Positions 1 through 64,000 of a DNA stretch of 64,000 bases are shown one piece after another. The notes under the pieces were generated by a model that was given only the letters and a program-made list of their open reading frames with translations, was not told the DNA's origin and made no database searches. The stretch lies in IMG/VR virus record IMGVR_UViG_3300019458_000021, positions 173,380 to 237,379 of that record, one strand, 5' to 3'. The position numbers were made by a program, and so were the translations under genes. Every line of letters begins with the position of its first letter. Position 1 is the first letter of the stretch.

Positions 1-81
1 AATCAAAGAATTGTTTGTTTTATGACTTCCAACCACACTCTTGTTACACGAAGAAACGGAAAAATAGCACTCCACTCGAAT
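1..81 (+). mobile_element. Intein C-terminal splicing region (blocks F/G)
   Basis: IVCFMTSNHTLVTRRNGKIALHSN|S resembles the VxCxxxxxHTxxTRRNGKxxxxxN intein end, followed by a +1 Ser. Confidence 0.75.
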
Positions 82-423
82 TCAAAGCATGCAATGCACT
101 TGGTTCGCTTGCTTCGCATGGGCGTGGAAGCTCTAACTGAAGGCAAGATCATCGTTCGTCGTCCAGACGCAAAAGAACTGTTGGAGATCAGAGCTGGTTC
201 GTGGACTTATGAGCAGGTGGTGGAGTACGCTGAAAAGATGGACGTCATGGTCCGTGAACAGCTATATCCAACAACCAGCTTGCCTAAGAAGCCGAACTAC
301 AAACTTGCGGCACAGTTGACGATTGAGGTTCAAGACATGATGTGGAACCGAACCATTCGCACAATGAGTGAAGAGGAGAAGTTTCTGATCGTTGGCAACC
401 AACAATACAGGATCACAGACTAA
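1..423 (+). CDS. 3' part of a nucleotidyltransferase-like protein (T4 NrdC.11/RlaP-like), 5'-truncated by the window edge and containing an intein C-terminus
   Basis: Frame 1 is open from base 1. SKHAMHLVRLLRMG...EG.I.V.RPD..ELL.IR.G is the typical C-terminal helical region of this family. Confidence 0.7.
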   Translation, partial: NQRIVCFMTSNHTLVTRRNGKIALHSNSKHAMHLVRLLRMGVEALTEGKIIVRRPDAKELLEIRAGSWTYEQVVEYAEKMDVMVREQLYPTTSLPKKPNYKLAAQLTIEVQDMMWNRTIRTMSEEEKFLIVGNQQYRITD

Positions 424-996
424 ATGATCGACGAAGAACTAGAAAAAGAAATCATACAGTTACTGCAGTTGTTTGAACAGCGAGAACAATTATTCACCGT
501 TGGCACAGGAAAAATCATCGAGAAACTCGGTCCAACTGTTCTCGCTGCACTTTACGAGTTCTTCAACGTCTCGTATGACGCAATTTCGTGGCTGTTGATC
601 GACGTCAATGACGGCACATTGATGATAGGTGCTGTTGTCTCGTATAAAAACACCGATTTGGTGCCGGAGGCAATCAATCGCTTGTCACCTATGACAGGTG
701 AAGTACCAGAAGAAGGAAACCTAACCGAGGTTCAACGTCTGATGCGAATTGGTATTCCCTTGGCAATGGTGTTCCAGCCAAAAGAAGAGATTGTTCGTTT
801 TCTCAACAGCCGCGTTGCTCAACAAGCAACGCCAGAGGCTCCAACTCCAACTGTGTTCGTCAACAAAGCAACGGGCGAAGTGCTTGAAGCGAAACAAAAA
901 CCCGAAGAAAGCGATTTCGACAACAGTAAGCTTTCACGTGAGCAACTCGCCTCGTTACTCCAATCTCAACATCTGATCAAGGGAACAAAACACTAA
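424..996 (+). CDS. Hypothetical protein
   Basis: 190-aa ORF abutting both neighbours. Confidence 0.75.
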   Translation: MIDEELEKEIIQLLQLFEQREQLFTVGTGKIIEKLGPTVLAALYEFFNVSYDAISWLLIDVNDGTLMIGAVVSYKNTDLVPEAINRLSPMTGEVPEEGNLTEVQRLMRIGIPLAMVFQPKEEIVRFLNSRVAQQATPEAPTPTVFVNKATGEVLEAKQKPEESDFDNSKLSREQLASLLQSQHLIKGTKH

Positions 997-1475
997 TGGC
1001 AGATCCAACAAACATATTCCAAAAACTCGAACCAAAAGACAGTATAGCGTTTCGCCTGCTTCTTGAACGACACGTGCAACTGGAAGAAGAGTACGACCTT
1101 GCTCGGCAGAGCTTAACATTCAAAGGTAAGACGCTAGCGCAGGCAAACAATGATCAAGCCGAATGGCCGATCTACGTTGACGAACGACTTTCCGAACTTA
1201 AAACAATCTGTAAACGACTAGAAACCGTTGTGGATATGGTTCGGGGAAACATTGTTCGGCAGCTCAAGGGTGGCAGTGGGCTTGATTTAGGTCGCGACCT
1301 CACTCGCTACGTTGACCGTGACGACAAGTTCCTTGATGCTCAGGAACGATTCCTGATGTTTGACGAACTCCGTGAAAAGTATGCAGCACTTTCCGAAGCA
1401 TGGACCACAAGGGGGTATGCTTTGAAGAACAGAGTGGACATGTTGGTACATCAGGTAAAAGACAACCTGTTATAA
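996..1475 (+). CDS. UvsY-like recombination mediator
   Basis: Helical protein (KGKTL..AN, Y.D.D, final R...L.N.V) directly upstream of UvsW, as in T4-like phages. Confidence 0.55.
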   Translation: MADPTNIFQKLEPKDSIAFRLLLERHVQLEEEYDLARQSLTFKGKTLAQANNDQAEWPIYVDERLSELKTICKRLETVVDMVRGNIVRQLKGGSGLDLGRDLTRYVDRDDKFLDAQERFLMFDELREKYAALSEAWTTRGYALKNRVDMLVHQVKDNLL

Positions 1476-1477
1476 AC

Positions 1478-2995
1478 ATGCAAATACGAATAAGGATACT
1501 GAATGAAGTATACGTTGTTGTTCTGGATCTTCTACCAGAGCACGTCGATTACTTCTACGAAAAATACGCTGTTCATGCGCCGAACTACTTCTTCAATCCG
1601 CGCTACAAACTAGGCCAGTGGGACGGTAAGATTCGCTTCTTTCACAAGACGGGCAAGACATACTTGTACCTGTTGGAAGACCTCTTGCCGCGTATCGTCA
1701 ATCTTGGCTACAAGGTCGTCTTAGAAGACCTGCGTGACAACGTTCTGGTTGCAGCCGACGAAATCGATGCTGACTTGTTTAACGCCGTAAAGCATCCTGA
1801 CACAGGTGAAGCTACGGTACTTCGCGAACATCAGGTTGCAGCTGTAAATTCACTTATCCGAGAAGGTTTTGGTACAGTGATAGCATCAACCGGATCTGGC
1901 AAAACTCTAATGTGTGCTGCGTTGTGTTATCAGTATGATAAGTTTGGATTGAAGTCGTTAACAATCGTTCCAAACAAGGACTTGATTCGTCAAACACGCC
2001 AAACATACATTCATTACGGACTCGACACAGGCGAATATAGCGGCGAACGAAAGACACTTGGACATCAACACGTTGTTTCAACGTGGCAAGCACTTAAGAA
2101 TGCACCGGAAGTGATCACGATGTTCAACATTGTCATCGTCGATGAGGCGCATGGTTTGAAAGGCAATGTCCTGTCAACAATCCTGACCGACCATGCTGCA
2201 AAGGTCCCGTATCGCTTTGGTTTCACTGGTACGCTGCCAAAGGACAAATCTGATGCTTGGGCTGTTCATGTGGCCGTTGGTCCAGTCCGCTACCAAGTTC
2301 CAGCTTTTGAACTGATCGAGAAGGGACTTCTTGCCAAGATCAATATTGATGTGGTCCAACTGACTGAAGATCTGACTGAAGAGTACGACCAATTCATTGC
2401 CGACACACCAAACATTCCCAATAATGAGCAGCCGACGTATGCAGAGTTCAAAGAAGGCTACTTTCCAGACTTTACAGCTGAGAAGTCATACTTGCAACAC
2501 AAGGAAGACCGGATCACATATCTTGCGCAGTATATTGAAGCAAAGCGGGATGCAAAAAGGGGAAACGTTCTCTGTCTCATAGACAACATTGCATTTGGTC
2601 GAAAACTCGCTGCAGAAATCAATGGAGCTATTTTCGTCAATGGTAAGGATGTTAGATCAACGAAGGAACGAAAACAGATCTATGACTTGTTTGCTTCTCA
2701 CGACGATCTTGTCGTGATTGCTACGGTCCACATTGCAGGAACTGGCATTGACATTCACCGCATCTTCAACCTAATGTTAATCGATATTGGAAAATCATTC
2801 ATTCGAGTGATCCAAGCAATTGGTCGAGGACTGCGCATGGCAGAAGACAAGGATAGCGTTCACATCTCTGATTTGACGAGCGATTTAAAGTACAGTCGCA
2901 AACATATGCGAGAGCGAATAAAGTTCTACAAAGAAGCTCAATACCCTCATAAGCTACACAAAATCAACTACTCGAAGCTTGTCCTCGAGGACTAA
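1478..2995 (+). CDS. uvsW: UvsW-like SF2 DNA helicase
   Basis: Motifs F.PRYKLGQWDGKIRF, STGSGKT, DEAH, GFTGT, GTGIDI and QAIGRGLR. Confidence 0.9.
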   Translation: MQIRIRILNEVYVVVLDLLPEHVDYFYEKYAVHAPNYFFNPRYKLGQWDGKIRFFHKTGKTYLYLLEDLLPRIVNLGYKVVLEDLRDNVLVAADEIDADLFNAVKHPDTGEATVLREHQVAAVNSLIREGFGTVIASTGSGKTLMCAALCYQYDKFGLKSLTIVPNKDLIRQTRQTYIHYGLDTGEYSGERKTLGHQHVVSTWQALKNAPEVITMFNIVIVDEAHGLKGNVLSTILTDHAAKVPYRFGFTGTLPKDKSDAWAVHVAVGPVRYQVPAFELIEKGLLAKINIDVVQLTEDLTEEYDQFIADTPNIPNNEQPTYAEFKEGYFPDFTAEKSYLQHKEDRITYLAQYIEAKRDAKRGNVLCLIDNIAFGRKLAAEINGAIFVNGKDVRSTKERKQIYDLFASHDDLVVIATVHIAGTGIDIHRIFNLMLIDIGKSFIRVIQAIGRGLRMAEDKDSVHISDLTSDLKYSRKHMRERIKFYKEAQYPHKLHKINYSKLVLED

Positions 2996-3013
2996 CGTCG
3001 CTATAATAGAACG

Positions 3014-3505
3014 ATGCTGATTTTTGACACTGAAAACAAGCCTGTCCTTTTAGACAGCATTTACACCCCGACGTTGACTGATCATATGTGGGTTCTTGAT
3101 TTGAACCTCATGGACTTTACAATGTCTCCCTTGCTTGTCCTTGAGGAGATTGTGTGTCCGGTAATTGTTGTCGCGGTTAGAGGCTTCGAGTTTCCTCTGC
3201 CAGCAAATTGGAACATTCTCGTGTACGACACAGACACATCACAGCTTGATGTGATTGAGGTTGCAGAGGCTGCTGGACGTGAGTTCACTGCACTGGTGTA
3301 TGGACCGAACAAGGCGAATTTCGGTGCGGGAATTGTCTCAGTGACAAACTACTTCGCTGAGTTCCGTATTGTTGCCCCCTCATTAAACAAACATCAAATG
3401 TTGTGTCATCCAATTGGACCAGACGAATGGGTAACGGTCTCTCCATCTGACGGGTACAACAAGTATTTGAAGGGTCGGATCGTTGGTGACCTAATAGGAT
3501 ATTGA
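3014..3505 (+). CDS. Hypothetical protein
   Basis: 163-aa ORF; TATAAT just upstream. Confidence 0.75.
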   Translation: MLIFDTENKPVLLDSIYTPTLTDHMWVLDLNLMDFTMSPLLVLEEIVCPVIVVAVRGFEFPLPANWNILVYDTDTSQLDVIEVAEAAGREFTALVYGPNKANFGAGIVSVTNYFAEFRIVAPSLNKHQMLCHPIGPDEWVTVSPSDGYNKYLKGRIVGDLIGY

Positions 3506-3569
3506 ACAATTTGAGTGGTATATCTGTCAAAAATTGTTGTAAATAACAGCTTAGGTGAACTAATAGGAT

Positions 3570-3971
3570 ATGAACATGGCAGAGAAAAAAGAAAAGAAAC
3601 TCACAGTCAAAGAGTTCAAATACTGGCTTGAAGGTGTCGAAGAAATGCAAGATGAAGGCTGGTATCCCGATCCGCGCCAATGGAAACGCATTCGCGAAAA
3701 GATAGGACTGCTTGACGAGGCCGCCTCAATGATGACTGAAGTTCAGGCTGCTGGACTTACGTCAATTGCCCCTGGTATAATGGCATTTCCTCCAAATGTG
3801 AATCCAAACAATCCGTTGGAACGAATGAACATTGATCCAGCTAACTTTCCACAACCGACTGCTCGTCCACCAGGCAATGGCCCGTTCTTAAACGATGACA
3901 CATCCAAACCAGCCAAGACCCCAAACATCGACACCGGACCGGGTAAGCCTTACGCAAGCTCATTTACATAG
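3570..3971 (+). CDS. Hypothetical protein with Pro-rich C-terminus
   Basis: 133-aa ORF after TAAATA at 3540. Confidence 0.7.
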   Translation: MNMAEKKEKKLTVKEFKYWLEGVEEMQDEGWYPDPRQWKRIREKIGLLDEAASMMTEVQAAGLTSIAPGIMAFPPNVNPNNPLERMNIDPANFPQPTARPPGNGPFLNDDTSKPAKTPNIDTGPGKPYASSFT

Positions 3972-4494
3972 TACAACGCTGAAAGACCGCACCCTTTGGT
4001 TTGATGGTGATTCGTCGTTCAACTCAGATACGTTGTACGACGCCGTTCAGAAGTATGACGTAAAGTTTGTCGATTGGATCTCACCTCTCGTTGCCCAATA
4101 CAATCGTCAAGTTCAGACCGATCAAGAACTCACTGTCAAAACACGATGCAAGCCTTTAACGTTTGACTGGACGATTCCTGAGAAGTACGCTAAACTTGAC
4201 ATTGTGCAGCATATCGCCGACAAGCATTGGGCTGTCTTGCGGACGTGCCCGGAACAGGAGTGGGAAGATCGCGAACTTCGCCTCGTTTCAGAGCTACGGA
4301 ACTATCAGAAGCGGAATTTGTACGGCGTTTTACGCGTAATCATTTTCGTCATAAATACCTTAACCGACAATGATATAGTGTGGGGTGTCGGCCGTGGCAG
4401 CAGCGTGTCGTCTTATGTCTTGTATGTGATAGGTGTTCACGACGTGGATAGCTTTGCATATGATCTCGACGTCGACGACTTCCTGCACGATTAG
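3895..4494 (+). CDS. DNA polymerase III alpha (DnaE)-like N-terminal fragment
   Basis: RL..EL, then IVWGVGRGSSVSSYVLYVIGVHDVD (GRGS motif). The ORF ends before the catalytic DxD. Start codon uncertain. Confidence 0.8.
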   Translation: MTHPNQPRPQTSTPDRVSLTQAHLHSTTLKDRTLWFDGDSSFNSDTLYDAVQKYDVKFVDWISPLVAQYNRQVQTDQELTVKTRCKPLTFDWTIPEKYAKLDIVQHIADKHWAVLRTCPEQEWEDRELRLVSELRNYQKRNLYGVLRVIIFVINTLTDNDIVWGVGRGSSVSSYVLYVIGVHDVDSFAYDLDVDDFLHD

Positions 4495-4503
4495 GAGAGG
4501 GTT

Positions 4504-4764
4504 ATGCGAAAAGGAGTGCGTAGTGCGCGCGGCGTTGAAGTCAACTTCGACCTGCTCAAAATCAAACAACAGATTGCTTCTGCTCCGAAAACAACGGAAG
4601 TGAAAGCGCGCGAGAGCTTTATTGATCAGAAGTTCAAGCGCCGGCTTAAGAGGGTACAGGCACAAGTGACGGATAATACAATTCCGCCACCAGGACCACA
4701 AGTATTTCCTGAAGTCGTCGTCGAGAAAAAGTTACCGGAGTCAGACGAACCAAAAGAACAATAA
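4504..4764 (+). CDS. Hypothetical protein
   Basis: 86-aa ORF with a GGAG RBS. Confidence 0.7.
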   Translation: MRKGVRSARGVEVNFDLLKIKQQIASAPKTTEVKARESFIDQKFKRRLKRVQAQVTDNTIPPPGPQVFPEVVVEKKLPESDEPKEQ

Positions 4765-4779
4765 TACGGAGTGCATATT

Positions 4780-5373
4780 ATGAAACTTAGACCCATACAA
4801 AACCATATCATCTTTCGCTTTCTTGAAACCGTTGATTCAAAAGGATATTTCACTAAAAAGCTCGACTGGGGATTTGAAGTACAAGGACATGCTGACGATA
4901 GTGCAAAATCTCCTCGTTGGGTGAAAGTCCTTGATGTAGGACCAGATTGTAAAGGCGTAAAGCCAGGTGATGATATTCTTGTTAAGCCATTGATGTGGTC
5001 GTTGCGATTCAAGGTCGACGGCGAACAACTATGGCGAACCGATGAAAGCAAGATCATTGCCGCAGATACGATAACAACGGACGAAGCAGGAAACATCAAA
5101 CACGACTTTCGTGCTTTCGGTAAGAGTGTAATTTTCCATCGCATGGACGTTCAGAAAAACGTCACCGAATCTGGTCTCCATGTCGAAGGCAAAATAAACG
5201 ATGATACGGCATACGGACAAGTTGTTGACCTTGGCCCGGATGCGGTTTCCGAGCTCAAAAACGCAAAAGTATACTTCCTGGACCAGAACTTCTTTGGTTA
5301 CTTCGAGTACAGAGGCGTTAAGTTCTGCTATATCGAAGAAAACGAGATTCTGGCATACGAACCTAAGGAGTAA
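4780..5373 (+). CDS. GroES-like co-chaperonin with two tandem domains
   Basis: MKLRPIQNHI...VLDVGPD...VKPGDDILV...DESKIIA, then a second copy TESGLHV...GQVVDLGPD...IEENEILA. Confidence 0.75.
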   Translation: MKLRPIQNHIIFRFLETVDSKGYFTKKLDWGFEVQGHADDSAKSPRWVKVLDVGPDCKGVKPGDDILVKPLMWSLRFKVDGEQLWRTDESKIIAADTITTDEAGNIKHDFRAFGKSVIFHRMDVQKNVTESGLHVEGKINDDTAYGQVVDLGPDAVSELKNAKVYFLDQNFFGYFEYRGVKFCYIEENEILAYEPKE

Positions 5374-5375
5374 CA

Positions 5376-6584
5376 ATGCTGTTCATTGCCATGTTGATTG
5401 CTACAACAATAGCAATCGCAGGATCTGCTGCTTACTTTAGCGTGTATGGTCTTGCGTATACGTTCAGTGGGATGTTCTGGTATGTTGTTGTTATGGGAGC
5501 ATCTCTTGAAGCTGGTAAACTGATGTCCGCTTCGTATCTTTACCGATACTGGTCAAAGATGGGTGGGTGGACGTGGCTTCGATACTACATGATTGCTGGT
5601 ATTCTGGCGTTGATGTTTCTGACGTCTGCTGGCATTTTCGGCTTCTTGTCATCTGGTTATCAGGCAGATGTCCTTCCGTTGAAACAGAAAGAAGCACAAG
5701 TCAAGCTTCTTGAGGACGAAAAGGTCCGTAAGCTTGCTCGGAAACAACAAATAGACGACCTGATCGCCCGATCTCCAATAGTGCAAAATCTTGAGCGTAA
5801 CGGCGAGATCGACCGTCGCGCAATGCTTGTGTTGCGCGAAAGCACACGCGCACGAGACAGTTTGACCCGACAGTATAAGGCAGAACAGACCGAAGTCACG
5901 AAGCGACTGAATGAACTCGACAAAGAGATCCTTGCGCTTCAACAAGAAATCATCAAGACAGAAGCACATATTGGTCCGATTACCTACATCGCGAAGGCGT
6001 TTGGTTATGAAACGGATCAAGCAACAAAGTACCTGATCTTCATAATCATCTTTGCGTTCGACCCAATGGCAATCGCTTTGACGCTCGGCGTGAACATCGC
6101 TTTGCGAGTCCGTAATAACGAACGGCGACCAATGCCAGAGATCAAACCTCGCGAATCGATGCTGCCTGAACCAAAACACACACCACCAATGCCAGAGATC
6201 AAACAGCATCCAAAGCAGGAGATTGACCCTCGTGAATTCATTGGAGAACTGTTGCCCGAACCAAAACACACACCACCAATGCCAGAGATCGAACAGCCTC
6301 ACGCTGTTCGAGCAGAAATTCTTCCGGTAAAGATTCCAATTTCAGAGCCTGTTGTTGAGAAAAAACCTGAACAGCCTGTTGAAAAACGCATTCGTCCACG
6401 ATACATTGACGAACTGGCCGCAAGTAGTGGTGCGATCAACCCCGATGCGCTATACGAATTGATCAGCTACTATCGTGAACTAAAGGCGAAGCCTCATCCT
6501 TTAACGGGTCAAGACCTTGTTGACAAGCACGCAATCGAGAACATTCTTCGTAGTCATGGATTGATGTTATACTTCAACGAGTAG
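5376..6584 (+). CDS. Membrane protein with coiled coil and Pro-rich repeats
   Basis: Three N-terminal hydrophobic helices, a coiled coil, a further TM segment (IIFAFDPMAI) and PEPKHTPPMPEI twice. Confidence 0.75.
   Translation: MLFIAMLIATTIAIAGSAAYFSVYGLAYTFSGMFWYVVVMGASLEAGKLMSASYLYRYWSKMGGWTWLRYYMIAGILALMFLTSAGIFGFLSSGYQADVLPLKQKEAQVKLLEDEKVRKLARKQQIDDLIARSPIVQNLERNGEIDRRAMLVLRESTRARDSLTRQYKAEQTEVTKRLNELDKEILALQQEIIKTEAHIGPITYIAKAFGYETDQATKYLIFIIIFAFDPMAIALTLGVNIALRVRNNERRPMPEIKPRESMLPEPKHTPPMPEIKQHPKQEIDPREFIGELLPEPKHTPPMPEIEQPHAVRAEILPVKIPISEPVVEKKPEQPVEKRIRPRYIDELAASSGAINPDALYELISYYRELKAKPHPLTGQDLVDKHAIENILRSHGLMLYFNE
6128..6290 (+). repeat. In-frame coding repeats (CCAATGCCAGAGATC x3; ~37-bp unit x2)
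   Basis: gaaccaaaacacacaccaccaatgccagagatc at ~6168 and ~6258. Confidence 0.85.
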
Positions 6585-6612
6585 TTGATTTGTTCCTTGT
6601 AGTCGGTATAAT
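6585..6612 (+). promoter_or_regulatory. sigma70-like promoter for the clamp-loader operon
   Basis: TTGATT-N16-TATAAT, followed by an AGGAG RBS. Confidence 0.5.
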
Positions 6613-6636
6613 AGTACGATACCAAGGAGCATCCTA

Positions 6637-7566
6637 ATGCAAGATAAGCATAAGCTTTGGGTCGAAAAATACAGACCCTCTGCAATAGAAGACTACATTT
6701 TTCACGACGGACATCAACGGGCCTCATTCGAGGTGATGATTGCAAATAAAACGATCCCACACCTACTTTTGTCTGGTGTTCAAGGATCTGGTAAGACAAC
6801 AATCGCTCGAATCCTTATCAGTGCAATGGAACTTGACAACAGTGATGTGCTGAAGATCAACGCTTCACGAGAAAACACCGTTGAAGTGGTTCGTGAGAAG
6901 ATTCAAAGCTTCGTTTCCACGTTCGCAATGAGTGACTTCAAGGTTGTGTACCTCGAAGAAGCGGACTACATCACGTTGAACGGTCAAGCCGTAATGCGCA
7001 ATATCATGGAACAGTATTCGAATCACGTCCGGTTCCTACTAACTTGTAACTACGCCCATCGAATCATGCCCGCTATCGTGTCGCGATGCCAACACTTCCA
7101 TTTCAAAGCTCCGCCAAAAGCAGAAGTAGCAAGCTACTGCTATGAAATTCTTGGCCGGGAACGAATCAACTTCTCCGATGCGACGTTGATCAAATACATA
7201 ACGCACGGCTATCCGGACATTCGCAAGATCGTCAATTCGTTACAACAGAATTCGAGTACTGGTGAGCTTCTTGATCCAAAGCTAGAAGGCGCTGCCGGTG
7301 ATTGGAAGTTCCAACTGATCGACATGATTGAACAGAATAAGTGGAATGAAGCTAGGAAACTGGTGTGTGCGAGTGTTGATGGAGAAGAGTGGGTCGAATT
7401 GTACAGATTCCTCTACGAGAATCTACGTCGAGGCCTCAAGTTTCAAGACACTGCAAAGTGGGAGGAAGGAATTCTCACGATTGCAAAACATCTATACCAG
7501 CATGGTGTTGTTGCTGATCCCGAGATCAATGCAGCTGCCATGTTTATCAGCTTAGGACAACTATAA
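6637..7566 (+). CDS. Clamp loader ATPase subunit (gp44/RFC-like)
   Basis: WVEKYRP, GVQGSGKTT, INAS, EEAD, SRC and YPDIRK motifs. Confidence 0.92.
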   Translation: MQDKHKLWVEKYRPSAIEDYIFHDGHQRASFEVMIANKTIPHLLLSGVQGSGKTTIARILISAMELDNSDVLKINASRENTVEVVREKIQSFVSTFAMSDFKVVYLEEADYITLNGQAVMRNIMEQYSNHVRFLLTCNYAHRIMPAIVSRCQHFHFKAPPKAEVASYCYEILGRERINFSDATLIKYITHGYPDIRKIVNSLQQNSSTGELLDPKLEGAAGDWKFQLIDMIEQNKWNEARKLVCASVDGEEWVELYRFLYENLRRGLKFQDTAKWEEGILTIAKHLYQHGVVADPEINAAAMFISLGQL

Positions 7567-7931
7567 TGGCTCGTAGAAAGAAACCAGACGCAGAGACGCC
7601 TGAACAGGCGAGACAACGAAGAATTTTCGAGACGATTTGTGACCATGCAACGCGTGGTGAAAAGGTATCGTGGAATCGATTGATGGACAACATGGTGTCT
7701 TTGCTTGCAAAGTTAAAACCGATTGAAGACAAAATCGTCGCGCTGCAGTCACAGAAACTTCCGATCATTGACGAAGTTGCGAATCTTCGCCGACGAATGG
7801 TAATGGACTGTGTTCATCCGTATGAACAACTAGTGCTTACTGCTGAACACGTTGAGTGCAAATTCTGCATGAGGCGCTTTCGCGTGCCAAATATGCACGA
7901 CGATAGCGTGTTGAGTCAGGATTCCCAATGA
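7566..7931 (+). CDS. Hypothetical protein with C-terminal CxH/CxxC
   Basis: 121-aa ORF overlapping both neighbours. Confidence 0.7.
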   Translation: MARRKKPDAETPEQARQRRIFETICDHATRGEKVSWNRLMDNMVSLLAKLKPIEDKIVALQSQKLPIIDEVANLRRRMVMDCVHPYEQLVLTAEHVECKFCMRRFRVPNMHDDSVLSQDSQ

Positions 7932-8860
7932 ACAAGGAACTATTGAACTATCTTCGTCATCTTTCCGAAGAAGACATCAAATCACTTTCACAGCGAGCTC
8001 TGAAAACGTGTGAAGAAGTTGGTGAGCTCGCTCGTGTTGTTTTGCCTTATGACGGAGCATATGCAACAAATCATCGTTTTGCGACCCGCGAGGATATTCT
8101 CGAAGAAGCTGTCGATACGGTGTTCTGTGCTTTATCAGTTGCTCATGCGCTTCAGTTTACCGACGAAGAAATTGAAGATATGATGTGGCTGAAAGCGGAA
8201 AAGTGGGCTCGACTGCAACACAACGAAAAGAACCTGAAATACCCAGTACCATTTGAGATTCATATTACTGTTGAACTGGATCCAATGATAGAAGATTCCG
8301 AGCGATTCAAAACAACATGCGCCGAGGCGAACGTAAAACCACTTGATCTCGTAACACAAACAAGAACGATCAAAGATGTGATGACATCATCAAAACATTT
8401 CGGAGACAATCGGTCGGCCTATGAAGAGATGAAACGAATTACTGGCCGTTTGATGGCAGCAGGATTCATGGTAGTTCGAGAAAAGATTGAAACTGTTTCT
8501 TGGCATCCAGCCGCTCCACAACACATCGGTGATGGTTCAAAAATGCCAGAGAATTGCTATTTTGAAAGTCATATTCCTGTTCGACTCCATCCAAATGATA
8601 TGGATATTCTTACTCGTCGTTGTAAGGAAATGGATCTACATCTTTCCCGAAATGGCTTTAAGACACACGAAGACGGTGACGTGACATACATGGCAACATA
8701 TCGAGTATATGAAGGCACCAATGAACAGTTCCGTGCATATGTAGATCAGGCCGTTCAATATCTTGACGCCCAGGAATACATCGTTGGAAAACCAATGAAC
8801 GAATTTAGCGTATATGATACGAAAGTGAGCCACGACGCAAAATGGCTGACCGGAAACTAA
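7928..8860 (+). CDS. MazG-like NTP pyrophosphohydrolase fused to an uncharacterised domain
   Basis: KTCEEVGELAR...EEAVD (EExxE...ExxD); the C-terminal part has repeated FEIHI/FESHI modules. Confidence 0.75.
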   Translation: MNKELLNYLRHLSEEDIKSLSQRALKTCEEVGELARVVLPYDGAYATNHRFATREDILEEAVDTVFCALSVAHALQFTDEEIEDMMWLKAEKWARLQHNEKNLKYPVPFEIHITVELDPMIEDSERFKTTCAEANVKPLDLVTQTRTIKDVMTSSKHFGDNRSAYEEMKRITGRLMAAGFMVVREKIETVSWHPAAPQHIGDGSKMPENCYFESHIPVRLHPNDMDILTRRCKEMDLHLSRNGFKTHEDGDVTYMATYRVYEGTNEQFRAYVDQAVQYLDAQEYIVGKPMNEFSVYDTKVSHDAKWLTGN

Positions 8861-9303
8861 ACCTATTCGAACTGCTAGGAGCTATTAGTGAGAAAAACAC
8901 TGGCTACTATCAAAATCTGACAGATGAAGAACTGAAAGAGCTTCAACCGTTTGTCATCATGCGATGGCTAACGGGAACGTCAAGCAAACGACAAGTGTAC
9001 CTTTTGAATGCTGTTGTAAATCCATTCGTGTTCGATCTTGGACAGCATAAACAGTTGTTGTTCTATCTTCTGACGTTGTGTACTCAGCACGCGCAACGAT
9101 ACAACTGGATCAAACCACCCAGCTCAAAACGGCTGGGCAAATTAGCGGTGACGGTCCTGTGTGATTACTTCAAGTACACAAAACGACAAGCAATTGATGC
9201 TGCGAAACTTTTGCAATCAGAAGACATTCTGGACTATGCCGAACAATTAGGTTGGCAAAAAGAAGAGATCGCTAAGCTGAAAAAAGAGCTAAAAGGCGAC
9301 TGA
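8842..9303 (+). CDS. Clamp loader small subunit (gp62-like)
   Basis: LFELL.AI, PFVIMRWL, R..WIK, Y......A pattern; near the gp44-like gene. Confidence 0.6.
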   Translation: MADRKLNLFELLGAISEKNTGYYQNLTDEELKELQPFVIMRWLTGTSSKRQVYLLNAVVNPFVFDLGQHKQLLFYLLTLCTQHAQRYNWIKPPSSKRLGKLAVTVLCDYFKYTKRQAIDAAKLLQSEDILDYAEQLGWQKEEIAKLKKELKGD

Positions 9304-10016
9304 TGTTGGGACTGACAATGACGAAATCGCCAACAAAATACAAGGCGGCATACACATGCAAGTATTGTTCCCACACGTTTGTTCACGAGAACAGATACTT
9401 GCAGCACAAGTGCAAGCAAATGAAACGGCTGGAAGAATTCCAGACACCAGAAGGGCAAGCTGCGTGGCTACATTATCAACAATGGCTCCGTGCTCAGAAA
9501 CGAATGCCACCTCCAGCGAAATCATTTCTTACGTCGAAGTATTACAGAACGTTTGTTAACTTTGCCAAGCATGTTAAAGCAGTCGGGCTACCAAAGGCGG
9601 AAAAGTTCATCTGGTTAATGCAGGAAAAGGGCTTGCAACCGTCGATTTGGACGTCGGATGAAGTGTACTCGCTATACCTAGAACACCTTGATCGAAACAC
9701 ACTGCCTGTCGAGCAGGCAAAGATGTCGATTGATACGCTGCTTAATCTAGCAGATCAGAAAGGAACGGACGTTTCGACTGTGTTTGAGGTTTTGACACCT
9801 ATTGACGTGATCTATCTACTTCGAACTCGCCAACTATCACCATGGTTCTTACTGCGGAGCCGCAAGTTCAAGCAACTGTTCAAAGACAAGGCATCCCCCG
9901 AGCAGCAAGTGATCCTTGAAACGATCATTCGGCCAGATTACTGGCTTGAGAAATTCGAAAAACACCCCAAAGAACTCGCTGAAATCAACAAGTACGTTGC
10001 CGCTCTGGACTTATAG
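9303..10016 (+). CDS. Hypothetical protein with N-terminal zinc finger
   Basis: YTCKYC..TF......QHKC. Confidence 0.7.
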   Translation: MLGLTMTKSPTKYKAAYTCKYCSHTFVHENRYLQHKCKQMKRLEEFQTPEGQAAWLHYQQWLRAQKRMPPPAKSFLTSKYYRTFVNFAKHVKAVGLPKAEKFIWLMQEKGLQPSIWTSDEVYSLYLEHLDRNTLPVEQAKMSIDTLLNLADQKGTDVSTVFEVLTPIDVIYLLRTRQLSPWFLLRSRKFKQLFKDKASPEQQVILETIIRPDYWLEKFEKHPKELAEINKYVAALDL

Positions 10017-10024
10017 CTCTTCCA

Positions 10025-10030
10025 TAAATA
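10025..10030 (+). promoter_or_regulatory. Putative T4-like late promoter (TAAATA)
   Basis: Upstream of the virion gene at 10064; the same motif recurs before other late genes. Confidence 0.6.
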
Positions 10031-10063
10031 GAGGTTACAATCTCTATTTCAGGGGAAGCTCTC

Positions 10064-11302
10064 ATGACAACGTACGTAATCGATTTTTCGGACCCTCTTA
10101 AAGATGGGTTTTCGATCGCACCAGGTGGATTCAACGGACCTGGCGGTTCTGCCTCAAATACATCTCTCCGTCTTTACGGTCGAGGCGCACTAGAATGGGG
10201 CGAATCTGTTAACGAAGACCTCGTCCGTCTTACAGAAAACTTCAACAGCGCTACACCACCTATTACACCAGTTGACGGTATGTTGTGGTTGCGAACAAAG
10301 TACTACTGGCTCCGCACGGCAGTTGATTGGTATGTTCGTGATCCTGATTCACCTGCTGCTTGGGTATTCCTGTCAACAATTGCAACCGGTGGTGTTGTCA
10401 ACGGTGGTGCTGTAGGTACAAACGTAGCTCCAGCTCACGCGATCGGTGTGTATTGGTACACAGGTGGTGCTCCAACTGATCCTCTGACATCGAACCTTGA
10501 CGCGTTTGGTGACCCACTCACACCCACAACATTGTATCGTTGGGACTCAGCATACAAGCAAATTCCAGCCGGTTGGATGCCACAAGCATTCACACAAAAT
10601 GCAGCTGCTCCAACTGCTGCAAACTTCCCGGAGAAGAGCTTGTTGGTTTGGGACGCGTTCCAGGGTGTTAGCGGAACGTTCGTTGCTCCACCAATTTCGA
10701 TTGTTGCACCAACTCAACCAGCACAGGCAACGGAAGGTACATTGTGGTGGGATAGTGTCAACAACATTCTGTATGTGTGGAACGATTTCACGACAACATG
10801 GCAGCCATTGGTTACAGGAGGCGGTGGCGGATCTGGTGATACGACTTATCTACGTCTTGATGGCACAAACACACCAACAGCTAACCTAAACATTGGTGGC
10901 TTCCGTCTGACAAACATTACAACAAACGTAGGTGTAGCAACTGACGCTTTGAGTGTCGGTGCCGCCGATACTCGTTACGTAAACATAACCGGTGATACAA
11001 TGACTGGCGTGCTGGCGATGGGTGCATTCAACATCACCGGCCTACCTGTCATGTCTTACCCTGACTTGGTCAACACCGAGTTTGCAGCAACAAAGAACTA
11101 CGTTAATACTGCAGTCACGTCGATTACAAGCGGTGGCGGTTCGGTTACTGTTCCGTCGGTGTTTGTATCGCCAGCAGTTCCGACCTATAAGGCTGGTGAC
11201 ATCTATGTCTTGGGCGCTGTGATCTACATTGCTATCGGCGTAGGTGTAGGTGCTCCTCCGGGTGGTAACTGGCGACAAGTGTTCCCAGCACAGTACTCAT
11301 AA
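10064..11302 (+). CDS. Virion structural / tail-fibre-associated protein
   Basis: N-terminal domain shared with 24423; Gly/Thr-rich; ADTRYVNITGDTMTG and AATKNYV fibre motifs. Confidence 0.7.
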   Translation: MTTYVIDFSDPLKDGFSIAPGGFNGPGGSASNTSLRLYGRGALEWGESVNEDLVRLTENFNSATPPITPVDGMLWLRTKYYWLRTAVDWYVRDPDSPAAWVFLSTIATGGVVNGGAVGTNVAPAHAIGVYWYTGGAPTDPLTSNLDAFGDPLTPTTLYRWDSAYKQIPAGWMPQAFTQNAAAPTAANFPEKSLLVWDAFQGVSGTFVAPPISIVAPTQPAQATEGTLWWDSVNNILYVWNDFTTTWQPLVTGGGGGSGDTTYLRLDGTNTPTANLNIGGFRLTNITTNVGVATDALSVGAADTRYVNITGDTMTGVLAMGAFNITGLPVMSYPDLVNTEFAATKNYVNTAVTSITSGGGSVTVPSVFVSPAVPTYKAGDIYVLGAVIYIAIGVGVGAPPGGNWRQVFPAQYS

Positions 11303-11304
11303 AG

Positions 11305-11333
11305 TTGAGATTGTGACCGAGTTGTAGTATGAT
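11305..11333 (+). promoter_or_regulatory. sigma70-like promoter heading the radical SAM island
   Basis: TTGAGA-N17-TATGAT. Confidence 0.5.
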
Positions 11334-11353
11334 CGACAGACAAGGAAAAGGTA

Positions 11354-12529
11354 ATGACAGGAGCTGCAGTCTCATTCTACAAGCGATCTGACGCGGGTAC
11401 ATTGCGTAAGCATACACCGTCAGCATTCAAAACAGCTCCCCTTGCAATTGCTCCTCAGCTAATGCTGACAGAGCTAATGGTGTATTTGAAGACGACTGAA
11501 ACCTGTCAACTCAACTGCGCACACTGCTTCACCAACGGAATCAACGGACGAAAAATCTACTTCGATCCAGCTCGAACAATCGATTGGTTCCATCGTCTCC
11601 ATGCAGTAAATCCAACCCTGGCGGGAGGAAGTGTCGCTTTTCATGGTGGGGAGCCAATGCTTGCTCCAATCGCCGATATGCGTCGTACATGGGAAGCGTG
11701 CAAGGATTTGTGGCCAACAGTTTGGTGGACAACAACGACAAACCTTGTATACAAACTCGACGATGAAAAGCGCCTATTCTTCAAGGAATGCTTTACAGAC
11801 GGCATCTCAACTTCTTGGGACAAGAATATCCGATTTGATAACGAAAAACAGGAAGCTCTGTGGGCTAAAAACGTCCAAACACTTCTCGATGATGGGCATA
11901 AGATCACGCTTATGGTAAGCTTAAATCGTGCGATCACTGATATGAACCCGGAAGATTTCCTGCGTTGGGTTGGTGATATCGGCGTTCACTATTTGCATCT
12001 TGAACGAATCACCCCAAATGGTAACGCAACTCGCAACCCACACATCCTTCCTTCAAATAAAGAACTCGATGCTTGGATGCTGCGATTATGGGATGCAAGT
12101 TTGAAGCTTGGCACACATAAGTACTTTGCTAATCTGTTTTTGAACGGAATTTTGTCGAGCTTTGTGTCATTAACACATTCGGGTTGTCGTTGTCGAAGTT
12201 GCGAGAAGAAGATTTTCACCCTGAACGCAGATGGAACAATTGGCGGATGTCCAAACAGTGCAGTAGACAACACGTTCGGAACAATGGAAGATGATATTTT
12301 CTCGTTGCTTAGCAGCGAGGGGCGAATCGAAAACATTGCTTGTGAAACACAACGCAATCCGCTGTGCTACACGTGCGATGTTTATGACGTTTGCAACGGT
12401 GATTGTCACCAACTTGCATGGGAAGGCGACGTTTGTGCAAGTCCGAAATCGTTGATGCGTCGATTCAAAGCAGAGAACAATAGAGAACAGTATGAGATGT
12501 TCCTTAACGGGTTCATCGGCAAGGAGTAA
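11354..12529 (+). CDS. Radical SAM/SPASM enzyme 1
   Basis: CQLNCAHC, FHGGEP, TTTNL; C-terminal CRCRSC...GC...CYTCDVYDVCNGDC...C. Confidence 0.92.
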   Translation: MTGAAVSFYKRSDAGTLRKHTPSAFKTAPLAIAPQLMLTELMVYLKTTETCQLNCAHCFTNGINGRKIYFDPARTIDWFHRLHAVNPTLAGGSVAFHGGEPMLAPIADMRRTWEACKDLWPTVWWTTTTNLVYKLDDEKRLFFKECFTDGISTSWDKNIRFDNEKQEALWAKNVQTLLDDGHKITLMVSLNRAITDMNPEDFLRWVGDIGVHYLHLERITPNGNATRNPHILPSNKELDAWMLRLWDASLKLGTHKYFANLFLNGILSSFVSLTHSGCRCRSCEKKIFTLNADGTIGGCPNSAVDNTFGTMEDDIFSLLSSEGRIENIACETQRNPLCYTCDVYDVCNGDCHQLAWEGDVCASPKSLMRRFKAENNREQYEMFLNGFIGKE

Positions 12530-12531
12530 CT

Positions 12532-13185
12532 ATGGCTATCGCTGGCACAGACATCACGAAAGACAATATCACTGGATCAGGTGGCGTTGACTTGAACTCG
12601 TTCAAGCAACAAATCACCGACGTTGTCAACGCACTCACAAAAACAACAAGCGTGTCCGCAAACGGGACTGCACTAGGTCAAAAGCCATTTGGTAGTGGTG
12701 CACCAATTAGTGGATCGTTGTCAAGCACCAACTATGGTGGAACACCTCCTCTGTCTGCGCCACTTGTCGCTCCTGGCACGGTGACGAATTCACCACAAGC
12801 AAGTGACATTGCAGGTGCGAACATTGCAGCAGCCACTCTGATCACATTGTTCCAAAACACAGCTGTATTACTGTCCCGTGTTCGTCGCTATTCAATGGTA
12901 AAAACATACCTTAGTCCAGCGCCTGTTATCCAACTATCACTTACAGAACCAGGCCGCTATGGTTATCTGACAACAACGTACCAAGCAAATCCAGCAACAA
13001 CAACACCAGCAATCACGACATCTTTGGCAGCTCTTACTGGCGATATTAGTGCAGCAACGTTAAACACAGTAATTGACAACGTTGACACCGCAATTACGAA
13101 CCACAGAAACACAACCGTCGCGTTCACGGAAACGTGGTGTCACTCAAGCTGTCACAGCAGTCATAGTTCAAGGAACCGTCGCTAA
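12532..13185 (+). CDS. Thr/Ser/Ala-rich protein with C-terminal (C)HSS repeats; putative substrate of the island
   Basis: Ends TWCHSSCHSSHSSRNRR and lies immediately after rSAM 1. The ORF is solid; the function is inferred. Confidence 0.7.
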   Translation: MAIAGTDITKDNITGSGGVDLNSFKQQITDVVNALTKTTSVSANGTALGQKPFGSGAPISGSLSSTNYGGTPPLSAPLVAPGTVTNSPQASDIAGANIAAATLITLFQNTAVLLSRVRRYSMVKTYLSPAPVIQLSLTEPGRYGYLTTTYQANPATTTPAITTSLAALTGDISAATLNTVIDNVDTAITNHRNTTVAFTETWCHSSCHSSHSSRNRR

Positions 13186-13949
13186 TGACCACAGTTACAA
13201 CAGAACTTCCGCTTTCAATGGACGCCTTGCGTCAGGTAATTACACAACCAGATGCAGGAGTGGTTGTTGACTACAACAACAGTAACCTCAAAGGCCGTGC
13301 AGCGCTCATTTACATGACGAATACAAACTTACCAAATGTTGCTCTGAACATGACAGATGTGTCTCTCGAAGAGAAGTTTGTACTCGTTGACGACTACATC
13401 ACTCACAAGTCAATCCTGCATGTAGCACAACTAGTCAACACCGTTTTGAATGTGTTATTCGCCGTTCGGAAAGTTGACATTGGTGCTGAACAAGACATAT
13501 TGGATCAAGTGTCGCTATTTCCACAAGAACATGTCGGCGAATATCTTGCAAATCCAACACGAGCTGAACACATCAACAAGCTGATTGAACTTCTCGACAG
13601 TCTACCTCTGTACGCTGTAACGTGTTCAACATCATTCCGCGAAGTATACGGTAAAGGAAAAGAAGCGTTTGAGCCGGTTAACGACATTGATCATACTGGT
13701 TTCACATTCGTCCACCTGTTGACTCATCCGTTGTTCCTCGAATATTTCACACAACCAGCTACGACGACACTGAAGTATTACGTTCAGCAGTTCGACGAGT
13801 ACATGTATAACGGAAAATCGTTGTTTCCATTTTTGGTAAACTCGCCTGTATTCGGTATTCTTGAGTGTTACATCACAGGGGCGGTGGACCTTGATCAGCT
13901 GCTTACAGCACACTCAGAAATGAATGCTTTGGAAGGAGCTGCAGCCTAA
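13185..13949 (+). CDS. Hypothetical protein (rSAM island)
   Basis: 254-aa ORF with TAATG overlaps at both ends. Confidence 0.8.
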   Translation: MTTVTTELPLSMDALRQVITQPDAGVVVDYNNSNLKGRAALIYMTNTNLPNVALNMTDVSLEEKFVLVDDYITHKSILHVAQLVNTVLNVLFAVRKVDIGAEQDILDQVSLFPQEHVGEYLANPTRAEHINKLIELLDSLPLYAVTCSTSFREVYGKGKEAFEPVNDIDHTGFTFVHLLTHPLFLEYFTQPATTTLKYYVQQFDEYMYNGKSLFPFLVNSPVFGILECYITGAVDLDQLLTAHSEMNALEGAAA

Positions 13950-15052
13950 TGCTACACCTGTTCAACAAGATATACGTCAAGGGAGATCATCTTGTGAAAG
14001 GTTCGCGAGATGCAATTATCATCTCGCCGACCTATGGAAATGTTCCATTTTACACGACGAAATTCTCAACTCGGGCAAACAACGAAAAAACAGGCCAACT
14101 GTGCTATTCAGCAACGTCGCTCAAAGAACTGCTCGACACTCACTTTGGTGGATCTGATGCAAAATTCTTCAATTACCTCATGAAATGGCCTGCCGAGAAA
14201 CGATTAACGATCTACGCCGATCTTCCGACAATGGTTGATATTGCAACGAGATTCTTCAAAACAGTATTCCCAAAGATGACGGAAGACACATATGTTGTGG
14301 TGATGAAGTTACTGCTCTCCCGTATCAACTACTACCTAGGCGGAGCTGTTTTGCCATTCGTAACATTAACAGAGGACCAGGCAAATTCATACCGCGTCGA
14401 AACACTTCAAATTCTTGAAGATGTTGCTGGATTGCGCCATCGATTTCAAGAAACTGCACGCTGGCGCCTGACAAAAGTGGCACGTGACAGTATCATCCGC
14501 AACTGCAGCGTTGAATACCAATTGGCGACCTATCTAACAAATCCAAAATGGGCACATGCTCGTGCGTTTGAGAAAAAGGCTGTGTCAATGGCTAAGAAGC
14601 AAATCATTCACGAATATGCTCTAGAAATTAAAGGAGCTATTGTTCGGAACTTCATGAATCTTATCGTTCTTGAACCGACAGCAACGTTCAATTCTCTGAA
14701 AGATTCACTCGAGACGTTTGTTCAACAGTTCCCTCAGTATGCATTTGTTCTCGATGATGGATTTGTGCCAGACAATGCCGAGCATATCTGGCTTAAATAC
14801 AACATGGAGGATTTGAAAACAGTGTTTGATCGCGTGACACACAAGTTCGTGTTCATTGCACAGGACTACACACCTCTGTTGAAGAAATTGACGTTCGAAG
14901 ATGTGTTGAAGTATGAGCTGGACCGGCCATATCGCTGCTTTTTGTTCAATGGTGACAACTATCAGGAAACTGTCAACTCTTACTTGATTGACTATATCCT
15001 GAATGCTTATCGGATGAACCAACACGAACAAATTCGCCAGCTGGCACTGTAA
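13949..15052 (+). CDS. Hypothetical protein, paralog A
   Basis: MLHLFNKIYVK, DAIIISP, SVEYQLATYL, VNSYLID shared with the next gene. Confidence 0.8.
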   Translation: MLHLFNKIYVKGDHLVKGSRDAIIISPTYGNVPFYTTKFSTRANNEKTGQLCYSATSLKELLDTHFGGSDAKFFNYLMKWPAEKRLTIYADLPTMVDIATRFFKTVFPKMTEDTYVVVMKLLLSRINYYLGGAVLPFVTLTEDQANSYRVETLQILEDVAGLRHRFQETARWRLTKVARDSIIRNCSVEYQLATYLTNPKWAHARAFEKKAVSMAKKQIIHEYALEIKGAIVRNFMNLIVLEPTATFNSLKDSLETFVQQFPQYAFVLDDGFVPDNAEHIWLKYNMEDLKTVFDRVTHKFVFIAQDYTPLLKKLTFEDVLKYELDRPYRCFLFNGDNYQETVNSYLIDYILNAYRMNQHEQIRQLAL

Positions 15053-15061
15053 GGGAAAACA

Positions 15062-16132
15062 ATGTTACACCTACTAAACAAAGTCTACATTAAACCAGAC
15101 GCTGATTTCCAGCGAGGTCACGATGCAATTATCATCTCTCCGAAAACGAAGCTGTTTGACAGCGAACTTTTTGGTGTGGATGACATCGACTTTGGTAAGA
15201 TCCACTTCACCGCAGAAACATTCGATGCTCTTGTCGAGGTATTTGGAAGTGAAGACGCTTTTGTACAGTGGTTGGTTTATTTCGATCCGTCGACTCGTCT
15301 GGTTGTACATTGTGATCCAGCTACATTCGAGCACATTCTGGTTCGATGGCTTAAGACGATCCTTCCAAACATGGACGGTTCGAGTTTTCACAGTCTGATT
15401 CGCATAATTTACGCTCGATACGGTTACCAGTTTGGTTATCCGTACGTTCCATTTGTTCGCCTAACACCAGACGCTGCTGCTGTGTACAAGAGCTTCTTAG
15501 CTCGTATTCCTTCAAAGGAACAAGCGGTGCAGATGTGGAATCAGGCACAGCCATACACTGTGAATGTCGATTCTGCTGCTGTAAGTTTGGAATACCAACT
15601 CGCCACATACTTGGATGATCCGACTTGGGAACATACCGACCAGCTGAAAGCAAAAGTCATCACCATGGTCAAGAAGTTTCAAGTTGGTTCACTACTCGAT
15701 GTAAAAGAAGTCATGCTTGGGCACTTGTATATGTTACCAGACTTTGATCAGTTGAAAGATACACTGGTACACTATGTTACAGAACACCTCGAATACACAT
15801 TTTTGCTGGACATGAAACTGACCTCAGACGACTACACACGATTGTACGATCAATACAATACAGCTGTACTGCGTCAGATCTACATTGATTACTTCAAAAT
15901 GCATGCGGATATTTTTGACGAGACACAAGTTGAGAAAGATCACTTCCTCGATCCTGCAATCACATTTGAACAAATCATCGACAATGAGCTAGCTTCAATC
16001 GCTACGCGACAACTGCTTGGCTCGTGGGAATATGGCCTGACAGTCAACACTTACCTGCTAGACCACCTCTTTGCGCTCGAGAGAGCGAATGACCAGGCTG
16101 AGTTGAAGAAGTTCTCGCTCCTAAGGAGTTAG
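15062..16132 (+). CDS. Hypothetical protein, paralog B
   Basis: MLHLLNKVYIK, DAIIISP, SLEYQLATYL, VNTYLLD. Confidence 0.8.
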   Translation: MLHLLNKVYIKPDADFQRGHDAIIISPKTKLFDSELFGVDDIDFGKIHFTAETFDALVEVFGSEDAFVQWLVYFDPSTRLVVHCDPATFEHILVRWLKTILPNMDGSSFHSLIRIIYARYGYQFGYPYVPFVRLTPDAAAVYKSFLARIPSKEQAVQMWNQAQPYTVNVDSAAVSLEYQLATYLDDPTWEHTDQLKAKVITMVKKFQVGSLLDVKEVMLGHLYMLPDFDQLKDTLVHYVTEHLEYTFLLDMKLTSDDYTRLYDQYNTAVLRQIYIDYFKMHADIFDETQVEKDHFLDPAITFEQIIDNELASIATRQLLGSWEYGLTVNTYLLDHLFALERANDQAELKKFSLLRS

Positions 16133-16134
16133 CG

Positions 16135-17172
16135 ATGAGCATGGATTTCGTAATCGACTTCAACCTTGAGCTGTTACATGGTTGCAAGTGGAACTGCACT
16201 GGCTGCAATATTGGTAAGGAAGAACAAGACGGCTTTCTTGACGGCGATTTCGATCGTTTGATGCATTTGTTTGAGGATCTCGAGCGAAACTTTCACATCC
16301 TATCAAACGTTGCAATCACACCAACCGACTTCATTGTTTCGAACAACGCAGAGCAAATTTTCGTTCCAGAACTCAAGCTCATGCTTGACAAGTTCAAGGC
16401 GGTAACATTGAACACAACATTCCTGCACGATGATGACGTGCTGGAATACTGGGCAGCCAAACTACGACCGCTCCTCAAGGGCAATACTCTGAAGTTTAGT
16501 GTTCCTGTCGAACCAGATCACTATATGAACAAGAAGTACATGGCAAAGATCCTTCACAATCGTGACTACATAGTCAGTTTGCTTCCAGAAACGAAATACA
16601 CAAAGACGTACTTGATCGGCAATTTGTACGAGTACAAGAAGTTCGTCGACTTCGAATTCTACAGCGAAGACTTTCACGATAAGTGGGATGGACACCTCGA
16701 TTTGGTGATTACAGAGGGGCGTCTTAATTTGACGAATCCGTTCAACCGTCAGCGGTTGCGTCATATGATCGAATATCAGAACGATCTTTACAATCGCTCT
16801 GTTGAACACGATCACGGCAAAATCATCGTCAACTTCACGAATGGCAAACGTCACGAAGGCTATGATAAGGACTACGTGTACAAAAACGGTCGGATCTACG
16901 CACCAGTATTCGTTGGAGAACCGCTGGTCACGTTTGAGGAAGGCTACTATCTGGATCGATCAGTTGAGTGGAACACAGACAATCTCGTTGAGTTTGAGAA
17001 TCGAATGACCGTAGAAAGCTTTGAATATCTGCCACAAACACAACACTGTGCTACCTGCGAATTTGCGAATGCGTGTGTTGCTCGTGGTCTTACCAAGTTG
17101 ATGAAAACCTTGAAAGTTACGGACTGCTTGGCACCAAAGCCGGCTTTCACGTTCTTGAGGCAGGTTGCATGA
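16135..17172 (+). CDS. Divergent radical SAM-like protein 2
   Basis: CKWNCTGC and C-terminal CATCEFANAC...C; no GGE motif. Confidence 0.75.
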   Translation: MSMDFVIDFNLELLHGCKWNCTGCNIGKEEQDGFLDGDFDRLMHLFEDLERNFHILSNVAITPTDFIVSNNAEQIFVPELKLMLDKFKAVTLNTTFLHDDDVLEYWAAKLRPLLKGNTLKFSVPVEPDHYMNKKYMAKILHNRDYIVSLLPETKYTKTYLIGNLYEYKKFVDFEFYSEDFHDKWDGHLDLVITEGRLNLTNPFNRQRLRHMIEYQNDLYNRSVEHDHGKIIVNFTNGKRHEGYDKDYVYKNGRIYAPVFVGEPLVTFEEGYYLDRSVEWNTDNLVEFENRMTVESFEYLPQTQHCATCEFANACVARGLTKLMKTLKVTDCLAPKPAFTFLRQVA

Positions 17173-18311
17173 GTCCAATCAAATTCTACCGCACGAGACC
17201 TGAACTAGAGTTCGTGCCTGATAATCGGCACATGGAATTGATCATCAAGCCTACAGAGGCATGTAACTTCAAATGCACGTTCTGCTCGAGCACGAACATC
17301 ACAGACGAAAAAGCTAAAGTCCTCGACTTAGAGTCGATCTACGCCTTCCTCAAGCGGTTCCCCAACACACACTCAATCATTGTCAATGGTGGAGATCCAT
17401 TGATGGTCAAGCCATGGTATTACTGGGAGATCATCAAATACTGCGACGACAACAACTTGCCGACAAACCTTAGCTTCACCACGAACCTATGGGCATTCTA
17501 TAAGAAACCAGAGATGTGGGTAGACCTGTTCCGACACGATCGTGTCGGTGTCACAACGTCTTTTAACTACGGTAACACACGGCGAATTACAGATGATGAA
17601 GTATTCACAGAAGATATTTTCTGGAAGGTCAGCGATAAGGTGCTAGAGTATATTGGTTATCGACCAGATTTTATCTCAGTGATTACAGACGAGAACGAAG
17701 ATACGGCAATAGATAATGTTCGTCTTGCACAGGCTATGAGTGTCGAATGTAAGCTAAACTACGCAATGGCAAGCGGAATACAAAGTGCACCATATCAATT
17801 GTCAAAGATTTATCGCACATATACAGAGATCTATGAACTAGGACTCTGGCCGTGGGAATATAATACCAAGCAGATGATGCAACGTTTGGACGGCAAAGCA
17901 TCTAGCTGTCCACAACTACGTTCCTGTGATGAAGGCATTCGATGCTTACAACCAAGTGGTGATTATTACTCATGTGGCGCATTTGGTGATGATCGAGAAT
18001 ATCCAATCAACTTCCAACAAGAAGTGATTGAAGGTAAGTTCTTCACACCGCTTCAATCAGCACCAGAATTGCTGTCACTAAAAGAAGAATGTCACACATG
18101 TCCGATGTTCAAAATTTGCAATGGATGTCGTAAGACGATCACAGACATGAAACGTCATAATGTCGTTGAGGAACATTGCACATTGATGAAGACAATCGCG
18201 AAAAAGATCATCAATATCAATGACGAATCGGCTAACTTACTAATTGATCGCACGTTAAAGAAGGGAGCTCGCAAGTATGAGCCTTGTACACTAAATACCG
18301 TTCTCGCATAA
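17169..18311 (+). CDS. Radical SAM/SPASM enzyme 3
   Basis: IKPTEACNFKCTFC, NGGDP, FTTNL; CHTCPMFKICNGC. Confidence 0.92.
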   Translation: MSPIKFYRTRPELEFVPDNRHMELIIKPTEACNFKCTFCSSTNITDEKAKVLDLESIYAFLKRFPNTHSIIVNGGDPLMVKPWYYWEIIKYCDDNNLPTNLSFTTNLWAFYKKPEMWVDLFRHDRVGVTTSFNYGNTRRITDDEVFTEDIFWKVSDKVLEYIGYRPDFISVITDENEDTAIDNVRLAQAMSVECKLNYAMASGIQSAPYQLSKIYRTYTEIYELGLWPWEYNTKQMMQRLDGKASSCPQLRSCDEGIRCLQPSGDYYSCGAFGDDREYPINFQQEVIEGKFFTPLQSAPELLSLKEECHTCPMFKICNGCRKTITDMKRHNVVEEHCTLMKTIAKKIININDESANLLIDRTLKKGARKYEPCTLNTVLA

Positions 18312-18338
18312 ATGAGCGTCGAGCCTTGGAGGACTGAT

Positions 18339-18836
18339 ATGAAGCTAACAGAAAAACAGAAAGAGGTTCGGCGACGTTATTACAAAGAGAACAGAACTGA
18401 GATTCTGGAACATCAAAAGAACCGACGCACTGCCCAGAAAAAACACATTACACAGCTCGGAAAAACATGGCGTGAAAACAACAAAGACAAAACGAAGCGA
18501 TACGGGGAAAATCACTACAAGAATCACAAAGATGATTACACCACACGCTCCAGAAGGTGGCGCGAAAACAACCCCGAGCGTAAAATATTGGCCCGGCTGC
18601 GGGCAGGAGCGAAGAAAGAGCATATTCCATTCAATCTAGAGTTGGAAGACGTCAAGATACCGAATATATGTCCAGTTTTAGGCATTGCACTTGAAAGAGG
18701 AAGGGAAGCTTTTAAGAAACTACAATGTCCGTCGGCCGATCGAATTGTTCCAAAACTTGGATACGTTCGTGGTAATGTGCGATTTATAAGTCTTCGCGCC
18801 AACTTGATTAAATCGAACCGTCGGCTGAAGAACTGA
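18339..18836 (+). CDS. HNH-like homing endonuclease with probable C-terminal frameshift
   Basis: IPNICPVLG...PSADRIVPKLGYVRGNVRFISLRANLIKS; GGAGG RBS. Confidence 0.75.
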   Translation: MKLTEKQKEVRRRYYKENRTEILEHQKNRRTAQKKHITQLGKTWRENNKDKTKRYGENHYKNHKDDYTTRSRRWRENNPERKILARLRAGAKKEHIPFNLELEDVKIPNICPVLGIALERGREAFKKLQCPSADRIVPKLGYVRGNVRFISLRANLIKSNRRLKN

Positions 18837-18881
18837 TAAAAGTATACGAGTATATTGTACGAGAACGAGCGAGAATGACTG

Positions 18882-19979
18882 ATGAACCTTGCACAGCTAG
18901 TACTGCAACGCAAGCGTGATACCGATCAAGAATACACGATTCACTTGTTTGAGAAGTGCAATCTAACGTGTAATTTCTGTTGGCAAGATCACACTGCGAA
19001 TATTGGTCTGGATACTGTTCGACAAAAGATTCCAATCTTATGTGAGATGCTTGATGAAGATCCACATCACAAGTATACAATCAACATCATGGGTGGAGAG
19101 GTTTTTGCTGATGATATCTTCACGGAAAAGATGTGGGGGGATTACTACGCTCTATGCTGGTGGTCACATAAACATGTTGAGAAACTAGGGAAGGACATTA
19201 CGTTCAATTTCGTAACCAATCTCGTCACCACGAAGACAAAAGAAATTTTTGATTTGCTCCACGCATTGCGACGGGAAGGTGTTAAGGTTAAACTGACAAC
19301 GTCTTACGACGCAAAGGGTCGCTTCAATAAAGCTCAACTAGCAACGTTCAAAGAGAACATTGAAGTATTTCGTAATGAGCTTGAAGGAATCAGCATGTTG
19401 CTCACAAAGCCAGTAATCAAGCAGCTTGTTGAAGGAAAGGACGAATATTTCAAGTATCTGTACGACCAGGGGTTCTACATCTACTTCGACTACTATTCAC
19501 CAGAAGACGACTATCTGTTGGTCGGTCCATCTGATAAGGATCTGCTTAAGGCGTTCTACTTCCTGGTGGACAACTACCCGAATGTACATCCGATCAAAGA
19601 GTGGATTGAGAACCACACAAACTTCATGTCTTGTAGAAGCTCCAAACTGATCAACCCTGATGGTACGAAGTGCATGTGTGGGAATTTGCTGTTAGATAAT
19701 AAGCACGTTGTAACGTTCTTTAAGGCAAAGATACAAAAGGCTGACAACGATGAAATTGAGAACAATTTTTTGAACAGATGGGATTGTTTGTCGTGCGAAT
19801 ATTTCAGTCGTTGCACGTTGGGATGCTTCGTCCAACACGATTTCATGAAGCGCGGACAGATGAAAGAGTGCCCTTTCAAGCTGACTTTCGATAAAATCAC
19901 CAAGGGAACAGAAGTTGACATCGATCTCTTGGAAACATATTATGGGGAAGACCCTACAACTGACAATCGGGTACAGTGA
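18882..19979 (+). CDS. Radical SAM/SPASM enzyme 4
   Basis: CNLTCNFC, MGGE, FVTNL; CLSCEYFSRCTLGC...C. Confidence 0.9.
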   Translation: MNLAQLVLQRKRDTDQEYTIHLFEKCNLTCNFCWQDHTANIGLDTVRQKIPILCEMLDEDPHHKYTINIMGGEVFADDIFTEKMWGDYYALCWWSHKHVEKLGKDITFNFVTNLVTTKTKEIFDLLHALRREGVKVKLTTSYDAKGRFNKAQLATFKENIEVFRNELEGISMLLTKPVIKQLVEGKDEYFKYLYDQGFYIYFDYYSPEDDYLLVGPSDKDLLKAFYFLVDNYPNVHPIKEWIENHTNFMSCRSSKLINPDGTKCMCGNLLLDNKHVVTFFKAKIQKADNDEIENNFLNRWDCLSCEYFSRCTLGCFVQHDFMKRGQMKECPFKLTFDKITKGTEVDIDLLETYYGEDPTTDNRVQ

Positions 19980-20409
19980 TCTATATATTGCACAAGTACT
20001 CCAGCACAGTATTCGTCGTCGTGCATCAATTGGCACAGATTTTCGTTTTGTGTTGCGTGTGTCGAATGTAGTAGAATCACCGCTTCTGTGGAACTATGAG
20101 GGAGATTGGTCAATCTTCCTCGACGCGAAAATGCTTTGTTTGTGCGACATAAAGGAACTTACGGAACATTTCGACCCGCAATACGCCGTTCAGTTTGTTA
20201 AGTTCGCTGAACAACCATTGGCTGTAGTTGTATTCAATCACAACAAATTTGGCCGAACACCCGATCTCCATGACAAAGAAATTGGAGACCTGCCTTCAGA
20301 GTTTAACAGCGAATTCCCAACAGCAAAAATTCTTCGGTACGACAACGACCCATACAACTCTCAACTTTGGAAAGATGAACTCGATGACATGCTCCGAACT
20401 TACAGTTGA
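19942..20409 (+). CDS. Degenerate glycosyltransferase (GT-A/GT8-like) protein
   Basis: IGY...SIRRRAS...NYEGDWSIFLDAKML..CDIKEL resembles phage GT-A proteins; the DxD position reads DAK. Confidence 0.45.
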   Translation: MGKTLQLTIGYSDLYIAQVLQHSIRRRASIGTDFRFVLRVSNVVESPLLWNYEGDWSIFLDAKMLCLCDIKELTEHFDPQYAVQFVKFAEQPLAVVVFNHNKFGRTPDLHDKEIGDLPSEFNSEFPTAKILRYDNDPYNSQLWKDELDDMLRTYS

Positions 20410-21244
20410 GAACTTCATCTCCCAGCAATGGATCCATAAAAATCGCTACGTACTTAACGCAAGAACAGTGACACCTGAATGTGTTGAGTCCTTGAACGCA
20501 CAGGCATTCAAACGATTCCAGTTATCAAATCATCAACGCAAATACTCGAAGTCGCCAATTCGAATCGATATCTGTGAGTGGCTAGAACGTCGGGCGTCAT
20601 TCTCTCTACATGAATACGACTACACAATTCCACCAGGGTATGTAACGCCAATTGAGTTTTTTAGCGAGGCGCAGCCATGGCGAATGCTGTTGCTTTCTTT
20701 CGATCCATATGCGTCAATCCTGCAGCGAAAGCTGTTCACCGATGCACGATTCGTTGAACGTGCATACGAAGAAAAGGACGATATGTATTCACCGAAATCG
20801 TTCCTGTTGGAACAGATTGAACTTGGATGGCTTGGCTACAGCGAATTTGAAGACTGTATTTTCATTCACCACATACAAGTGCGAGGTGCACTCAAAGAAG
20901 GAATGCGATACAATGACCTTGTTTGGTTCTATAGATACTTGGTTCGTGCATTTACGCAGATGTTGCCCGAAGGGAAGTTGAAGCATGTGTACGCACCAGA
21001 TGCAGCAACGTTGTCGCTGTACAGCGAACGTCTGGTCGGGAATGCGTCAATAGTACTTCCGTATTCGCGGCATGTGCTACGAAAGAGCGACTTTCATACG
21101 GTTGGCTGGGACGCGTTTGCAACACAATCACCAATCGCGGCGGCTAAATGCAAGATGCGTGATGTGTTACTGCCAGACGAGATAACACTTTGGAGATACG
21201 ATTATAATGATCCACACACTTTGGCACGACAGAATTCTGATTGA
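20375..21244 (+). CDS. Hypothetical protein (rSAM island)
   Basis: Long ORF overlapping both neighbours; start uncertain. Confidence 0.7.
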   Translation: MNSMTCSELTVENFISQQWIHKNRYVLNARTVTPECVESLNAQAFKRFQLSNHQRKYSKSPIRIDICEWLERRASFSLHEYDYTIPPGYVTPIEFFSEAQPWRMLLLSFDPYASILQRKLFTDARFVERAYEEKDDMYSPKSFLLEQIELGWLGYSEFEDCIFIHHIQVRGALKEGMRYNDLVWFYRYLVRAFTQMLPEGKLKHVYAPDAATLSLYSERLVGNASIVLPYSRHVLRKSDFHTVGWDAFATQSPIAAAKCKMRDVLLPDEITLWRYDYNDPHTLARQNSD

Positions 21245-21809
21245 AGACGATTTGCTTGACCCGCAAGGCTGGAGTAATTTTCGAGACTGGGTCGGAGTGG
21301 AATTTGGTCGTCGACAGACAAAACCAATTATGTCAATCGACCATCTCAACTTGCCACCTGAACTCGGTTACTACGCAGCCATGCTTGACGGTGCCGTGAC
21401 AAACTATTGCGAAGCTTGTGGCATAGACTATGCAATGGATATTGTAAACCTACAGGCAACTTGGGTTGAGAATTACAACGAAACAAGTCACCATGAATTC
21501 GTACATGAACCACATCACGACCTTTCGGAAGGTGGCTATCTTGTTGCTGTGTATTATGTATGTACAGATGTGAATTCACTAACAAGATTTGTTGGGGGAG
21601 ACCTGGCGATATACAAGGCACTGACATATAGTGAATACCCCGAGGGAATGGTTCACGTTCGTGCAATACCGAACCGGTTGGTTGTTTTTCCTGCTATGCT
21701 TTACCATCGCATCAAACCATACTTCGGTCGTTCCCCACGAATTGCATTGTCGGCTGTGTTGTCTAAATCAGCCGACACAGTTCAAAACAAGAGAGTTTGC
21801 ACACTATGA
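21207..21809 (+). CDS. 2OG-Fe(II) oxygenase
   Basis: HHD...VYY...GGDL...NRLVVFPAMLYHRI...R (HxD...H...R). Confidence 0.85.
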   Translation: MIHTLWHDRILIEDDLLDPQGWSNFRDWVGVEFGRRQTKPIMSIDHLNLPPELGYYAAMLDGAVTNYCEACGIDYAMDIVNLQATWVENYNETSHHEFVHEPHHDLSEGGYLVAVYYVCTDVNSLTRFVGGDLAIYKALTYSEYPEGMVHVRAIPNRLVVFPAMLYHRIKPYFGRSPRIALSAVLSKSADTVQNKRVCTL

Positions 21810-22441
21810 ACTTCTACAAATTGTGGGCGTATCCAATTTACACATGCGAAAACGTTCTCCTCGACACCGAACGTCAGCAGGTGGCCGACTATGTGCTACA
21901 TCGATTCAAAGATCTGGACGACGACAAAATAGTCAACGTTCACGTTGCTGTTGATGGCGAGTTGGACAAAATTCCAAGCGATCTAAAGCTGTTGTATTAC
22001 GCATTGTATGTGAAGTTTTCTCAATATGTCTTCGAATGCGGAAATCCTCTTGAAGAGTACTTTCTTCACAGGATTGCTATGAATAAGACTCGCGCATTCG
22101 TTCCAGGACGAGACGAAGGTGTGATTTATGAATTGCACGCGGACGATAGCGTGAATGACATTACATGCGTCTACTACGCTCAAATCGATACAGTACACGC
22201 TAATGGTGGTAGTGCCGGCGGCGACCTGCGAATCTACAACCGAGCGGTGCTCGACACAACCGATGATACACGCGAAGCGTATGTCACTTGCAAACCAGTT
22301 GACAATAAAGCAGTAATGTTCCCGGGCAGTTTGATTCACGAGGTTCGTCCATATTTTGGTGAGCGTCCTCGAGTTAGTCTAAACTACAAGTTTCGTCGTT
22401 ACCGCAGGAACATCTCTTTGAAACCAAAGCTGGTAATATGA
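21806..22441 (+). CDS. 2OG-Fe(II) oxygenase
   Basis: HAD...VYY...GGDL...MFPGSLIHEV...RVS. Confidence 0.85.
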   Translation: MNFYKLWAYPIYTCENVLLDTERQQVADYVLHRFKDLDDDKIVNVHVAVDGELDKIPSDLKLLYYALYVKFSQYVFECGNPLEEYFLHRIAMNKTRAFVPGRDEGVIYELHADDSVNDITCVYYAQIDTVHANGGSAGGDLRIYNRAVLDTTDDTREAYVTCKPVDNKAVMFPGSLIHEVRPYFGERPRVSLNYKFRRYRRNISLKPKLVI

Positions 22442-23382
22442 AACCAGTCACTCTATCAATCAATCCACTGTATCTGTGCAACTTTCGGTGCAAGTTTTGT
22501 TATCTAACACCAGAACAACTTGCAGACAAGAAGAAAATCGATCATGTCCGTCTTGACCAAATGCTCTCTGAGGTCACAATGGTTACGGCAATCCAACACG
22601 TTGACTTGTACGGTGGAGAAATTGCACTGCTTTCCGATGAGTACTTTGATGATATGAAGCGGATCATCCGACAGTACTACTACAAGCCGATCAACGTTGT
22701 CACTAACCTGTCGAGAGTTCCGAAATTTTTCATGCCACCTGACATTCAATTGTCCGTGAGTTTTGATTTCGATTGTCGCGAACGGTACGAAGAAGTGTAC
22801 AGAAACATGGCAACTGTTCAGAAGCCGCTGCATGTTCTGGTTTTAGCTAGCAGGTGCTTAATCGACAAAGACGTCGACTACATGATTATGATGCTGAACA
22901 CATTACAAAATGTTCGGACAGTTGAGATCAAACCGTATAGCACGAATCAAGCAAACCAACATACCGTGTCGCACGCAGACTTCGAACGATTCGTTAAACG
23001 TTGGTTGACGAGTCGGATTCCAAAACGATTTGCGTTTATCAACGAGCAGAAGATTATCGAAGCGCTTCGCGGATCGTACAACGCATTTAGTGATGACCAT
23101 GTCTATATCACCCCTAATGGCAAGTTTGCGGTGCTTGATTTCGACGAGAGCGATCACGAGAAGTTCACAGAGCTCGACCACTTTGTGGACTATGTCCGGT
23201 GGACAGAACATGAGAAACAACTAATCGGAAGCAATTCATACTGCCAAACCTGTCCATATTTCGGTCACTGTTTGACAGAACACTATCGTTGGGTGAAAGA
23301 TCTCGAAAACTCGTGCAATGGTTACAGGTTCCTTTTGGATTGGTGCAATGAAAGAATGGAAAATCCGGCAGCAAATCTATGA
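22438..23382 (+). CDS. Radical SAM enzyme 5
   Basis: CNFRCKFCY, YGGE, VTNL; CQTCPYFGHC...C. Confidence 0.9.
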   Translation: MKPVTLSINPLYLCNFRCKFCYLTPEQLADKKKIDHVRLDQMLSEVTMVTAIQHVDLYGGEIALLSDEYFDDMKRIIRQYYYKPINVVTNLSRVPKFFMPPDIQLSVSFDFDCRERYEEVYRNMATVQKPLHVLVLASRCLIDKDVDYMIMMLNTLQNVRTVEIKPYSTNQANQHTVSHADFERFVKRWLTSRIPKRFAFINEQKIIEALRGSYNAFSDDHVYITPNGKFAVLDFDESDHEKFTELDHFVDYVRWTEHEKQLIGSNSYCQTCPYFGHCLTEHYRWVKDLENSCNGYRFLLDWCNERMENPAANL

Positions 23383-23776
23383 TCGTACGTGGCACGACCA
23401 CGATGACTTGGTCTGCCATTCAAAGATCATTGACACCAGTGAACTGGGATTTGATCCCAGCTTTGCAGGCAAAGTTGGTTCATATTTTATGTGGGAATGG
23501 GATGTTCTCGTCTATCCGGAGAAGTCGTATGCAGTTGCAATGGTTTACGCAAAACTGCTCGAGAAATACTTCGGTGAGAACTTCTATGAGGTGTTAGACG
23601 ATCAAGATTTGTTGCTTGGCGACAAGTACTTTGTTCGCTACAGCAAAAACAAAGAATGGTACGACAAGTTGATCGCAACTATGGACGAATGGAAATTGTG
23701 GGACTTTGAAAACAGCAAGTTACCGCAGGTTCAGGCGACCATCACGTACTTTAAGAAGGAGTTTCAGCTGATCTAA
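23348..23776 (+). CDS. Hypothetical protein (end of rSAM island)
   Basis: ORF overlapping rSAM 5. Confidence 0.7.
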   Translation: MKEWKIRQQIYDRTWHDHDDLVCHSKIIDTSELGFDPSFAGKVGSYFMWEWDVLVYPEKSYAVAMVYAKLLEKYFGENFYEVLDDQDLLLGDKYFVRYSKNKEWYDKLIATMDEWKLWDFENSKLPQVQATITYFKKEFQLI

Positions 23777-23793
23777 TCGGGTAGGGAAGTCCA

Positions 23794-23801
23794 TATAAAT
23801 A
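23794..23801 (+). promoter_or_regulatory. T4 late promoter consensus TATAAATA
   Basis: Exact match, upstream of the HNH gene. Confidence 0.65.
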
Positions 23802-23818
23802 AGCGTTTATGGAAAACC

Positions 23819-24397
23819 ATGAAACGCTGCACTTGCTCACTACACGAGGGAACAAATCCTCTCCCCATTTCATTCTTCACCAAAGACGCATCGACCTCTG
23901 ATAGCCTATCCCGACTGTGTCGACTTTGTTCTCAACGACGCTCCGCGGAAATACGAAATAGACGCAGAAAGAAACAACAAACGCTCACGAGAGAGCGATA
24001 CAAAAACGATCCAATGTTTCGAGCGAAAGCTTTGGCTAGCTCTCGGTCCTACCAGCGCAGAAGACTTGCTGAAGACCCTATGTATGCACACAAATTGGAG
24101 ATGTGGAGGAACGCACGATCGCGCGCTGTACGAAAAGGTCTAACATTCACAATAACAGTCGACGACATAAGCATCCCTCAGCGTTGCCCCATTCTTGATC
24201 TTCCGTTGACGCGAAATCAGGGCAGGCGAGGTCCAACGGAGGAATCTCCGACACTCGATAGAATTGATCCAAAGCACGGCTACGTTCCTGGAAATGTCAT
24301 CGTGATCAGCATGCGGGCGAACACCATCAAAAGTTTTGGTACGCCAGAAGAACACTTCAAGATTTACCGGTTTCTATCACAGTTGACTCAGAGATAA
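23819..24397 (+). CDS. HNH-like homing endonuclease
   Basis: N-terminal Cys knuckle; IPQRCPIL...PTLDRIDPKHGYVPGNVIVISMRANTIKS. Confidence 0.8.
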   Translation: MKRCTCSLHEGTNPLPISFFTKDASTSDSLSRLCRLCSQRRSAEIRNRRRKKQQTLTRERYKNDPMFRAKALASSRSYQRRRLAEDPMYAHKLEMWRNARSRAVRKGLTFTITVDDISIPQRCPILDLPLTRNQGRRGPTEESPTLDRIDPKHGYVPGNVIVISMRANTIKSFGTPEEHFKIYRFLSQLTQR

Positions 24398-24422
24398 ATA
24401 CTGCAAAGTACAAGGACTTCCG

Positions 24423-26708
24423 ATGGCTGATTACATCATTAACTTCACCGACCCTATGAATGGTTCGTTCCTCATCAAACCGATGACGACGAACGGACCA
24501 GCGTCTCCGGCAGCAGTTACACCCCTCGACCCACAAGCGACTTCAGCAAATACATCGATTGTTCTACTCGGTAAAGGGATGTTTGAATATGGCGAACGTG
24601 TGGCAGAATCGTTCGTTCATATGTTGGAACATTTCGCGTTTCCGACGCCCCCAGCATATCCGATTCAGGGTCAAATTTGGTTTGATAATGGAACTCCTGG
24701 TCTGTTCGTCTATGACGGTGCAGTATGGAATCCAATTCTTGTTGGCAGTTTTCCGATTGCCGGCGATCTTGATATGGGTGGATTCAAGATCGAGAATCTT
24801 GGCGATCCTGATAGCGCCGACGATGCCGTTAACTTAGGATTTGCTGACACTCGATACGTGAACGTAACTGGTGATACAATGACAGGTACGTTGACTGTGT
24901 CGTCAGCAGACATCGTTTTGACAGGAGCAGGTTCGCAAATCACATTACCAAACGCACCTGTTGCTGCTACCGATGGTGTTAATAAAGCGTTTGTTGATGC
25001 ATTGACTTTGGACAGTTTGGTAGATGTTATCATCACGGTTCCTGTTCTTAACCAATTGTTGCGTTATAACGGTGTAAACTGGGTCAACGCAACAGTTCTC
25101 ATTCCAAGTGTTCTTGATGATCTGTCTGATGTTGCGATCACCGCTCCTGTTGTTGGTGATGTTCTGACATTCGACGGCTTGGTGTGGATTAACCAAGCGC
25201 CAGCTGCGTTTACAGATCGATATGTAACGGCTGGTGCAATGATCGGAACAACTCTGCAATTGTCGTTCTCAACAGCTGTCCCTTCACCAACGATCAACAT
25301 TGCTGGCATTGCGCCGGACGGTCATACTCATCTTGCACCACAGGTGCTGTACAACACGAATCAGCCAGACCCAACATGGGTCGGTCCACCACCAACATAT
25401 CCGTATCCGTTCTACAACGACAGCTACCTACGCGAATTGCTCATCACGACCGCAACGGGCTATCCAAATCCACAATTTCCGTATGGCCTCAACTTGCAGA
25501 CAATCATCAACACAACCGACCAGGCTCTATATCAGCTTGTGGATATTGATCGACAGGAAATTCTGCAGGGGGATGGCGCAACATCGCTGTTTACGATGCG
25601 GGGCCAGTATTTGGTCGGTCGTAACAAAGTTAAGATTTTCAACAACGGCGTCAAACAATACGCAAGCCAGCGCGCTGTTCTCAACGTGGAGTTCGAAACA
25701 CAAGTAGCACCAATTCAATCAATTAACGTTGGATCTGATACTGGTCTTGCCGACGGTACGTATTCATTTGATATCATCGTCAATGGTACATTGTTCACAG
25801 GTGTTACTGCACCAACTGTTACTGTTGCAGAGGACAGGGACGTTACGGCAGTTGATGGAACAGGAGGACCGTTAGGTCCTCTCACCACGACCGGAACAAC
25901 TTGGACGATTACCGATCCACTCGGCGATTTCGCTGACACACTTGGAATAGGTACAATTTTCACTGTGACGGGAGCTGGTCCGGGTAGCGGCACCTACGTT
26001 GTTTTGACAGCAACGTGGGATGGAATTGGCGAGACAGACATCGTCATTGATCCGTCGGGTCTTGGAGTACCTGGCATGTTTACAACTATTCCAATTGGCA
26101 CAACGGTCACGCTCGGTGTCACTACACTACGCAAACCATACTACTTCCAACAACTAAAAGAAGATCTCGATGTTAGCTTTGTGGCCAATGCGATTCCGGC
26201 GATTGTGTCATTTTACAACAGCACTCTATCGTTCGAATCAGAAGTTGTTGGAACCGGCTCGACTGTGTTTTATGTGCCCGTGGCGAATGACTTGTTTGAC
26301 GAAATGCTAACAGCCGGTGTTGTAACTCCAGACTTTGTTTACTCGGGTAGTATGGTGAGTATTGACGCAGCTGACAACACTGTCAGCCCAGACGAGTTCC
26401 AAGTAATTGGTGATTACACTGGTGCCTTTCCAACTGGTGTTCGCTTCATTGTGTTCGGTTCTATAGGCAATGACGATGAATACGTCACAGTAGCCAACGC
26501 AACTTTTGCTGCCGGTTTTACAACAATCTATGTGACCAACGGAGCGATTTCTGTCAACGAAGCAAGCGGCGCCGGTACGGGAGATATTTTCTTTGAGCGC
26601 ACACTTGCATATGACGAAGTTGGTACACCGAATAACAATTCCGATCAAATTCAGTTCACTGTTGCACCAGCCACCGGTGATCTAATCGAAGTATTGATTG
26701 CACCATAA
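24423..26708 (+). CDS. Virion / tail-fibre protein
   Basis: N-domain paralogous to 10064; LDDLSDV repeats; ADTRYVNVTGDTMTG; TAAATA at 24395. Confidence 0.75.
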   Translation: MADYIINFTDPMNGSFLIKPMTTNGPASPAAVTPLDPQATSANTSIVLLGKGMFEYGERVAESFVHMLEHFAFPTPPAYPIQGQIWFDNGTPGLFVYDGAVWNPILVGSFPIAGDLDMGGFKIENLGDPDSADDAVNLGFADTRYVNVTGDTMTGTLTVSSADIVLTGAGSQITLPNAPVAATDGVNKAFVDALTLDSLVDVIITVPVLNQLLRYNGVNWVNATVLIPSVLDDLSDVAITAPVVGDVLTFDGLVWINQAPAAFTDRYVTAGAMIGTTLQLSFSTAVPSPTINIAGIAPDGHTHLAPQVLYNTNQPDPTWVGPPPTYPYPFYNDSYLRELLITTATGYPNPQFPYGLNLQTIINTTDQALYQLVDIDRQEILQGDGATSLFTMRGQYLVGRNKVKIFNNGVKQYASQRAVLNVEFETQVAPIQSINVGSDTGLADGTYSFDIIVNGTLFTGVTAPTVTVAEDRDVTAVDGTGGPLGPLTTTGTTWTITDPLGDFADTLGIGTIFTVTGAGPGSGTYVVLTATWDGIGETDIVIDPSGLGVPGMFTTIPIGTTVTLGVTTLRKPYYFQQLKEDLDVSFVANAIPAIVSFYNSTLSFESEVVGTGSTVFYVPVANDLFDEMLTAGVVTPDFVYSGSMVSIDAADNTVSPDEFQVIGDYTGAFPTGVRFIVFGSIGNDDEYVTVANATFAAGFTTIYVTNGAISVNEASGAGTGDIFFERTLAYDEVGTPNNNSDQIQFTVAPATGDLIEVLIAP

Positions 26709-26717
26709 GGATAGGTC

Positions 26718-29700
26718 ATGACATCATCATTTGACATCATCAAAGCGGACGGTTCAACATTCACGATCTACGCGTTAGAAGGCGACGGCTCGAGCAATCT
26801 TTCACTCCCACGACAAGTACTCAGTGCGGTGCTGTCTGGTGGCGCAGGTGTAAACTACTTTGAACTTGGTGATGATCTCACGTACCGATTTGTACCAGGG
26901 TTCACCTTCAACGTTATCATTCTTGATCCACTGTCCTTCCCACCGACCGCAAACGAAGGAACGTATACGGTCGTAACATCATCATATGTTGGGAACGTTA
27001 CACGAGTTACAGTTGCTCAAACGATTCCTCGCGGATTCTTTACAATCAACGGAGTGACAATCGGTTCCCAAACATGGCGAATCAGTGGTAATCATGCTGC
27101 TGAATTTGGCGCTGGTACAAGTATCATTGTCACAAACAACTCTGGTAATGGGAACAGTGTATATACTGTTGTATCGGCAACGGTTGTTGGTCCGAATACT
27201 GAAATCGTAGTATTGCAAACAATTCCTGGTGCTTCAGCTGGTGTTGCCGTCGTACAATTTTTTGCGGCTCCTGTTTTCACACCTGCCACAACACTCGGAA
27301 TTACTGCTGGTTTGTATGATATCCGTCTTGCTATCGACGGTGGTGCTTCCTCGATATATACAGTGACCGCCACGGGCACTGACACTATGGCGTCAATGGC
27401 TGCTCTTCTAACAACAATAACAGGTCTGACTGTTACTGTTGCAAATAATTACTTCACATTTACAAGCGGTACAACAGGTACTGGTTCGTCTGTTGCTGTC
27501 GTAACACCAACTGCTGGCATAAATCCGGACTTATTCGCTGCTATTGATATAGCAAAAACAGCAACACATACGTCCATTAGTACACAAGGCCGCGCTGCAT
27601 CATCTGGTGATGGTTTACTAACTGTTAACTCCTACGACATTGTTGGCGTTGTTCCAGGTGTTGGAGGCACTTGGACTATAGCCGGCAACACCGCATCACG
27701 ATTCCCGATTGGCTCTGGATTTGCCGTTTCTGGCAACTCTGCAGGGGATGGTAACTATTCTGTGGCATCAGCAACCAACGTTGGCGCAGACACGGATATT
27801 GTTGTCACGGCAACTATTCCATTGTTGTCCGACACGACAGGTGCAGTTCTTGTTGGAAACATTCCACTTGGTCATATTCAATATCACTTGACCGTTGCCG
27901 ATGCTGGCATCAACACGTCGTTCGACCTGCTTGGTAAAGGAATGCCAAACTGGGGCGCAACATTCCAAGGTGACATTGTTCGAGCTCTTGAAAACCATGC
28001 CGCTTCAACGCCACCTGCAGCACCTATGTCTGGTCAATTATGGTATGACACTGGCGCAGCAACCTTGAATCTGTTTGCATCAACGATCTATGATATTGTT
28101 GCCGTCGACACCGTAGGTCCTGTATATGTGTGGACAATTTCTGGTAACCATGCTGCTACTTTCTCGACACTTAACGCTCGATTTGCAGTGTTTGGTAACA
28201 CTGGTATCAATGAAGCAAACATCGCCGTTCCGGGCACATATTCCGCTTCGTCGGTGTATCAGATTTTGTCTGCTGTAAACGTTGGTCCAAACACAGAAAT
28301 TACAATCAATACAACTGTATCTCCTCCTCTTTCAAACTCGATCCCAAGCGATGCAACCGGTGACGGTAAGTTATATTTGATGAGTGATTGGCACGAAATT
28401 GCGTTGACGGAGAATGTTCTAACGTTAGATTGGAAAAATTCTGTCCGCGCAGCAACAACAGCAGCACTGCCAGCAGTGACATACAACAACGGACTTTCAG
28501 GTGTTGGTGCAACACTTACAGCAACCGCTAACGGTGCTCTCCCCGCACAGGACGGTGTTTCTCTTGCTTTGAACGAACGATTGTTGGTTAAGAATCAAGC
28601 AAGTGGACTGCAAAATGGTATCTATACCGTAACACAACTCGGCGATGGCGGCAATCCTTTCATTCTCACACGAGCTGTAGATGCTGATACAAATGCTGAT
28701 GTAACAGCTGGAATGGCGATGGTTATTGAAGAGGGAGCAACATATAATGATGCAGCTTTCTTCTTGGGAACAAACAATCCAATCACCGTCGGCACAACCG
28801 CATTGATGTTTGTTCAGTTGACAGCATCAATTGCTGCGCCAGTCAATGAGATTGTTTACGGCACTGGCGTCGGTGTGACATCTGAGGCAGATTTCACGTG
28901 GGATCCGACGACAGACACCTTGATGCTTGGAGGTGTTGGTGATTTAGGCACAATTACTAACGGTGATGGTGGAACAATTGAATTCGACGCTGGCGTGATT
29001 CGCCTAACGGGCGACAACGGCGATTTCATCGAAATTGGCGCAAGTATCAATCTTACCGGTGTTGCAGGCACAACCGGTTCAACAATCACAATTGCAGCCG
29101 GAGATTCGTCCGTTGCTGCTGGCGGAACAGTTGCCATTGTTGGTGGTGATGCAACACTTGTTGCAGGTGGTCCTGTAACGATTACAGGTGGTACTGGTGG
29201 TACAAGTCTTGGTACCGGCACTGGTGGTGCTGTATCGATTACTGGTGGTACAGCAGGCGCTAACTTGACAAATGGTGGTGCTGTCAATATCCGAGGTGGT
29301 TCAGGTGGTGTAGTTGGCGTTAGTGGTGGTGGTGCTGTTAACATCACTGCGGGTGATGGTGTCGGAGCAACCGGAGGCGGCGGTGGTTCTGTCGTACTTA
29401 CTGGTGGTACGCCAACCATTCTTGGTATTGGAGGTGGCGTTTTAATTCAAGGAGCACAAGGTCTTGGCCTTGGAAATGGCAGCGGTGGTGTTGTACTTGT
29501 TGGTGCTAATGGTGCTGTAGCAGGCGGTAACGGTGGCTCTATTTCGATTACAGCTGGCACAGCAACAAGTGTATTCACAGCCGGAACTCTCTCTTTGACA
29601 GCAGGCGGTGGGGGAACAACAACGGTCGGTGGTGCAGTAACAATCACTGGTGGTCCAGGCGGTACAGTGTCAGGCACTGGCGGTGCAGTAACAATCACTG

Positions 29701-31052
29701 GTGGTATACCAACAAGTGGTGCCGGTGGTGCGGTAACACTACAAGGTGCTAACTCAGCAACTGGTTTCCAAGGAGGCAATGCAACACTGCAAGGTGGACG
29801 AGGTGGTTCAACCAATACCGGTGGAAACGCTGTAATCACAGGCGGCCTTGGTGGTACGACAAGTGGTGCAGGTGGCAACGTTCTCATCACTGGTGGTACA
29901 CCAACAAGTGGTGCAGGTGGCCTTGTCGTCATAGCAGCCGGTAACGCAACTGGTTCAGCAACTGGTGGAGATGCTTCGCTAGCGGGTGGTACAGGTGGTA
30001 CAACCGGCACTGCCGGAACTGTAACAATCATTGGCGGTGCAGGTGGATCAACTTCAGGCAACGGTGGTAGTGCTACTCTTCGTGGTGGATCTCCGAGCAA
30101 CGGTAACGGTGGTAGTGTTATTATTCTTGGTGCAACAGCAGCGGGAACTGGTGCTGGAGGCGATGTATCGATTACAGGTGGCAACGCATCGACAACCGGC
30201 GAAGGTGGTGACATCACACTCACAGCGGGCAACGGTGCTACATCAAGAGGTGGCATTGTTACTCTCAACGGTGGTACAAATCCATTTGCTGGCACCGTCA
30301 ATGCCATCTCAATCAACGGAGGATCAGCAACAAATGCTGGTTCTCTTGGAAACGCTGTTCAAATCAACGGTGGCTCACATACAACCAATCAAGGTGGTAC
30401 GGTAAGCCTTACTGGTGGCACAGGTGGTACATCTGGAACAGGTGGAACCGTAAGTTTGACAGGTGGTACACCTGGTTCAACGTCAACAGGTGGTGCGATA
30501 TCGATTGCTGGCGGTCCTGGTGGATCGACATCCGGTGCAGGTGGATCAATTACACTTATAGGTGGTATTCCGACTGATGGAAACGGCGGAAGTATCACAA
30601 TCACTGGTCGAAATGCCGTTGGTACAAACCGTGACGGTGGTAACGTCACACTTACACCTGGCACTGCAACAGGCTCAGGAACAGCTGGTAGAGTGATTAT
30701 CAATGGTCCTGCTAAGCTTGGACCATTTGCTGAAACGTTTGCAAGTCCATCAATTTCTGCTGGTACGTTGACATTGGATCTCACCACAGCAAATACGTTT
30801 AGTGTGTCACTGAACCAAAACATTACCACACTCAATATCAACAATCCACAAGCATCAAGTGCACATGGCTTTTCAATCATCTTCACAGCTGACGGAACAT
30901 TGCGAACAATTACATGGCCGGGTAGTGTCAAGTGGGCAGGAGGTACTGCACCAACTATGACTGCGACAGCAGGAAAGGTTGATATTTTGACATTCTTTAC
31001 GGTTGATGGTGGAACTAACTGGTACGGTGTGGTCTCCGGTCAAAACTTTTAA
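26718..31052 (+). CDS. Large Gly-rich tail fibre / adhesin (1444 aa)
   Basis: WKNSVRAATT...LLVKNQ...QNGIY tail domain, long GG(A/N)VTITGG repeats, C-terminal WPGSVKWAGGTAP domain. Confidence 0.8.
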   Translation: MTSSFDIIKADGSTFTIYALEGDGSSNLSLPRQVLSAVLSGGAGVNYFELGDDLTYRFVPGFTFNVIILDPLSFPPTANEGTYTVVTSSYVGNVTRVTVAQTIPRGFFTINGVTIGSQTWRISGNHAAEFGAGTSIIVTNNSGNGNSVYTVVSATVVGPNTEIVVLQTIPGASAGVAVVQFFAAPVFTPATTLGITAGLYDIRLAIDGGASSIYTVTATGTDTMASMAALLTTITGLTVTVANNYFTFTSGTTGTGSSVAVVTPTAGINPDLFAAIDIAKTATHTSISTQGRAASSGDGLLTVNSYDIVGVVPGVGGTWTIAGNTASRFPIGSGFAVSGNSAGDGNYSVASATNVGADTDIVVTATIPLLSDTTGAVLVGNIPLGHIQYHLTVADAGINTSFDLLGKGMPNWGATFQGDIVRALENHAASTPPAAPMSGQLWYDTGAATLNLFASTIYDIVAVDTVGPVYVWTISGNHAATFSTLNARFAVFGNTGINEANIAVPGTYSASSVYQILSAVNVGPNTEITINTTVSPPLSNSIPSDATGDGKLYLMSDWHEIALTENVLTLDWKNSVRAATTAALPAVTYNNGLSGVGATLTATANGALPAQDGVSLALNERLLVKNQASGLQNGIYTVTQLGDGGNPFILTRAVDADTNADVTAGMAMVIEEGATYNDAAFFLGTNNPITVGTTALMFVQLTASIAAPVNEIVYGTGVGVTSEADFTWDPTTDTLMLGGVGDLGTITNGDGGTIEFDAGVIRLTGDNGDFIEIGASINLTGVAGTTGSTITIAAGDSSVAAGGTVAIVGGDATLVAGGPVTITGGTGGTSLGTGTGGAVSITGGTAGANLTNGGAVNIRGGSGGVVGVSGGGAVNITAGDGVGATGGGGGSVVLTGGTPTILGIGGGVLIQGAQGLGLGNGSGGVVLVGANGAVAGGNGGSISITAGTATSVFTAGTLSLTAGGGGTTTVGGAVTITGGPGGTVSGTGGAVTITGGIPTSGAGGAVTLQGANSATGFQGGNATLQGGRGGSTNTGGNAVITGGLGGTTSGAGGNVLITGGTPTSGAGGLVVIAAGNATGSATGGDASLAGGTGGTTGTAGTVTIIGGAGGSTSGNGGSATLRGGSPSNGNGGSVIILGATAAGTGAGGDVSITGGNASTTGEGGDITLTAGNGATSRGGIVTLNGGTNPFAGTVNAISINGGSATNAGSLGNAVQINGGSHTTNQGGTVSLTGGTGGTSGTGGTVSLTGGTPGSTSTGGAISIAGGPGGSTSGAGGSITLIGGIPTDGNGGSITITGRNAVGTNRDGGNVTLTPGTATGSGTAGRVIINGPAKLGPFAETFASPSISAGTLTLDLTTANTFSVSLNQNITTLNINNPQASSAHGFSIIFTADGTLRTITWPGSVKWAGGTAPTMTATAGKVDILTFFTVDGGTNWYGVVSGQNF

Positions 31053-31061
31053 TGGTGTAGC

Positions 31062-33287
31062 ATGACAATTGCTCGGTCATTCTTCAGGCAGGCTACAGGA
31101 AATTTACAGGGAGCAATGTTGTTTGGCTGGGGAAATGCTACCACAGCAGAAACAGGCACTGGTCTGGGATCAATCACAGGCATATTTGGTCAGTGGGCAA
31201 TGGCACCAATTTTTCCAATTGATAATCTTAGTTGGAACACATTGAGTGTCGGTGCTGCACACACCCTTGGAATTAAATCAGACGGCACGTTGTGGGCGTG
31301 GGGTGAAAATACAAACGGAGCACTTGGTGATGGAACTATAACATCAAGATCGTCCCCTGTGCAAATTGGAACGTCAAGTTGGTTATCTGTTAGTGCTGGT
31401 AATGCTAATAGTTTCGGTATTCGTCTTGACGGTGCATTATTCGCCTGGGGGACAAACACAAGTGGTCATCTAGGTACCGGCAACACAACAAACTTTTCAT
31501 CGCCAGTGCAAATTGGAACATCAAGTTGGTCAATGGTTAGTTCTGGTGAACTTTGGACTGCTGCACTTCGCAGTGATGGAGTTTTGTTTACCTGGGGCAA
31601 CGCTGGAGACGGTAAACTCGGTGACGGAACAATCACTAGTAAATCATCGCCCGTTCAAATCGGTGCATCAGTCTGGACGTCAGTTAGTGCTGGTTCACAC
31701 CACGGTGCATCTATTCGCTCAGATGGAGCTTTATTCACATGGGGTCGAGGCGTAAACGGACAACTAGGTGACGGAACGTCGGTTAGTAAGTCATCGCCAG
31801 TGCAAATCGGAACATCAAGTTGGAGCATAGTAGACGCTGGTCAAGATCACACAATGGGCATTAAAATAGATGCAACGCTTTGGGCTTGGGGTGCAGGCAC
31901 AAACGGAAAACTTGGTGATGGAACAACCGTTTCTAAATCTTCCCCTGTTCAAATTGGTACGTCTAGTTGGAATGCTGTTGCGGCTGGTCGTGAATTCACT
32001 TTCGCTATACGGTTAGATGGTATGCTGTTTTCTTGGGGTGAAAACGATAGTGGTTTGCCTGGACAACTTGCGAATTTGACATTCACAAACACTTCCTCCC
32101 CTGTTCAAGTTGCTTCAACAGCTAGTTGGACAATGGTGTCGACTGCTAGAACGACAAATGGAAACTCAGGCATGACTGGTGGAAAACGAACTAACGGTCA
32201 AATTTACATTTTTGGTAACGGTCCTGGTGGTGAGGAATTCGGATTCACCTATTGGGTCCCTGCTACTATTAGTCAAACACTGCCGTATCCATCCGCCTAT
32301 GCTGAACATCCAACATCTAGTGCACAAGCACGAAGCTGGAGTGTGATCAGCTCCGGTGACAACTGGAGTGTTGGCATTCGTTCTGATGGTAGTCTTTGGT
32401 CGTGGGGGACAAACACTAACGGGCAACTTGGAAATGGAACAACCGCTGCTACGTGGCCGCCTACACAAATCGGTGCGTCTAGTTGGACTGCTATAGCGGC
32501 TGGACCGAGTCATGTAGTTGCCATTCGTTCGGATGGTGGATTGTTTACCTGGGGTGCTAACGGTCAGGGACAACTTGGTGATGGATCAACAACAGCAAGA
32601 TCCTCACCAGCTCAAGTTGGTACTGAGAGTTGGGTTGTTGTTACTGCTGGAGGACATGGAACATTCGGTCATTTCTCTGGTGGCATAAGGATTGGTGGAG
32701 CCTTGTTTATGTGGGGCAGAAACAGCGAAGGTGCACTTGGTGATGGCACAACAACAAACAAATCGTCACCTGTGCAAATTGGAACATCGAGTTGGAATGC
32801 TGTTGCTACTGGTGATTTCCACACGGTTGCAATTCGATCAGGCGGCTCACTATTTGCATGGGGATTTAACGGCAGTGGACAAGTTGGTGATGGATCAACA
32901 ACAAACAGATCATCTCCTGTGCAAATTGGAACATCGAGTTGGAATGCTGTTGCAGCAGGCGAATCATTTACTGCTGCAATCCGAAACGGAGGTAATATTT
33001 TCACATGGGGCAACGGTGGAAATGGTCGTCTTGGTGATGGAACTATCGTTTCCAAGTCATCACCTGTGCAGATCGGAACCTCGGTGTGGACACAGATTAC
33101 GACCGGTTTCGCATATGTGCTTGCTATACGAAGCGACAACGCTCTCTTTGCATGGGGCAACAACGCAAGCGGACAACTTGGTGATGGAACGGTCACAAGC
33201 AGATCGTCCCCTGTACAGATTGGTTCTTCCTACCAATGGTCAAGAATTTCCGGTGGTATTGATAGTTCGCTTGCCGTTGCAACTTAA
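31062..33287 (+). CDS. RCC1/BLIP-II repeat beta-propeller protein
   Basis: About 14 repeats of W..V.AG..H...IRSDG.L..WG.N..GQLGDGT....SSPVQIG. Confidence 0.92.
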   Translation: MTIARSFFRQATGNLQGAMLFGWGNATTAETGTGLGSITGIFGQWAMAPIFPIDNLSWNTLSVGAAHTLGIKSDGTLWAWGENTNGALGDGTITSRSSPVQIGTSSWLSVSAGNANSFGIRLDGALFAWGTNTSGHLGTGNTTNFSSPVQIGTSSWSMVSSGELWTAALRSDGVLFTWGNAGDGKLGDGTITSKSSPVQIGASVWTSVSAGSHHGASIRSDGALFTWGRGVNGQLGDGTSVSKSSPVQIGTSSWSIVDAGQDHTMGIKIDATLWAWGAGTNGKLGDGTTVSKSSPVQIGTSSWNAVAAGREFTFAIRLDGMLFSWGENDSGLPGQLANLTFTNTSSPVQVASTASWTMVSTARTTNGNSGMTGGKRTNGQIYIFGNGPGGEEFGFTYWVPATISQTLPYPSAYAEHPTSSAQARSWSVISSGDNWSVGIRSDGSLWSWGTNTNGQLGNGTTAATWPPTQIGASSWTAIAAGPSHVVAIRSDGGLFTWGANGQGQLGDGSTTARSSPAQVGTESWVVVTAGGHGTFGHFSGGIRIGGALFMWGRNSEGALGDGTTTNKSSPVQIGTSSWNAVATGDFHTVAIRSGGSLFAWGFNGSGQVGDGSTTNRSSPVQIGTSSWNAVAAGESFTAAIRNGGNIFTWGNGGNGRLGDGTIVSKSSPVQIGTSVWTQITTGFAYVLAIRSDNALFAWGNNASGQLGDGTVTSRSSPVQIGSSYQWSRISGGIDSSLAVAT

Positions 33288-33301
33288 ATTGTGTAGGCTG
33301 T

Positions 33302-34372
33302 TTGAAAAACAACTACAACCCTATGCACCCCATTGACAAACAACTTGATCACATGCTTCACGGACGTTTTGGACGTGGATGGCAAATTTCAGAAAACCTC
33401 GACAAAACAATGCCCGATGATGCACGACATCTGTTTAATCGAGGTTGGTTCCTACTCAATCAAGGGAAATTTCAAGAAGGCTATCAGACTCTCGAAGCTG
33501 GTCGCTTTTTGAATGTCTACGGTTCTGGACATATAGGCACACAAAAACCAATCTGGAATCCTGCAGAAATGTCCCTCGCAGGGAAACGTGTGATTCTGGC
33601 TCTCGAGGGCGGCTATGGTGATGAGTTAATCAATATTCGATTTGCAACACCACTTGCGGAGCGAGGTGCAACTGTTATAGTTCGTGCAAGTGAAGCGGTC
33701 CATTGTTTGATTAAACGTGTCAAGGGCGTTTCGGAAATTATTACACCTTATCAAGTTCGAGATGTTCATCACGATTGTTGGATTCCTGGATTCAGTGCTG
33801 CTTGGTTGCTCGGTTACGATTACTCAACCTTGATCAATGCTCCGTACCTTACACCACATCCTCAATCGGTTGAAATTTGGAAGAACGTGATTAAAACCGA
33901 TAAACTCAAAGTTGGCATTCGATGGAGCGGAAATCCAAAGTTTGAACATCAGCAATTCCGTCGGTTTCCTGTTGAACCTCTACTTGCATTGTCTGCATAC
34001 CAAAACGCACAGTTATACAGTCTTCAACGTGATAATGACTTGTTGGACCTTCCGAACAACATTGTCGATTTGCAACACTTGTTAATATCGTGGGAAGACA
34101 CAACTGCTGCAATTGCGAATATGGATTTGGTGATCTCCTCGTGCACAGCAGTCGCTCATCTTGCGGCAGCAATGGGTAAACCAACATGGGTTCTTGTTCC
34201 AATTCTACCGTATCACATCTGGACATATAAAGCACCAGAATCACGTTCTTCTCCATGGTATGGAGACAACGTTCGGCTTTTCCGACAAGCAAAGTATGAG
34301 TCGTGGGAAAAGCCGTTTAAGATGCTACACAAGCAGTTTGGCCAATGGATAAATACGACGAAATCCTCATAG
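33302..34372 (+). CDS. TPR-like/GT9-type glycosyltransferase
   Basis: EGGYGD...IRF, KVGIRWSG, YSLQ, DTTAAIANMDLVISSCTAVAHLAAAMGKPTW. Confidence 0.8.
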   Translation: MKNNYNPMHPIDKQLDHMLHGRFGRGWQISENLDKTMPDDARHLFNRGWFLLNQGKFQEGYQTLEAGRFLNVYGSGHIGTQKPIWNPAEMSLAGKRVILALEGGYGDELINIRFATPLAERGATVIVRASEAVHCLIKRVKGVSEIITPYQVRDVHHDCWIPGFSAAWLLGYDYSTLINAPYLTPHPQSVEIWKNVIKTDKLKVGIRWSGNPKFEHQQFRRFPVEPLLALSAYQNAQLYSLQRDNDLLDLPNNIVDLQHLLISWEDTTAAIANMDLVISSCTAVAHLAAAMGKPTWVLVPILPYHIWTYKAPESRSSPWYGDNVRLFRQAKYESWEKPFKMLHKQFGQWINTTKSS

Positions 34373-34382
34373 GCTGACCATT

Positions 34383-35066
34383 ATGCAACCACCAATTTCA
34401 TTAGCACAAATCGACGTTGATCCACTTCGTGTAGGACAAACCCACACTGTTGAAGCTCAAACCAAAACAAACACATTCCAAGAAGTGTTTATCAACGGTC
34501 AAAGTTTTGAGATCGACTCTGCGGAGAATACAACAAATCCTGACAGATTCACCATTGCTGATGATTTCACAGACATCTTCACGACAGGCACAACGTTCTT
34601 TGTTAGCGGATCCGCCGGCAACGATGGTACGTATACCGTTGTTGAAAATGCAACGTTTGCGGCTGGGTTTACAACAATCTACGTAACAAATGGGTCGATT
34701 ACTACAAATGAAGGCGCTGGCCTCGGCACGGGATTCATCAATACAGGAGAACGGTTGGTCCTTCCGAACAACTCTGCAACACTTATTAACGTCTTCTTAG
34801 TGGGCCGTGACACAGTAGCCTCGCCAGGCGAAGGCGCTGGTTTCATTACGCGGTCGGCGTTCGTTCGTGATGCAACAGCCGCATCCGTTGTACGTATTGG
34901 AGGCCTCGTTGACAGCTTTTCAAGAGAGAACATGGCTGGAACACCAGATGTCGACCTGACAGCAGATACGACCAACGGCTCGATTAAACTCGAAATCAAA
35001 GGATCCACCTCTGGTAATGTGGTTGTATGGAGTGGTGTTGTTCTCTTGCAACAGATTGAAACGTAA
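34383..35066 (+). CDS. Virion protein sharing a domain with 24423
   Basis: NATFAAGFTTIYVTNG is identical in both proteins; TAAATA at 34350. Confidence 0.7.
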   Translation: MQPPISLAQIDVDPLRVGQTHTVEAQTKTNTFQEVFINGQSFEIDSAENTTNPDRFTIADDFTDIFTTGTTFFVSGSAGNDGTYTVVENATFAAGFTTIYVTNGSITTNEGAGLGTGFINTGERLVLPNNSATLINVFLVGRDTVASPGEGAGFITRSAFVRDATAASVVRIGGLVDSFSRENMAGTPDVDLTADTTNGSIKLEIKGSTSGNVVVWSGVVLLQQIET

Positions 35067-35081
35067 TGGTACAATGTCCTA

Positions 35082-35672
35082 ATGGCTGACATTGATATTG
35101 ACTTTCGTACCGACTTTGATCCAAAGCGCGTCTTCAAACAGATCATTCCTGCTTCGATCATCAAGAACGATGATCTCGAGAAGCACAACTGTGGACACTA
35201 TTTTCAAACGATTCCTGTTGATCCTGTCACAGGGTTAGCAGCTATTCCTTATGAAGAAGCAGAGGTCTTGGGATACTTTAAGATTGACTTCTTACATCTG
35301 GCTGTGTTAGACAACTTCACAAGCAAAGACGAAATTCGAAAGCTGATTCGTCAATCACCTGATTGGACCCTTTTATTACACGAGGAACACGTTTCAAAAC
35401 TCTTCCAAGTCCATAAACGAGCCGACTTGTTGAAACGAATTCGGCCAAATTCAGTTCAGGAATTGGCCGATTGCATTGCATTGATTAGACCATCAAAGAA
35501 ATATCTCATAAATAGATATGTAACAGAGATTAACAATAGAGAAACAATACAAAGAGAATTATACGAAAAACCAACAGAGGGTGGTAGTAAATGGTTTAAA
35601 AAAGCTCATGCGATCAGTTACGCGTTGACAATAGTGCTTCAGTTACACCTTATCCAACAAGGAAAGTTGTAG
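35082..35672 (+). CDS. Miniature DnaE-like catalytic fragment
   Basis: DIDIDF, KHNCG, GYFKIDFL, ALIRP and FKKAHAISYA, in DnaE order within 196 aa. Confidence 0.85.
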   Translation: MADIDIDFRTDFDPKRVFKQIIPASIIKNDDLEKHNCGHYFQTIPVDPVTGLAAIPYEEAEVLGYFKIDFLHLAVLDNFTSKDEIRKLIRQSPDWTLLLHEEHVSKLFQVHKRADLLKRIRPNSVQELADCIALIRPSKKYLINRYVTEINNRETIQRELYEKPTEGGSKWFKKAHAISYALTIVLQLHLIQQGKL

Positions 35673-35769
35673 GAGCAAACGAAACACGCCGTCTAAAAGC
35701 AGCTTCAACATTCACTGATAAAGCCAACGTTGTCCACAGTAAGAAATTTTTACCGAAAGGCTTTCCTTT

Positions 35770-36234
35770 ATGAAAACACTTGCCACAATCAATTTGAGCG
35801 ACAACCAAAAGCGCGTTATGGCGAAAATTCTTGCTGCGCCAACACCAAAAGTAGCACTTGACAGCATCAGTAAGAATCAAAGCTTGATCGCAGCTCGTGA
35901 CCAGCTCGCAAAGATTGGAATGGTTTCACTGAATCCCAATGGTGCATCGGTAACAGACAAAGGTACAAAGGTGATGCAAGACGAAGCACTTGTTGATGAG
36001 GGTGGACAACTAACGCCAGATGGTGAACAACTTGCACACACGGACGTGGATGGCAAGCCAGAACAAGACAAAGCCGCTTCTCCCACGCCGACTGATATGA
36101 TGGGACAGCCAGAACAACAGCCACAGGCACCGGCTCCAGGTACTCCGCCACCTCAAAGCCAACCAGATCAACTCCAGTTGCAAAGTGTCAACTGGGAACG
36201 ATTCAAGTTACTTCGGGAACTGCTCAAAGGGTAA
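35770..36234 (+). CDS. Hypothetical protein with Pro/Gln-rich tail
   Basis: 154-aa ORF. Confidence 0.7.
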   Translation: MKTLATINLSDNQKRVMAKILAAPTPKVALDSISKNQSLIAARDQLAKIGMVSLNPNGASVTDKGTKVMQDEALVDEGGQLTPDGEQLAHTDVDGKPEQDKAASPTPTDMMGQPEQQPQAPAPGTPPPQSQPDQLQLQSVNWERFKLLRELLKG

Positions 36235-36684
36235 TACTGTAGTTGAGTATCGAATCTCGACACCCGCAGGAAGAGCCTTGCGTCGTCGACGCTTGATACT
36301 TTTCACCTGTGCCATGGGAAACTTTGGCACAGGACCAATCACTCTAGAGATGAATTCAACGTTTAACGAACGATAGATTCGTGACGTTTCGCTAGTCATT
36401 CCACGGCGAGAGAATTCAACCGAGACAGGGAATCGGGAGCGATTCTCGAAGTACCAATCCGCTGCAGCAACAATCAAAAATTCTTCATTAACACTTTCAG
36501 CGCCGCAGTAATCAAGAACGAACGCTTTAATTGTTTCGTCGTCAGCGTTGTCAACAATCGCAAGCATTGGCTGCTTGCGATAGACGATCATGGTTACGAA
36601 TGGATAGCCTTTGTATTCTTTCGGGTGTGCTTCAATGATGAGCGGAACGTTGGTTTTCTTTGCTGTCTTCTTTTTGACCGTCAT
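36208..36684 (-). CDS. Hypothetical protein
   Basis: ATG at 36684 after a GGAGG RBS and a minus-strand TAAATA. Confidence 0.7.
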   Translation of the reverse strand: MTVKKKTAKKTNVPLIIEAHPKEYKGYPFVTMIVYRKQPMLAIVDNADDETIKAFVLDYCGAESVNEEFLIVAAADWYFENRSRFPVSVEFSRRGMTSETSRIYRSLNVEFISRVIGPVPKFPMAQVKSIKRRRRKALPAGVEIRYSTTVLPFEQFPK

Positions 36685-36766
36685 TACAACCTCCAGAGTG
36701 GGGTTATTTATCGGATGGGTACCACGCTTAAAACACAAAGTAAATATGTCAAAGGAGGGGCAAAAT

Positions 36767-36976
36767 ATGTGCGTTGTCAGTGTGATTACCGAATACGGTC
36801 GCGATAGAATGAGTGCTCCCTGGACGCCAGAACAGTTACAAGCATTCAAAGTTCTGATCGAGCAGGCGCAGAAATTTGACAAGTTAACCGATCAACCGAA
36901 CTGCGAGGATCCTGCAAAAGCTGTGTGGATTGCAGGTGTTGAAGAATCAGTTGGAGCCATCAAGAATGACGTTTGA
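36767..36976 (+). CDS. Hypothetical protein
   Basis: GGAGG RBS; MCVVS...A..FD..T.QP.CEDP.K. Confidence 0.6.
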   Translation: MCVVSVITEYGRDRMSAPWTPEQLQAFKVLIEQAQKFDKLTDQPNCEDPAKAVWIAGVEESVGAIKNDV

Positions 36977-37568
36977 ATGCCCGCCACTCAAGTTCGCTCA
37001 CGACGCGCTTGAGCCATATCTCTCGAAAGAGAATGTTGCACTCCATTACGAGAAGCACACAAAAGGGTACTTCAAAAAGACGAATGAGTTGATCGAAGGC
37101 ACTGACTTTGCAAAGGCCAAGTCGCTCGAAGACCTTCTAACAAAAGACAACTTGATGAAGGCGGACAGCAAACTATTCAATCAAGCTGCACAAGCGTGGA
37201 ACCATACATTCTGGTGGGAAAATCTTGCAGCAAATGGCGGTGACAAAAATCCATCACATGAATTGATGGAAGAGATTGATAATCACTTCACCGACTTCAT
37301 AACATTCAAGAAGAAGTTTGTTGAAGCCGGAATGGGCCAGTTCGGTAGTGGTTGGGTGTGGCTTGTTTGGAAGAACCGATCGCTGTCAATCGCAACAACA
37401 CCAAATGCAGGTACGCCACTTACAACACATGCAAAACCATTGCTTGTTGTTGATGTGTGGGAGCATGCTTATTATCCGACATACTTTAATGATCGCGAGA
37501 AATATTTGAAGAAGATTTGGACCATTGTAGACTGGGGCACGATCAATGAGCGATTCGGAAAACTTTGA
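36966..37568 (+). CDS. sodB: Fe/Mn superoxide dismutase
   Basis: ALEPY, HYEKH, FNQAAQAWNHTFWW, FGSGWVWL, DVWEHAYY. Confidence 0.92.
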   Translation: MTFECPPLKFAHDALEPYLSKENVALHYEKHTKGYFKKTNELIEGTDFAKAKSLEDLLTKDNLMKADSKLFNQAAQAWNHTFWWENLAANGGDKNPSHELMEEIDNHFTDFITFKKKFVEAGMGQFGSGWVWLVWKNRSLSIATTPNAGTPLTTHAKPLLVVDVWEHAYYPTYFNDREKYLKKIWTIVDWGTINERFGKL

Positions 37569-38328
37569 AAGTGTAGAGATCGAAAAGTCGGGTAAGAATC
37601 CAAACCGACGTGGTCGCAAGCCAAATCCAAACTGGCTGCCGTACAACGAAGCAAAAGAGTTCATTCGCAACGAGCTGATTCCTTCTCGCGCAAAATATAT
37701 CGAGTGGTGGGATGCGAATAAGCCAAAAGCTTTACCGCGATTCCCTTACCGTGTGTAAAAAGAGTGGGTATCTTGGAATGAATTTCTTGGAACGAACAAC
37801 AAGTTCCAAGAACAGGGCAAGAAATGGCGCTCAATCGACGAGGCTATTCTTTGGGCGCACAGTCTCAAACTGGGCTCTTACAAACAGTGGATGGACTTTT
37901 GCCGAGAGAACAAGGACAAACTACCTCCTGATATCCCTGCGCGTCCAGATCTTGTCTACGAACGTTGGCGGAGCTGGAGTCACTGGTTGGGTAATAAACC
38001 GGTCGAAGCAGTTGAAGCAAAGAAGGAAGCTGAGAAACGTAAGATTTTCTACATCATCCGTATGCCAGAAGTTCCAATGAATGTTCTGAACTTTGGCACG
38101 GAGGAGTTTGGGTTGTCTGGTATGAAAGAACGGTGGGAACGAGATCATTACCACCTAGTGAAATTCTATTGGTACAATCCTGAGAAAGCGATTGAGATCA
38201 AACGATGTGTTGACATGCTGACAACACCTTACAAGGAAGACGATCGTCAGCGAATTGTCCCGAACGTTTTCGAGGTAATGTACTATCTCGATATGCTGAT
38301 GGATTCCGTTCGAGATCTTAATGCTTGA
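37546..38328 (+). pseudogene. Repeat-containing DNA-binding-like gene with an in-frame TAA at 37756-37758
   Basis: The two ORFs are in one frame; PRFPYRV*KEWVSWNEFLG aligns with PARPDLVYERWRSWSHWLG. Confidence 0.75.
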
Positions 38329-38731
38329 TCAACAACCAAGAGAACTCACCAAGCCATAACGTCTTTGGTTCCGAAAACTCGTAGTACGATACTCCTTCGT
38401 CGATCGCTGTCGCAACACGCTGCAACGCTTTCATCGTTGCTGCTTCATCAATTGTCGCCACATCCAAAACAACACGAAAATGTCCGTCGATCAACTCAAC
38501 GCATTCACAGGTTGTTGTTTTGTTTTCGTTATGAATGTCGAGAAGTGCAAGAGAAACACCATCAGCGGTGTCAGGGATTACAGCTTGGTTCTTGTTGGTT
38601 CGATCTAGGAGTTGCTGGAACAGTGCATCGATATAATCGACGCGTGTTGTAACGATTTCAATGTCGACGTATTTGTCAGTTTTACGTACTTGGTTGGGAT
38701 AGCTCTGTATTTGTGTTATTTGTGTCTGCAT
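38318..38731 (-). CDS. Hypothetical protein
   Basis: 137-aa ORF. Confidence 0.65.
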   Translation of the reverse strand: MQTQITQIQSYPNQVRKTDKYVDIEIVTTRVDYIDALFQQLLDRTNKNQAVIPDTADGVSLALLDIHNENKTTTCECVELIDGHFRVVLDVATIDEAATMKALQRVATAIDEGVSYYEFSEPKTLWLGEFSWLLIKH

Positions 38732-39059
38732 TTGTTATTATAACCTCCGCTTGTGTTGCAGCCGGCTCTTCCTCACCTGTTGGACTGCTTTCAGGTGGTG
38801 GTCCGAGCCGTTGTAGTGTTACAAGCATCTGAACGGCCTGCTCGCTAATGTTCTTCAGCTTTTTCTTGTAGAACTTCTTCTTGTACTCTGTTTTTGCAGA
38901 GAGGATCTTTTGGCGATGTGCTTGAGCTTGCAACATGAGATGCTGGAGTTCGGCTTGAACAGTCGCTCGCATTTGTGCCACGCGAGCTGCTTTTAAATCC
39001 GCTAAGGAAATTGTGAGTGTTCCGTCTTCGTGTTTTGTTTGGAGTTCGTCCGGTGCCAT
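38682..39059 (-). CDS. Hypothetical protein
   Basis: 125-aa ORF with an AGGAG RBS. Confidence 0.7.
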   Translation of the reverse strand: MAPDELQTKHEDGTLTISLADLKAARVAQMRATVQAELQHLMLQAQAHRQKILSAKTEYKKKFYKKKLKNISEQAVQMLVTLQRLGPPPESSPTGEEEPAATQAEVIITNADTNNTNTELSQPST

Positions 39060-39135
39060 GAAAGCTCCTTGTTATCCTGCTATTTCCCAACCGTTTTGTT
39101 AAAAGGTCAACAGTTATTTAACCTTACCCTAACGA

Positions 39136-39624
39136 TTAGTTCGGAAGGCCGGTGATATGGAGCAGTTCTGCATTGCCAGCGGACCAAATATCATAGGTTT
39201 GACGACCGTCCGGCGAAGCCATTTTGTTTGTAGGAATGTCAGTACCGGCTAGGATTGCTTTGCGAATCTTCAATTCATCCTGCAATTTTCCGATGTTGTA
39301 GATCCACAACTCTTCGTACATTCCATTATTTTCGCGTTTGTAGATCAAGTGTGCATCTTTGACCGTTCGGATCAACCCTTGTTTGTCAGGGTCCTGAGTT
39401 GCGGCTTGATCGACCATCGAATCGAGTTGTTGATCTTGATCGCTTTCGTCGTTTTGATTAGCTGGTTTTTCCTCCGTTTGGCCTTGTTCTGAACCGCCTA
39501 GAAGATTGCCAATGCCAGTTGGAGTGCCTTGATCGTCCTTTGGTTGTGGGCTTGATTGGCCGCCCAGCAAGTGGCCGATATTGTCTTGACCAGGCTGTTG
39601 TTCAAAAATACGAAGCAGATCCAT
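39136..39624 (-). CDS. Hypothetical late protein
   Basis: 162-aa ORF; TAAATA upstream. Confidence 0.7.
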   Translation of the reverse strand: MDLLRIFEQQPGQDNIGHLLGGQSSPQPKDDQGTPTGIGNLLGGSEQGQTEEKPANQNDESDQDQQLDSMVDQAATQDPDKQGLIRTVKDAHLIYKRENNGMYEELWIYNIGKLQDELKIRKAILAGTDIPTNKMASPDGRQTYDIWSAGNAELLHITGLPN

Positions 39625-40027
39625 TAGTTACCCCCTGTTGTAGAGGGTATTTATGGTGTTTGTACACCATCCACGTTGAAGATCGTGTTCGATGAATGCA
39701 CACGAAGCCAACACTCTTGTAGAGATGAACAAGACCCTCTTGATTAAGAGTGCTGCCTTTGTACGGTTGTGCTTGAAGGATGATGTTCGCGTTCATAGTT
39801 TTTGCACGACGAATTACATCACGCAGGAGAACTTTACCGAATCCCTTGCCGCGATGCTCTTTGTATACATGAAACGTATGCAGGTAGAGCCAATTTTGGG
39901 AAGTCTTTACAAGATTGCGCGCAGTTCGTGTCAATGGACCAAGCGTATAGTCTCCAACTGGTACGTAGTGCTCATTGATTGCCGTCACACGGATTCCAGG
40001 CCGATCAAGTGTGAATGACGTTACCAA
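39602..40027 (-). CDS. GNAT acetyltransferase
   Basis: FHVYKEHRGKGFGKVLL and LYKSVGF; start uncertain. Confidence 0.75.
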   Translation of the reverse strand: MVTSFTLDRPGIRVTAINEHYVPVGDYTLGPLTRTARNLVKTSQNWLYLHTFHVYKEHRGKGFGKVLLRDVIRRAKTMNANIILQAQPYKGSTLNQEGLVHLYKSVGFVCIHRTRSSTWMVYKHHKYPLQQGVTNGSASYF

Positions 40028-40662
40028 ACAATTGTCTCCTTCCCGTGGGAGACAAGGTAAGCATTCGTTTTTGAAAACGGCTTGCTGCCAAAGAACCCGC
40101 GATGTGCGGACAGTGGTGATGGATGAGCCGAGATCAGGATATTGTGCTTTTCTTCGTCGATAAGGTGAATCTTTCCTGCGGCATGGTTGCCCCACAAGAT
40201 GAATACAACAGTATCGCAGAACTCACTAATGACTCGGATCGCTTGGTTGGTTACGGCGCTCCAACCTAGATTTGCATGCGAGCCCGGTTGTCCAGCCAAC
40301 ACTGTAAGATGCGTGTTTAGCAACAACACGCCCTGTTGTGCCCAATCTGTCAGATCGCCGTTTGTTCGGACGATGCCAAGATCTGATTTCAGTTCGGCGA
40401 AAATGTTCGCGAGTGATTTTGGAAGCGGGTGGGTGCCTGCAGGAACGCTAAACGACAAACCCATCGCATGTTCATAATTCGGATACGGATCTTGTCCGAG
40501 TATGACAACGCGCACTGTATCGAGCGGAGTTAGAGCAAATGCGTTGAGGATATTCTCTTTTCGAGGGAGAACTTGATGCCCTGCTTTTCGGATCGTTGCT
40601 AGATCCTCGCAGATTTGGGCGAACCGTTCTGATTTGAAAATCGGTAGGTCATCCCAGTTCAT
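40021..40662 (-). CDS. ung: Uracil-DNA glycosylase (family 1)
   Basis: VVILGQDPY, GLSFS, WAQQGVLLLN, HPSPLS. Confidence 0.95.
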   Translation of the reverse strand: MNWDDLPIFKSERFAQICEDLATIRKAGHQVLPRKENILNAFALTPLDTVRVVILGQDPYPNYEHAMGLSFSVPAGTHPLPKSLANIFAELKSDLGIVRTNGDLTDWAQQGVLLLNTHLTVLAGQPGSHANLGWSAVTNQAIRVISEFCDTVVFILWGNHAAGKIHLIDEEKHNILISAHPSPLSAHRGFFGSKPFSKTNAYLVSHGKETIVW

Positions 40663-40675
40663 TCACTCTTTCCAG

Positions 40676-41170
40676 TTACAAGAAGGTTGTGTGCTGCACA
40701 TGCACGCCAAGAAGGTTGTGTGCTGCACATGCACGCCAAAACAAATCAGCCATCAACGGTCCACCAATCTTCACTGACTGAGGTTTTTGCTTGAACTCGC
40801 TCCTAAACACGATTTCTGTTCCGATGAGATATTGGTACGTTAGCCGCTTGAACAATCTTCGTTCGCAGTCGAATCGCACGCGATGAATCACCGCATCGAC
40901 ATCACCATCATATCCTTCGGCATTCATTTTTCCGACGAGCTTGTAAGTGAGAAATGTGTCTTCTTCGTCGATTCGGTATGCATTGATATCGATGTAGTAT
41001 CGAGCTGTTTCAGGACCTTTGAAACGAACCCATACAGTCGTATTGCACACGCCTTTTTCGCAGATGTTTTGTTTGTGTGCATCTTCGAGAGGCATGTCGA
41101 CGATCGAATCATCTGCGAACGCAGTGGTGAATAGGAAGAGAAGACTGACGATGGCGTAGCGAAAATTCAT
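40676..41170 (-). CDS. Secreted hypothetical protein
   Basis: Signal-peptide-like N-terminus (..TTAFA-D). Confidence 0.65.
   Translation of the reverse strand: MNFRYAIVSLLFLFTTAFADDSIVDMPLEDAHKQNICEKGVCNTTVWVRFKGPETARYYIDINAYRIDEEDTFLTYKLVGKMNAEGYDGDVDAVIHRVRFDCERRLFKRLTYQYLIGTEIVFRSEFKQKPQSVKIGGPLMADLFWRACAAHNLLGVHVQHTTFL
40680..40737. repeat. Perfect 29-bp tandem duplication
   Basis: aagaaggttgtgtgctgcacatgcacgcc x2. Confidence 0.95.
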
Positions 41171-41209
41171 AGCTTTTCCTTCAAGAAATCAAGTTGTAGA
41201 CACCAAGCG

Positions 41210-42256
41210 TTAACGTAAGCCCCCAGGAATTCCTTTTGAAACAACAGCCGTTGCTGACCAAGGATGAAGCGACTCAAGGTGTTCAGTAACAACACTGAAG
41301 TCTAGAATCTTACCCTCATCGTACATCATGTCAAGGCCTTGATACAACAGACGTGATGCATCCTCTGTGAACAGAAGGTTTGATCCGTTAAGCTCAGCGA
41401 ACGCTTGTTCATCACGCCGCTTACAGATTACAACAACTTCGGTTGGGACTTGACGACGAGCCACCTCTACAATATCTTCAATCCACACAACATGTTTGTC
41501 AGGATTAAACTGAACGGTGATTTTTCCGAGCGATCGTTGTGAGTGTCCGTTTGCAGCCTTACCGCGTTTGCGTGTTGCATGCTGCGCAAGTTCAAACGAA
41601 CATGGACAGGTTGAGGAATACAGATAGTCAACAGTCAGAAGGAATTTGTATGTGTCCCGTCCCGCTCTTAAATAAGGAGTATCCGTTACTTCTCTGTGCA
41701 ATTGACCTTCCAATGTGCAGTCATAGAAAATGTATCCAAGCATCTTGTCATGGCTCAGTTCTACTCCTTCGACTGTCTTGAATGTACGACCTAACGTTTT
41801 CTCTTCGTCCGAGGCCTCGCGTCTAGTTCGGAGCGCTGGCTGCGTCCAAGGATATTTGAAACGCAACTTACAATACACGTGCTTCGATCCTTGCTTTTCT
41901 TGAAGTCTTTTAAGAATCCCCTTCAAGCCGTCGAGTGAGAGATGATTTGCAATCTCTTCATGCATCAGGATTGGGAATCGAGACAGGTTTAATCCTTTGG
42001 CTTCTGGATTGTCCAGTGAACCATACAATGAAGCCTTTACATGTAGATTTTCGATGGAACCATCTCTGCGTAAAAACTTTATTGGAAGATCAACACCAGT
42101 CACACCAACCTTGTCCAGTCGTACCTTCGACCCTGGAATTACAGGATTGACTTGTGGGTCTGGAAGATCGCCGTCGTCTGGATAAAATTTGTCATCGTAT
42201 GTAAAGTCCAAGTGCGGCATGTGTGCACTGTAATCGTTATTTCGGAATTTGGTCAT
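41210..42256 (-). CDS. folE2: GTP cyclohydrolase type IB (FolE2)
   Basis: KGLNLSR, YSSTCPCS, HSQRS, KRRDEQAFAE, FTEDA.R, HLESLH. Confidence 0.9.
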   Translation of the reverse strand: MTKFRNNDYSAHMPHLDFTYDDKFYPDDGDLPDPQVNPVIPGSKVRLDKVGVTGVDLPIKFLRRDGSIENLHVKASLYGSLDNPEAKGLNLSRFPILMHEEIANHLSLDGLKGILKRLQEKQGSKHVYCKLRFKYPWTQPALRTRREASDEEKTLGRTFKTVEGVELSHDKMLGYIFYDCTLEGQLHREVTDTPYLRAGRDTYKFLLTVDYLYSSTCPCSFELAQHATRKRGKAANGHSQRSLGKITVQFNPDKHVVWIEDIVEVARRQVPTEVVVICKRRDEQAFAELNGSNLLFTEDASRLLYQGLDMMYDEGKILDFSVVTEHLESLHPWSATAVVSKGIPGGLR

Positions 42257-43971
42257 TATAACTCTCGTTGTTCATACGTTGCCAGTATTTGTGCATCTAT
42301 CATTTCTGCACGCAAATCTGCATCAAGTACATCAATGATATTCAGTCTGTTCGGCTGTGTCATCTGTGCGGTGAAATCATACATTGTGAGATCAACCATC
42401 CGTCCGTAGTGTTGGTTTACTGCAGCACGGTTGGGATCCATTACAATGGGGAATTTTCCACCTTTGACGTAGTATACAGCATCATAGCTTTGTTGAGCAC
42501 GAAGACATTTCATGTAGTACTCGTTTAAGTACTGATCGAAACGGTTTTCTCGACCAAGCCAAATCACAGCATAAGCAAAGAGGTCAGCATATGTTCTTTC
42601 AGTGAACACAACACCTGTTCGTCTTTGATATTTGCGATCGTTACTTGATGTGTGTAGCACTCTTTCTGCGTCATGCTCATCTTTGTATTTTCGAGCAAGA
42701 ATTTCGTTTTGGAATTTTACGACGAGATCGGGATCTTTAATGATGTCTTCAAGAGACATTCCCCACTCACTTTGAATTGACCGTGATGTTTTTCGTTCGA
42801 TTATGCGATAGCCTTTGGCCTCAAGTCTTTTTAGAATTGTTGTGTTGTGCGTAACGATGTAATCGTCCGTGATGTATAAATGTTCAGGATCGTCGATTGC
42901 TATACACCACACCTCTTCTTTACCTTTGTAAGTAATGTCTGAAATCCTGCGTGTGAGCAGTAAACTTCCGTTTTTGTGTCCTTCAAAGTGAGAGGAACGA
43001 CAACGATCTTTTTTTCTGGGGAGTGAAAATACACTAGAAGGATTTGGCAACTTTAGAGCAATTTCATATGCAATGAGACCACTGTGAAGCTTGTCTTTGT
43101 ACTTGTACACAGGGTGTCTTTCACTAATCGTTGCTACTCCGCCGAGCGACCAAACAATGTCCTGTACGTCTCTTGCGAGTGCATAACTAGTTGTGGTAAA
43201 CGTTGTAGAGGAGCCATTACTACTCACAGTTCCGTCTGTGTCCATCAACCCTTGAAGTAATTTCAGCCTATCGTTTGGTGGTCCATTTTTATATGCATTA
43301 GGAACAAACTTTTCTGGCGACTTTTTCATCAGATCGTAGTTCTCAAATGCACGTATATACTTGTTATTATGTTTTCCCTCATGACCAAGTCGATACGAGA
43401 TCGATGTACCTTGTTGAACAAAGTTATAACCAGAATCGAGTAACTTACTGCACTCATGTAAAATATGTGTATCTGTTGTTGTAAGAAGTACAGATTCCGA
43501 TGTTAAAGACCCGTCTCCAAGAAGACACCCCAACAAATAGGGAGGTATGTCATATTGATGATTATTGTCGTTCAAATATGGTGTAACCAGTGGTATTGAC
43601 AGATTTGTCCCCCACTGCTTTCTTGTTTTTTGTCTCTGCATGTAAGCACTCATGCTGAGTGTGGTCATTACTTCTTGTTTCAATCGATAAAATGATTTGT
43701 TGTTTTTTTTCGTGTATTGACCATACGAACACTTCCACAAATGATCTCCACACGCCTCTGTTTTCCCGCCATCGTGTGTGGTAATAATGTACACATCTTT
43801 CACACCTTGAGGGAAAATTCCAATGATAGGTGCAGAATGACCATTTGGTGTAATCACTCGATCTTTACAGGTAAGCTCCCCTATACACTTCCATCCTGTT
43901 TCACATAGTACTTTCGAGTGTAGAGGTTGAGCCTTGCCTGACCCCTGTGAGCCAGAAATTGCCACCAGCAT
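42256..43971 (-). CDS. P-loop nucleotide kinase/AAA-like protein interrupted by an intein
   Basis: After splicing: VAISGSQGSGK|TTIL...ERT..D. Confidence 0.8.
   Translation of the reverse strand: MLVAISGSQGSGKAQPLHSKVLCETGWKCIGELTCKDRVITPNGHSAPIIGIFPQGVKDVYIITTHDGGKTEACGDHLWKCSYGQYTKKNNKSFYRLKQEVMTTLSMSAYMQRQKTRKQWGTNLSIPLVTPYLNDNNHQYDIPPYLLGCLLGDGSLTSESVLLTTTDTHILHECSKLLDSGYNFVQQGTSISYRLGHEGKHNNKYIRAFENYDLMKKSPEKFVPNAYKNGPPNDRLKLLQGLMDTDGTVSSNGSSTTFTTTSYALARDVQDIVWSLGGVATISERHPVYKYKDKLHSGLIAYEIALKLPNPSSVFSLPRKKDRCRSSHFEGHKNGSLLLTRRISDITYKGKEEVWCIAIDDPEHLYITDDYIVTHNTTILKRLEAKGYRIIERKTSRSIQSEWGMSLEDIIKDPDLVVKFQNEILARKYKDEHDAERVLHTSSNDRKYQRRTGVVFTERTYADLFAYAVIWLGRENRFDQYLNEYYMKCLRAQQSYDAVYYVKGGKFPIVMDPNRAAVNQHYGRMVDLTMYDFTAQMTQPNRLNIIDVLDADLRAEMIDAQILATYEQREL
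42844..43932 (-). mobile_element. Class-3 intein (363 aa) with LAGLIDADG endonuclease
   Basis: Ala1 (AQPL), DHLW, VWCI, VTHN|T; LLGCLLGDG and LLQGLMDTDG. Confidence 0.9.
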
Positions 43972-43985
43972 TTACTCCCTCCATT

Positions 43986-44186
43986 TTATTGATTTTGTTT
44001 TAGTCGTCTTTCAAGGTCGCGAATCTCGTCGTGCATTGGTGAATTCTTTGCTTCCTTTGCCTGTCTACGAAGGTCTTCGAGGTATTCTTGTTCTGAAATG
44101 TTGATGTTGTAACCACAATCAAAGCAGTACTCAGTCCAGTCTTGGACGTTCTGATGTGGGCAATCTAGGTATGAGTATTTTTCCAT
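43986..44186 (-). CDS. Small Cys-containing hypothetical protein
   Basis: 66-aa ORF with an AGGAG RBS. Confidence 0.6.
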   Translation of the reverse strand: MEKYSYLDCPHQNVQDWTEYCFDCGYNINISEQEYLEDLRRQAKEAKNSPMHDEIRDLERRLKQNQ

Positions 44187-44269
44187 TTTCTTCTCCTTAA
44201 TAGAAGTAAATGGTAGAGGAGGAAAGTCGAAAAATCAACAAGTGCCTTTACAATCCTTCAAGATGGCAA

Positions 44270-44425
44270 TTACATGCCCTTGACAACAAACAACGTTTGC
44301 TCTAGGCAGGGGTCAACGAACAACCAACAAAGGTCTAAGTTTAAATCCCTGCAAACAATCGCAGTCCATGTTTTGTGATCTATTTTCTGCACCAGTTTGT
44401 GTGCAGCACGAAGTGTGAGTTCCAT
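44270..44425 (-). pseudogene. Truncated copy of the 45729-46307 gene
   Basis: MELTLRAAHKLV is identical, then the sequence diverges; the upstream cctcaactcaagga is shared. Confidence 0.65.
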
Positions 44426-44559
44426 GGATACTTTTCCTTGAGTTGAGGAGGTCTATACTACGGGGTAAAACCTAATCAGACAACTTTTTACAAACGTGAG
44501 CGTCTGAGATTGTTGAAGATCTGCTGTGTTGCTTCCCTCTTTGAAGGGACAAATTCCAT

Positions 44560-44636
44560 TGGTCGGAGTGGCAGGATTTGAACCCGCGTCTTCCACGTCC
44601 CAAACGTGGCCGTCTACCAGACTGGCTTACACTCCG
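44560..44636 (-). tRNA. tRNA-Pro(UGG) #1
   Basis: CGGAGTG acceptor, ccacg-TT TGG GA-cgtgg anticodon arm, TTCAAAT T-loop, encoded CCA. Confidence 0.93.
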
Positions 44637-44639
44637 ATG

Positions 44640-44762
44640 GTCAAGTAACAACCAAACGAGACCAATCGTCTGTAGGTGTTTTGCTAATGGATTTAGTCGT
44701 TACCGACTTTTATCCCTTTTGCCGCACCCGTGCGAGCCGGAAATAGCTACGAGCATTGTTAT
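44640..44762 (-). ncRNA. Candidate structured RNA, copy A
   Basis: Core AAAAGTCGGTAACGACTAAATCCATTAGCAAAAC, shared with copy B; complementary ends. Confidence 0.45.
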
Positions 44763-44765
44763 CCT

Positions 44766-45476
44766 TTAGTCAATGTACGCGAAACGCGTCTCTAAGAGTG
44801 TTGGTCGTTGCACAACCGAGGTTAGAAATTTCAACGCTTCACCATTGCACATTTTATATCCGTATGATCCATATTTGACTGCCCGAGACAACGATGCGGC
44901 TGGAAACGTTAGTTTGTGAACTGCAAGTTTCTTATTGGCGATATCAAGCAATGTATAGTCCCCGACGATAATCGTCTCACCATCTGTTGCCAGCTGACAA
45001 ATCGTGTAATCGAAACTATCAAGTAAGTGTTCCACTGAGTCGTGGAAAAAATCACCGTGAATCAGCTGAATGTTGTACTTGTTTTTGTCTTCGGTGAAGT
45101 CAAAATTTGTAACGTGGCTAGTTTCGAGCGTTTTTGTAAACAATCGCTTGTTATCTTTTAGACGAAGAACAGGAAAAAGAACAGGAAAGATATTGTCCGC
45201 AATCTCATCCACACCTGATCCTTCAATCATACGGTGTTGAAAGATTTCATGTTGGTCTGCATTTTTGAAGAAGATGTCGAAGTCAGTTTCACACGATTTT
45301 CCTTCAACAGCTTGCCGCAGACATCCGCCGCCAAGCCAAGGACCATTCTCCAACGAAAATTCAACAGCTGTTTGGCGTTGCAAACTACCAAGCAGATGCT
45401 CGATATGTGCAACGATGCTGGTTACCTTGTTTGGATGTAAGTGTTGAATTAGTTCGTATAGTGGATATTTGATCAT
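44766..45476 (-). CDS. Nucleotidyltransferase (CCA/poly(A) polymerase head-like)
   Basis: GGGCLR, DFDIFF, SFDYTICQ. Confidence 0.7.
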   Translation of the reverse strand: MIKYPLYELIQHLHPNKVTSIVAHIEHLLGSLQRQTAVEFSLENGPWLGGGCLRQAVEGKSCETDFDIFFKNADQHEIFQHRMIEGSGVDEIADNIFPVLFPVLRLKDNKRLFTKTLETSHVTNFDFTEDKNKYNIQLIHGDFFHDSVEHLLDSFDYTICQLATDGETIIVGDYTLLDIANKKLAVHKLTFPAASLSRAVKYGSYGYKMCNGEALKFLTSVVQRPTLLETRFAYID

Positions 45477-45661
45477 ACGAAAATCATAGAGGAGCGGAGT
45501 AAAAAGTTCAACAGAACCGTGACAATCCCTCAATCCTTCAACCAGCAATACGGTCTTGCGAGCCCAATCCTTCAACCAGCAAAATAGGGTTAATTGTATG
45601 GCTCGCCTTCAATGACCAATCCATCAGCTGTATGAGGTTTAGACCTCGATCTTACGCTGAA

Positions 45662-45687
45662 CATCTCACCAGCAAGCTGGTGAGATG
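45662..45687. other. Perfect hairpin downstream of the 45729 gene
   Basis: catctcaccagc-aa-gctggtgagatg. Confidence 0.6.
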
Positions 45688-45728
45688 ACGTTGTAAGGTG
45701 GTTTGTCTCCCTTCTTACTCGCGCCGCC

Positions 45729-46307
45729 TCAAATCAGCTTCTCGTCCGACAGAACAATAACGTGAGTCTGTGGTAGCACGAGAGTGTTCGCAAGATTCTT
45801 GTGAAGAAGCGCATCTTCGATGGTTTCTGCTTGGCGACGGTATCCAGCAATCTCATGCTCCATACGTTCACGATTGCTGATGAGCGAGAAGTTCACGACA
45901 TCAGCACGATAGCTCTCACCAGCGGCTTCTTGGGCGCGCGCGATTTGACGTTGAAGGGCTTCTGGTGTTGACACATACTGCTCACGAAGGACAGACACGA
46001 GCCGTCCCAATAGCTGAGCACGATCAACAACATCTTTGCGTTCTGAGACAAGTTGGTTGATCCCTTCGCGCTCATTGATTGCGCGAATGGTGTCGCGAAT
46101 AAACGTGCGGATAGTCATCAGATCTTCAACGCGAGCGATCTTGTCTTCGAATTCTTGCATCCGATCTTGGTACAGGTGTTCGACAACGTCGCTATCATTA
46201 TCAACGTCAAACACGTTGATCGTAGCGATTGGGTTGATTTGGATTGCGTGGATTTGTTGGGTGATCTTGTCAACCAACTTGTGTGCAGCACGGAGGGTCA
46301 GTTCCAT
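45729..46307 (-). CDS. Coiled-coil hypothetical protein
   Basis: ATG after an AGGAG RBS. Confidence 0.75.
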   Translation of the reverse strand: MELTLRAAHKLVDKITQQIHAIQINPIATINVFDVDNDSDVVEHLYQDRMQEFEDKIARVEDLMTIRTFIRDTIRAINEREGINQLVSERKDVVDRAQLLGRLVSVLREQYVSTPEALQRQIARAQEAAGESYRADVVNFSLISNRERMEHEIAGYRRQAETIEDALLHKNLANTLVLPQTHVIVLSDEKLI

Positions 46308-46348
46308 GAAATGTTCTCCTTGAGTTGAGGGATTGTATCCTACAAGGG

Positions 46349-46615
46349 TCAATGAAGTTCGACAACAGCGTATCGAGTTTTTTCAAGCAACTCGTCAAAC
46401 GCGGCGTTAACAGTAGTGCTGTCTAGACGGAAACCAGCTCCTTCTTGTGGTCGTCCGTCATCGTCACAAGGCACACAATACATGCCGTTTCGACCTTCCA
46501 TTACTGTAAAGCCAAACAATGCAATCAGGCGCTTTTTTGCTGTCAACAGACAATCGACGTTGTCAAGGACGAGTTGGTCCTCTTCAAAATCAAGGTTCGT
46601 TGCTAGGTACTTCAT
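46349..46615 (-). CDS. Hypothetical protein
   Basis: 88-aa ORF. Confidence 0.6.
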   Translation of the reverse strand: MKYLATNLDFEEDQLVLDNVDCLLTAKKRLIALFGFTVMEGRNGMYCVPCDDDGRPQEGAGFRLDSTTVNAAFDELLEKTRYAVVELH

Positions 46616-46636
46616 CGTGTGTTTTCTTCGTATCGC

Positions 46637-46876
46637 TCACGAAGCGTTGGTTGGTCCATTATCTTCTCGAATAATTGTTAGAGCCTGCGATTTCTGAAGA
46701 TCAGGCAGAAGACCTTCAGACACTGTTAGGCGCCACGTTCCGTCGGCAAGTGGGTCGAAGTGGAGAAATTCATTCTGGATCTTTAGAATCGTAAACCTTG
46801 AGATCTCTATTGTACGACCTGTTCCTTCAAAACGAAACGTTCGACGAACGTTATTGGCCATACTTAAGTACCACAC
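46637..46876 (-). CDS. Hypothetical protein
   Basis: 79-aa ORF; start uncertain. Confidence 0.5.
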   Translation of the reverse strand: MWYLSMANNVRRTFRFEGTGRTIEISRFTILKIQNEFLHFDPLADGTWRLTVSEGLLPDLQKSQALTIIREDNGPTNAS

Positions 46877-46996
46877 GGCACTTCGAACAAATGAAGCACC
46901 ACATCTTCTTGATTAGTTCTCCAACGTGGCCACATTGGTGGCATTTGACCGTGTTTTGATCTTGCGTCACCATTTGACGCCTCTTTTGCATGAATA

Positions 46997-47073
46997 TGGT
47001 CGGCGATGGAGGATTTGAACCTCCGGCCTCTTGCTCCCAAAGCAAGCAGTCTACCAGGCTGACCTAATCGCCG
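46997..47073 (-). tRNA. tRNA-Pro(UGG) #2
   Basis: CGGCGAT acceptor, cttgc-TT TGG GA-gcaag, TTCAAAT, CCA. Confidence 0.92.
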
Positions 47074-47177
47074 AAACGTTCTTGAAATTCACAGCGTGTA
47101 CTGCAGCGGCTTAGGCTCCCAATCGTAGCGATCTACTTGTGCACTTTCGATCTACCTTCGCTTGTTTCAAGAGTTTC

Positions 47178-47301
47178 AAACAACAACCAAATCAGGATCA
47201 ATGATTTGTGGACGTTTTGCTTACGGATATAGCCGTTACCGACTTTTTCGTCCGTTCGCTAAGGACGTGTCTTACTTCACCCTAGGAGGTCCATTGTTGT
47301 T
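47178..47301 (-). ncRNA. Candidate structured RNA, copy B
   Basis: Core AAAAGTCGGTAACGGCTATATCCGTAAGCAAAAC; terminal stem AACAACAAT/GTTGTTGTT. Confidence 0.45.
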
Positions 47302-47375
47302 TGGTGGAGGATGAGAGAGTCGAACTCTCGAGTACGCCGTGCAAAGGCGTCAGTTTCCCACTAGCTTAATCCCCC
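47302..47375 (-). tRNA. tRNA-Ala(UGC)
   Basis: GGGGGAT/ATCCTCC acceptor with G3:U70, acgcc-TT TGC AC-ggcgt, TTCGA, CCA. Confidence 0.92.
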
Positions 47376-47490
47376 AAGGTCCATATTCCAGCATGTAATG
47401 ACAAATTGCACATAAGACTACACACTTTTCAATTTCTTGCCTAAGTTTCTCAAACGCTATGAACCAGCGTGAAGAAACAGCAAATTCTCC
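47376..47490 (-). pseudogene. HNH endonuclease remnant
   Basis: Translates to FEKLRQEIEKCVVLCAICH, with no start or 5' part. Confidence 0.6.
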
Positions 47491-47583
47491 TATTTAAGGA
47501 GAGTGTAAAGCGAATTCGGGTCTGCCGCCTCCACCAGTTAGTTTTACGAAACTAACAAACTATTTAGGGATGTTACAGAAATA

Positions 47584-47865
47584 TCATTCAAGGGACAACG
47601 GGGTATTGTCAATCTGCCACTGAGTGTACAAAACAATTGCCTTGAGTTCGACGTCTTTTTGATCCAAACTCGTGTAGACTAGCACGTCGAGTTTGTCTGT
47701 CTTGTGTTTGATTCGGAAGATGATTCGTCCGAAATCATCCTCGTGCTGCTTCCACATAGAGATCGATTTGCGGCTGATATCCTTACACGCCAGGATTGTT
47801 TGCTTGCCAGGAGCAGTGTCAAGGATCGCGCCAAAGGTGAAGAAATCGCTCATTTCAAATCGCAC
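47584..47865 (-). CDS. Hypothetical protein
   Basis: 93-aa ORF. Confidence 0.6.
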   Translation of the reverse strand: MRFEMSDFFTFGAILDTAPGKQTILACKDISRKSISMWKQHEDDFGRIIFRIKHKTDKLDVLVYTSLDQKDVELKAIVLYTQWQIDNTPLSLE

Positions 47866-48320
47866 ACGTAGAAGGTAACCTTCTCATATCGATTTGCAAT
47901 GTCTTCAAGTAGTGGACCTACATCAATGTCCCATATAAGTCCACCAAGACCGCAGCCAAGACGCGGCATGGATACAGGAAGTTGATGAGCATCGGCAAAT
48001 GCTGCGGTACCGAATAGAGTTTGTTTGATCGCGTCGCAGTTTGCGTAACGTTTTCCATCATTGCCGTAGTACACTTGCGTGTAGAGATTTCCAACGAACA
48101 AGTTTGGGGCAACTTTGATAAAATGGAAACTTCCGAGCAGGCTTGCTTTTTTATCGGTTTCGATGTTTTGATCAACGGCACGGTAACGGTCGTACACCTC
48201 TGGCCACTTGTTCCGGATCGCTAGTGCAACACCAGAGCCCATTCGTCCTTGACAGTTAACGCCGTGAACAACAATTCCTGTCTCAACTGTTGTCAAATCT
48301 TTAATTACGTACTCGATCAC
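47850..48320 (-). CDS. Macrodomain (ADP-ribose processing) protein
   Basis: IVHGVNCQGRMGSGVA, NLYTQ, MPRLGCGLGGL.W. Confidence 0.9.
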   Translation of the reverse strand: MIEYVIKDLTTVETGIVVHGVNCQGRMGSGVALAIRNKWPEVYDRYRAVDQNIETDKKASLLGSFHFIKVAPNLFVGNLYTQVYYGNDGKRYANCDAIKQTLFGTAAFADAHQLPVSMPRLGCGLGGLIWDIDVGPLLEDIANRYEKVTFYVCDLK

Positions 48321-48401
48321 GTTCTTTCCACCTTTCGATTCTTGCTTGAGTGTCTTTCATCACAACTGTTCCTGCTGGGTGAGCTAGTTCGCCTAGTTTC
48401 A

Positions 48402-48791
48402 TTAGCATTCAACTACAGCACCACCTTCACCGTCCTCGTTTACTTCACACGTATCAAGTTTGAACTGTTTCAACAGTTCAGTGGCAAGCATTTCACAGCT
48501 CTGGGAGCCAAACAGCAAACACTGGTACTCTTTCGAAAAATATCTCTTATGTAAAAACTTCTTCATTTGATGTGCCAATTTGATAAATTCAATGTCCCTA
48601 TCATTATGATAAACGGATTTTGTTGCTATTACAAAGAACTGATGTCTGTGCAAGTTCTTCAAATACATTACTTCATCAATATCGCAGTTTGTCCAGCAAT
48701 GAAGTCCTTCTACCTGAAAGCGAACTATAATGCGAGTACTCAATGTCGTTCTATTTCTTACAAAAGCAGTTTGATTCAAATTTTGTTTCAT
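48402..48791 (-). CDS. QueD/PTPS-like T-fold protein
   Basis: EGLHCW, HRHQF, DRDIEFI, SCEMLA, EDGEGGA. Confidence 0.55.
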   Translation of the reverse strand: MKQNLNQTAFVRNRTTLSTRIIVRFQVEGLHCWTNCDIDEVMYLKNLHRHQFFVIATKSVYHNDRDIEFIKLAHQMKKFLHKRYFSKEYQCLLFGSQSCEMLATELLKQFKLDTCEVNEDGEGGAVVEC

Positions 48792-49150
48792 TTTATTGAT
48801 ATCCTTATTGCGGCCAACTGTGGATGGCTTCGAATTGAACTTTACAATACACTGTTGTCAAGGCGTTAGACATTGTTTCTCCCCATTATCGATTTTATAT
48901 GTAAATACGATTGTACCACTTAACACGAGGACTGACAAGTGACGAAACAACCTACTGTCCACACTCGCATCAAACCACGCAGCAACGGTACATCTTCTCA
49001 TCAACGCGAAAAGAGAGTCCACGCAACAACGAAGCATTACGACTGGGTTGCAAATACCTGTCAGAAGTTAAATGTCAAGCAGTTCGTATCGTTTTGACGG
49101 TTATATGTTATCGTAAGATTTGGAATACAAAATTTGATACCGCTTGGACC

Positions 49151-49501
49151 CTATGCGGAGAAGGAGGACCCGCATCCACATGTTGAAGTAGCATTCGGAT
49201 TGTGAATAGTGAATTGAGCGCCATTGAGATCTTCAAGATACTCAATAGTGGCACCAAGAAGATATTGAAAGCTCATCGGATCAACCAAGAACTTCACGCC
49301 GTCCTTTTCGATCACGGTATCGTCGTCAGCGATCTCTTTATCGAGCGTGAATCCATACTGGAAGCCGGAACAGCCTCCGCCTTGAACGAACACGCGAAGC
49401 ATCAAGGAAGGATCCCCTTCTTCGGCGATCACTTCCTTGATTTTGTTAACAGAGGTAGGTGTAAATGTTATGAGATCCATATCTGTATTTATGAGATCCA
49501 T
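49151..49501 (-). CDS. erpA: Fe-S cluster insertion protein ErpA/IscA
   Basis: [31 protein letters not shown]. Confidence 0.93.
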
Positions 49502-49509
49502 ATCTGTAT
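49468..49509. repeat. Perfect 21-bp tandem duplication at the erpA start
   Basis: ttatgagatccatatctgtat x2. Confidence 0.95.
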
Positions 49510-50031
49510 TTAGTGAGCCAAGCTGGCGGCGTTCACCGCTTGGATCAGAGCAAATTCAGCGAATGTGAATACGCCCTCGCCCACGGACAGCAGTCGGGTT
49601 TCACCGTTTGTCGGAACAACGATGACATTGTGGCGATTGGATCCCGCATGTCTTGTGATTACCACCGTCTCTGGTTTGCGTACAAGCGCAGCGGCTTCGT
49701 ACAGCCGTTCCGGTAGAACCATTCCCACGCAAGTAATCGCTCGGTTGAGTGACTGTTCGTCTTCACTGAACGACGTGAAAGGAATTTGAGCTTCGTTTGC
49801 CAACTTTTCAAGTGACACAACCATGTTGTTTAGATCGGCGGAATTACCACCGTTCAACACGATCATTGTCTTGTGACTCGTTGCCCACTCCCATAACAAC
49901 GCCGACGCTTCGTCGTGGTTAATTGGATATTTCACGAACAACTCATGCAGGCAGTGCGCGGACTGAATCCCTTGCTGAATTGACGACAGGTAGAAGTTGC
50001 AGAAGAAGTAGGCACGCATAGTGAACTCCAT
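49510..50031 (-). CDS. Peptidyl-tRNA hydrolase (Pth2-like) protein
   Basis: GIQSAH, W....KTMIVL, F.ED......ITCVG. Confidence 0.6.
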
Positions 50032-50114
50032 GTATGGAAGTCGCCATGTTACTGGACTATCAAATTTAGGTCAACAACATAGTAACCCATAAATACTTGA
50101 AAAGGAGTAACCCT

Positions 50115-50549
50115 ATGGCCGCAATCACGTTTTACAACAAGTTCAAAGAAAACCAAATCGATGGCGATGCTGTTATAGATTTCGACACCGACACAATCAA
50201 GGTCATGTTGGTATCAAGCGCATATGTTCCGAACGTAGCCACGCACGATTTCAAAGATGACGTTACCAACGAAGTTGCTGGAACGAATTACGTTGCCGGT
50301 GGTGTTGCACTTGCCTCAAAAACAGTTGTTTTGGCAGGTAGCGTGGTCACGTTTGATGCGGCTGATGCAACATGGTTGCAGAGCCTTGCAGGATTCTCGA
50401 ATGCACGTTACGGCGTCATGTACAAAGACACAGGCGTTGCAGCAACAAGTCCTCTTATCGGTTATTTGAACTTCGTTACCGATAAAGGCAACGTGAGCGG
50501 TGATCTAGTAATTCAATGGAGCGCGTCGGGCATCTTCGCGCTGTCATAA
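50115..50549 (+). CDS. Virion structural protein
   Basis: IDFDTDTIKVMLV...Y.P...NEV.GTNY.AGG, a phage tail-associated pattern; TAAATA upstream. Confidence 0.7.
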   Translation: MAAITFYNKFKENQIDGDAVIDFDTDTIKVMLVSSAYVPNVATHDFKDDVTNEVAGTNYVAGGVALASKTVVLAGSVVTFDAADATWLQSLAGFSNARYGVMYKDTGVAATSPLIGYLNFVTDKGNVSGDLVIQWSASGIFALS

Positions 50550-50567
50550 TCTTGCTGGGGGCAAGAA

Positions 50568-51695
50568 ATGACTGTAATTGCGCAAGCGACGACGCAACCG
50601 CGCCATGCACATATCAGTTCATTGTGGCACGGGGAAGAAACCGTCTTCACCTCCACATCAATTATCCGTGCTGTTGCAACGGACAATGATTACTTCAAGC
50701 TAGACAACTTCGTTCTCGACATTCCTGTCAATACAACGATTAAAGGAATCGTCCTTGCGATTAACTACCGAATCGTTGGTCGTTGTGAAGTAGCCTTTGA
50801 AACGATTCAACTATTAAAGAACGGAATCCCAGTTGGATCAAATAAAGCCGATCCAACCAGTGCGCTCCCACCTCGAACAACAAGCGCGACCCCACCGGCC
50901 CGTTTTGGCAGTACCGCTGATTTGTGGGGGACAACTTGGACGCCGGCAGAAATAAACGACAACGAATTTGGCGTGCAAATTCGTGCTGTGGCACTAGCTC
51001 CATTGTTACCATCACTGTTTATTGACGGCGTTGACATTACGGTCTACTACGAAGGAAGTAGTCAGGCTGCTTTGGATCAATATACGATTCCATCGACAGC
51101 CGAGTTAAGCTTTTCCACTGAAGAGCATAACGTGATTTCGTCGATCGCTGTTGACATGGCTAGCTTAACTCTGACGTCGTTTGAAGTTACAACTCCGGAA
51201 TTAGTCACACTTGCTGTTTTGCAGCTTCAACCACAAGACGCAAAGATTGATGATCTCGTTTCGCCTGATACGGCGGCCTTGACTCTTAACTCGTTTGCCG
51301 CTGTTGTCGGCGGAATTGTTTCCGTCCCGGTACCTGCAGCGTTAAGCTTAGGAACTTTTAACGCTTTAATCGATGATCTAGTCGCACCTGACCTAGCTAC
51401 ACTTGCTTTGACTTCCCCACAAGCTAAGATCGACGATAGAGTCCTTGCTGTTGTAGGCAGTCTGGTTTTGGTTAGTTACGATGCTGCCGTGCTCTATCCC
51501 GAAATCATTTCTGTGGAAACAGCTGAACTGTTCCTACAAACGTTTGAGGTGAATACACCAACGATCATTCATGTCGCGTCGCCAGGAGCATCACTGACGC
51601 TGACGTCCTTCGAACACGAAATTGTTGGTACAACACGCGTGTTTCCGGATCTTGGCACTCAAAGTTTTGAATCAGGTGACCACATAATTACGTAA
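50568..51695 (+). CDS. Virion-like protein with C-terminal repeats
   Basis: DLWGTTWTPAEIN domain and repeated A.L.L.(S/T)F units. Confidence 0.65.
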   Translation: MTVIAQATTQPRHAHISSLWHGEETVFTSTSIIRAVATDNDYFKLDNFVLDIPVNTTIKGIVLAINYRIVGRCEVAFETIQLLKNGIPVGSNKADPTSALPPRTTSATPPARFGSTADLWGTTWTPAEINDNEFGVQIRAVALAPLLPSLFIDGVDITVYYEGSSQAALDQYTIPSTAELSFSTEEHNVISSIAVDMASLTLTSFEVTTPELVTLAVLQLQPQDAKIDDLVSPDTAALTLNSFAAVVGGIVSVPVPAALSLGTFNALIDDLVAPDLATLALTSPQAKIDDRVLAVVGSLVLVSYDAAVLYPEIISVETAELFLQTFEVNTPTIIHVASPGASLTLTSFEHEIVGTTRVFPDLGTQSFESGDHIIT

Positions 51696-51706
51696 TTTAC
51701 TTACCA

Positions 51707-51940
51707 CTATTCGCCACCGCCTCCGCCATCACCACCACCGTTACCACCATTGCCACTGCCATTACTACCACCTGGCATGCCCCAGTAGTAACCGCCAAAG
51801 CCACCAAAGCCACCAAAGCCATAGAACGTACCTGTGCGTGACTTCTTACGTCGTGAAGCAAATGTTAGGACTTTTGGCTTCCTACGCTTCGAATGTTTCT
51901 TCTTGCGCTTGCCTTCTGTAAGAACGTGTTCAAGCAACAT
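51707..51940 (-). CDS. Small basic/Gly-rich protein
   Basis: K/R tract followed by GFGG repeats. Confidence 0.6.
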   Translation of the reverse strand: MLLEHVLTEGKRKKKHSKRRKPKVLTFASRRKKSRTGTFYGFGGFGGFGGYYWGMPGGSNGSGNGGNGGGDGGGGGE

Positions 51941-52182
51941 TATTTGTCCCCTGCACGCTTACCAGATTTTGTCATATCGAACCACATGTTGCCAGCGACG
52001 TAAGATGGCTCTTTTGGTTCTTTCATGAATGGAACATCCTTCTTGGTGAGAGTAACTTTTGCTGCAGCCTTGCCACCACGCTTAGCTTTTTTCTTTGGTG
52101 CTTTCTTTGCTTTCTTTTTTGCAGCTTCTACCAATTGTTCCTGCTTTTCGTTGATGTCCAGCAGTTCTTTCAGGATGCTCAT
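51940..52182 (-). CDS. Small Lys/Ala-rich basic protein
   Basis: AGGAG RBS and TAAATA upstream. Confidence 0.7.
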   Translation of the reverse strand: MSILKELLDINEKQEQLVEAAKKKAKKAPKKKAKRGGKAAAKVTLTKKDVPFMKEPKEPSYVAGNMWFDMTKSGKRAGDK

Positions 52183-52240
52183 AGCTTTCTCCTTGTTCTC
52201 AGGAGATATTTAGTCAACCAACGGGGTAAAATACGAAAGA

Positions 52241-52474
52241 TCAGTGTACAGATGCGGTTGCATGGGCTTCCAACCCAGCAAGAACGTCGTCTTTGTGGGC
52301 AAGAAGCTTGTCTGTGATTTCAAAAAGTGTATCCCAATCTTTGTCGTCCGGAGTAAGACCAAGATCGAGCAAAAGTTGTCCAAGACAAAACACACGCTCG
52401 CCTTGTTCATATTGTTCGAGGACTGTTTTCAGGATCAAATACTGAACCAGAGCATCACGCTGCGTCTCCATCAA
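52241..52474 (-). CDS. Hypothetical protein
   Basis: 77-aa ORF with an AGGAG RBS. Confidence 0.6.
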   Translation of the reverse strand: MMETQRDALVQYLILKTVLEQYEQGERVFCLGQLLLDLGLTPDDKDWDTLFEITDKLLAHKDDVLAGLEAHATASVH

Positions 52475-52727
52475 GTTTCACTCCTAACTCAAGAGCACGC
52501 AGATGCATGTCTTGCATGTCAACCTCAAGCTGAAGCAGGATGGCCGCCGCGTGGTCATAATGTGTAGTTGCCACACGAGCGTTAGCCGGATCTTCACGCA
52601 TTGCGGCGTAATAGTTGACCCGTTTCCTTGCCTGAGCTAATCGAATAGCAGCTTGTCGGTAATCCGACAAAAGCTTCTCACGTTCTTGATGTTCATTGCG
52701 TTCACGTTGGAACGAATGTAGTTTCAT
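52455..52727 (-). CDS. Hypothetical protein
   Basis: 90-aa ORF after TAAATA. Confidence 0.6.
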   Translation of the reverse strand: MKLHSFQRERNEHQEREKLLSDYRQAAIRLAQARKRVNYYAAMREDPANARVATTHYDHAAAILLQLEVDMQDMHLRALELGVKLDGDAA

Positions 52728-52760
52728 AGGTTCACCTTTCGATGAACCTATTTACGTGAT

Positions 52761-52979
52761 TTACTTGTCGTCTTTCTTGAGAACAGCACCGTCTTTGTAC
52801 TCTTGGACGATGACGTAACCTGCTGGGAATGGCTTGACGTTTGTGATCAGACGCTTTCCTTCAGAATTGACAAGAACGTACACGTGTGGCGTATATGTTT
52901 CGTTGTTGACGATTGGGTCGTGGTTCGCTGCAAACGTGAAAGTTGGAACGAGAGCAAGCACGGCAAGTAGGGTTTTCAT
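52761..52979 (-). CDS. Small secreted protein
   Basis: Signal peptide; AGGAG RBS. Confidence 0.65.
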   Translation of the reverse strand: MKTLLAVLALVPTFTFAANHDPIVNNETYTPHVYVLVNSEGKRLITNVKPFPAGYVIVQEYKDGAVLKKDDK

Positions 52980-53003
52980 AGGTAAAGTCTCCTTTATGAA
53001 ATA

Positions 53004-53456
53004 CTACGACGGCTTTTCAAGTTTGTCAAGCAGGCGATCCAGCTCCTGCTTGAAACGTAACGCACGAGCCTGTTCACACACTGCGTTTTCCAATGCGTGC
53101 TGGATTTTTGTACGCAGAATATTCACAGGAGGATGATCAATGATTTCGTACTCAGTGCCTCTGTACTTGTCGGAGTATGAATGATCTTGATCGATTTGCG
53201 TCAGACGTTCTTCTAGCTCATTCATTGAATACACTTCAATGTAGTCTGGATGGTTCTTGGTTGTCCACCACGCCCAGGTGGTCCAAACTTTGGCCCAAAT
53301 CATACGATCACTGCCACGACGGCGATGACAATCAGTACGGCAATAACGCCGAGCAATATCTTCACAACAGCGGTAGGCTCTTTTCCATAATTGTAGTCCA
53401 TGATTATCCTCAGAACGGTTGAGTAGGTGGTTGATGTAATGCGCGCACAAGTTCAA
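53004..53456 (-). CDS. Hypothetical protein (true start probably downstream)
   Basis: ORF; the 5' part is doubtful. Confidence 0.5.
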   Translation of the reverse strand: MNLCAHYINHLLNRSEDNHGLQLWKRAYRCCEDIARRYCRTDCHRRRGSDRMIWAKVWTTWAWWTTKNHPDYIEVYSMNELEERLTQIDQDHSYSDKYRGTEYEIIDHPPVNILRTKIQHALENAVCEQARALRFKQELDRLLDKLEKPS

Positions 53457-54024
53457 CTTGTGACATCAACACGTGTTTGATGTTTTCGTATGCCGGCTCT
53501 TGTTGTGGAAATTGTCGTCGAGCAATGCGCAACATTGGAAGAATGTACTCTTCCACTTCATCACAATAGTTTGTTTGTTTCTCTGGTGAGAATACTCCAA
53601 CCATTGTTTGGACATTGTGGATTCGATCTGCGCCTTTACAAACCGAAGCAATTGGATCGGTAGCCATTGCAGCATAGTATTCAGTATTTGATTTCCCTTT
53701 CGTTTTCGTCAACAAGTCAACGCTAGCTCCAATTCTGTCGCCAAACATTTTGTAGATAGCATCGAGCGGCACAGGATGATCCTCAACAACGTCGTGCAGA
53801 AGTGCCGACGCAACAGTTTCCTGTGGCCAAAGAAGCGATGTGTGAATCGTTCGCAAATAGTGAGCAATTCGAATCTGATGTTCGAATTCGGGCGTAACTC
53901 TGTCTTTGCGAAATCCAACATGTATCTCTGCTCCATATTCAAGAGCCTTGATTGCTGTGTACCACTGCCGTCCGAGCATCCAGTAACGCAACGTCAGTTT
54001 GAGTTTGTTGAAGTGGCCTCGCAT
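53410..54024 (-). CDS. HD-domain (p)ppGpp-hydrolase-like (SpoT/Mesh1-type) protein
   Basis: H.G.RKD..TP...H, ALLHDVVED, LLTK, K.ADRIHN. Confidence 0.8.
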   Translation of the reverse strand: MRGHFNKLKLTLRYWMLGRQWYTAIKALEYGAEIHVGFRKDRVTPEFEHQIRIAHYLRTIHTSLLWPQETVASALLHDVVEDHPVPLDAIYKMFGDRIGASVDLLTKTKGKSNTEYYAAMATDPIASVCKGADRIHNVQTMVGVFSPEKQTNYCDEVEEYILPMLRIARRQFPQQEPAYENIKHVLMSQVELVRALHQPPTQPF

Positions 54025-54236
54025 ATTACCTCCAGTTCAATCCGTACACGTATTGAACGTTCGTGAACTGTCGCGATAGTGAAGACATGCTGCACAATTG
54101 TAGATCAGATCTTCGATCATTGTTGGTGCTGGACGACACGCAAACAGCGTTTCGGGTGGCCCGAGATTGTCCGGATAAACTTCGAGGTCCTCAGCAGACG
54201 CCGTCGAGAACATGAGAACCATGGCAATGATTGTTC

Positions 54237-54446
54237 TCATTTTTCCTCCATTAACACTTTGTGACGATCTTGAACAGACATCTTTGTCCAAATCTCTCGA
54301 AGCCAACCGTCAATTTCAGCGACCTCGGTGTCGTCTAAAATTCCCGATAGTTGCCCTTGTTCCAGATCTCGCTTCAACATTTGGTATTCTTCAACGAGCG
54401 TCAATTCTGCTGTCGGTTGAAAAACAACCTTCGTTTCTTGACTCAC
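54237..54446 (-). CDS. Hypothetical protein
   Basis: 69-aa ORF overlapping neighbours. Confidence 0.55.
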   Translation of the reverse strand: MSQETKVVFQPTAELTLVEEYQMLKRDLEQGQLSGILDDTEVAEIDGWLREIWTKMSVQDRHKVLMEEK

Positions 54447-54847
54447 ATGACCTCCGTTTTCGGTCCTTCAAAAACAAGATAGTTGTCGCGAAGAACTCGC
54501 TCAACAGCAACTCCAACAAGGTACATTTTGTTCGAATTGAGAGCGTTTGCACGTTCGAGTGGCTCGTAGGTTCCCTTTAGCCGTTCGTTAAAATCTGCAA
54601 TGCGAAGTTGCGGAAGAAAGTACACAGTGATCTTCTCAGGATCTTCAACACGAACACTCACGCCAGTAGGCGACGGTGCAATGATTACATTGTTGTTATC
54701 GTCGATCAACGCAGCTAACGCTTTGTGGAGGTTGAGAGCAAGTTGTTCGATCTCACCGACCTCTGTTCCTCCGAGGACAGTCATTGTCATTCCTGGGAAT
54801 TGAGTTTTAAGCGCACTAACAACAGCATCAAGATCAGTCTTGTCCAT
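54443..54847 (-). CDS. Hypothetical protein
   Basis: 134-aa ORF with a GAGG RBS. Confidence 0.65.
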   Translation of the reverse strand: MDKTDLDAVVSALKTQFPGMTMTVLGGTEVGEIEQLALNLHKALAALIDDNNNVIIAPSPTGVSVRVEDPEKITVYFLPQLRIADFNERLKGTYEPLERANALNSNKMYLVGVAVERVLRDNYLVFEGPKTEVM

Positions 54848-55078
54848 TTAGTCCTCGAATTTCACTTTGAAACATACTCTGTCTTTCCAGCTTCGCCACA
54901 CAAGCGCGGGAAACGATTGTTTCTTCTTGTTTTTAACTTTGAAAGGGTTCTGATACAACTATAATGAAGAGGACCGTATGTGCTTGCAAGACGAAAATGC
55001 AACGACTGAGATTTCATGTTACCCTCATAGGTTGACTTTCAGTATACATCAACCATTTCACCCAACCAACTCTGAACA

Positions 55079-55750
55079 CTATTGTTGAGGGAAGTTGGCA
55101 CATGACTTGACGATTTCATCACGGACCTTCATGATAAAATCGGTGCTGTGATAAACGTTCCACAGCACTTCACCCATACCTTTTGTAATGTCTTTGAATT
55201 CTGGATCGCAGTGGTGTTTGCGCGTTGGGTTGTAGGTCGCCTGTTTGTGATTCCAGTCGAACTCTCGCATGAGAAACAAGTAATGCGTTATCTCATGTCC
55301 AATCGCCCACGTCACAAGCAGACGATCTTCCATGTCAACTACTCGCGGAGCAATGCTGATTTGAATCGGATAGTTTGGCTCCTGTACCGTTGGATATTGC
55401 ATTGCCATCCGAGCGATTCGCGGCACTTCCCAATCGAGTGTGATTGGTGGGGGAGGAAGATCGTCTGGAGCACCAACACGCTTCTTTCCGTACTCCCATA
55501 GTCTGTTCACCAACTCGAGATCAATTGGAACAGGCGGAACAACGATCTGCTCGATTTGTGGCCCTGCAAAACATACCGTTGAAAACAGTGTGGTGATTAT
55601 CGTGCAAACAGCATGCACTGCTCGACGACAACTGTCCCTTGTGCAACTCCATACGGCGAGTCTTCTTTGAAGTAGCATTTTCCACTTGATGGTTCGTACC
55701 ACAGGGTCCATAGCGACTGCTCCTTCCATGTGATGTTGATCAGTTGCCAA
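55079..55750 (-). CDS. HExxH metallopeptidase-like protein (start probably ~55615)
   Basis: GHEITH motif; signal-like segment. Confidence 0.55.
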   Translation of the reverse strand: MATDQHHMEGAVAMDPVVRTIKWKMLLQRRLAVWSCTRDSCRRAVHAVCTIITTLFSTVCFAGPQIEQIVVPPVPIDLELVNRLWEYGKKRVGAPDDLPPPPITLDWEVPRIARMAMQYPTVQEPNYPIQISIAPRVVDMEDRLLVTWAIGHEITHYLFLMREFDWNHKQATYNPTRKHHCDPEFKDITKGMGEVLWNVYHSTDFIMKVRDEIVKSCANFPQQ

Positions 55751-55863
55751 CTCGGATCTGGTTTGTTAAGACTTGCCGTGCCCCCAAAGCGCGCCATGTT
55801 GTTATCCGTACATCCACTGACGAGCAAAGCCAGCGCAAAAACCAAGCCAAGTGTTGCTTTCAT
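55597..55863 (-). CDS. Putative lipoprotein
   Basis: LVSG-C lipobox. Confidence 0.7.
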   Translation of the reverse strand: MKATLGLVFALALLVSGCTDNNMARFGGTASLNKPDPSWQLINITWKEQSLWTLWYEPSSGKCYFKEDSPYGVAQGTVVVEQCMLFAR

Positions 55864-56086
55864 CGTTGATCTCCTAAGTATCGATTCAACTTAGTCGTTC
55901 TCTAGGGGAACGTCAACGCATGTTTTCTTATACTCGTCAAATGCTGCGCGAATCACGGCGCCTTCATCAAGCGCCGTACGAATCGCGTTAACAACTTTTG
56001 AGTCTGAGGTGTTGATCCCGACCTCGCGCAAAGCGTCACAGAACTTCCAGTGTGCTCGGATTTTCTGCTCGGTGTTGTAAATCACT

Positions 56087-56611
56087 TCACACATTTTCAT
56101 CAGGGAGATCCTTAAACGCTGCTTCAAGATCCTCTTGACGTTTAGCGCGAAGGCCAGCCATCTCAGTGATCCGATTATACACGGTTCGATTTGGCTGATA
56201 CACACCTTGTGCAGCAAACTCACGAATTCGACGAGTTTCGTCAACAAGGCCAAGAATGTCTCCTGCAGCTAAAGCAACAGCTGGTGAACGTGAGTATCCA
56301 GCGTCGCAATGGACAATCAGACAATCTTTGTCAGCATGTTGGCGGACGAAGTCAACAATTGTCTGTGCTTCCCATTCAGTAATTGGCTGAATGAACTCTC
56401 TCAGACCGTTGCCAGACGCCCAACGCATCAGATCGTCATTATCCTCAACGTCCGCAAACTTGCGGTAAAGGATGTCTTCGAACTCTTCGCGAAACTTCAG
56501 CGGCTTAAAGTTCTTGTACGAGGTGATCCGGATGAGTACAGTCCGCCCCAGCCCCTCCGATTTCGGACTGACTTCGCGAATTGCATTTCTGTTTGAGATC
56601 AGGAGTCTCAT
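56087..56611 (-). CDS. Protein-tyrosine/dual-specificity phosphatase-like protein
   Basis: VHCDAGYSRS (CX5R). Confidence 0.85.
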   Translation of the reverse strand: MRLLISNRNAIREVSPKSEGLGRTVLIRITSYKNFKPLKFREEFEDILYRKFADVEDNDDLMRWASGNGLREFIQPITEWEAQTIVDFVRQHADKDCLIVHCDAGYSRSPAVALAAGDILGLVDETRRIREFAAQGVYQPNRTVYNRITEMAGLRAKRQEDLEAAFKDLPDENV

Positions 56612-57197
56612 CTCTTTTCCTCGGAACAAACAAGTGTTCTTGATCGTCCCATAATGGATTGGTGATTTCAAGGTCTTGGAAGAATGACAACTCTGCAAGA
56701 CCACATACACTGTACCCTAACATTGTGCAAAAGGTCAAGTAGTCGTCTTGAGAGAACATCTCTTGGTAATACATGCGAGCGAGCATATTCAGTCCCATCG
56801 GTTCAGGACAATCATGAGAGGTGTAATCGTCCCAGTCACGATACCATCGGTCACACACAACACGAAGAACTCCGTTCTCGCGGAATCGTTGTACACCGTA
56901 GTCGTCGATTATTGTCTCGAACGTACGAGTGCCAACTTGAACACGAATGACATCACCGATGTAGTACTTCATCCTCGTTTCTCCGCTCCTGGAAAGTCGC
57001 CAACAATCGAGCGACAATCAAGACAAAAGTGAAACTTGACGTAATCACCACCACCAATTCCAAGATCATGGGGAACGTATTCCTCTATGTACTCAACATC
57101 GATCTTGAAATGATATTCGTCAAGGACAGGCTTGACGATATGGCACCTGTCGTCACATTTAGCGGAAATATAAGCGACGTTTTCGCTTTCACACACA

Positions 57198-57449
57198 TCA
57201 CAACAGGTGATTTCGCACCTTCTTCTTTCCAGGGCCACGCTTTGGCGTGTAGCCACTCTTACGAGGGCCAAGCCAATGATCCGGACCACGAGTGACGACC
57301 CAGTCAAGAACTTCTTTCCCATCCTTGTCCTTCTTGTTGAGAGAGCGACGCTTGATTTTTGCGTCAGGCTTCTTCGTGAAGAACACAGGCTTACCATCTT
57401 CGAGGTACAATCGGCCGTTAACGTCGGCTAACGCGAACAAGTTACTCAC
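57198..57449 (-). CDS. Basic hypothetical protein
   Basis: 83-aa ORF with a GGAGG RBS. Confidence 0.6.
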   Translation of the reverse strand: MSNLFALADVNGRLYLEDGKPVFFTKKPDAKIKRRSLNKKDKDGKEVLDWVVTRGPDHWLGPRKSGYTPKRGPGKKKVRNHLL

Positions 57450-57560
57450 AGGCAGTGCCTCCTAACTTGGTTTGAATTCAACAGTTTTCTACCGTACGCA
57501 ATAACAAAGGGGTATGACAACAATTCAAGGTAAATACGTGGAACCTCTGAGGAAACAACT

Positions 57561-57794
57561 ATGTTGCTACAAGAAATTGTCGATGTCCGTTCACGATCGA
57601 TCCAGTCATATGCCGAACTTCGAAGCAAACTATTTGACGTGCTTGGGCCACAGGCGATTCGTGGACTTGATCGAGATGCTGCAACGGCTCGAGCACACGA
57701 ACTTCTTCGCAACGCAACATTCCTTGATGACAGACTGAAAGCAAAACTAACCGCGGACGTTATCGAACAACTATATACTCATGAAACTCAATGA
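57561..57794 (+). CDS. Small late protein
   Basis: TAAATA at 57531; GAGG RBS. Confidence 0.6.
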   Translation: MLLQEIVDVRSRSIQSYAELRSKLFDVLGPQAIRGLDRDAATARAHELLRNATFLDDRLKAKLTADVIEQLYTHETQ

Positions 57795-58161
57795 AATTAC
57801 TGGCATTATTCGTCGTTCGTACATTCATCTGTACAACCATTATGTTGATGCTGCGTTGACGATCTATGATCAGATGGCGCACGAATACAATAAGCACGAA
57901 TCATCTGATCCGGAACAAGCCAACAGAGACTGGCACCGCGAATGGGAACGGATTGCAGCAAAGATACCAAAAGTTGAATATTATGATATGGCTGAATTTC
58001 TTGAATATCAAGACGAGATACCTGACGTGCTTTCGTACACGCTGTATTACTGGAAACACTCACCACACGCCGACGAATTTTTATCAGCATTCCACAACGC
58101 ACACACTGTTGGCTACCAATTTTGGATCAGACGATCTGGAATGCCTTTGACGTCGCTTTGA
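57781..58161 (+). CDS. Hypothetical protein
   Basis: 126-aa ORF starting MKLNEI. Confidence 0.65.
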   Translation: MKLNEITGIIRRSYIHLYNHYVDAALTIYDQMAHEYNKHESSDPEQANRDWHREWERIAAKIPKVEYYDMAEFLEYQDEIPDVLSYTLYYWKHSPHADEFLSAFHNAHTVGYQFWIRRSGMPLTSL

Positions 58162-58309
58162 TCGTGAACGATTTCTTAACGACGTCGCCGCTGGTTTCGA
58201 CAGCGGGTCGATCGATGAAACTAGTTGAGATTATAGACAATGATCATAACGGTTACTGCAATTACGCCAGCAATGTTGGCAAGTTCACACCAATTTACGC
58301 CACACATTT

Positions 58310-58738
58310 TTAACTCCCACAATGATAACCACACTTTGTTTCCGGTTTTTTAACCCGTAGGCGGGCAAAATTTCCATTCGTCCGAAACTGGACGTTCGAC
58401 CCTTTTTCACGCAAGAAGTAGTTCTGGATAATGATAGCCTCTCCCTCCAGCTTGTCTCTTTCTTCAATAGTTGCAACACCTTGGCACAGAGTTTGGCGCC
58501 AGTGAACCAGCTCATGAACAACAATCGATCTACCAACAATGTCTGATTGATCTATATCTTTGCCAATAACAACATCACCACCGTAACACACCGCATAAAC
58601 TTTCCTGTGGTGTTCATTGGCAATTGTTTGCAAAATCACTTGATCGACAACAACGACGTGAGGCATCGTGTCTCGCTGTGGGAGATCAGTGTTTTCAACC
58701 AACCAATTTAGCAGCGAGGCAATCATAATGTCCATCAC
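58310..58738 (-). CDS. HExxH protein, paralog of 63199-63651
   Basis: GRSIVVHELVHWRQ...E.EA..IQN. Confidence 0.7.
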   Translation of the reverse strand: MMDIMIASLLNWLVENTDLPQRDTMPHVVVVDQVILQTIANEHHRKVYAVCYGGDVVIGKDIDQSDIVGRSIVVHELVHWRQTLCQGVATIEERDKLEGEAIIIQNYFLREKGSNVQFRTNGNFARLRVKKPETKCGYHCGS

Positions 58739-59246
58739 AATCCCCTTGTAAGTTGGTCAAACTGAAATTTCATTGTACAGTACTATTAGGGTCAAAACTA
58801 CTTGTTCGAACGTGCAAAGGCAGAACCTTTCTGATAGTGAAAGTTTACTCGACCGCCATTTGCTTTGATCGCTGCAACTTCCTTTTGCGTCAAGCAGATG
58901 TGATATCGCCCTGTGTCGATGTTCCGCTCGTTGCGCACCTGTGCTTCACTGTGACAGAACTTTGCTGTGTTGAAGTCAGCCTGTTGCAAGAAGCTAACGT
59001 GCGTGATTCCGATTGTGATCATGAAAAGTGTAATCATGCGCCTTCCAACATCACACGAAAGAAGCAATCATAGATCTCTTGATTTTGTTCCTTGTATCCT
59101 GTAAACATACAAAAAACCTTGTGATCTACTAAAAATCTTACGATAACTAATCTTTGTACAAAAATCACTAGATGATTTGGTACCCTAATTCCGGAACGTC
59201 TTTTTCGGAAAAATTTGGTTGGACGTATAGTCGATGTTTTAGTGCG

Positions 59247-59750
59247 TCAATTTGTCGTGCTTGTCTCATTGTGTTTCACAAAAGTATGGAAGATTCGTTC
59301 GATTATCTGAGAAAACTCCTTGGTTGTCAATCCCGATTTCATCGTGTTAATTTGAGCACAACACAGAACAACATTTTCTGGAACATAACCGAGTGTGTTA
59401 TCTTTGCGATCAACACAAATGCTCATTCCTCCATTCCGCTGCCGGGTCATTGACTCTCCGCTATAGAAACACCGACCATTTTGCATCTCGAACAATTGCT
59501 CTAGATGTTGCTTATCAATAGTGCATGGGAGATTGGCCGCCATTGCGCGTTCTCTTGCTTGTAGATACCTATACTGGAAGATATTTTCATCTTGCCAGCG
59601 ACTTGAACGATTGCGATATTCTGTTTTGGCTTCTTCCGATAGACCGTCGTATCGACGTTTTACTTTATCGATCGTACATTGTTTGCATCGAGATTTGTTG
59701 CTTTTGTAAAATTGCTGTCGATCAACACATTCACATTGTACACATTTCAT
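59247..59750 (-). CDS. HNH-like homing endonuclease
   Basis: QNGRCFYSG...DRKDNTLGYVPENVVLCC..IN.MKS. Confidence 0.8.
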   Translation of the reverse strand: MKCVQCECVDRQQFYKSNKSRCKQCTIDKVKRRYDGLSEEAKTEYRNRSSRWQDENIFQYRYLQARERAMAANLPCTIDKQHLEQLFEMQNGRCFYSGESMTRQRNGGMSICVDRKDNTLGYVPENVVLCCAQINTMKSGLTTKEFSQIIERIFHTFVKHNETSTTN

Positions 59751-60275
59751 AATAATTACTCCCCAAAAAACTTATTTAGATTTTTTTGTGGAATTGCTTT
59801 TGGGTGAATTTTCGGCTTAAAAAATTTCAACGGCGGTTTTGACAAACACCAAACCTATATTACACCGGCGCCGAGCATCGCCACCTCAAAGATTTCCTTT
59901 CGCCTACGCCTTAGAGGACTTCGTTTGTTGTCAAACGTTTAGGGGAGCCCGATGCTTAGACCTTGCGGCCAACGGCCAGCGGTCTTGATGTCAATACCAG
60001 TGATCATCCTTCGTACACTGCTCCCTGTGCCGGTGGCGTTGCCTTTCAGAACGATCCGTGTCATTACTCGGCCGGCTGCTGGTGGGTGCGCTCCAGGCAG
60101 CTGCCGAACTTCGAGTTCGCCATGCTGGAGGCGAACAGGCCGACGGCCTTCGCCTAACACTTCGATGTGCCATCATCCGCCTTCAGCGTGATCTGGGACA
60201 TGGCACAGCCAGCCAGAAGGATGGTGATGGCAATGATCATTGCTGCTTTCATTTGTTTATTCCTTGTTCCAGTTG

Positions 60276-60358
60276 GGGTATTGTACGCCGATCGGACTTA
60301 GTTGGCAACTACATCTCGCCAGCCGTCCGTTTCTCGCAGGCTAGTCGTTCTTTCTGGA
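60276..60358. repeat. ~83-bp direct repeat, copy 1 (gene end plus promoter)
   Basis: Nearly identical to 61424-61507. Confidence 0.95.
60280..60308 (-). promoter_or_regulatory. sigma70-like early promoter
   Basis: TTGCCA-N17-TACAAT. Confidence 0.7.
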
Positions 60359-60743
60359 ACGCTGTCGCTGGGTCGCTGTATTCGTCGTACACTCGCAGGA
60401 CGAAGTCCCACAGCCCTTCTTCGCCGATCTTGTTGAACCATGCTTGCACGACTGGGCCCAGGATGTCGCTCTCGACGAACTCAGCTTCCGTTGTCGACAT
60501 CCACAGCAGGTCAAACGCGACTAGCGTGATGTCACGAGAATGCCCCTTGCTTTTCCACTGCACGACGTGGTTTGCGGTCAGCCCGGTCACGCCACACTCG
60601 TTCACCAGGCCGGTGGGGATCTCCCCGTCCGCATGCGCTCGAGGCATCAAGATCAAGCACAGCGCCCCAACCAAGACAAACGCCGCAAGCGCGAGCACGA
60701 TTGTGTTGACGATCCGTTCCATACTACTTCGCCTTGCGCGCAT
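60309..60743 (-). CDS. Secreted/membrane hypothetical protein
   Basis: Signal-like N-terminus (AHA-D). Confidence 0.65.
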   Translation of the reverse strand: MRARRSSMERIVNTIVLALAAFVLVGALCLILMPRAHADGEIPTGLVNECGVTGLTANHVVQWKSKGHSRDITLVAFDLLWMSTTEAEFVESDILGPVVQAWFNKIGEEGLWDFVLRVYDEYSDPATAFQKERLACEKRTAGEM

Positions 60744-61194
60744 TGTACACGTACGTGCGGGCGCCGGCTTCCGTCATGCCGAGTTCTTTCTGGAACAGAG
60801 TGGTCAAGTCCTTGTTGCTCATCGTCGGGTTGGCCCGTACGAGTTCCTTCGCGCGCTCGGTCTTGCTCTTGGGCTTGTCTTCGACAGGGTGCGCATCGGC
60901 CTCAGCTTCCGCTTTCGGAGTGAACACCTCGCACAGCCACTTGCTGGTGAGCAGCGAGTCGAGCTGCTGTTGGTCGGTATTCGTCACGTTCATGGGAGCT
61001 CCTTCGAAGGTCCATAACTTGGTACCACGGGCGCCGATCGCTTTGTACTTCATCCAGTGCAACTCTTCGGCGTGCGCGAACAGGATCGGCTCGTGTTCGA
61101 ACTCCTCGAAGATCATTCCGTCACGATGGCTCCACTTACGCTCCGGCGCCACCCGATTCAGGTACTCGACTGCGTCTTGCGCGGTTGGTTTCAT
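60724..61194 (-). CDS. Hypothetical protein with possible C-terminal HTH
   Basis: ELGMTEAGARTY.YN. Confidence 0.6.
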   Translation of the reverse strand: MKPTAQDAVEYLNRVAPERKWSHRDGMIFEEFEHEPILFAHAEELHWMKYKAIGARGTKLWTFEGAPMNVTNTDQQQLDSLLTSKWLCEVFTPKAEAEADAHPVEDKPKSKTERAKELVRANPTMSNKDLTTLFQKELGMTEAGARTYVYNARKAK

Positions 61195-61397
61195 TGTTGT
61201 CCCAATTTAATGAAAGGTTTGTACGTCGCAACGAGCCGCATCAGATGTATTCCGATGATCCACATGCACACCAGCTGCCATCCTGCGACTTGATTGAACC
61301 GCTGCTTGACGATCGTGTTGATGAGGCAGCCACTAACCAGGAGCAAATTGAACGACCAGATCATCACTGCGAACATGTCCGATCTGAAGAAATCCAC
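61191..61397 (-). CDS. Small membrane protein
   Basis: Two hydrophobic segments; AGGAG RBS. Confidence 0.55.
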   Translation of the reverse strand: MDFFRSDMFAVMIWSFNLLLVSGCLINTIVKQRFNQVAGWQLVCMWIIGIHLMRLVATYKPFIKLGQQ

Positions 61398-61423
61398 TTC
61401 AAGCTCCTGTTGTCACACTGATA

Positions 61424-61507
61424 GGGTATTGTACGCCGATCGGACTTAGTTGGCAACTTACATCTCGCCAGCCGTCCGTTTCTCGCAGGCTAGTCGCTCC
61501 TTCTGGA
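61424..61507. repeat. ~83-bp direct repeat, copy 2 (includes TTGCCA-N17-TACAAT on the minus strand)
   Basis: Nearly identical to 60276-60358. Confidence 0.95.
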
Positions 61508-61568
61508 TGATCTTCATCTTACTCCCCTGCGACGAACTTCACGATTTCGACTTCTTCGCCGTCGTTGT

Positions 61569-61838
61569 TCAGATCACGCCACGCAACTCGTCGTCTTCCG
61601 TGACGAAGTAGCTGAGATACTGCTCATCTTCGTCCGTGAGCACAGTCGAGTCGTCGACCATCTGCATCTGAAAGTCGCGCACGTTCTCGTGGAACCGATC
61701 GCCGACACCGAAGTCAGGCGTCTCTTCCGCCAACGGCATGGCATCGTACCAACGCGTGACAAGTATGAGCTGCTTGTAGCTGTCTTTCGGAATCTGCACT
61801 TCACGCATCACGTCTCTCCCAACTGATGATGAGCCCAT
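61569..61838 (-). CDS. Acidic hypothetical protein (start probably ~61808)
   Basis: ORF downstream of a promoter. Confidence 0.55.
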   Translation of the reverse strand: MGSSSVGRDVMREVQIPKDSYKQLILVTRWYDAMPLAEETPDFGVGDRFHENVRDFQMQMVDDSTVLTDEDEQYLSYFVTEDDELRGVI

Positions 61839-61866
61839 TATACACTGATGGGCTCAAATTTGGCAA
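61837..61866 (-). promoter_or_regulatory. sigma70-like promoter with an inverted repeat around the -10 box
   Basis: TTGCCA-N18-TATAAT; tgagcccat/atgggctca. Confidence 0.6.
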
Positions 61867-62142
61867 CTACATGCTCCAATATGATTCGCAGCTGGGATCG
61901 CAGTAGTGCGGCGTGTTGACAGGTATGACGACGTCTTTGCCGCTGATCAGGTTCTTCACGGTTTTCGTCTTCTCGATGTGCTGCGCGAAGTGCTTCGCCT
62001 CGGCAACATCGTACTGAGCGAGATCGAGAAGGTGCTTGCCACATTCGCGTGTCATCCCGGCTTTGGCCGCCCGCTCCGTGGCGTAGCCATCTCGTTTGCC
62101 GAGAAGCAAAGTACTGTCCTTGTGGAAGATGACGTATCTCAT
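61867..62142 (-). CDS. Hypothetical protein
   Basis: Ends NTPHYCDPSCESYWSM. Confidence 0.7.
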   Translation of the reverse strand: MRYVIFHKDSTLLLGKRDGYATERAAKAGMTRECGKHLLDLAQYDVAEAKHFAQHIEKTKTVKNLISGKDVVIPVNTPHYCDPSCESYWSM

Positions 62143-62188
62143 CCTTGCACCTCGCTGAATTCACTGTTCTCCTGCCGAAGCTTCACCT

Positions 62189-62596
62189 TCACGCTTGTAC
62201 TCCTTTCGTAGCTTTCGCGACGGCGATCTCGTTCAGTTGATCGGCGTACTTACAAATGCGAGGATACAAGATTTGGTCGGTTCCTTCCACATCTCCGGTC
62301 GGATTCACACGAGTCTTCTTCGCACGAATTCGCATCCACTTCTCGATCTGCCAGTCGAGCAGAGTCTTGTGCTTGAGGAAGTACTTCGCGGTCAAGCTAC
62401 CGCTCTTCGCATCAGCGCCGCTGAATCCCGCACCGTTGTGGAGGTGGGTGTTGTTCGTGCTTTGCTCGCTCTCGGTTTGACGCTCGAATAGCGCAACCAA
62501 TGCGCGCCCGAGAATCTGGATCTGCTTCTCTTTCGGAGCGGCGACCAGCATCAGGTGCAGGCTCTCTTTGGTCACGATCGGTTGTTGGGCGCTCAT
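62189..62596 (-). CDS. Hypothetical protein
   Basis: LFERQT..EQ....T...NG.GF...DA. Confidence 0.7.
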   Translation of the reverse strand: MSAQQPIVTKESLHLMLVAAPKEKQIQILGRALVALFERQTESEQSTNNTHLHNGAGFSGADAKSGSLTAKYFLKHKTLLDWQIEKWMRIRAKKTRVNPTGDVEGTDQILYPRICKYADQLNEIAVAKATKGVQA

Positions 62597-62628
62597 CTTC
62601 TATCTATCCTGGATCAACTGATGAGGAC

Positions 62629-62656
62629 ATTGTACACAAGTTTGGCAAATTGTCAA
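62629..62656 (-). promoter_or_regulatory. sigma70-like early promoter
   Basis: TTGACA-N16-TACAAT. Confidence 0.6.
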
Positions 62657-63183
62657 CCGTCATCTTTAGTCCACTCTGGCTGCAGCAATTTCAGTGAATC
62701 TATGATGTCCCTCTCACTGAGGGTTGATGAGAAGCCAAACTTGGCCAACGTTGAGACTTTCGTCGGATCGAAATGATCGAAATATGCTTCGACCTCATCA
62801 ATTATCCACTTCGCTTGAAGAAGCGAAGTATGTGGATATGCAACTCGTAACGCTCTCATTGCATCAATTTTGCTGTTTTTTCGCCAAAGTGCATCCGCGA
62901 CGAGCGCATGCCAAGGCTCGTAATTGGCGTGCGAGAATCCACACCCTCGATACGAGTCACGCTTGCGGGCTTCTTCAAGCTCAATTCCACGTACTACTGC
63001 GACGTAATGCGTAGTCGAATTGGGAATCTTTGCATACTCAGCCCGTCGCCACTCACTGATCTGCGCCTCTACATGCAGAGCATAATGGACTAACGCTCGG
63101 CGTTGCTGTGCGTTCATGTTGACATGATAGCCAAACCTCACGATCACATCAACGTTGATCTTTGCGATCTGGCTATTTGACAA
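62653..63183 (-). CDS. Hypothetical protein
   Basis: 176-aa ORF; start uncertain. Confidence 0.6.
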   Translation of the reverse strand: MSNSQIAKINVDVIVRFGYHVNMNAQQRRALVHYALHVEAQISEWRRAEYAKIPNSTTHYVAVVRGIELEEARKRDSYRGCGFSHANYEPWHALVADALWRKNSKIDAMRALRVAYPHTSLLQAKWIIDEVEAYFDHFDPTKVSTLAKFGFSSTLSERDIIDSLKLLQPEWTKDDG

Positions 63184-63198
63184 TCCGTGTGGTCGTGT

Positions 63199-63651
63199 CT
63201 ATTCAGCACGTTCAGAGAAAGAGTCATCCTTTCGCTGCACTGGTCGAAACGGTAGCACATCTTCTGCTCGCAGTGCTGGTGTGAACAGATCCATATAGAA
63301 CGGATTTGGCACACGCGACTTCGATCCGATCGACTCCAAGTACTTGTTTTGGATCTCGTAGGCGATTGCTTCTCGCTTCGCGAGCACGTTCGCTTTGGCT
63401 CGAGGGCACTTGTCCTGTGTGTAATGTACGAGCTCGTGAACAAGCGTTGAACGACCGAGCTCGGTCTTGAGATCAACCATTGGTCCGAGCATTACGTGTC
63501 CGTGGAGACAGATCGCGACAGCAGGTTGCTTGTACAGCCTCTCAATCCGTTGAGATGATTCGTAGGTGACGACTACGTCCTCATCGGACACGTGGATCCC
63601 AACACTCGCGATGAACGCGAATAGTGCGTGGATCAGAGCTTGGTCGACCAT
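63199..63651 (-). CDS. HExxH protein, paralog of 58310-58738
   Basis: GRSTLVHELVHYTQ...E..AYEIQN. Confidence 0.7.
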   Translation of the reverse strand: MVDQALIHALFAFIASVGIHVSDEDVVVTYESSQRIERLYKQPAVAICLHGHVMLGPMVDLKTELGRSTLVHELVHYTQDKCPRAKANVLAKREAIAYEIQNKYLESIGSKSRVPNPFYMDLFTPALRAEDVLPFRPVQRKDDSFSERAE

Positions 63652-64000
63652 GGCGTGTTTACTAGTAATCTAGAACGAACTTGGCCATGATAGTTCCTCA
63701 CCTGGCATGAATCGCGCTAGCATTGTCATTCTCCTTTGTACCAATTCGACAGTTCAGACATTGCTGCACCAGACGACCAATTTGCAGCACGTACCACGTC
63801 ATGGGCCCGCCGGCGGTCATTTGCAGACAGTGCCTGGTGAAAGAGGTGTTGCGTGCGTTCGTAGTACACGATGCTCTTGATCTCCTCTTCCATCGCCTCA
63901 GGGTCGTCGACTTCGATCCTTGTCAGGAGCTCAGAAATGAAAGCATTTACGACGTCATCGAACCGACCGCGTACGAGGAAGGTTCGAAGGGTGACCGAGT

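What the first reader, a model, noticed from the sequence alone, without database searches (positions are those of the whole stretch)
44640..47301. Two copies of an unrecognised ~120-nt structured RNA in the tRNA cluster
Seen (minus strand): both 44640-44762 and 47178-47301 read AACAATG...GGA..AAAAGTCG-GTAA-CG(A/G)CTA(A/T)ATCC(A/G)T(T/A)AGCAAAAC...TTTGGTTGTT. They share a GNRA-capped hairpin with a pairing-preserving U-A/U-G change, a GGA/TCC stem and complementary ends. Copy B starts right after the tRNA-Ala CCA; copy A ends in CCA just before tRNA-Pro. Inferred: a processed ncRNA family (ribozyme, decoy or processing element). I cannot assign it to a known family.
Basis: partly seen in the sequence, partly recalled or inferred. 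Interest (0 to 1): 0.72.

Follow-up and report, generated by a model that had tools for sequence, protein, structure and literature searches.

The report
Cloverleaf-shaped RNA beside phage tRNA genes

Summary
The repeat is real. A 34-nt core occurs twice in the window, against 0 expected by chance.

Copy B (47179-47301, minus strand) is a full-length element of about 123 nt. It starts at the base after the CCA of tRNA-Ala. A related phage contig (L118) has a full-length ortholog in the same position, between tRNA-Ala and tRNA-Pro. It is 77% identical, while neighbouring proteins are only 46-55% identical.

B and this ortholog fold into the same four-helix cloverleaf. Eleven substitutions fall in paired positions, and 31 of 32 pairs survive (P about 1e-5).

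There is no Rfam match even at E 10, no coding signal, and no other homolog in any collection I searched.

Copy A is only partly homologous. Its 3' part of about 80 nt matches B. Its 5' part of about 45 nt is the in-place head (13 codons) of the resident AAA_28 P-loop gene, cut exactly where the neighbouring copy of that gene carries its intein. Three relatives have Gad2-like, intein-less AAA_28 and FolE2 genes directly adjacent. So copy A arrived inside a block of about 750 bp inserted at the intein homing site.

The CCA at the end of copy A is not conserved.

Most likely this is a small structured RNA made and cut out together with the tRNAs, like T4 RNA C and RNA D. Its function is unknown, and neither transcription nor processing was tested.

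The parts
47179..47301 (-). Copy B: the full-length element (about 123 nt) with four helices. P1 pairs 47293-47301 with 47179-47187. P2 pairs 47289-47292 with 47263-47266; its loop holds the invariant GAAGUAAG. P3 is in three tiers: 47258-47259 with 47219-47220, 47251-47255 with 47223-47227, and 47240-47244 with 47231-47235, capped by the GUAA loop at 47236-47239. P4 pairs 47202-47208 with 47188-47194.
   Evidence: (145.9 bits). It starts at the base after the tRNA-Ala CCA.
44641..44722 (-). Copy A, the homologous 3' part. It holds P3 (hairpin 44695-44708), the single-stranded AGCAAAAC, P4 (44653-44672) and the 3' strand of P1 (44646-44652).
   Evidence: 82.6 bits. All 15 pairs are kept against copy B despite 16 substitutions (P=0.0012).
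44718..44766 (-). Copy A, the 5' part, which is not homologous to B or C. It is the Shine-Dalgarno sequence AAGGA plus the relic head (13 codons, MLVAISGSHGCGK) of the resident AAA_28 gene, ending at the GK codon where the intein is inserted in the neighbouring copy. The mini-ORF runs on to a UAA inside the GUAA loop (44700-44756).
   Evidence: Synteny.
47302..47375 (-). tRNA-Ala(UGC) with an encoded CCA, abutting copy B.
   Evidence: The same arrangement is seen in L118.
46997..47073 (-). tRNA-Pro(UGG), 105 nt downstream of copy B.
44560..44636 (-). A second, divergent tRNA-Pro(UGG), 72% identical to the other one. It starts 9 nt after the last P1 base of copy A (44646).
44381..44425 (-). Relic head (about 15 codons) of a second copy of the 192-aa gene at 45729-46307. 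It belongs to the inserted block.
   Evidence: The differences are mostly at third codon positions.
42256..43971 (-). AAA_28 P-loop gene carrying a LAGLIDADG intein (about 42844-43932), inserted between GSGK and TTIL.
44766..45575 (-). Gad2-like nucleotidyltransferase gene. Its stop codon lies within the Shine-Dalgarno sequence of the relic gene head.
   Evidence: (PF26128, precomputed).

Best explanation
The element is a gene for a small structured RNA of about 123 nt with a cloverleaf layout.
- P1 is a 9-bp closing helix.
- P2 is a 4-bp arm with a large loop.
- P3 is a long arm capped by a GUAA tetraloop.
- A single-stranded stretch of about 10 nt follows P3.
- P4 is a 7-bp arm with a 7-nt loop that runs straight into the 3' strand of P1.

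It lies on the tRNA strand, starting at the base after the CCA of tRNA-Ala and upstream of tRNA-Pro.

Shown: the sequence and all four helices are conserved between two phages, and the 3' domain is also conserved in a second copy.

Inferred: it is transcribed in the tRNA precursor and cut out by the tRNA-processing enzymes. A cut at its 5' end would at the same stroke make the mature CCA end of tRNA-Ala. The stacked P1 and P4 helices resemble the acceptor/T-arm helix that RNase P reads. The product would be a stable small RNA, like T4 RNA C and RNA D, acting through its fold. What it acts on is unknown.

Copy A is a rearranged copy. A block of about 750 bp was copied into the resident AAA_28 gene at the intein homing site. 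The block holds the 3' two-thirds of an element, a tRNA-Pro, a relic gene head, a 66-aa ORF and an intein-bearing AAA_28 gene. The join is at GGCAAA/AGC-AA-like microhomology, and the old 13-codon gene head was left as the new 5' part of copy A.
For: Ortholog:
- L118 positions 8446-8570 lie directly after tRNA-Ala and before tRNA-Pro. The match scores 71.7 bits with a model built without it.
- It is 77% identical to B over 127 aligned columns. Neighbouring proteins are only 46-55% identical.

Structure:
- RNAalifold on an unbiased MAFFT alignment of B and C predicts P1-P4, with 4 compensatory pairs and none broken.
- Of 27 substitutions, 11 lie in paired columns, yet 31 of 32 pairs stay canonical. 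P is about 1e-5 under random placement.
- With three sequences, 96.9% of cells are paired and 8 pairs change on both sides. None of 500 shuffles reaches this, and slid controls give 22-50% paired.
- A versus B alone gives P=0.0012.

Strand: the G-U pairs work only on the minus strand, and the minus-strand folds are more stable.

Not coding: no frame shows a synonymous bias, and most frames have stops.

Copy A history:
- Gad2-like, intein-less AAA_28 and FolE2 are adjacent in L118 and L123. AAA_28 and FolE2 are also adjacent in L122.
- The stump is a true AAA_28 head.

Precedent: T4 RNA C and RNA D lie in its tRNA cluster and their roles are unknown (PMC3014915; PMC9697503).
Against: - There is no transcript evidence: no RNA run was listed.
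- Only two phage lineages carry it. The nearest cultured jumbo phages and every collection I scanned gave nothing.
- Single-sequence folding is only mildly better than shuffles (z -1.8 to -2.0).
- The P4 loop does not match the tRNA T-loop consensus. P1 plus P4 stack to 16 bp, not the 12 bp of a tRNA. No CCA follows P1 in B or C. RNase P recognition is therefore conjecture.
- In copy A a well-placed Shine-Dalgarno sequence and an 18-codon ORF run through P1, P2 and half of P3, so ribosomes could unfold it. Copy A may be non-functional.
- The three-sequence pair counts use an alignment fitted to the model.
Confidence: 0.6

Rival explanations
1. It is a cis-acting processing or spacer module rather than a stable trans-acting RNA. 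The fold exists only within the precursor, where it positions nucleases that finish the 3' end of tRNA-Ala and the 5' end of tRNA-Pro, and it is then degraded.
For: - It starts exactly at the tRNA-Ala CCA in both phages.
- It always lies upstream of a tRNA-Pro.
- A-rich single-stranded stretches lie beside hairpins.
Against: - The distance to tRNA-Pro varies widely: 9 nt after the last P1 base in copy A, 105 nt after copy B, and about 195 nt in L118.
- Copy A has no upstream tRNA.
- A simple spacer would not need four helices conserved with covariation, nor an invariant 8-nt loop motif.
Confidence: 0.22
2. It is a degenerate derivative of a tRNA gene, that is a tRNA pseudogene or an extreme tRNA-like gene. 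It keeps only the cloverleaf outline and is conserved by linkage.
For: - It has cloverleaf topology, a 4-bp second arm, a 7-nt loop on the last arm and no gap between the last arm and the closing helix.
- The genome holds other odd, short tRNA-like hits.
Against: - The Rfam tRNA model gives no match even at E 10 on the isolated copies, and ARAGORN finds nothing.
- There is no T-loop or D-loop consensus, a GNRA tetraloop replaces the anticodon loop, and P1 has 9 bp.
- It is 77% identical between phages whose tRNA-Ala genes differ much more by my own reading (identity not computed). That, together with the compensatory changes, argues for selection on this particular fold.
Confidence: 0.08
3. 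It is a weak intrinsic terminator or attenuator. P4 followed by UUUGGUUGUU would end or modulate transcription ahead of tRNA-Pro.
For: The consensus scan flags P4 of copy A as terminator-like (44672-44653).
Against: - P4 of copy B is not flagged, having only 2 G-C pairs.
- The U-rich tail is the paired 3' strand of P1.
- A terminator 9 nt before a tRNA gene that has no room for its own promoter makes little sense.
- This does not explain P1-P3.
Confidence: 0.04
4. It is a DNA-level relic or mobile repeat linked to the intein homing site, with no RNA function. Its ends are inverted copies of the sequence just 3' of the AAA_28 intein insertion point.
For: - The first 9 nt of copy B (AACAACAAT) equal the 9 nt after the GK codon in intein-less AAA_28 genes of L118 and L122 (p about 0.04).
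- Copy A is joined to that gene exactly at the insertion point.
Against: - The match is short and of low complexity.
- There are no target-site duplications and only three copies in all searched data.
- Neutral DNA between these phages has lost all similarity, whereas the element keeps 77% identity with compensatory pairs.
Confidence: 0.05

Closest known systems
Bacteriophage T4 RNA C (species 1) and RNA D (species 2)
   Same: These are non-tRNA small RNAs of 119-139 nt, encoded on the tRNA strand inside the phage tRNA cluster directly after a tRNA. RNA C ends in a tRNA-like T arm plus a closing helix. Their function is still unknown (PMC3014915, PMC9697503).
   Different: I saw no sequence similarity when reading the sequences side by side. 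The helix layouts differ. T4 RNA C has a canonical GGUUCGAAUCC T arm, whereas this element does not.
tRNA (Rfam RF00005)
   Same: The element shares the four-arm cloverleaf order and a 4-bp second arm. Its last arm has a 7-nt loop and abuts the 3' strand of the closing helix. It sits in a tRNA array.
   Different: There is no model match, no anticodon loop (a GUAA tetraloop instead) and no T-loop or D-loop consensus. The helices are 9 bp and 7 bp, and no CCA or discriminator is conserved.
tRNA-like domains of tmRNA and bacterial or phage Y-RNA-like RNAs (YrlA)
   Same: In these RNAs the 5' and 3' ends pair to form a closing helix that stacks on a T-arm-like hairpin, and the rest of the RNA replaces the anticodon arm. 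This comparison is from my own knowledge.
   Different: ARAGORN finds no tmRNA. No Rfam match to tmRNA or Y RNA families appears at E 10. No tag ORF or Ro-binding helix is evident.

Membership tests
tRNA (RF00005 / ARAGORN) | A score above threshold against the tRNA covariance model, or detection by ARAGORN. | tested here: not met
   Only the three flanking tRNAs are found. There is no tRNA hit on the isolated copies at E up to 10.
tRNA (RF00005 / ARAGORN) | A 7-nt anticodon loop, the T-loop UUCRANY and an encoded or added 3' CCA. | tested here: not met
   The P3 loop is GUAA. The P4 loops are UUGAUCC, CUAGUCC and UUGGUC. A CCA is present only after copy A.
Phage tRNA-cluster small stable RNAs (T4 RNA C / RNA D type) | Encoded within the tRNA cluster on the tRNA strand, adjacent to a tRNA, and not itself a tRNA. 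| tested here: met
Phage tRNA-cluster small stable RNAs (T4 RNA C / RNA D type) | Accumulates as a discrete stable RNA processed from the tRNA precursor. | not testable with these tools
   No RNA run was listed. The only holders are cave metagenome DNA runs.
Phage tRNA-cluster small stable RNAs (T4 RNA C / RNA D type) | Sequence or structure homology to T4 rnaC or rnaD. | tested here: not met
   I compared the sequences and folds by eye and found no shared motif beyond a terminal helix. No alignment or model search against the T4 genes was run.
Self-cleaving ribozymes and other Rfam families | A match to any of the 4227 Rfam covariance models. | tested here: not met
   The gathering-threshold scan finds nothing. 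At E up to 10 on the isolated copies, only two chance hits appear on the opposite strand.
Conserved structured RNA (generic) | Orthologs in another genome with compensatory base changes in the predicted helices. | tested here: met
   (P about 1e-5). Only 3 sequences are available, so this is not R-scape grade.
Decayed coding repeat | An open frame or a synonymous-biased substitution pattern shared by the copies. | tested here: not met
   For the shared 3' domain no frame qualifies. The feature is met only for the 5' 39 nt of copy A, which is an AAA_28 gene head.
Intrinsic terminator | A G+C-rich hairpin followed by an unpaired U tract in all copies. | tested here: not met
   Only copy A is flagged. 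The tail is the 3' strand of P1.

The most novel reading that the evidence does not exclude
The element is a new class of phage tRNA mimic with a working role.
- One possibility is that it is an RNase P substrate whose excision sets the 3' CCA end of tRNA-Ala.
- Another is that it is a decoy that soaks up a host tRNA-targeting defence nuclease or a tRNA-modifying enzyme. It sits in an accessory arm next to a Gad2-like anti-defence nucleotidyltransferase and a macro-domain gene.
- The rearranged copy A was kept because the chimeric 5' part still closes P1 and P2. Only 5 of 388 gene heads of this genome could do as well.
Probability: 0.15. Interest if true: 0.7.

Novelty: new variant of a known kind. 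Interest (0 to 1): 0.47.

Why it matters
Non-tRNA small RNAs inside phage tRNA clusters have been known since T4 RNA C and RNA D, yet their function has stayed unknown for about 50 years. This second, unrelated, covariation-supported example is shaped like a tRNA and butted against a tRNA 3' end. It gives an independent system for asking what such RNAs do: processing aid, decoy or scaffold.

The locus also preserves an unusually legible scar. A gene head was left behind exactly at an intein insertion point, with the intein-bearing gene and extra cargo (a tRNA and most of the RNA element) copied in downstream. This suggests that intein homing can drag neighbouring genes into a new genome by one-sided repair.

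Tried and rejected
- **Rfam.** The gathering scan of the window, an E-value scan of the 3.4-kb region, and scans of each copy alone all found no family.
- **BLAST against INPHARED phages.** I searched the region and each copy. Only tRNA-Pro and chance hits came back.
- **Pattern scans.**
  - IMG/VR. One search used a mistyped pattern and is void.
  - JGI metagenomes.
  - GTDB genomes.
  - These returned only the same phage (two cave assemblies) plus chance matches. One tempting hit, L090, lies inside a dnaB ORF.
- **nhmmer and covariance models R1 and R2.** I ran them on the own genome, on parts of the 351-kb ENA contig of the same phage, on four related jumbo phages and on all fetched loci. 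No further copy appeared.
- **Protein walks.** Relatives of the Gad2-like gene in IMG/VR (L004, L005) have no tRNAs or element. Homologs of the 192-aa gene (L122-L125) lack the upstream region or lack tRNAs. The search with ORF93 found only itself.
- **Coding hypothesis** for the shared domain: rejected.
- **Plus-strand RNA:** rejected, because the G-U pairs would become A-C mismatches and the folds are weaker.
- **Descent of the 5' third of B and C from an AAA_28 gene head:** not significant (p 0.04-0.8). Left open.
- **Homology to T4 rnaC or rnaD:** none seen.
- **RNA-seq evidence:** no run was listed.
Full report
**What the window is**

The window is the last 64 kb of a 237,379-bp virus record, and CheckV rates that record 68% complete. 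The record was assembled from a cave metagenome. A 351,809-bp ENA contig of the same phage exists. The large terminase is 40-50% identical to those of the jumbo phages Xanthomonas XacN1, Xoo-sp13, Stenotrophomonas RAS14 and Ralstonia RsoM2USA. The record holds 30 tRNA genes, and the longer contig holds more.

**Checking the observation**

- Both stretches read on the minus strand as described.
- The shared 34-nt core occurs exactly twice, against 0 expected by chance.
- Each copy folds into a multi-helix structure with a GUAA-capped hairpin, a GGA/UCC stem and paired ends. The energies are only about 2 SD better than shuffles.
- tRNA-Ala (47302-47375) abuts copy B. Copy A is followed by CCA, one U, and then tRNA-Pro.
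- No Rfam family matches, even at E 10 on the isolated copies.

**The two copies are not equivalent**

Similarity between A and B covers only the 3' part of about 80 nt. The 5' part of copy A reads AAGGA, a short spacer, then ATG and 13 codons: MLVAISGSHGCGK.

That is the N-terminus of the neighbouring AAA_28 P-loop gene (42256-43971). The neighbouring gene carries a LAGLIDADG intein inserted right after GSGK. The two 39-nt heads differ at 9 bases, 8 of them third codon positions. So the stump diverged while it was a working gene.

Downstream of each copy lie a tRNA-Pro(UGG) and the start of a 192-aa gene. The two tRNA-Pro genes are only 72% identical to each other. The gene is intact after copy B. 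After copy A it is truncated to about 15 codons, again with mostly third-position differences.

**The related phage settles both questions**

A 55%-identical homolog of the Gad2-like nucleotidyltransferase that precedes copy A lies on a 21.9-kb ENA contig, L118. Gene order there is:

- macro-domain gene
- ORF93 homolog
- tRNA-Ala
- a third copy of the element, starting at the base after the CCA
- tRNA-Pro
- the 192-aa gene
- the Gad2-like gene
- an intein-less AAA_28 gene of 200 aa, starting 9 nt after the Gad2-like stop
- FolE2

L123 also has Gad2-like and intein-less AAA_28 adjacent. L122 has intein-less AAA_28 next to FolE2. Two conclusions follow.

1. Copy B has a full-length ortholog in the same position. 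It is 77% identical over 127 aligned columns, including the 5' third. Neighbouring proteins are only 46-55% identical.
2. The gene head in copy A sits exactly where the resident AAA_28 gene should start. A block of about 750 bp now separates it from the rest of the gene. The block holds the 3' two-thirds of an element, a tRNA-Pro, the relic head of the 192-aa gene, a 66-aa ORF, and a new N-extein with its intein. The break falls at the intein insertion point.

I read this as repair of a homing-endonuclease cut that copied extra donor sequence on one side. That reading is inference. The stump and the synteny are observed.

**Evidence for RNA structure**

- RNAalifold on a plain MAFFT alignment of B and the L118 copy predicts four helices: P1 (9 bp, closing), P2 (4 bp), P3 (2+5+4/5 bp, GUAA loop) and P4 (7 bp, 7-nt loop, abutting the P1 3' strand). 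Four pairs change on both sides and none is broken.
- Of 27 substitutions, 11 fall in paired columns, yet 31 of 32 pairs remain canonical. Random placement achieves this in about 1 of 100,000 trials.
- A versus B in the 3' domain has 16 substitutions, 6 of them in stems, and all 15 pairs are kept (P=0.0012).
- On the three-sequence alignment, 96.9% of cells are paired and 8 pairs change on both sides. None of 500 shuffles reaches this, and slid controls fall to 22-50%. That alignment is fitted to the model.
- G-U pairs occur in P1, P3 and P4, so the transcribed strand is the tRNA strand. The opposite strand folds less well.
- No reading frame shows a coding signature in the shared domain.

**Shape**

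The order is: closing helix, short arm, long arm, about 10 unpaired bases, last arm, then back into the closing helix. That is the order of a tRNA cloverleaf. In detail the element is not a tRNA:

- a GNRA tetraloop stands where the anticodon loop would be
- there are no T-loop or D-loop signatures
- the helices have 9 bp and 7 bp
- no CCA is conserved
- the tRNA models do not match

**Mechanism, mostly inferred**

The element lies inside a non-coding array on the tRNA strand: a promoter-like site at 47612-47583, a weak wcaG-like hit, tRNA-Ala, the element, a spacer, then tRNA-Pro. In two phages its first base follows the tRNA-Ala CCA.

The most economical reading is co-transcription with the tRNAs and excision by the tRNA-processing enzymes. 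A cut at its 5' end would create the mature 3' end of tRNA-Ala. The stacked P1 and P4 helices could serve as the acceptor/T-arm mimic that RNase P reads.

T4 RNA C and RNA D are the positional precedent, and their roles are still unknown. What the RNA does once made is open.

**Status of copy A**

Copy A keeps P3, P4 and the P1 3' strand intact. Its foreign 5' part can still close P1 (8 of 9 pairs) and a 4-bp P2 in register. Only 5 of 388 gene heads of this genome could do as well. This hints that a foldable recombinant was favoured. However, a good Shine-Dalgarno sequence and an 18-codon ORF run through those strands, so copy A may be impaired.

**Distribution**

Every other search found nothing. 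I scanned IMG/VR, JGI metagenomes and GTDB genomes by pattern. I searched INPHARED by BLAST. I searched related jumbo phages and all fetched loci with the covariance models. The family is so far known from two uncultured phage lineages only.

**Verdict**

This is a real, selected, structured RNA element of a new family, of a kind already known: a non-tRNA RNA inside a phage tRNA cluster. Function and processing remain untested.

Noticed in passing
window 47469-47564 (-): A weak match to the wcaG RNA motif (RF01761): 26.3 bits against a gathering score of 42, E=0.0036 on the 265-nt stretch. It lies in the 208-nt non-coding leader upstream of tRNA-Ala. The leader is absent from the relative L118, where only 50 nt precede tRNA-Ala.
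   Followed up: partly
window 42256-43971 (-) and G000:C1:31631-33487 (+): There are two related LAGLIDADG inteins (39% identity over 394 aa). The first is inserted right after the Walker-A GK of the AAA_28 gene, and the second appears to sit after the GK of another 618-aa P-loop protein. Relatives L118, L122 and L123 carry the AAA_28 gene without an intein.
   Followed up: partly
window 47293-47301 (-); L118 10727 onward; L122 1720 onward: The first 9 nt of copy B (AACAACAAT, the P1 5' strand) are identical to the 9 nt that follow the intein insertion point in intein-less AAA_28 genes (AA ACA ACA AT). The sequence is of low complexity and p is about 0.04, so this may be coincidence.
   Followed up: partly
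G000:C1 11782-11809, 13065-13092, 14350-14377 (minus strand; locus L008): This is a second family of short conserved non-coding repeats in the main tRNA cluster, GTTGCGCAGTA-N-GTTACTTCA: a small hairpin with a variable loop. Two of the three copies begin within 4 nt of the 3' end of a tRNA gene, and the copies are spaced about 1284 nt apart.
   Followed up: partly
window 60276-60358 and 61424-61507: An 84-nt direct repeat that is nearly identical (96-100%), spaced 1148 nt apart. There are also exact tandem duplications of 29 nt (40679-40736) and 21 nt (49468-49509).
   Followed up: no
window 45483-45511 (-); L040 about 880-935: A sigma-70-like promoter (TTGAAC, 17 nt, TATGAT/TATAAT) is conserved in the relative. 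It ends only about 6 nt before an in-frame ATG of the Gad2-like gene (45482), which suggests a leaderless or near-leaderless mRNA.
   Followed up: no
G000:C1 (whole record); L008 6709-6770, 11642-11703, 14227-14291: There are five very divergent tRNA-Pro(UGG) genes (56-72% identical to each other). A sixth tRNA-Pro-like stretch and short tRNA-like Rfam hits (62-65 nt) were not called by ARAGORN.
   Followed up: partly
L114 (ENA contig of 351,809 bp, 240066-260491); L116, L117: The genome record behind the window is incomplete. The longer contig continues past its start with at least 7 more tRNA genes, then an AAA ATPase and NAD-salvage genes. No further copy of the element occurs in the roughly 20 kb I inspected.
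   Followed up: partly
window 47074-47130 (-); L118 about 8690-8762: A second conserved non-coding block, containing CTGCAGTACACGYTGTG, lies just upstream of tRNA-Pro in both phages. The tRNA-Pro itself looks nearly identical between them by eye, with about two differences.
   Followed up: no
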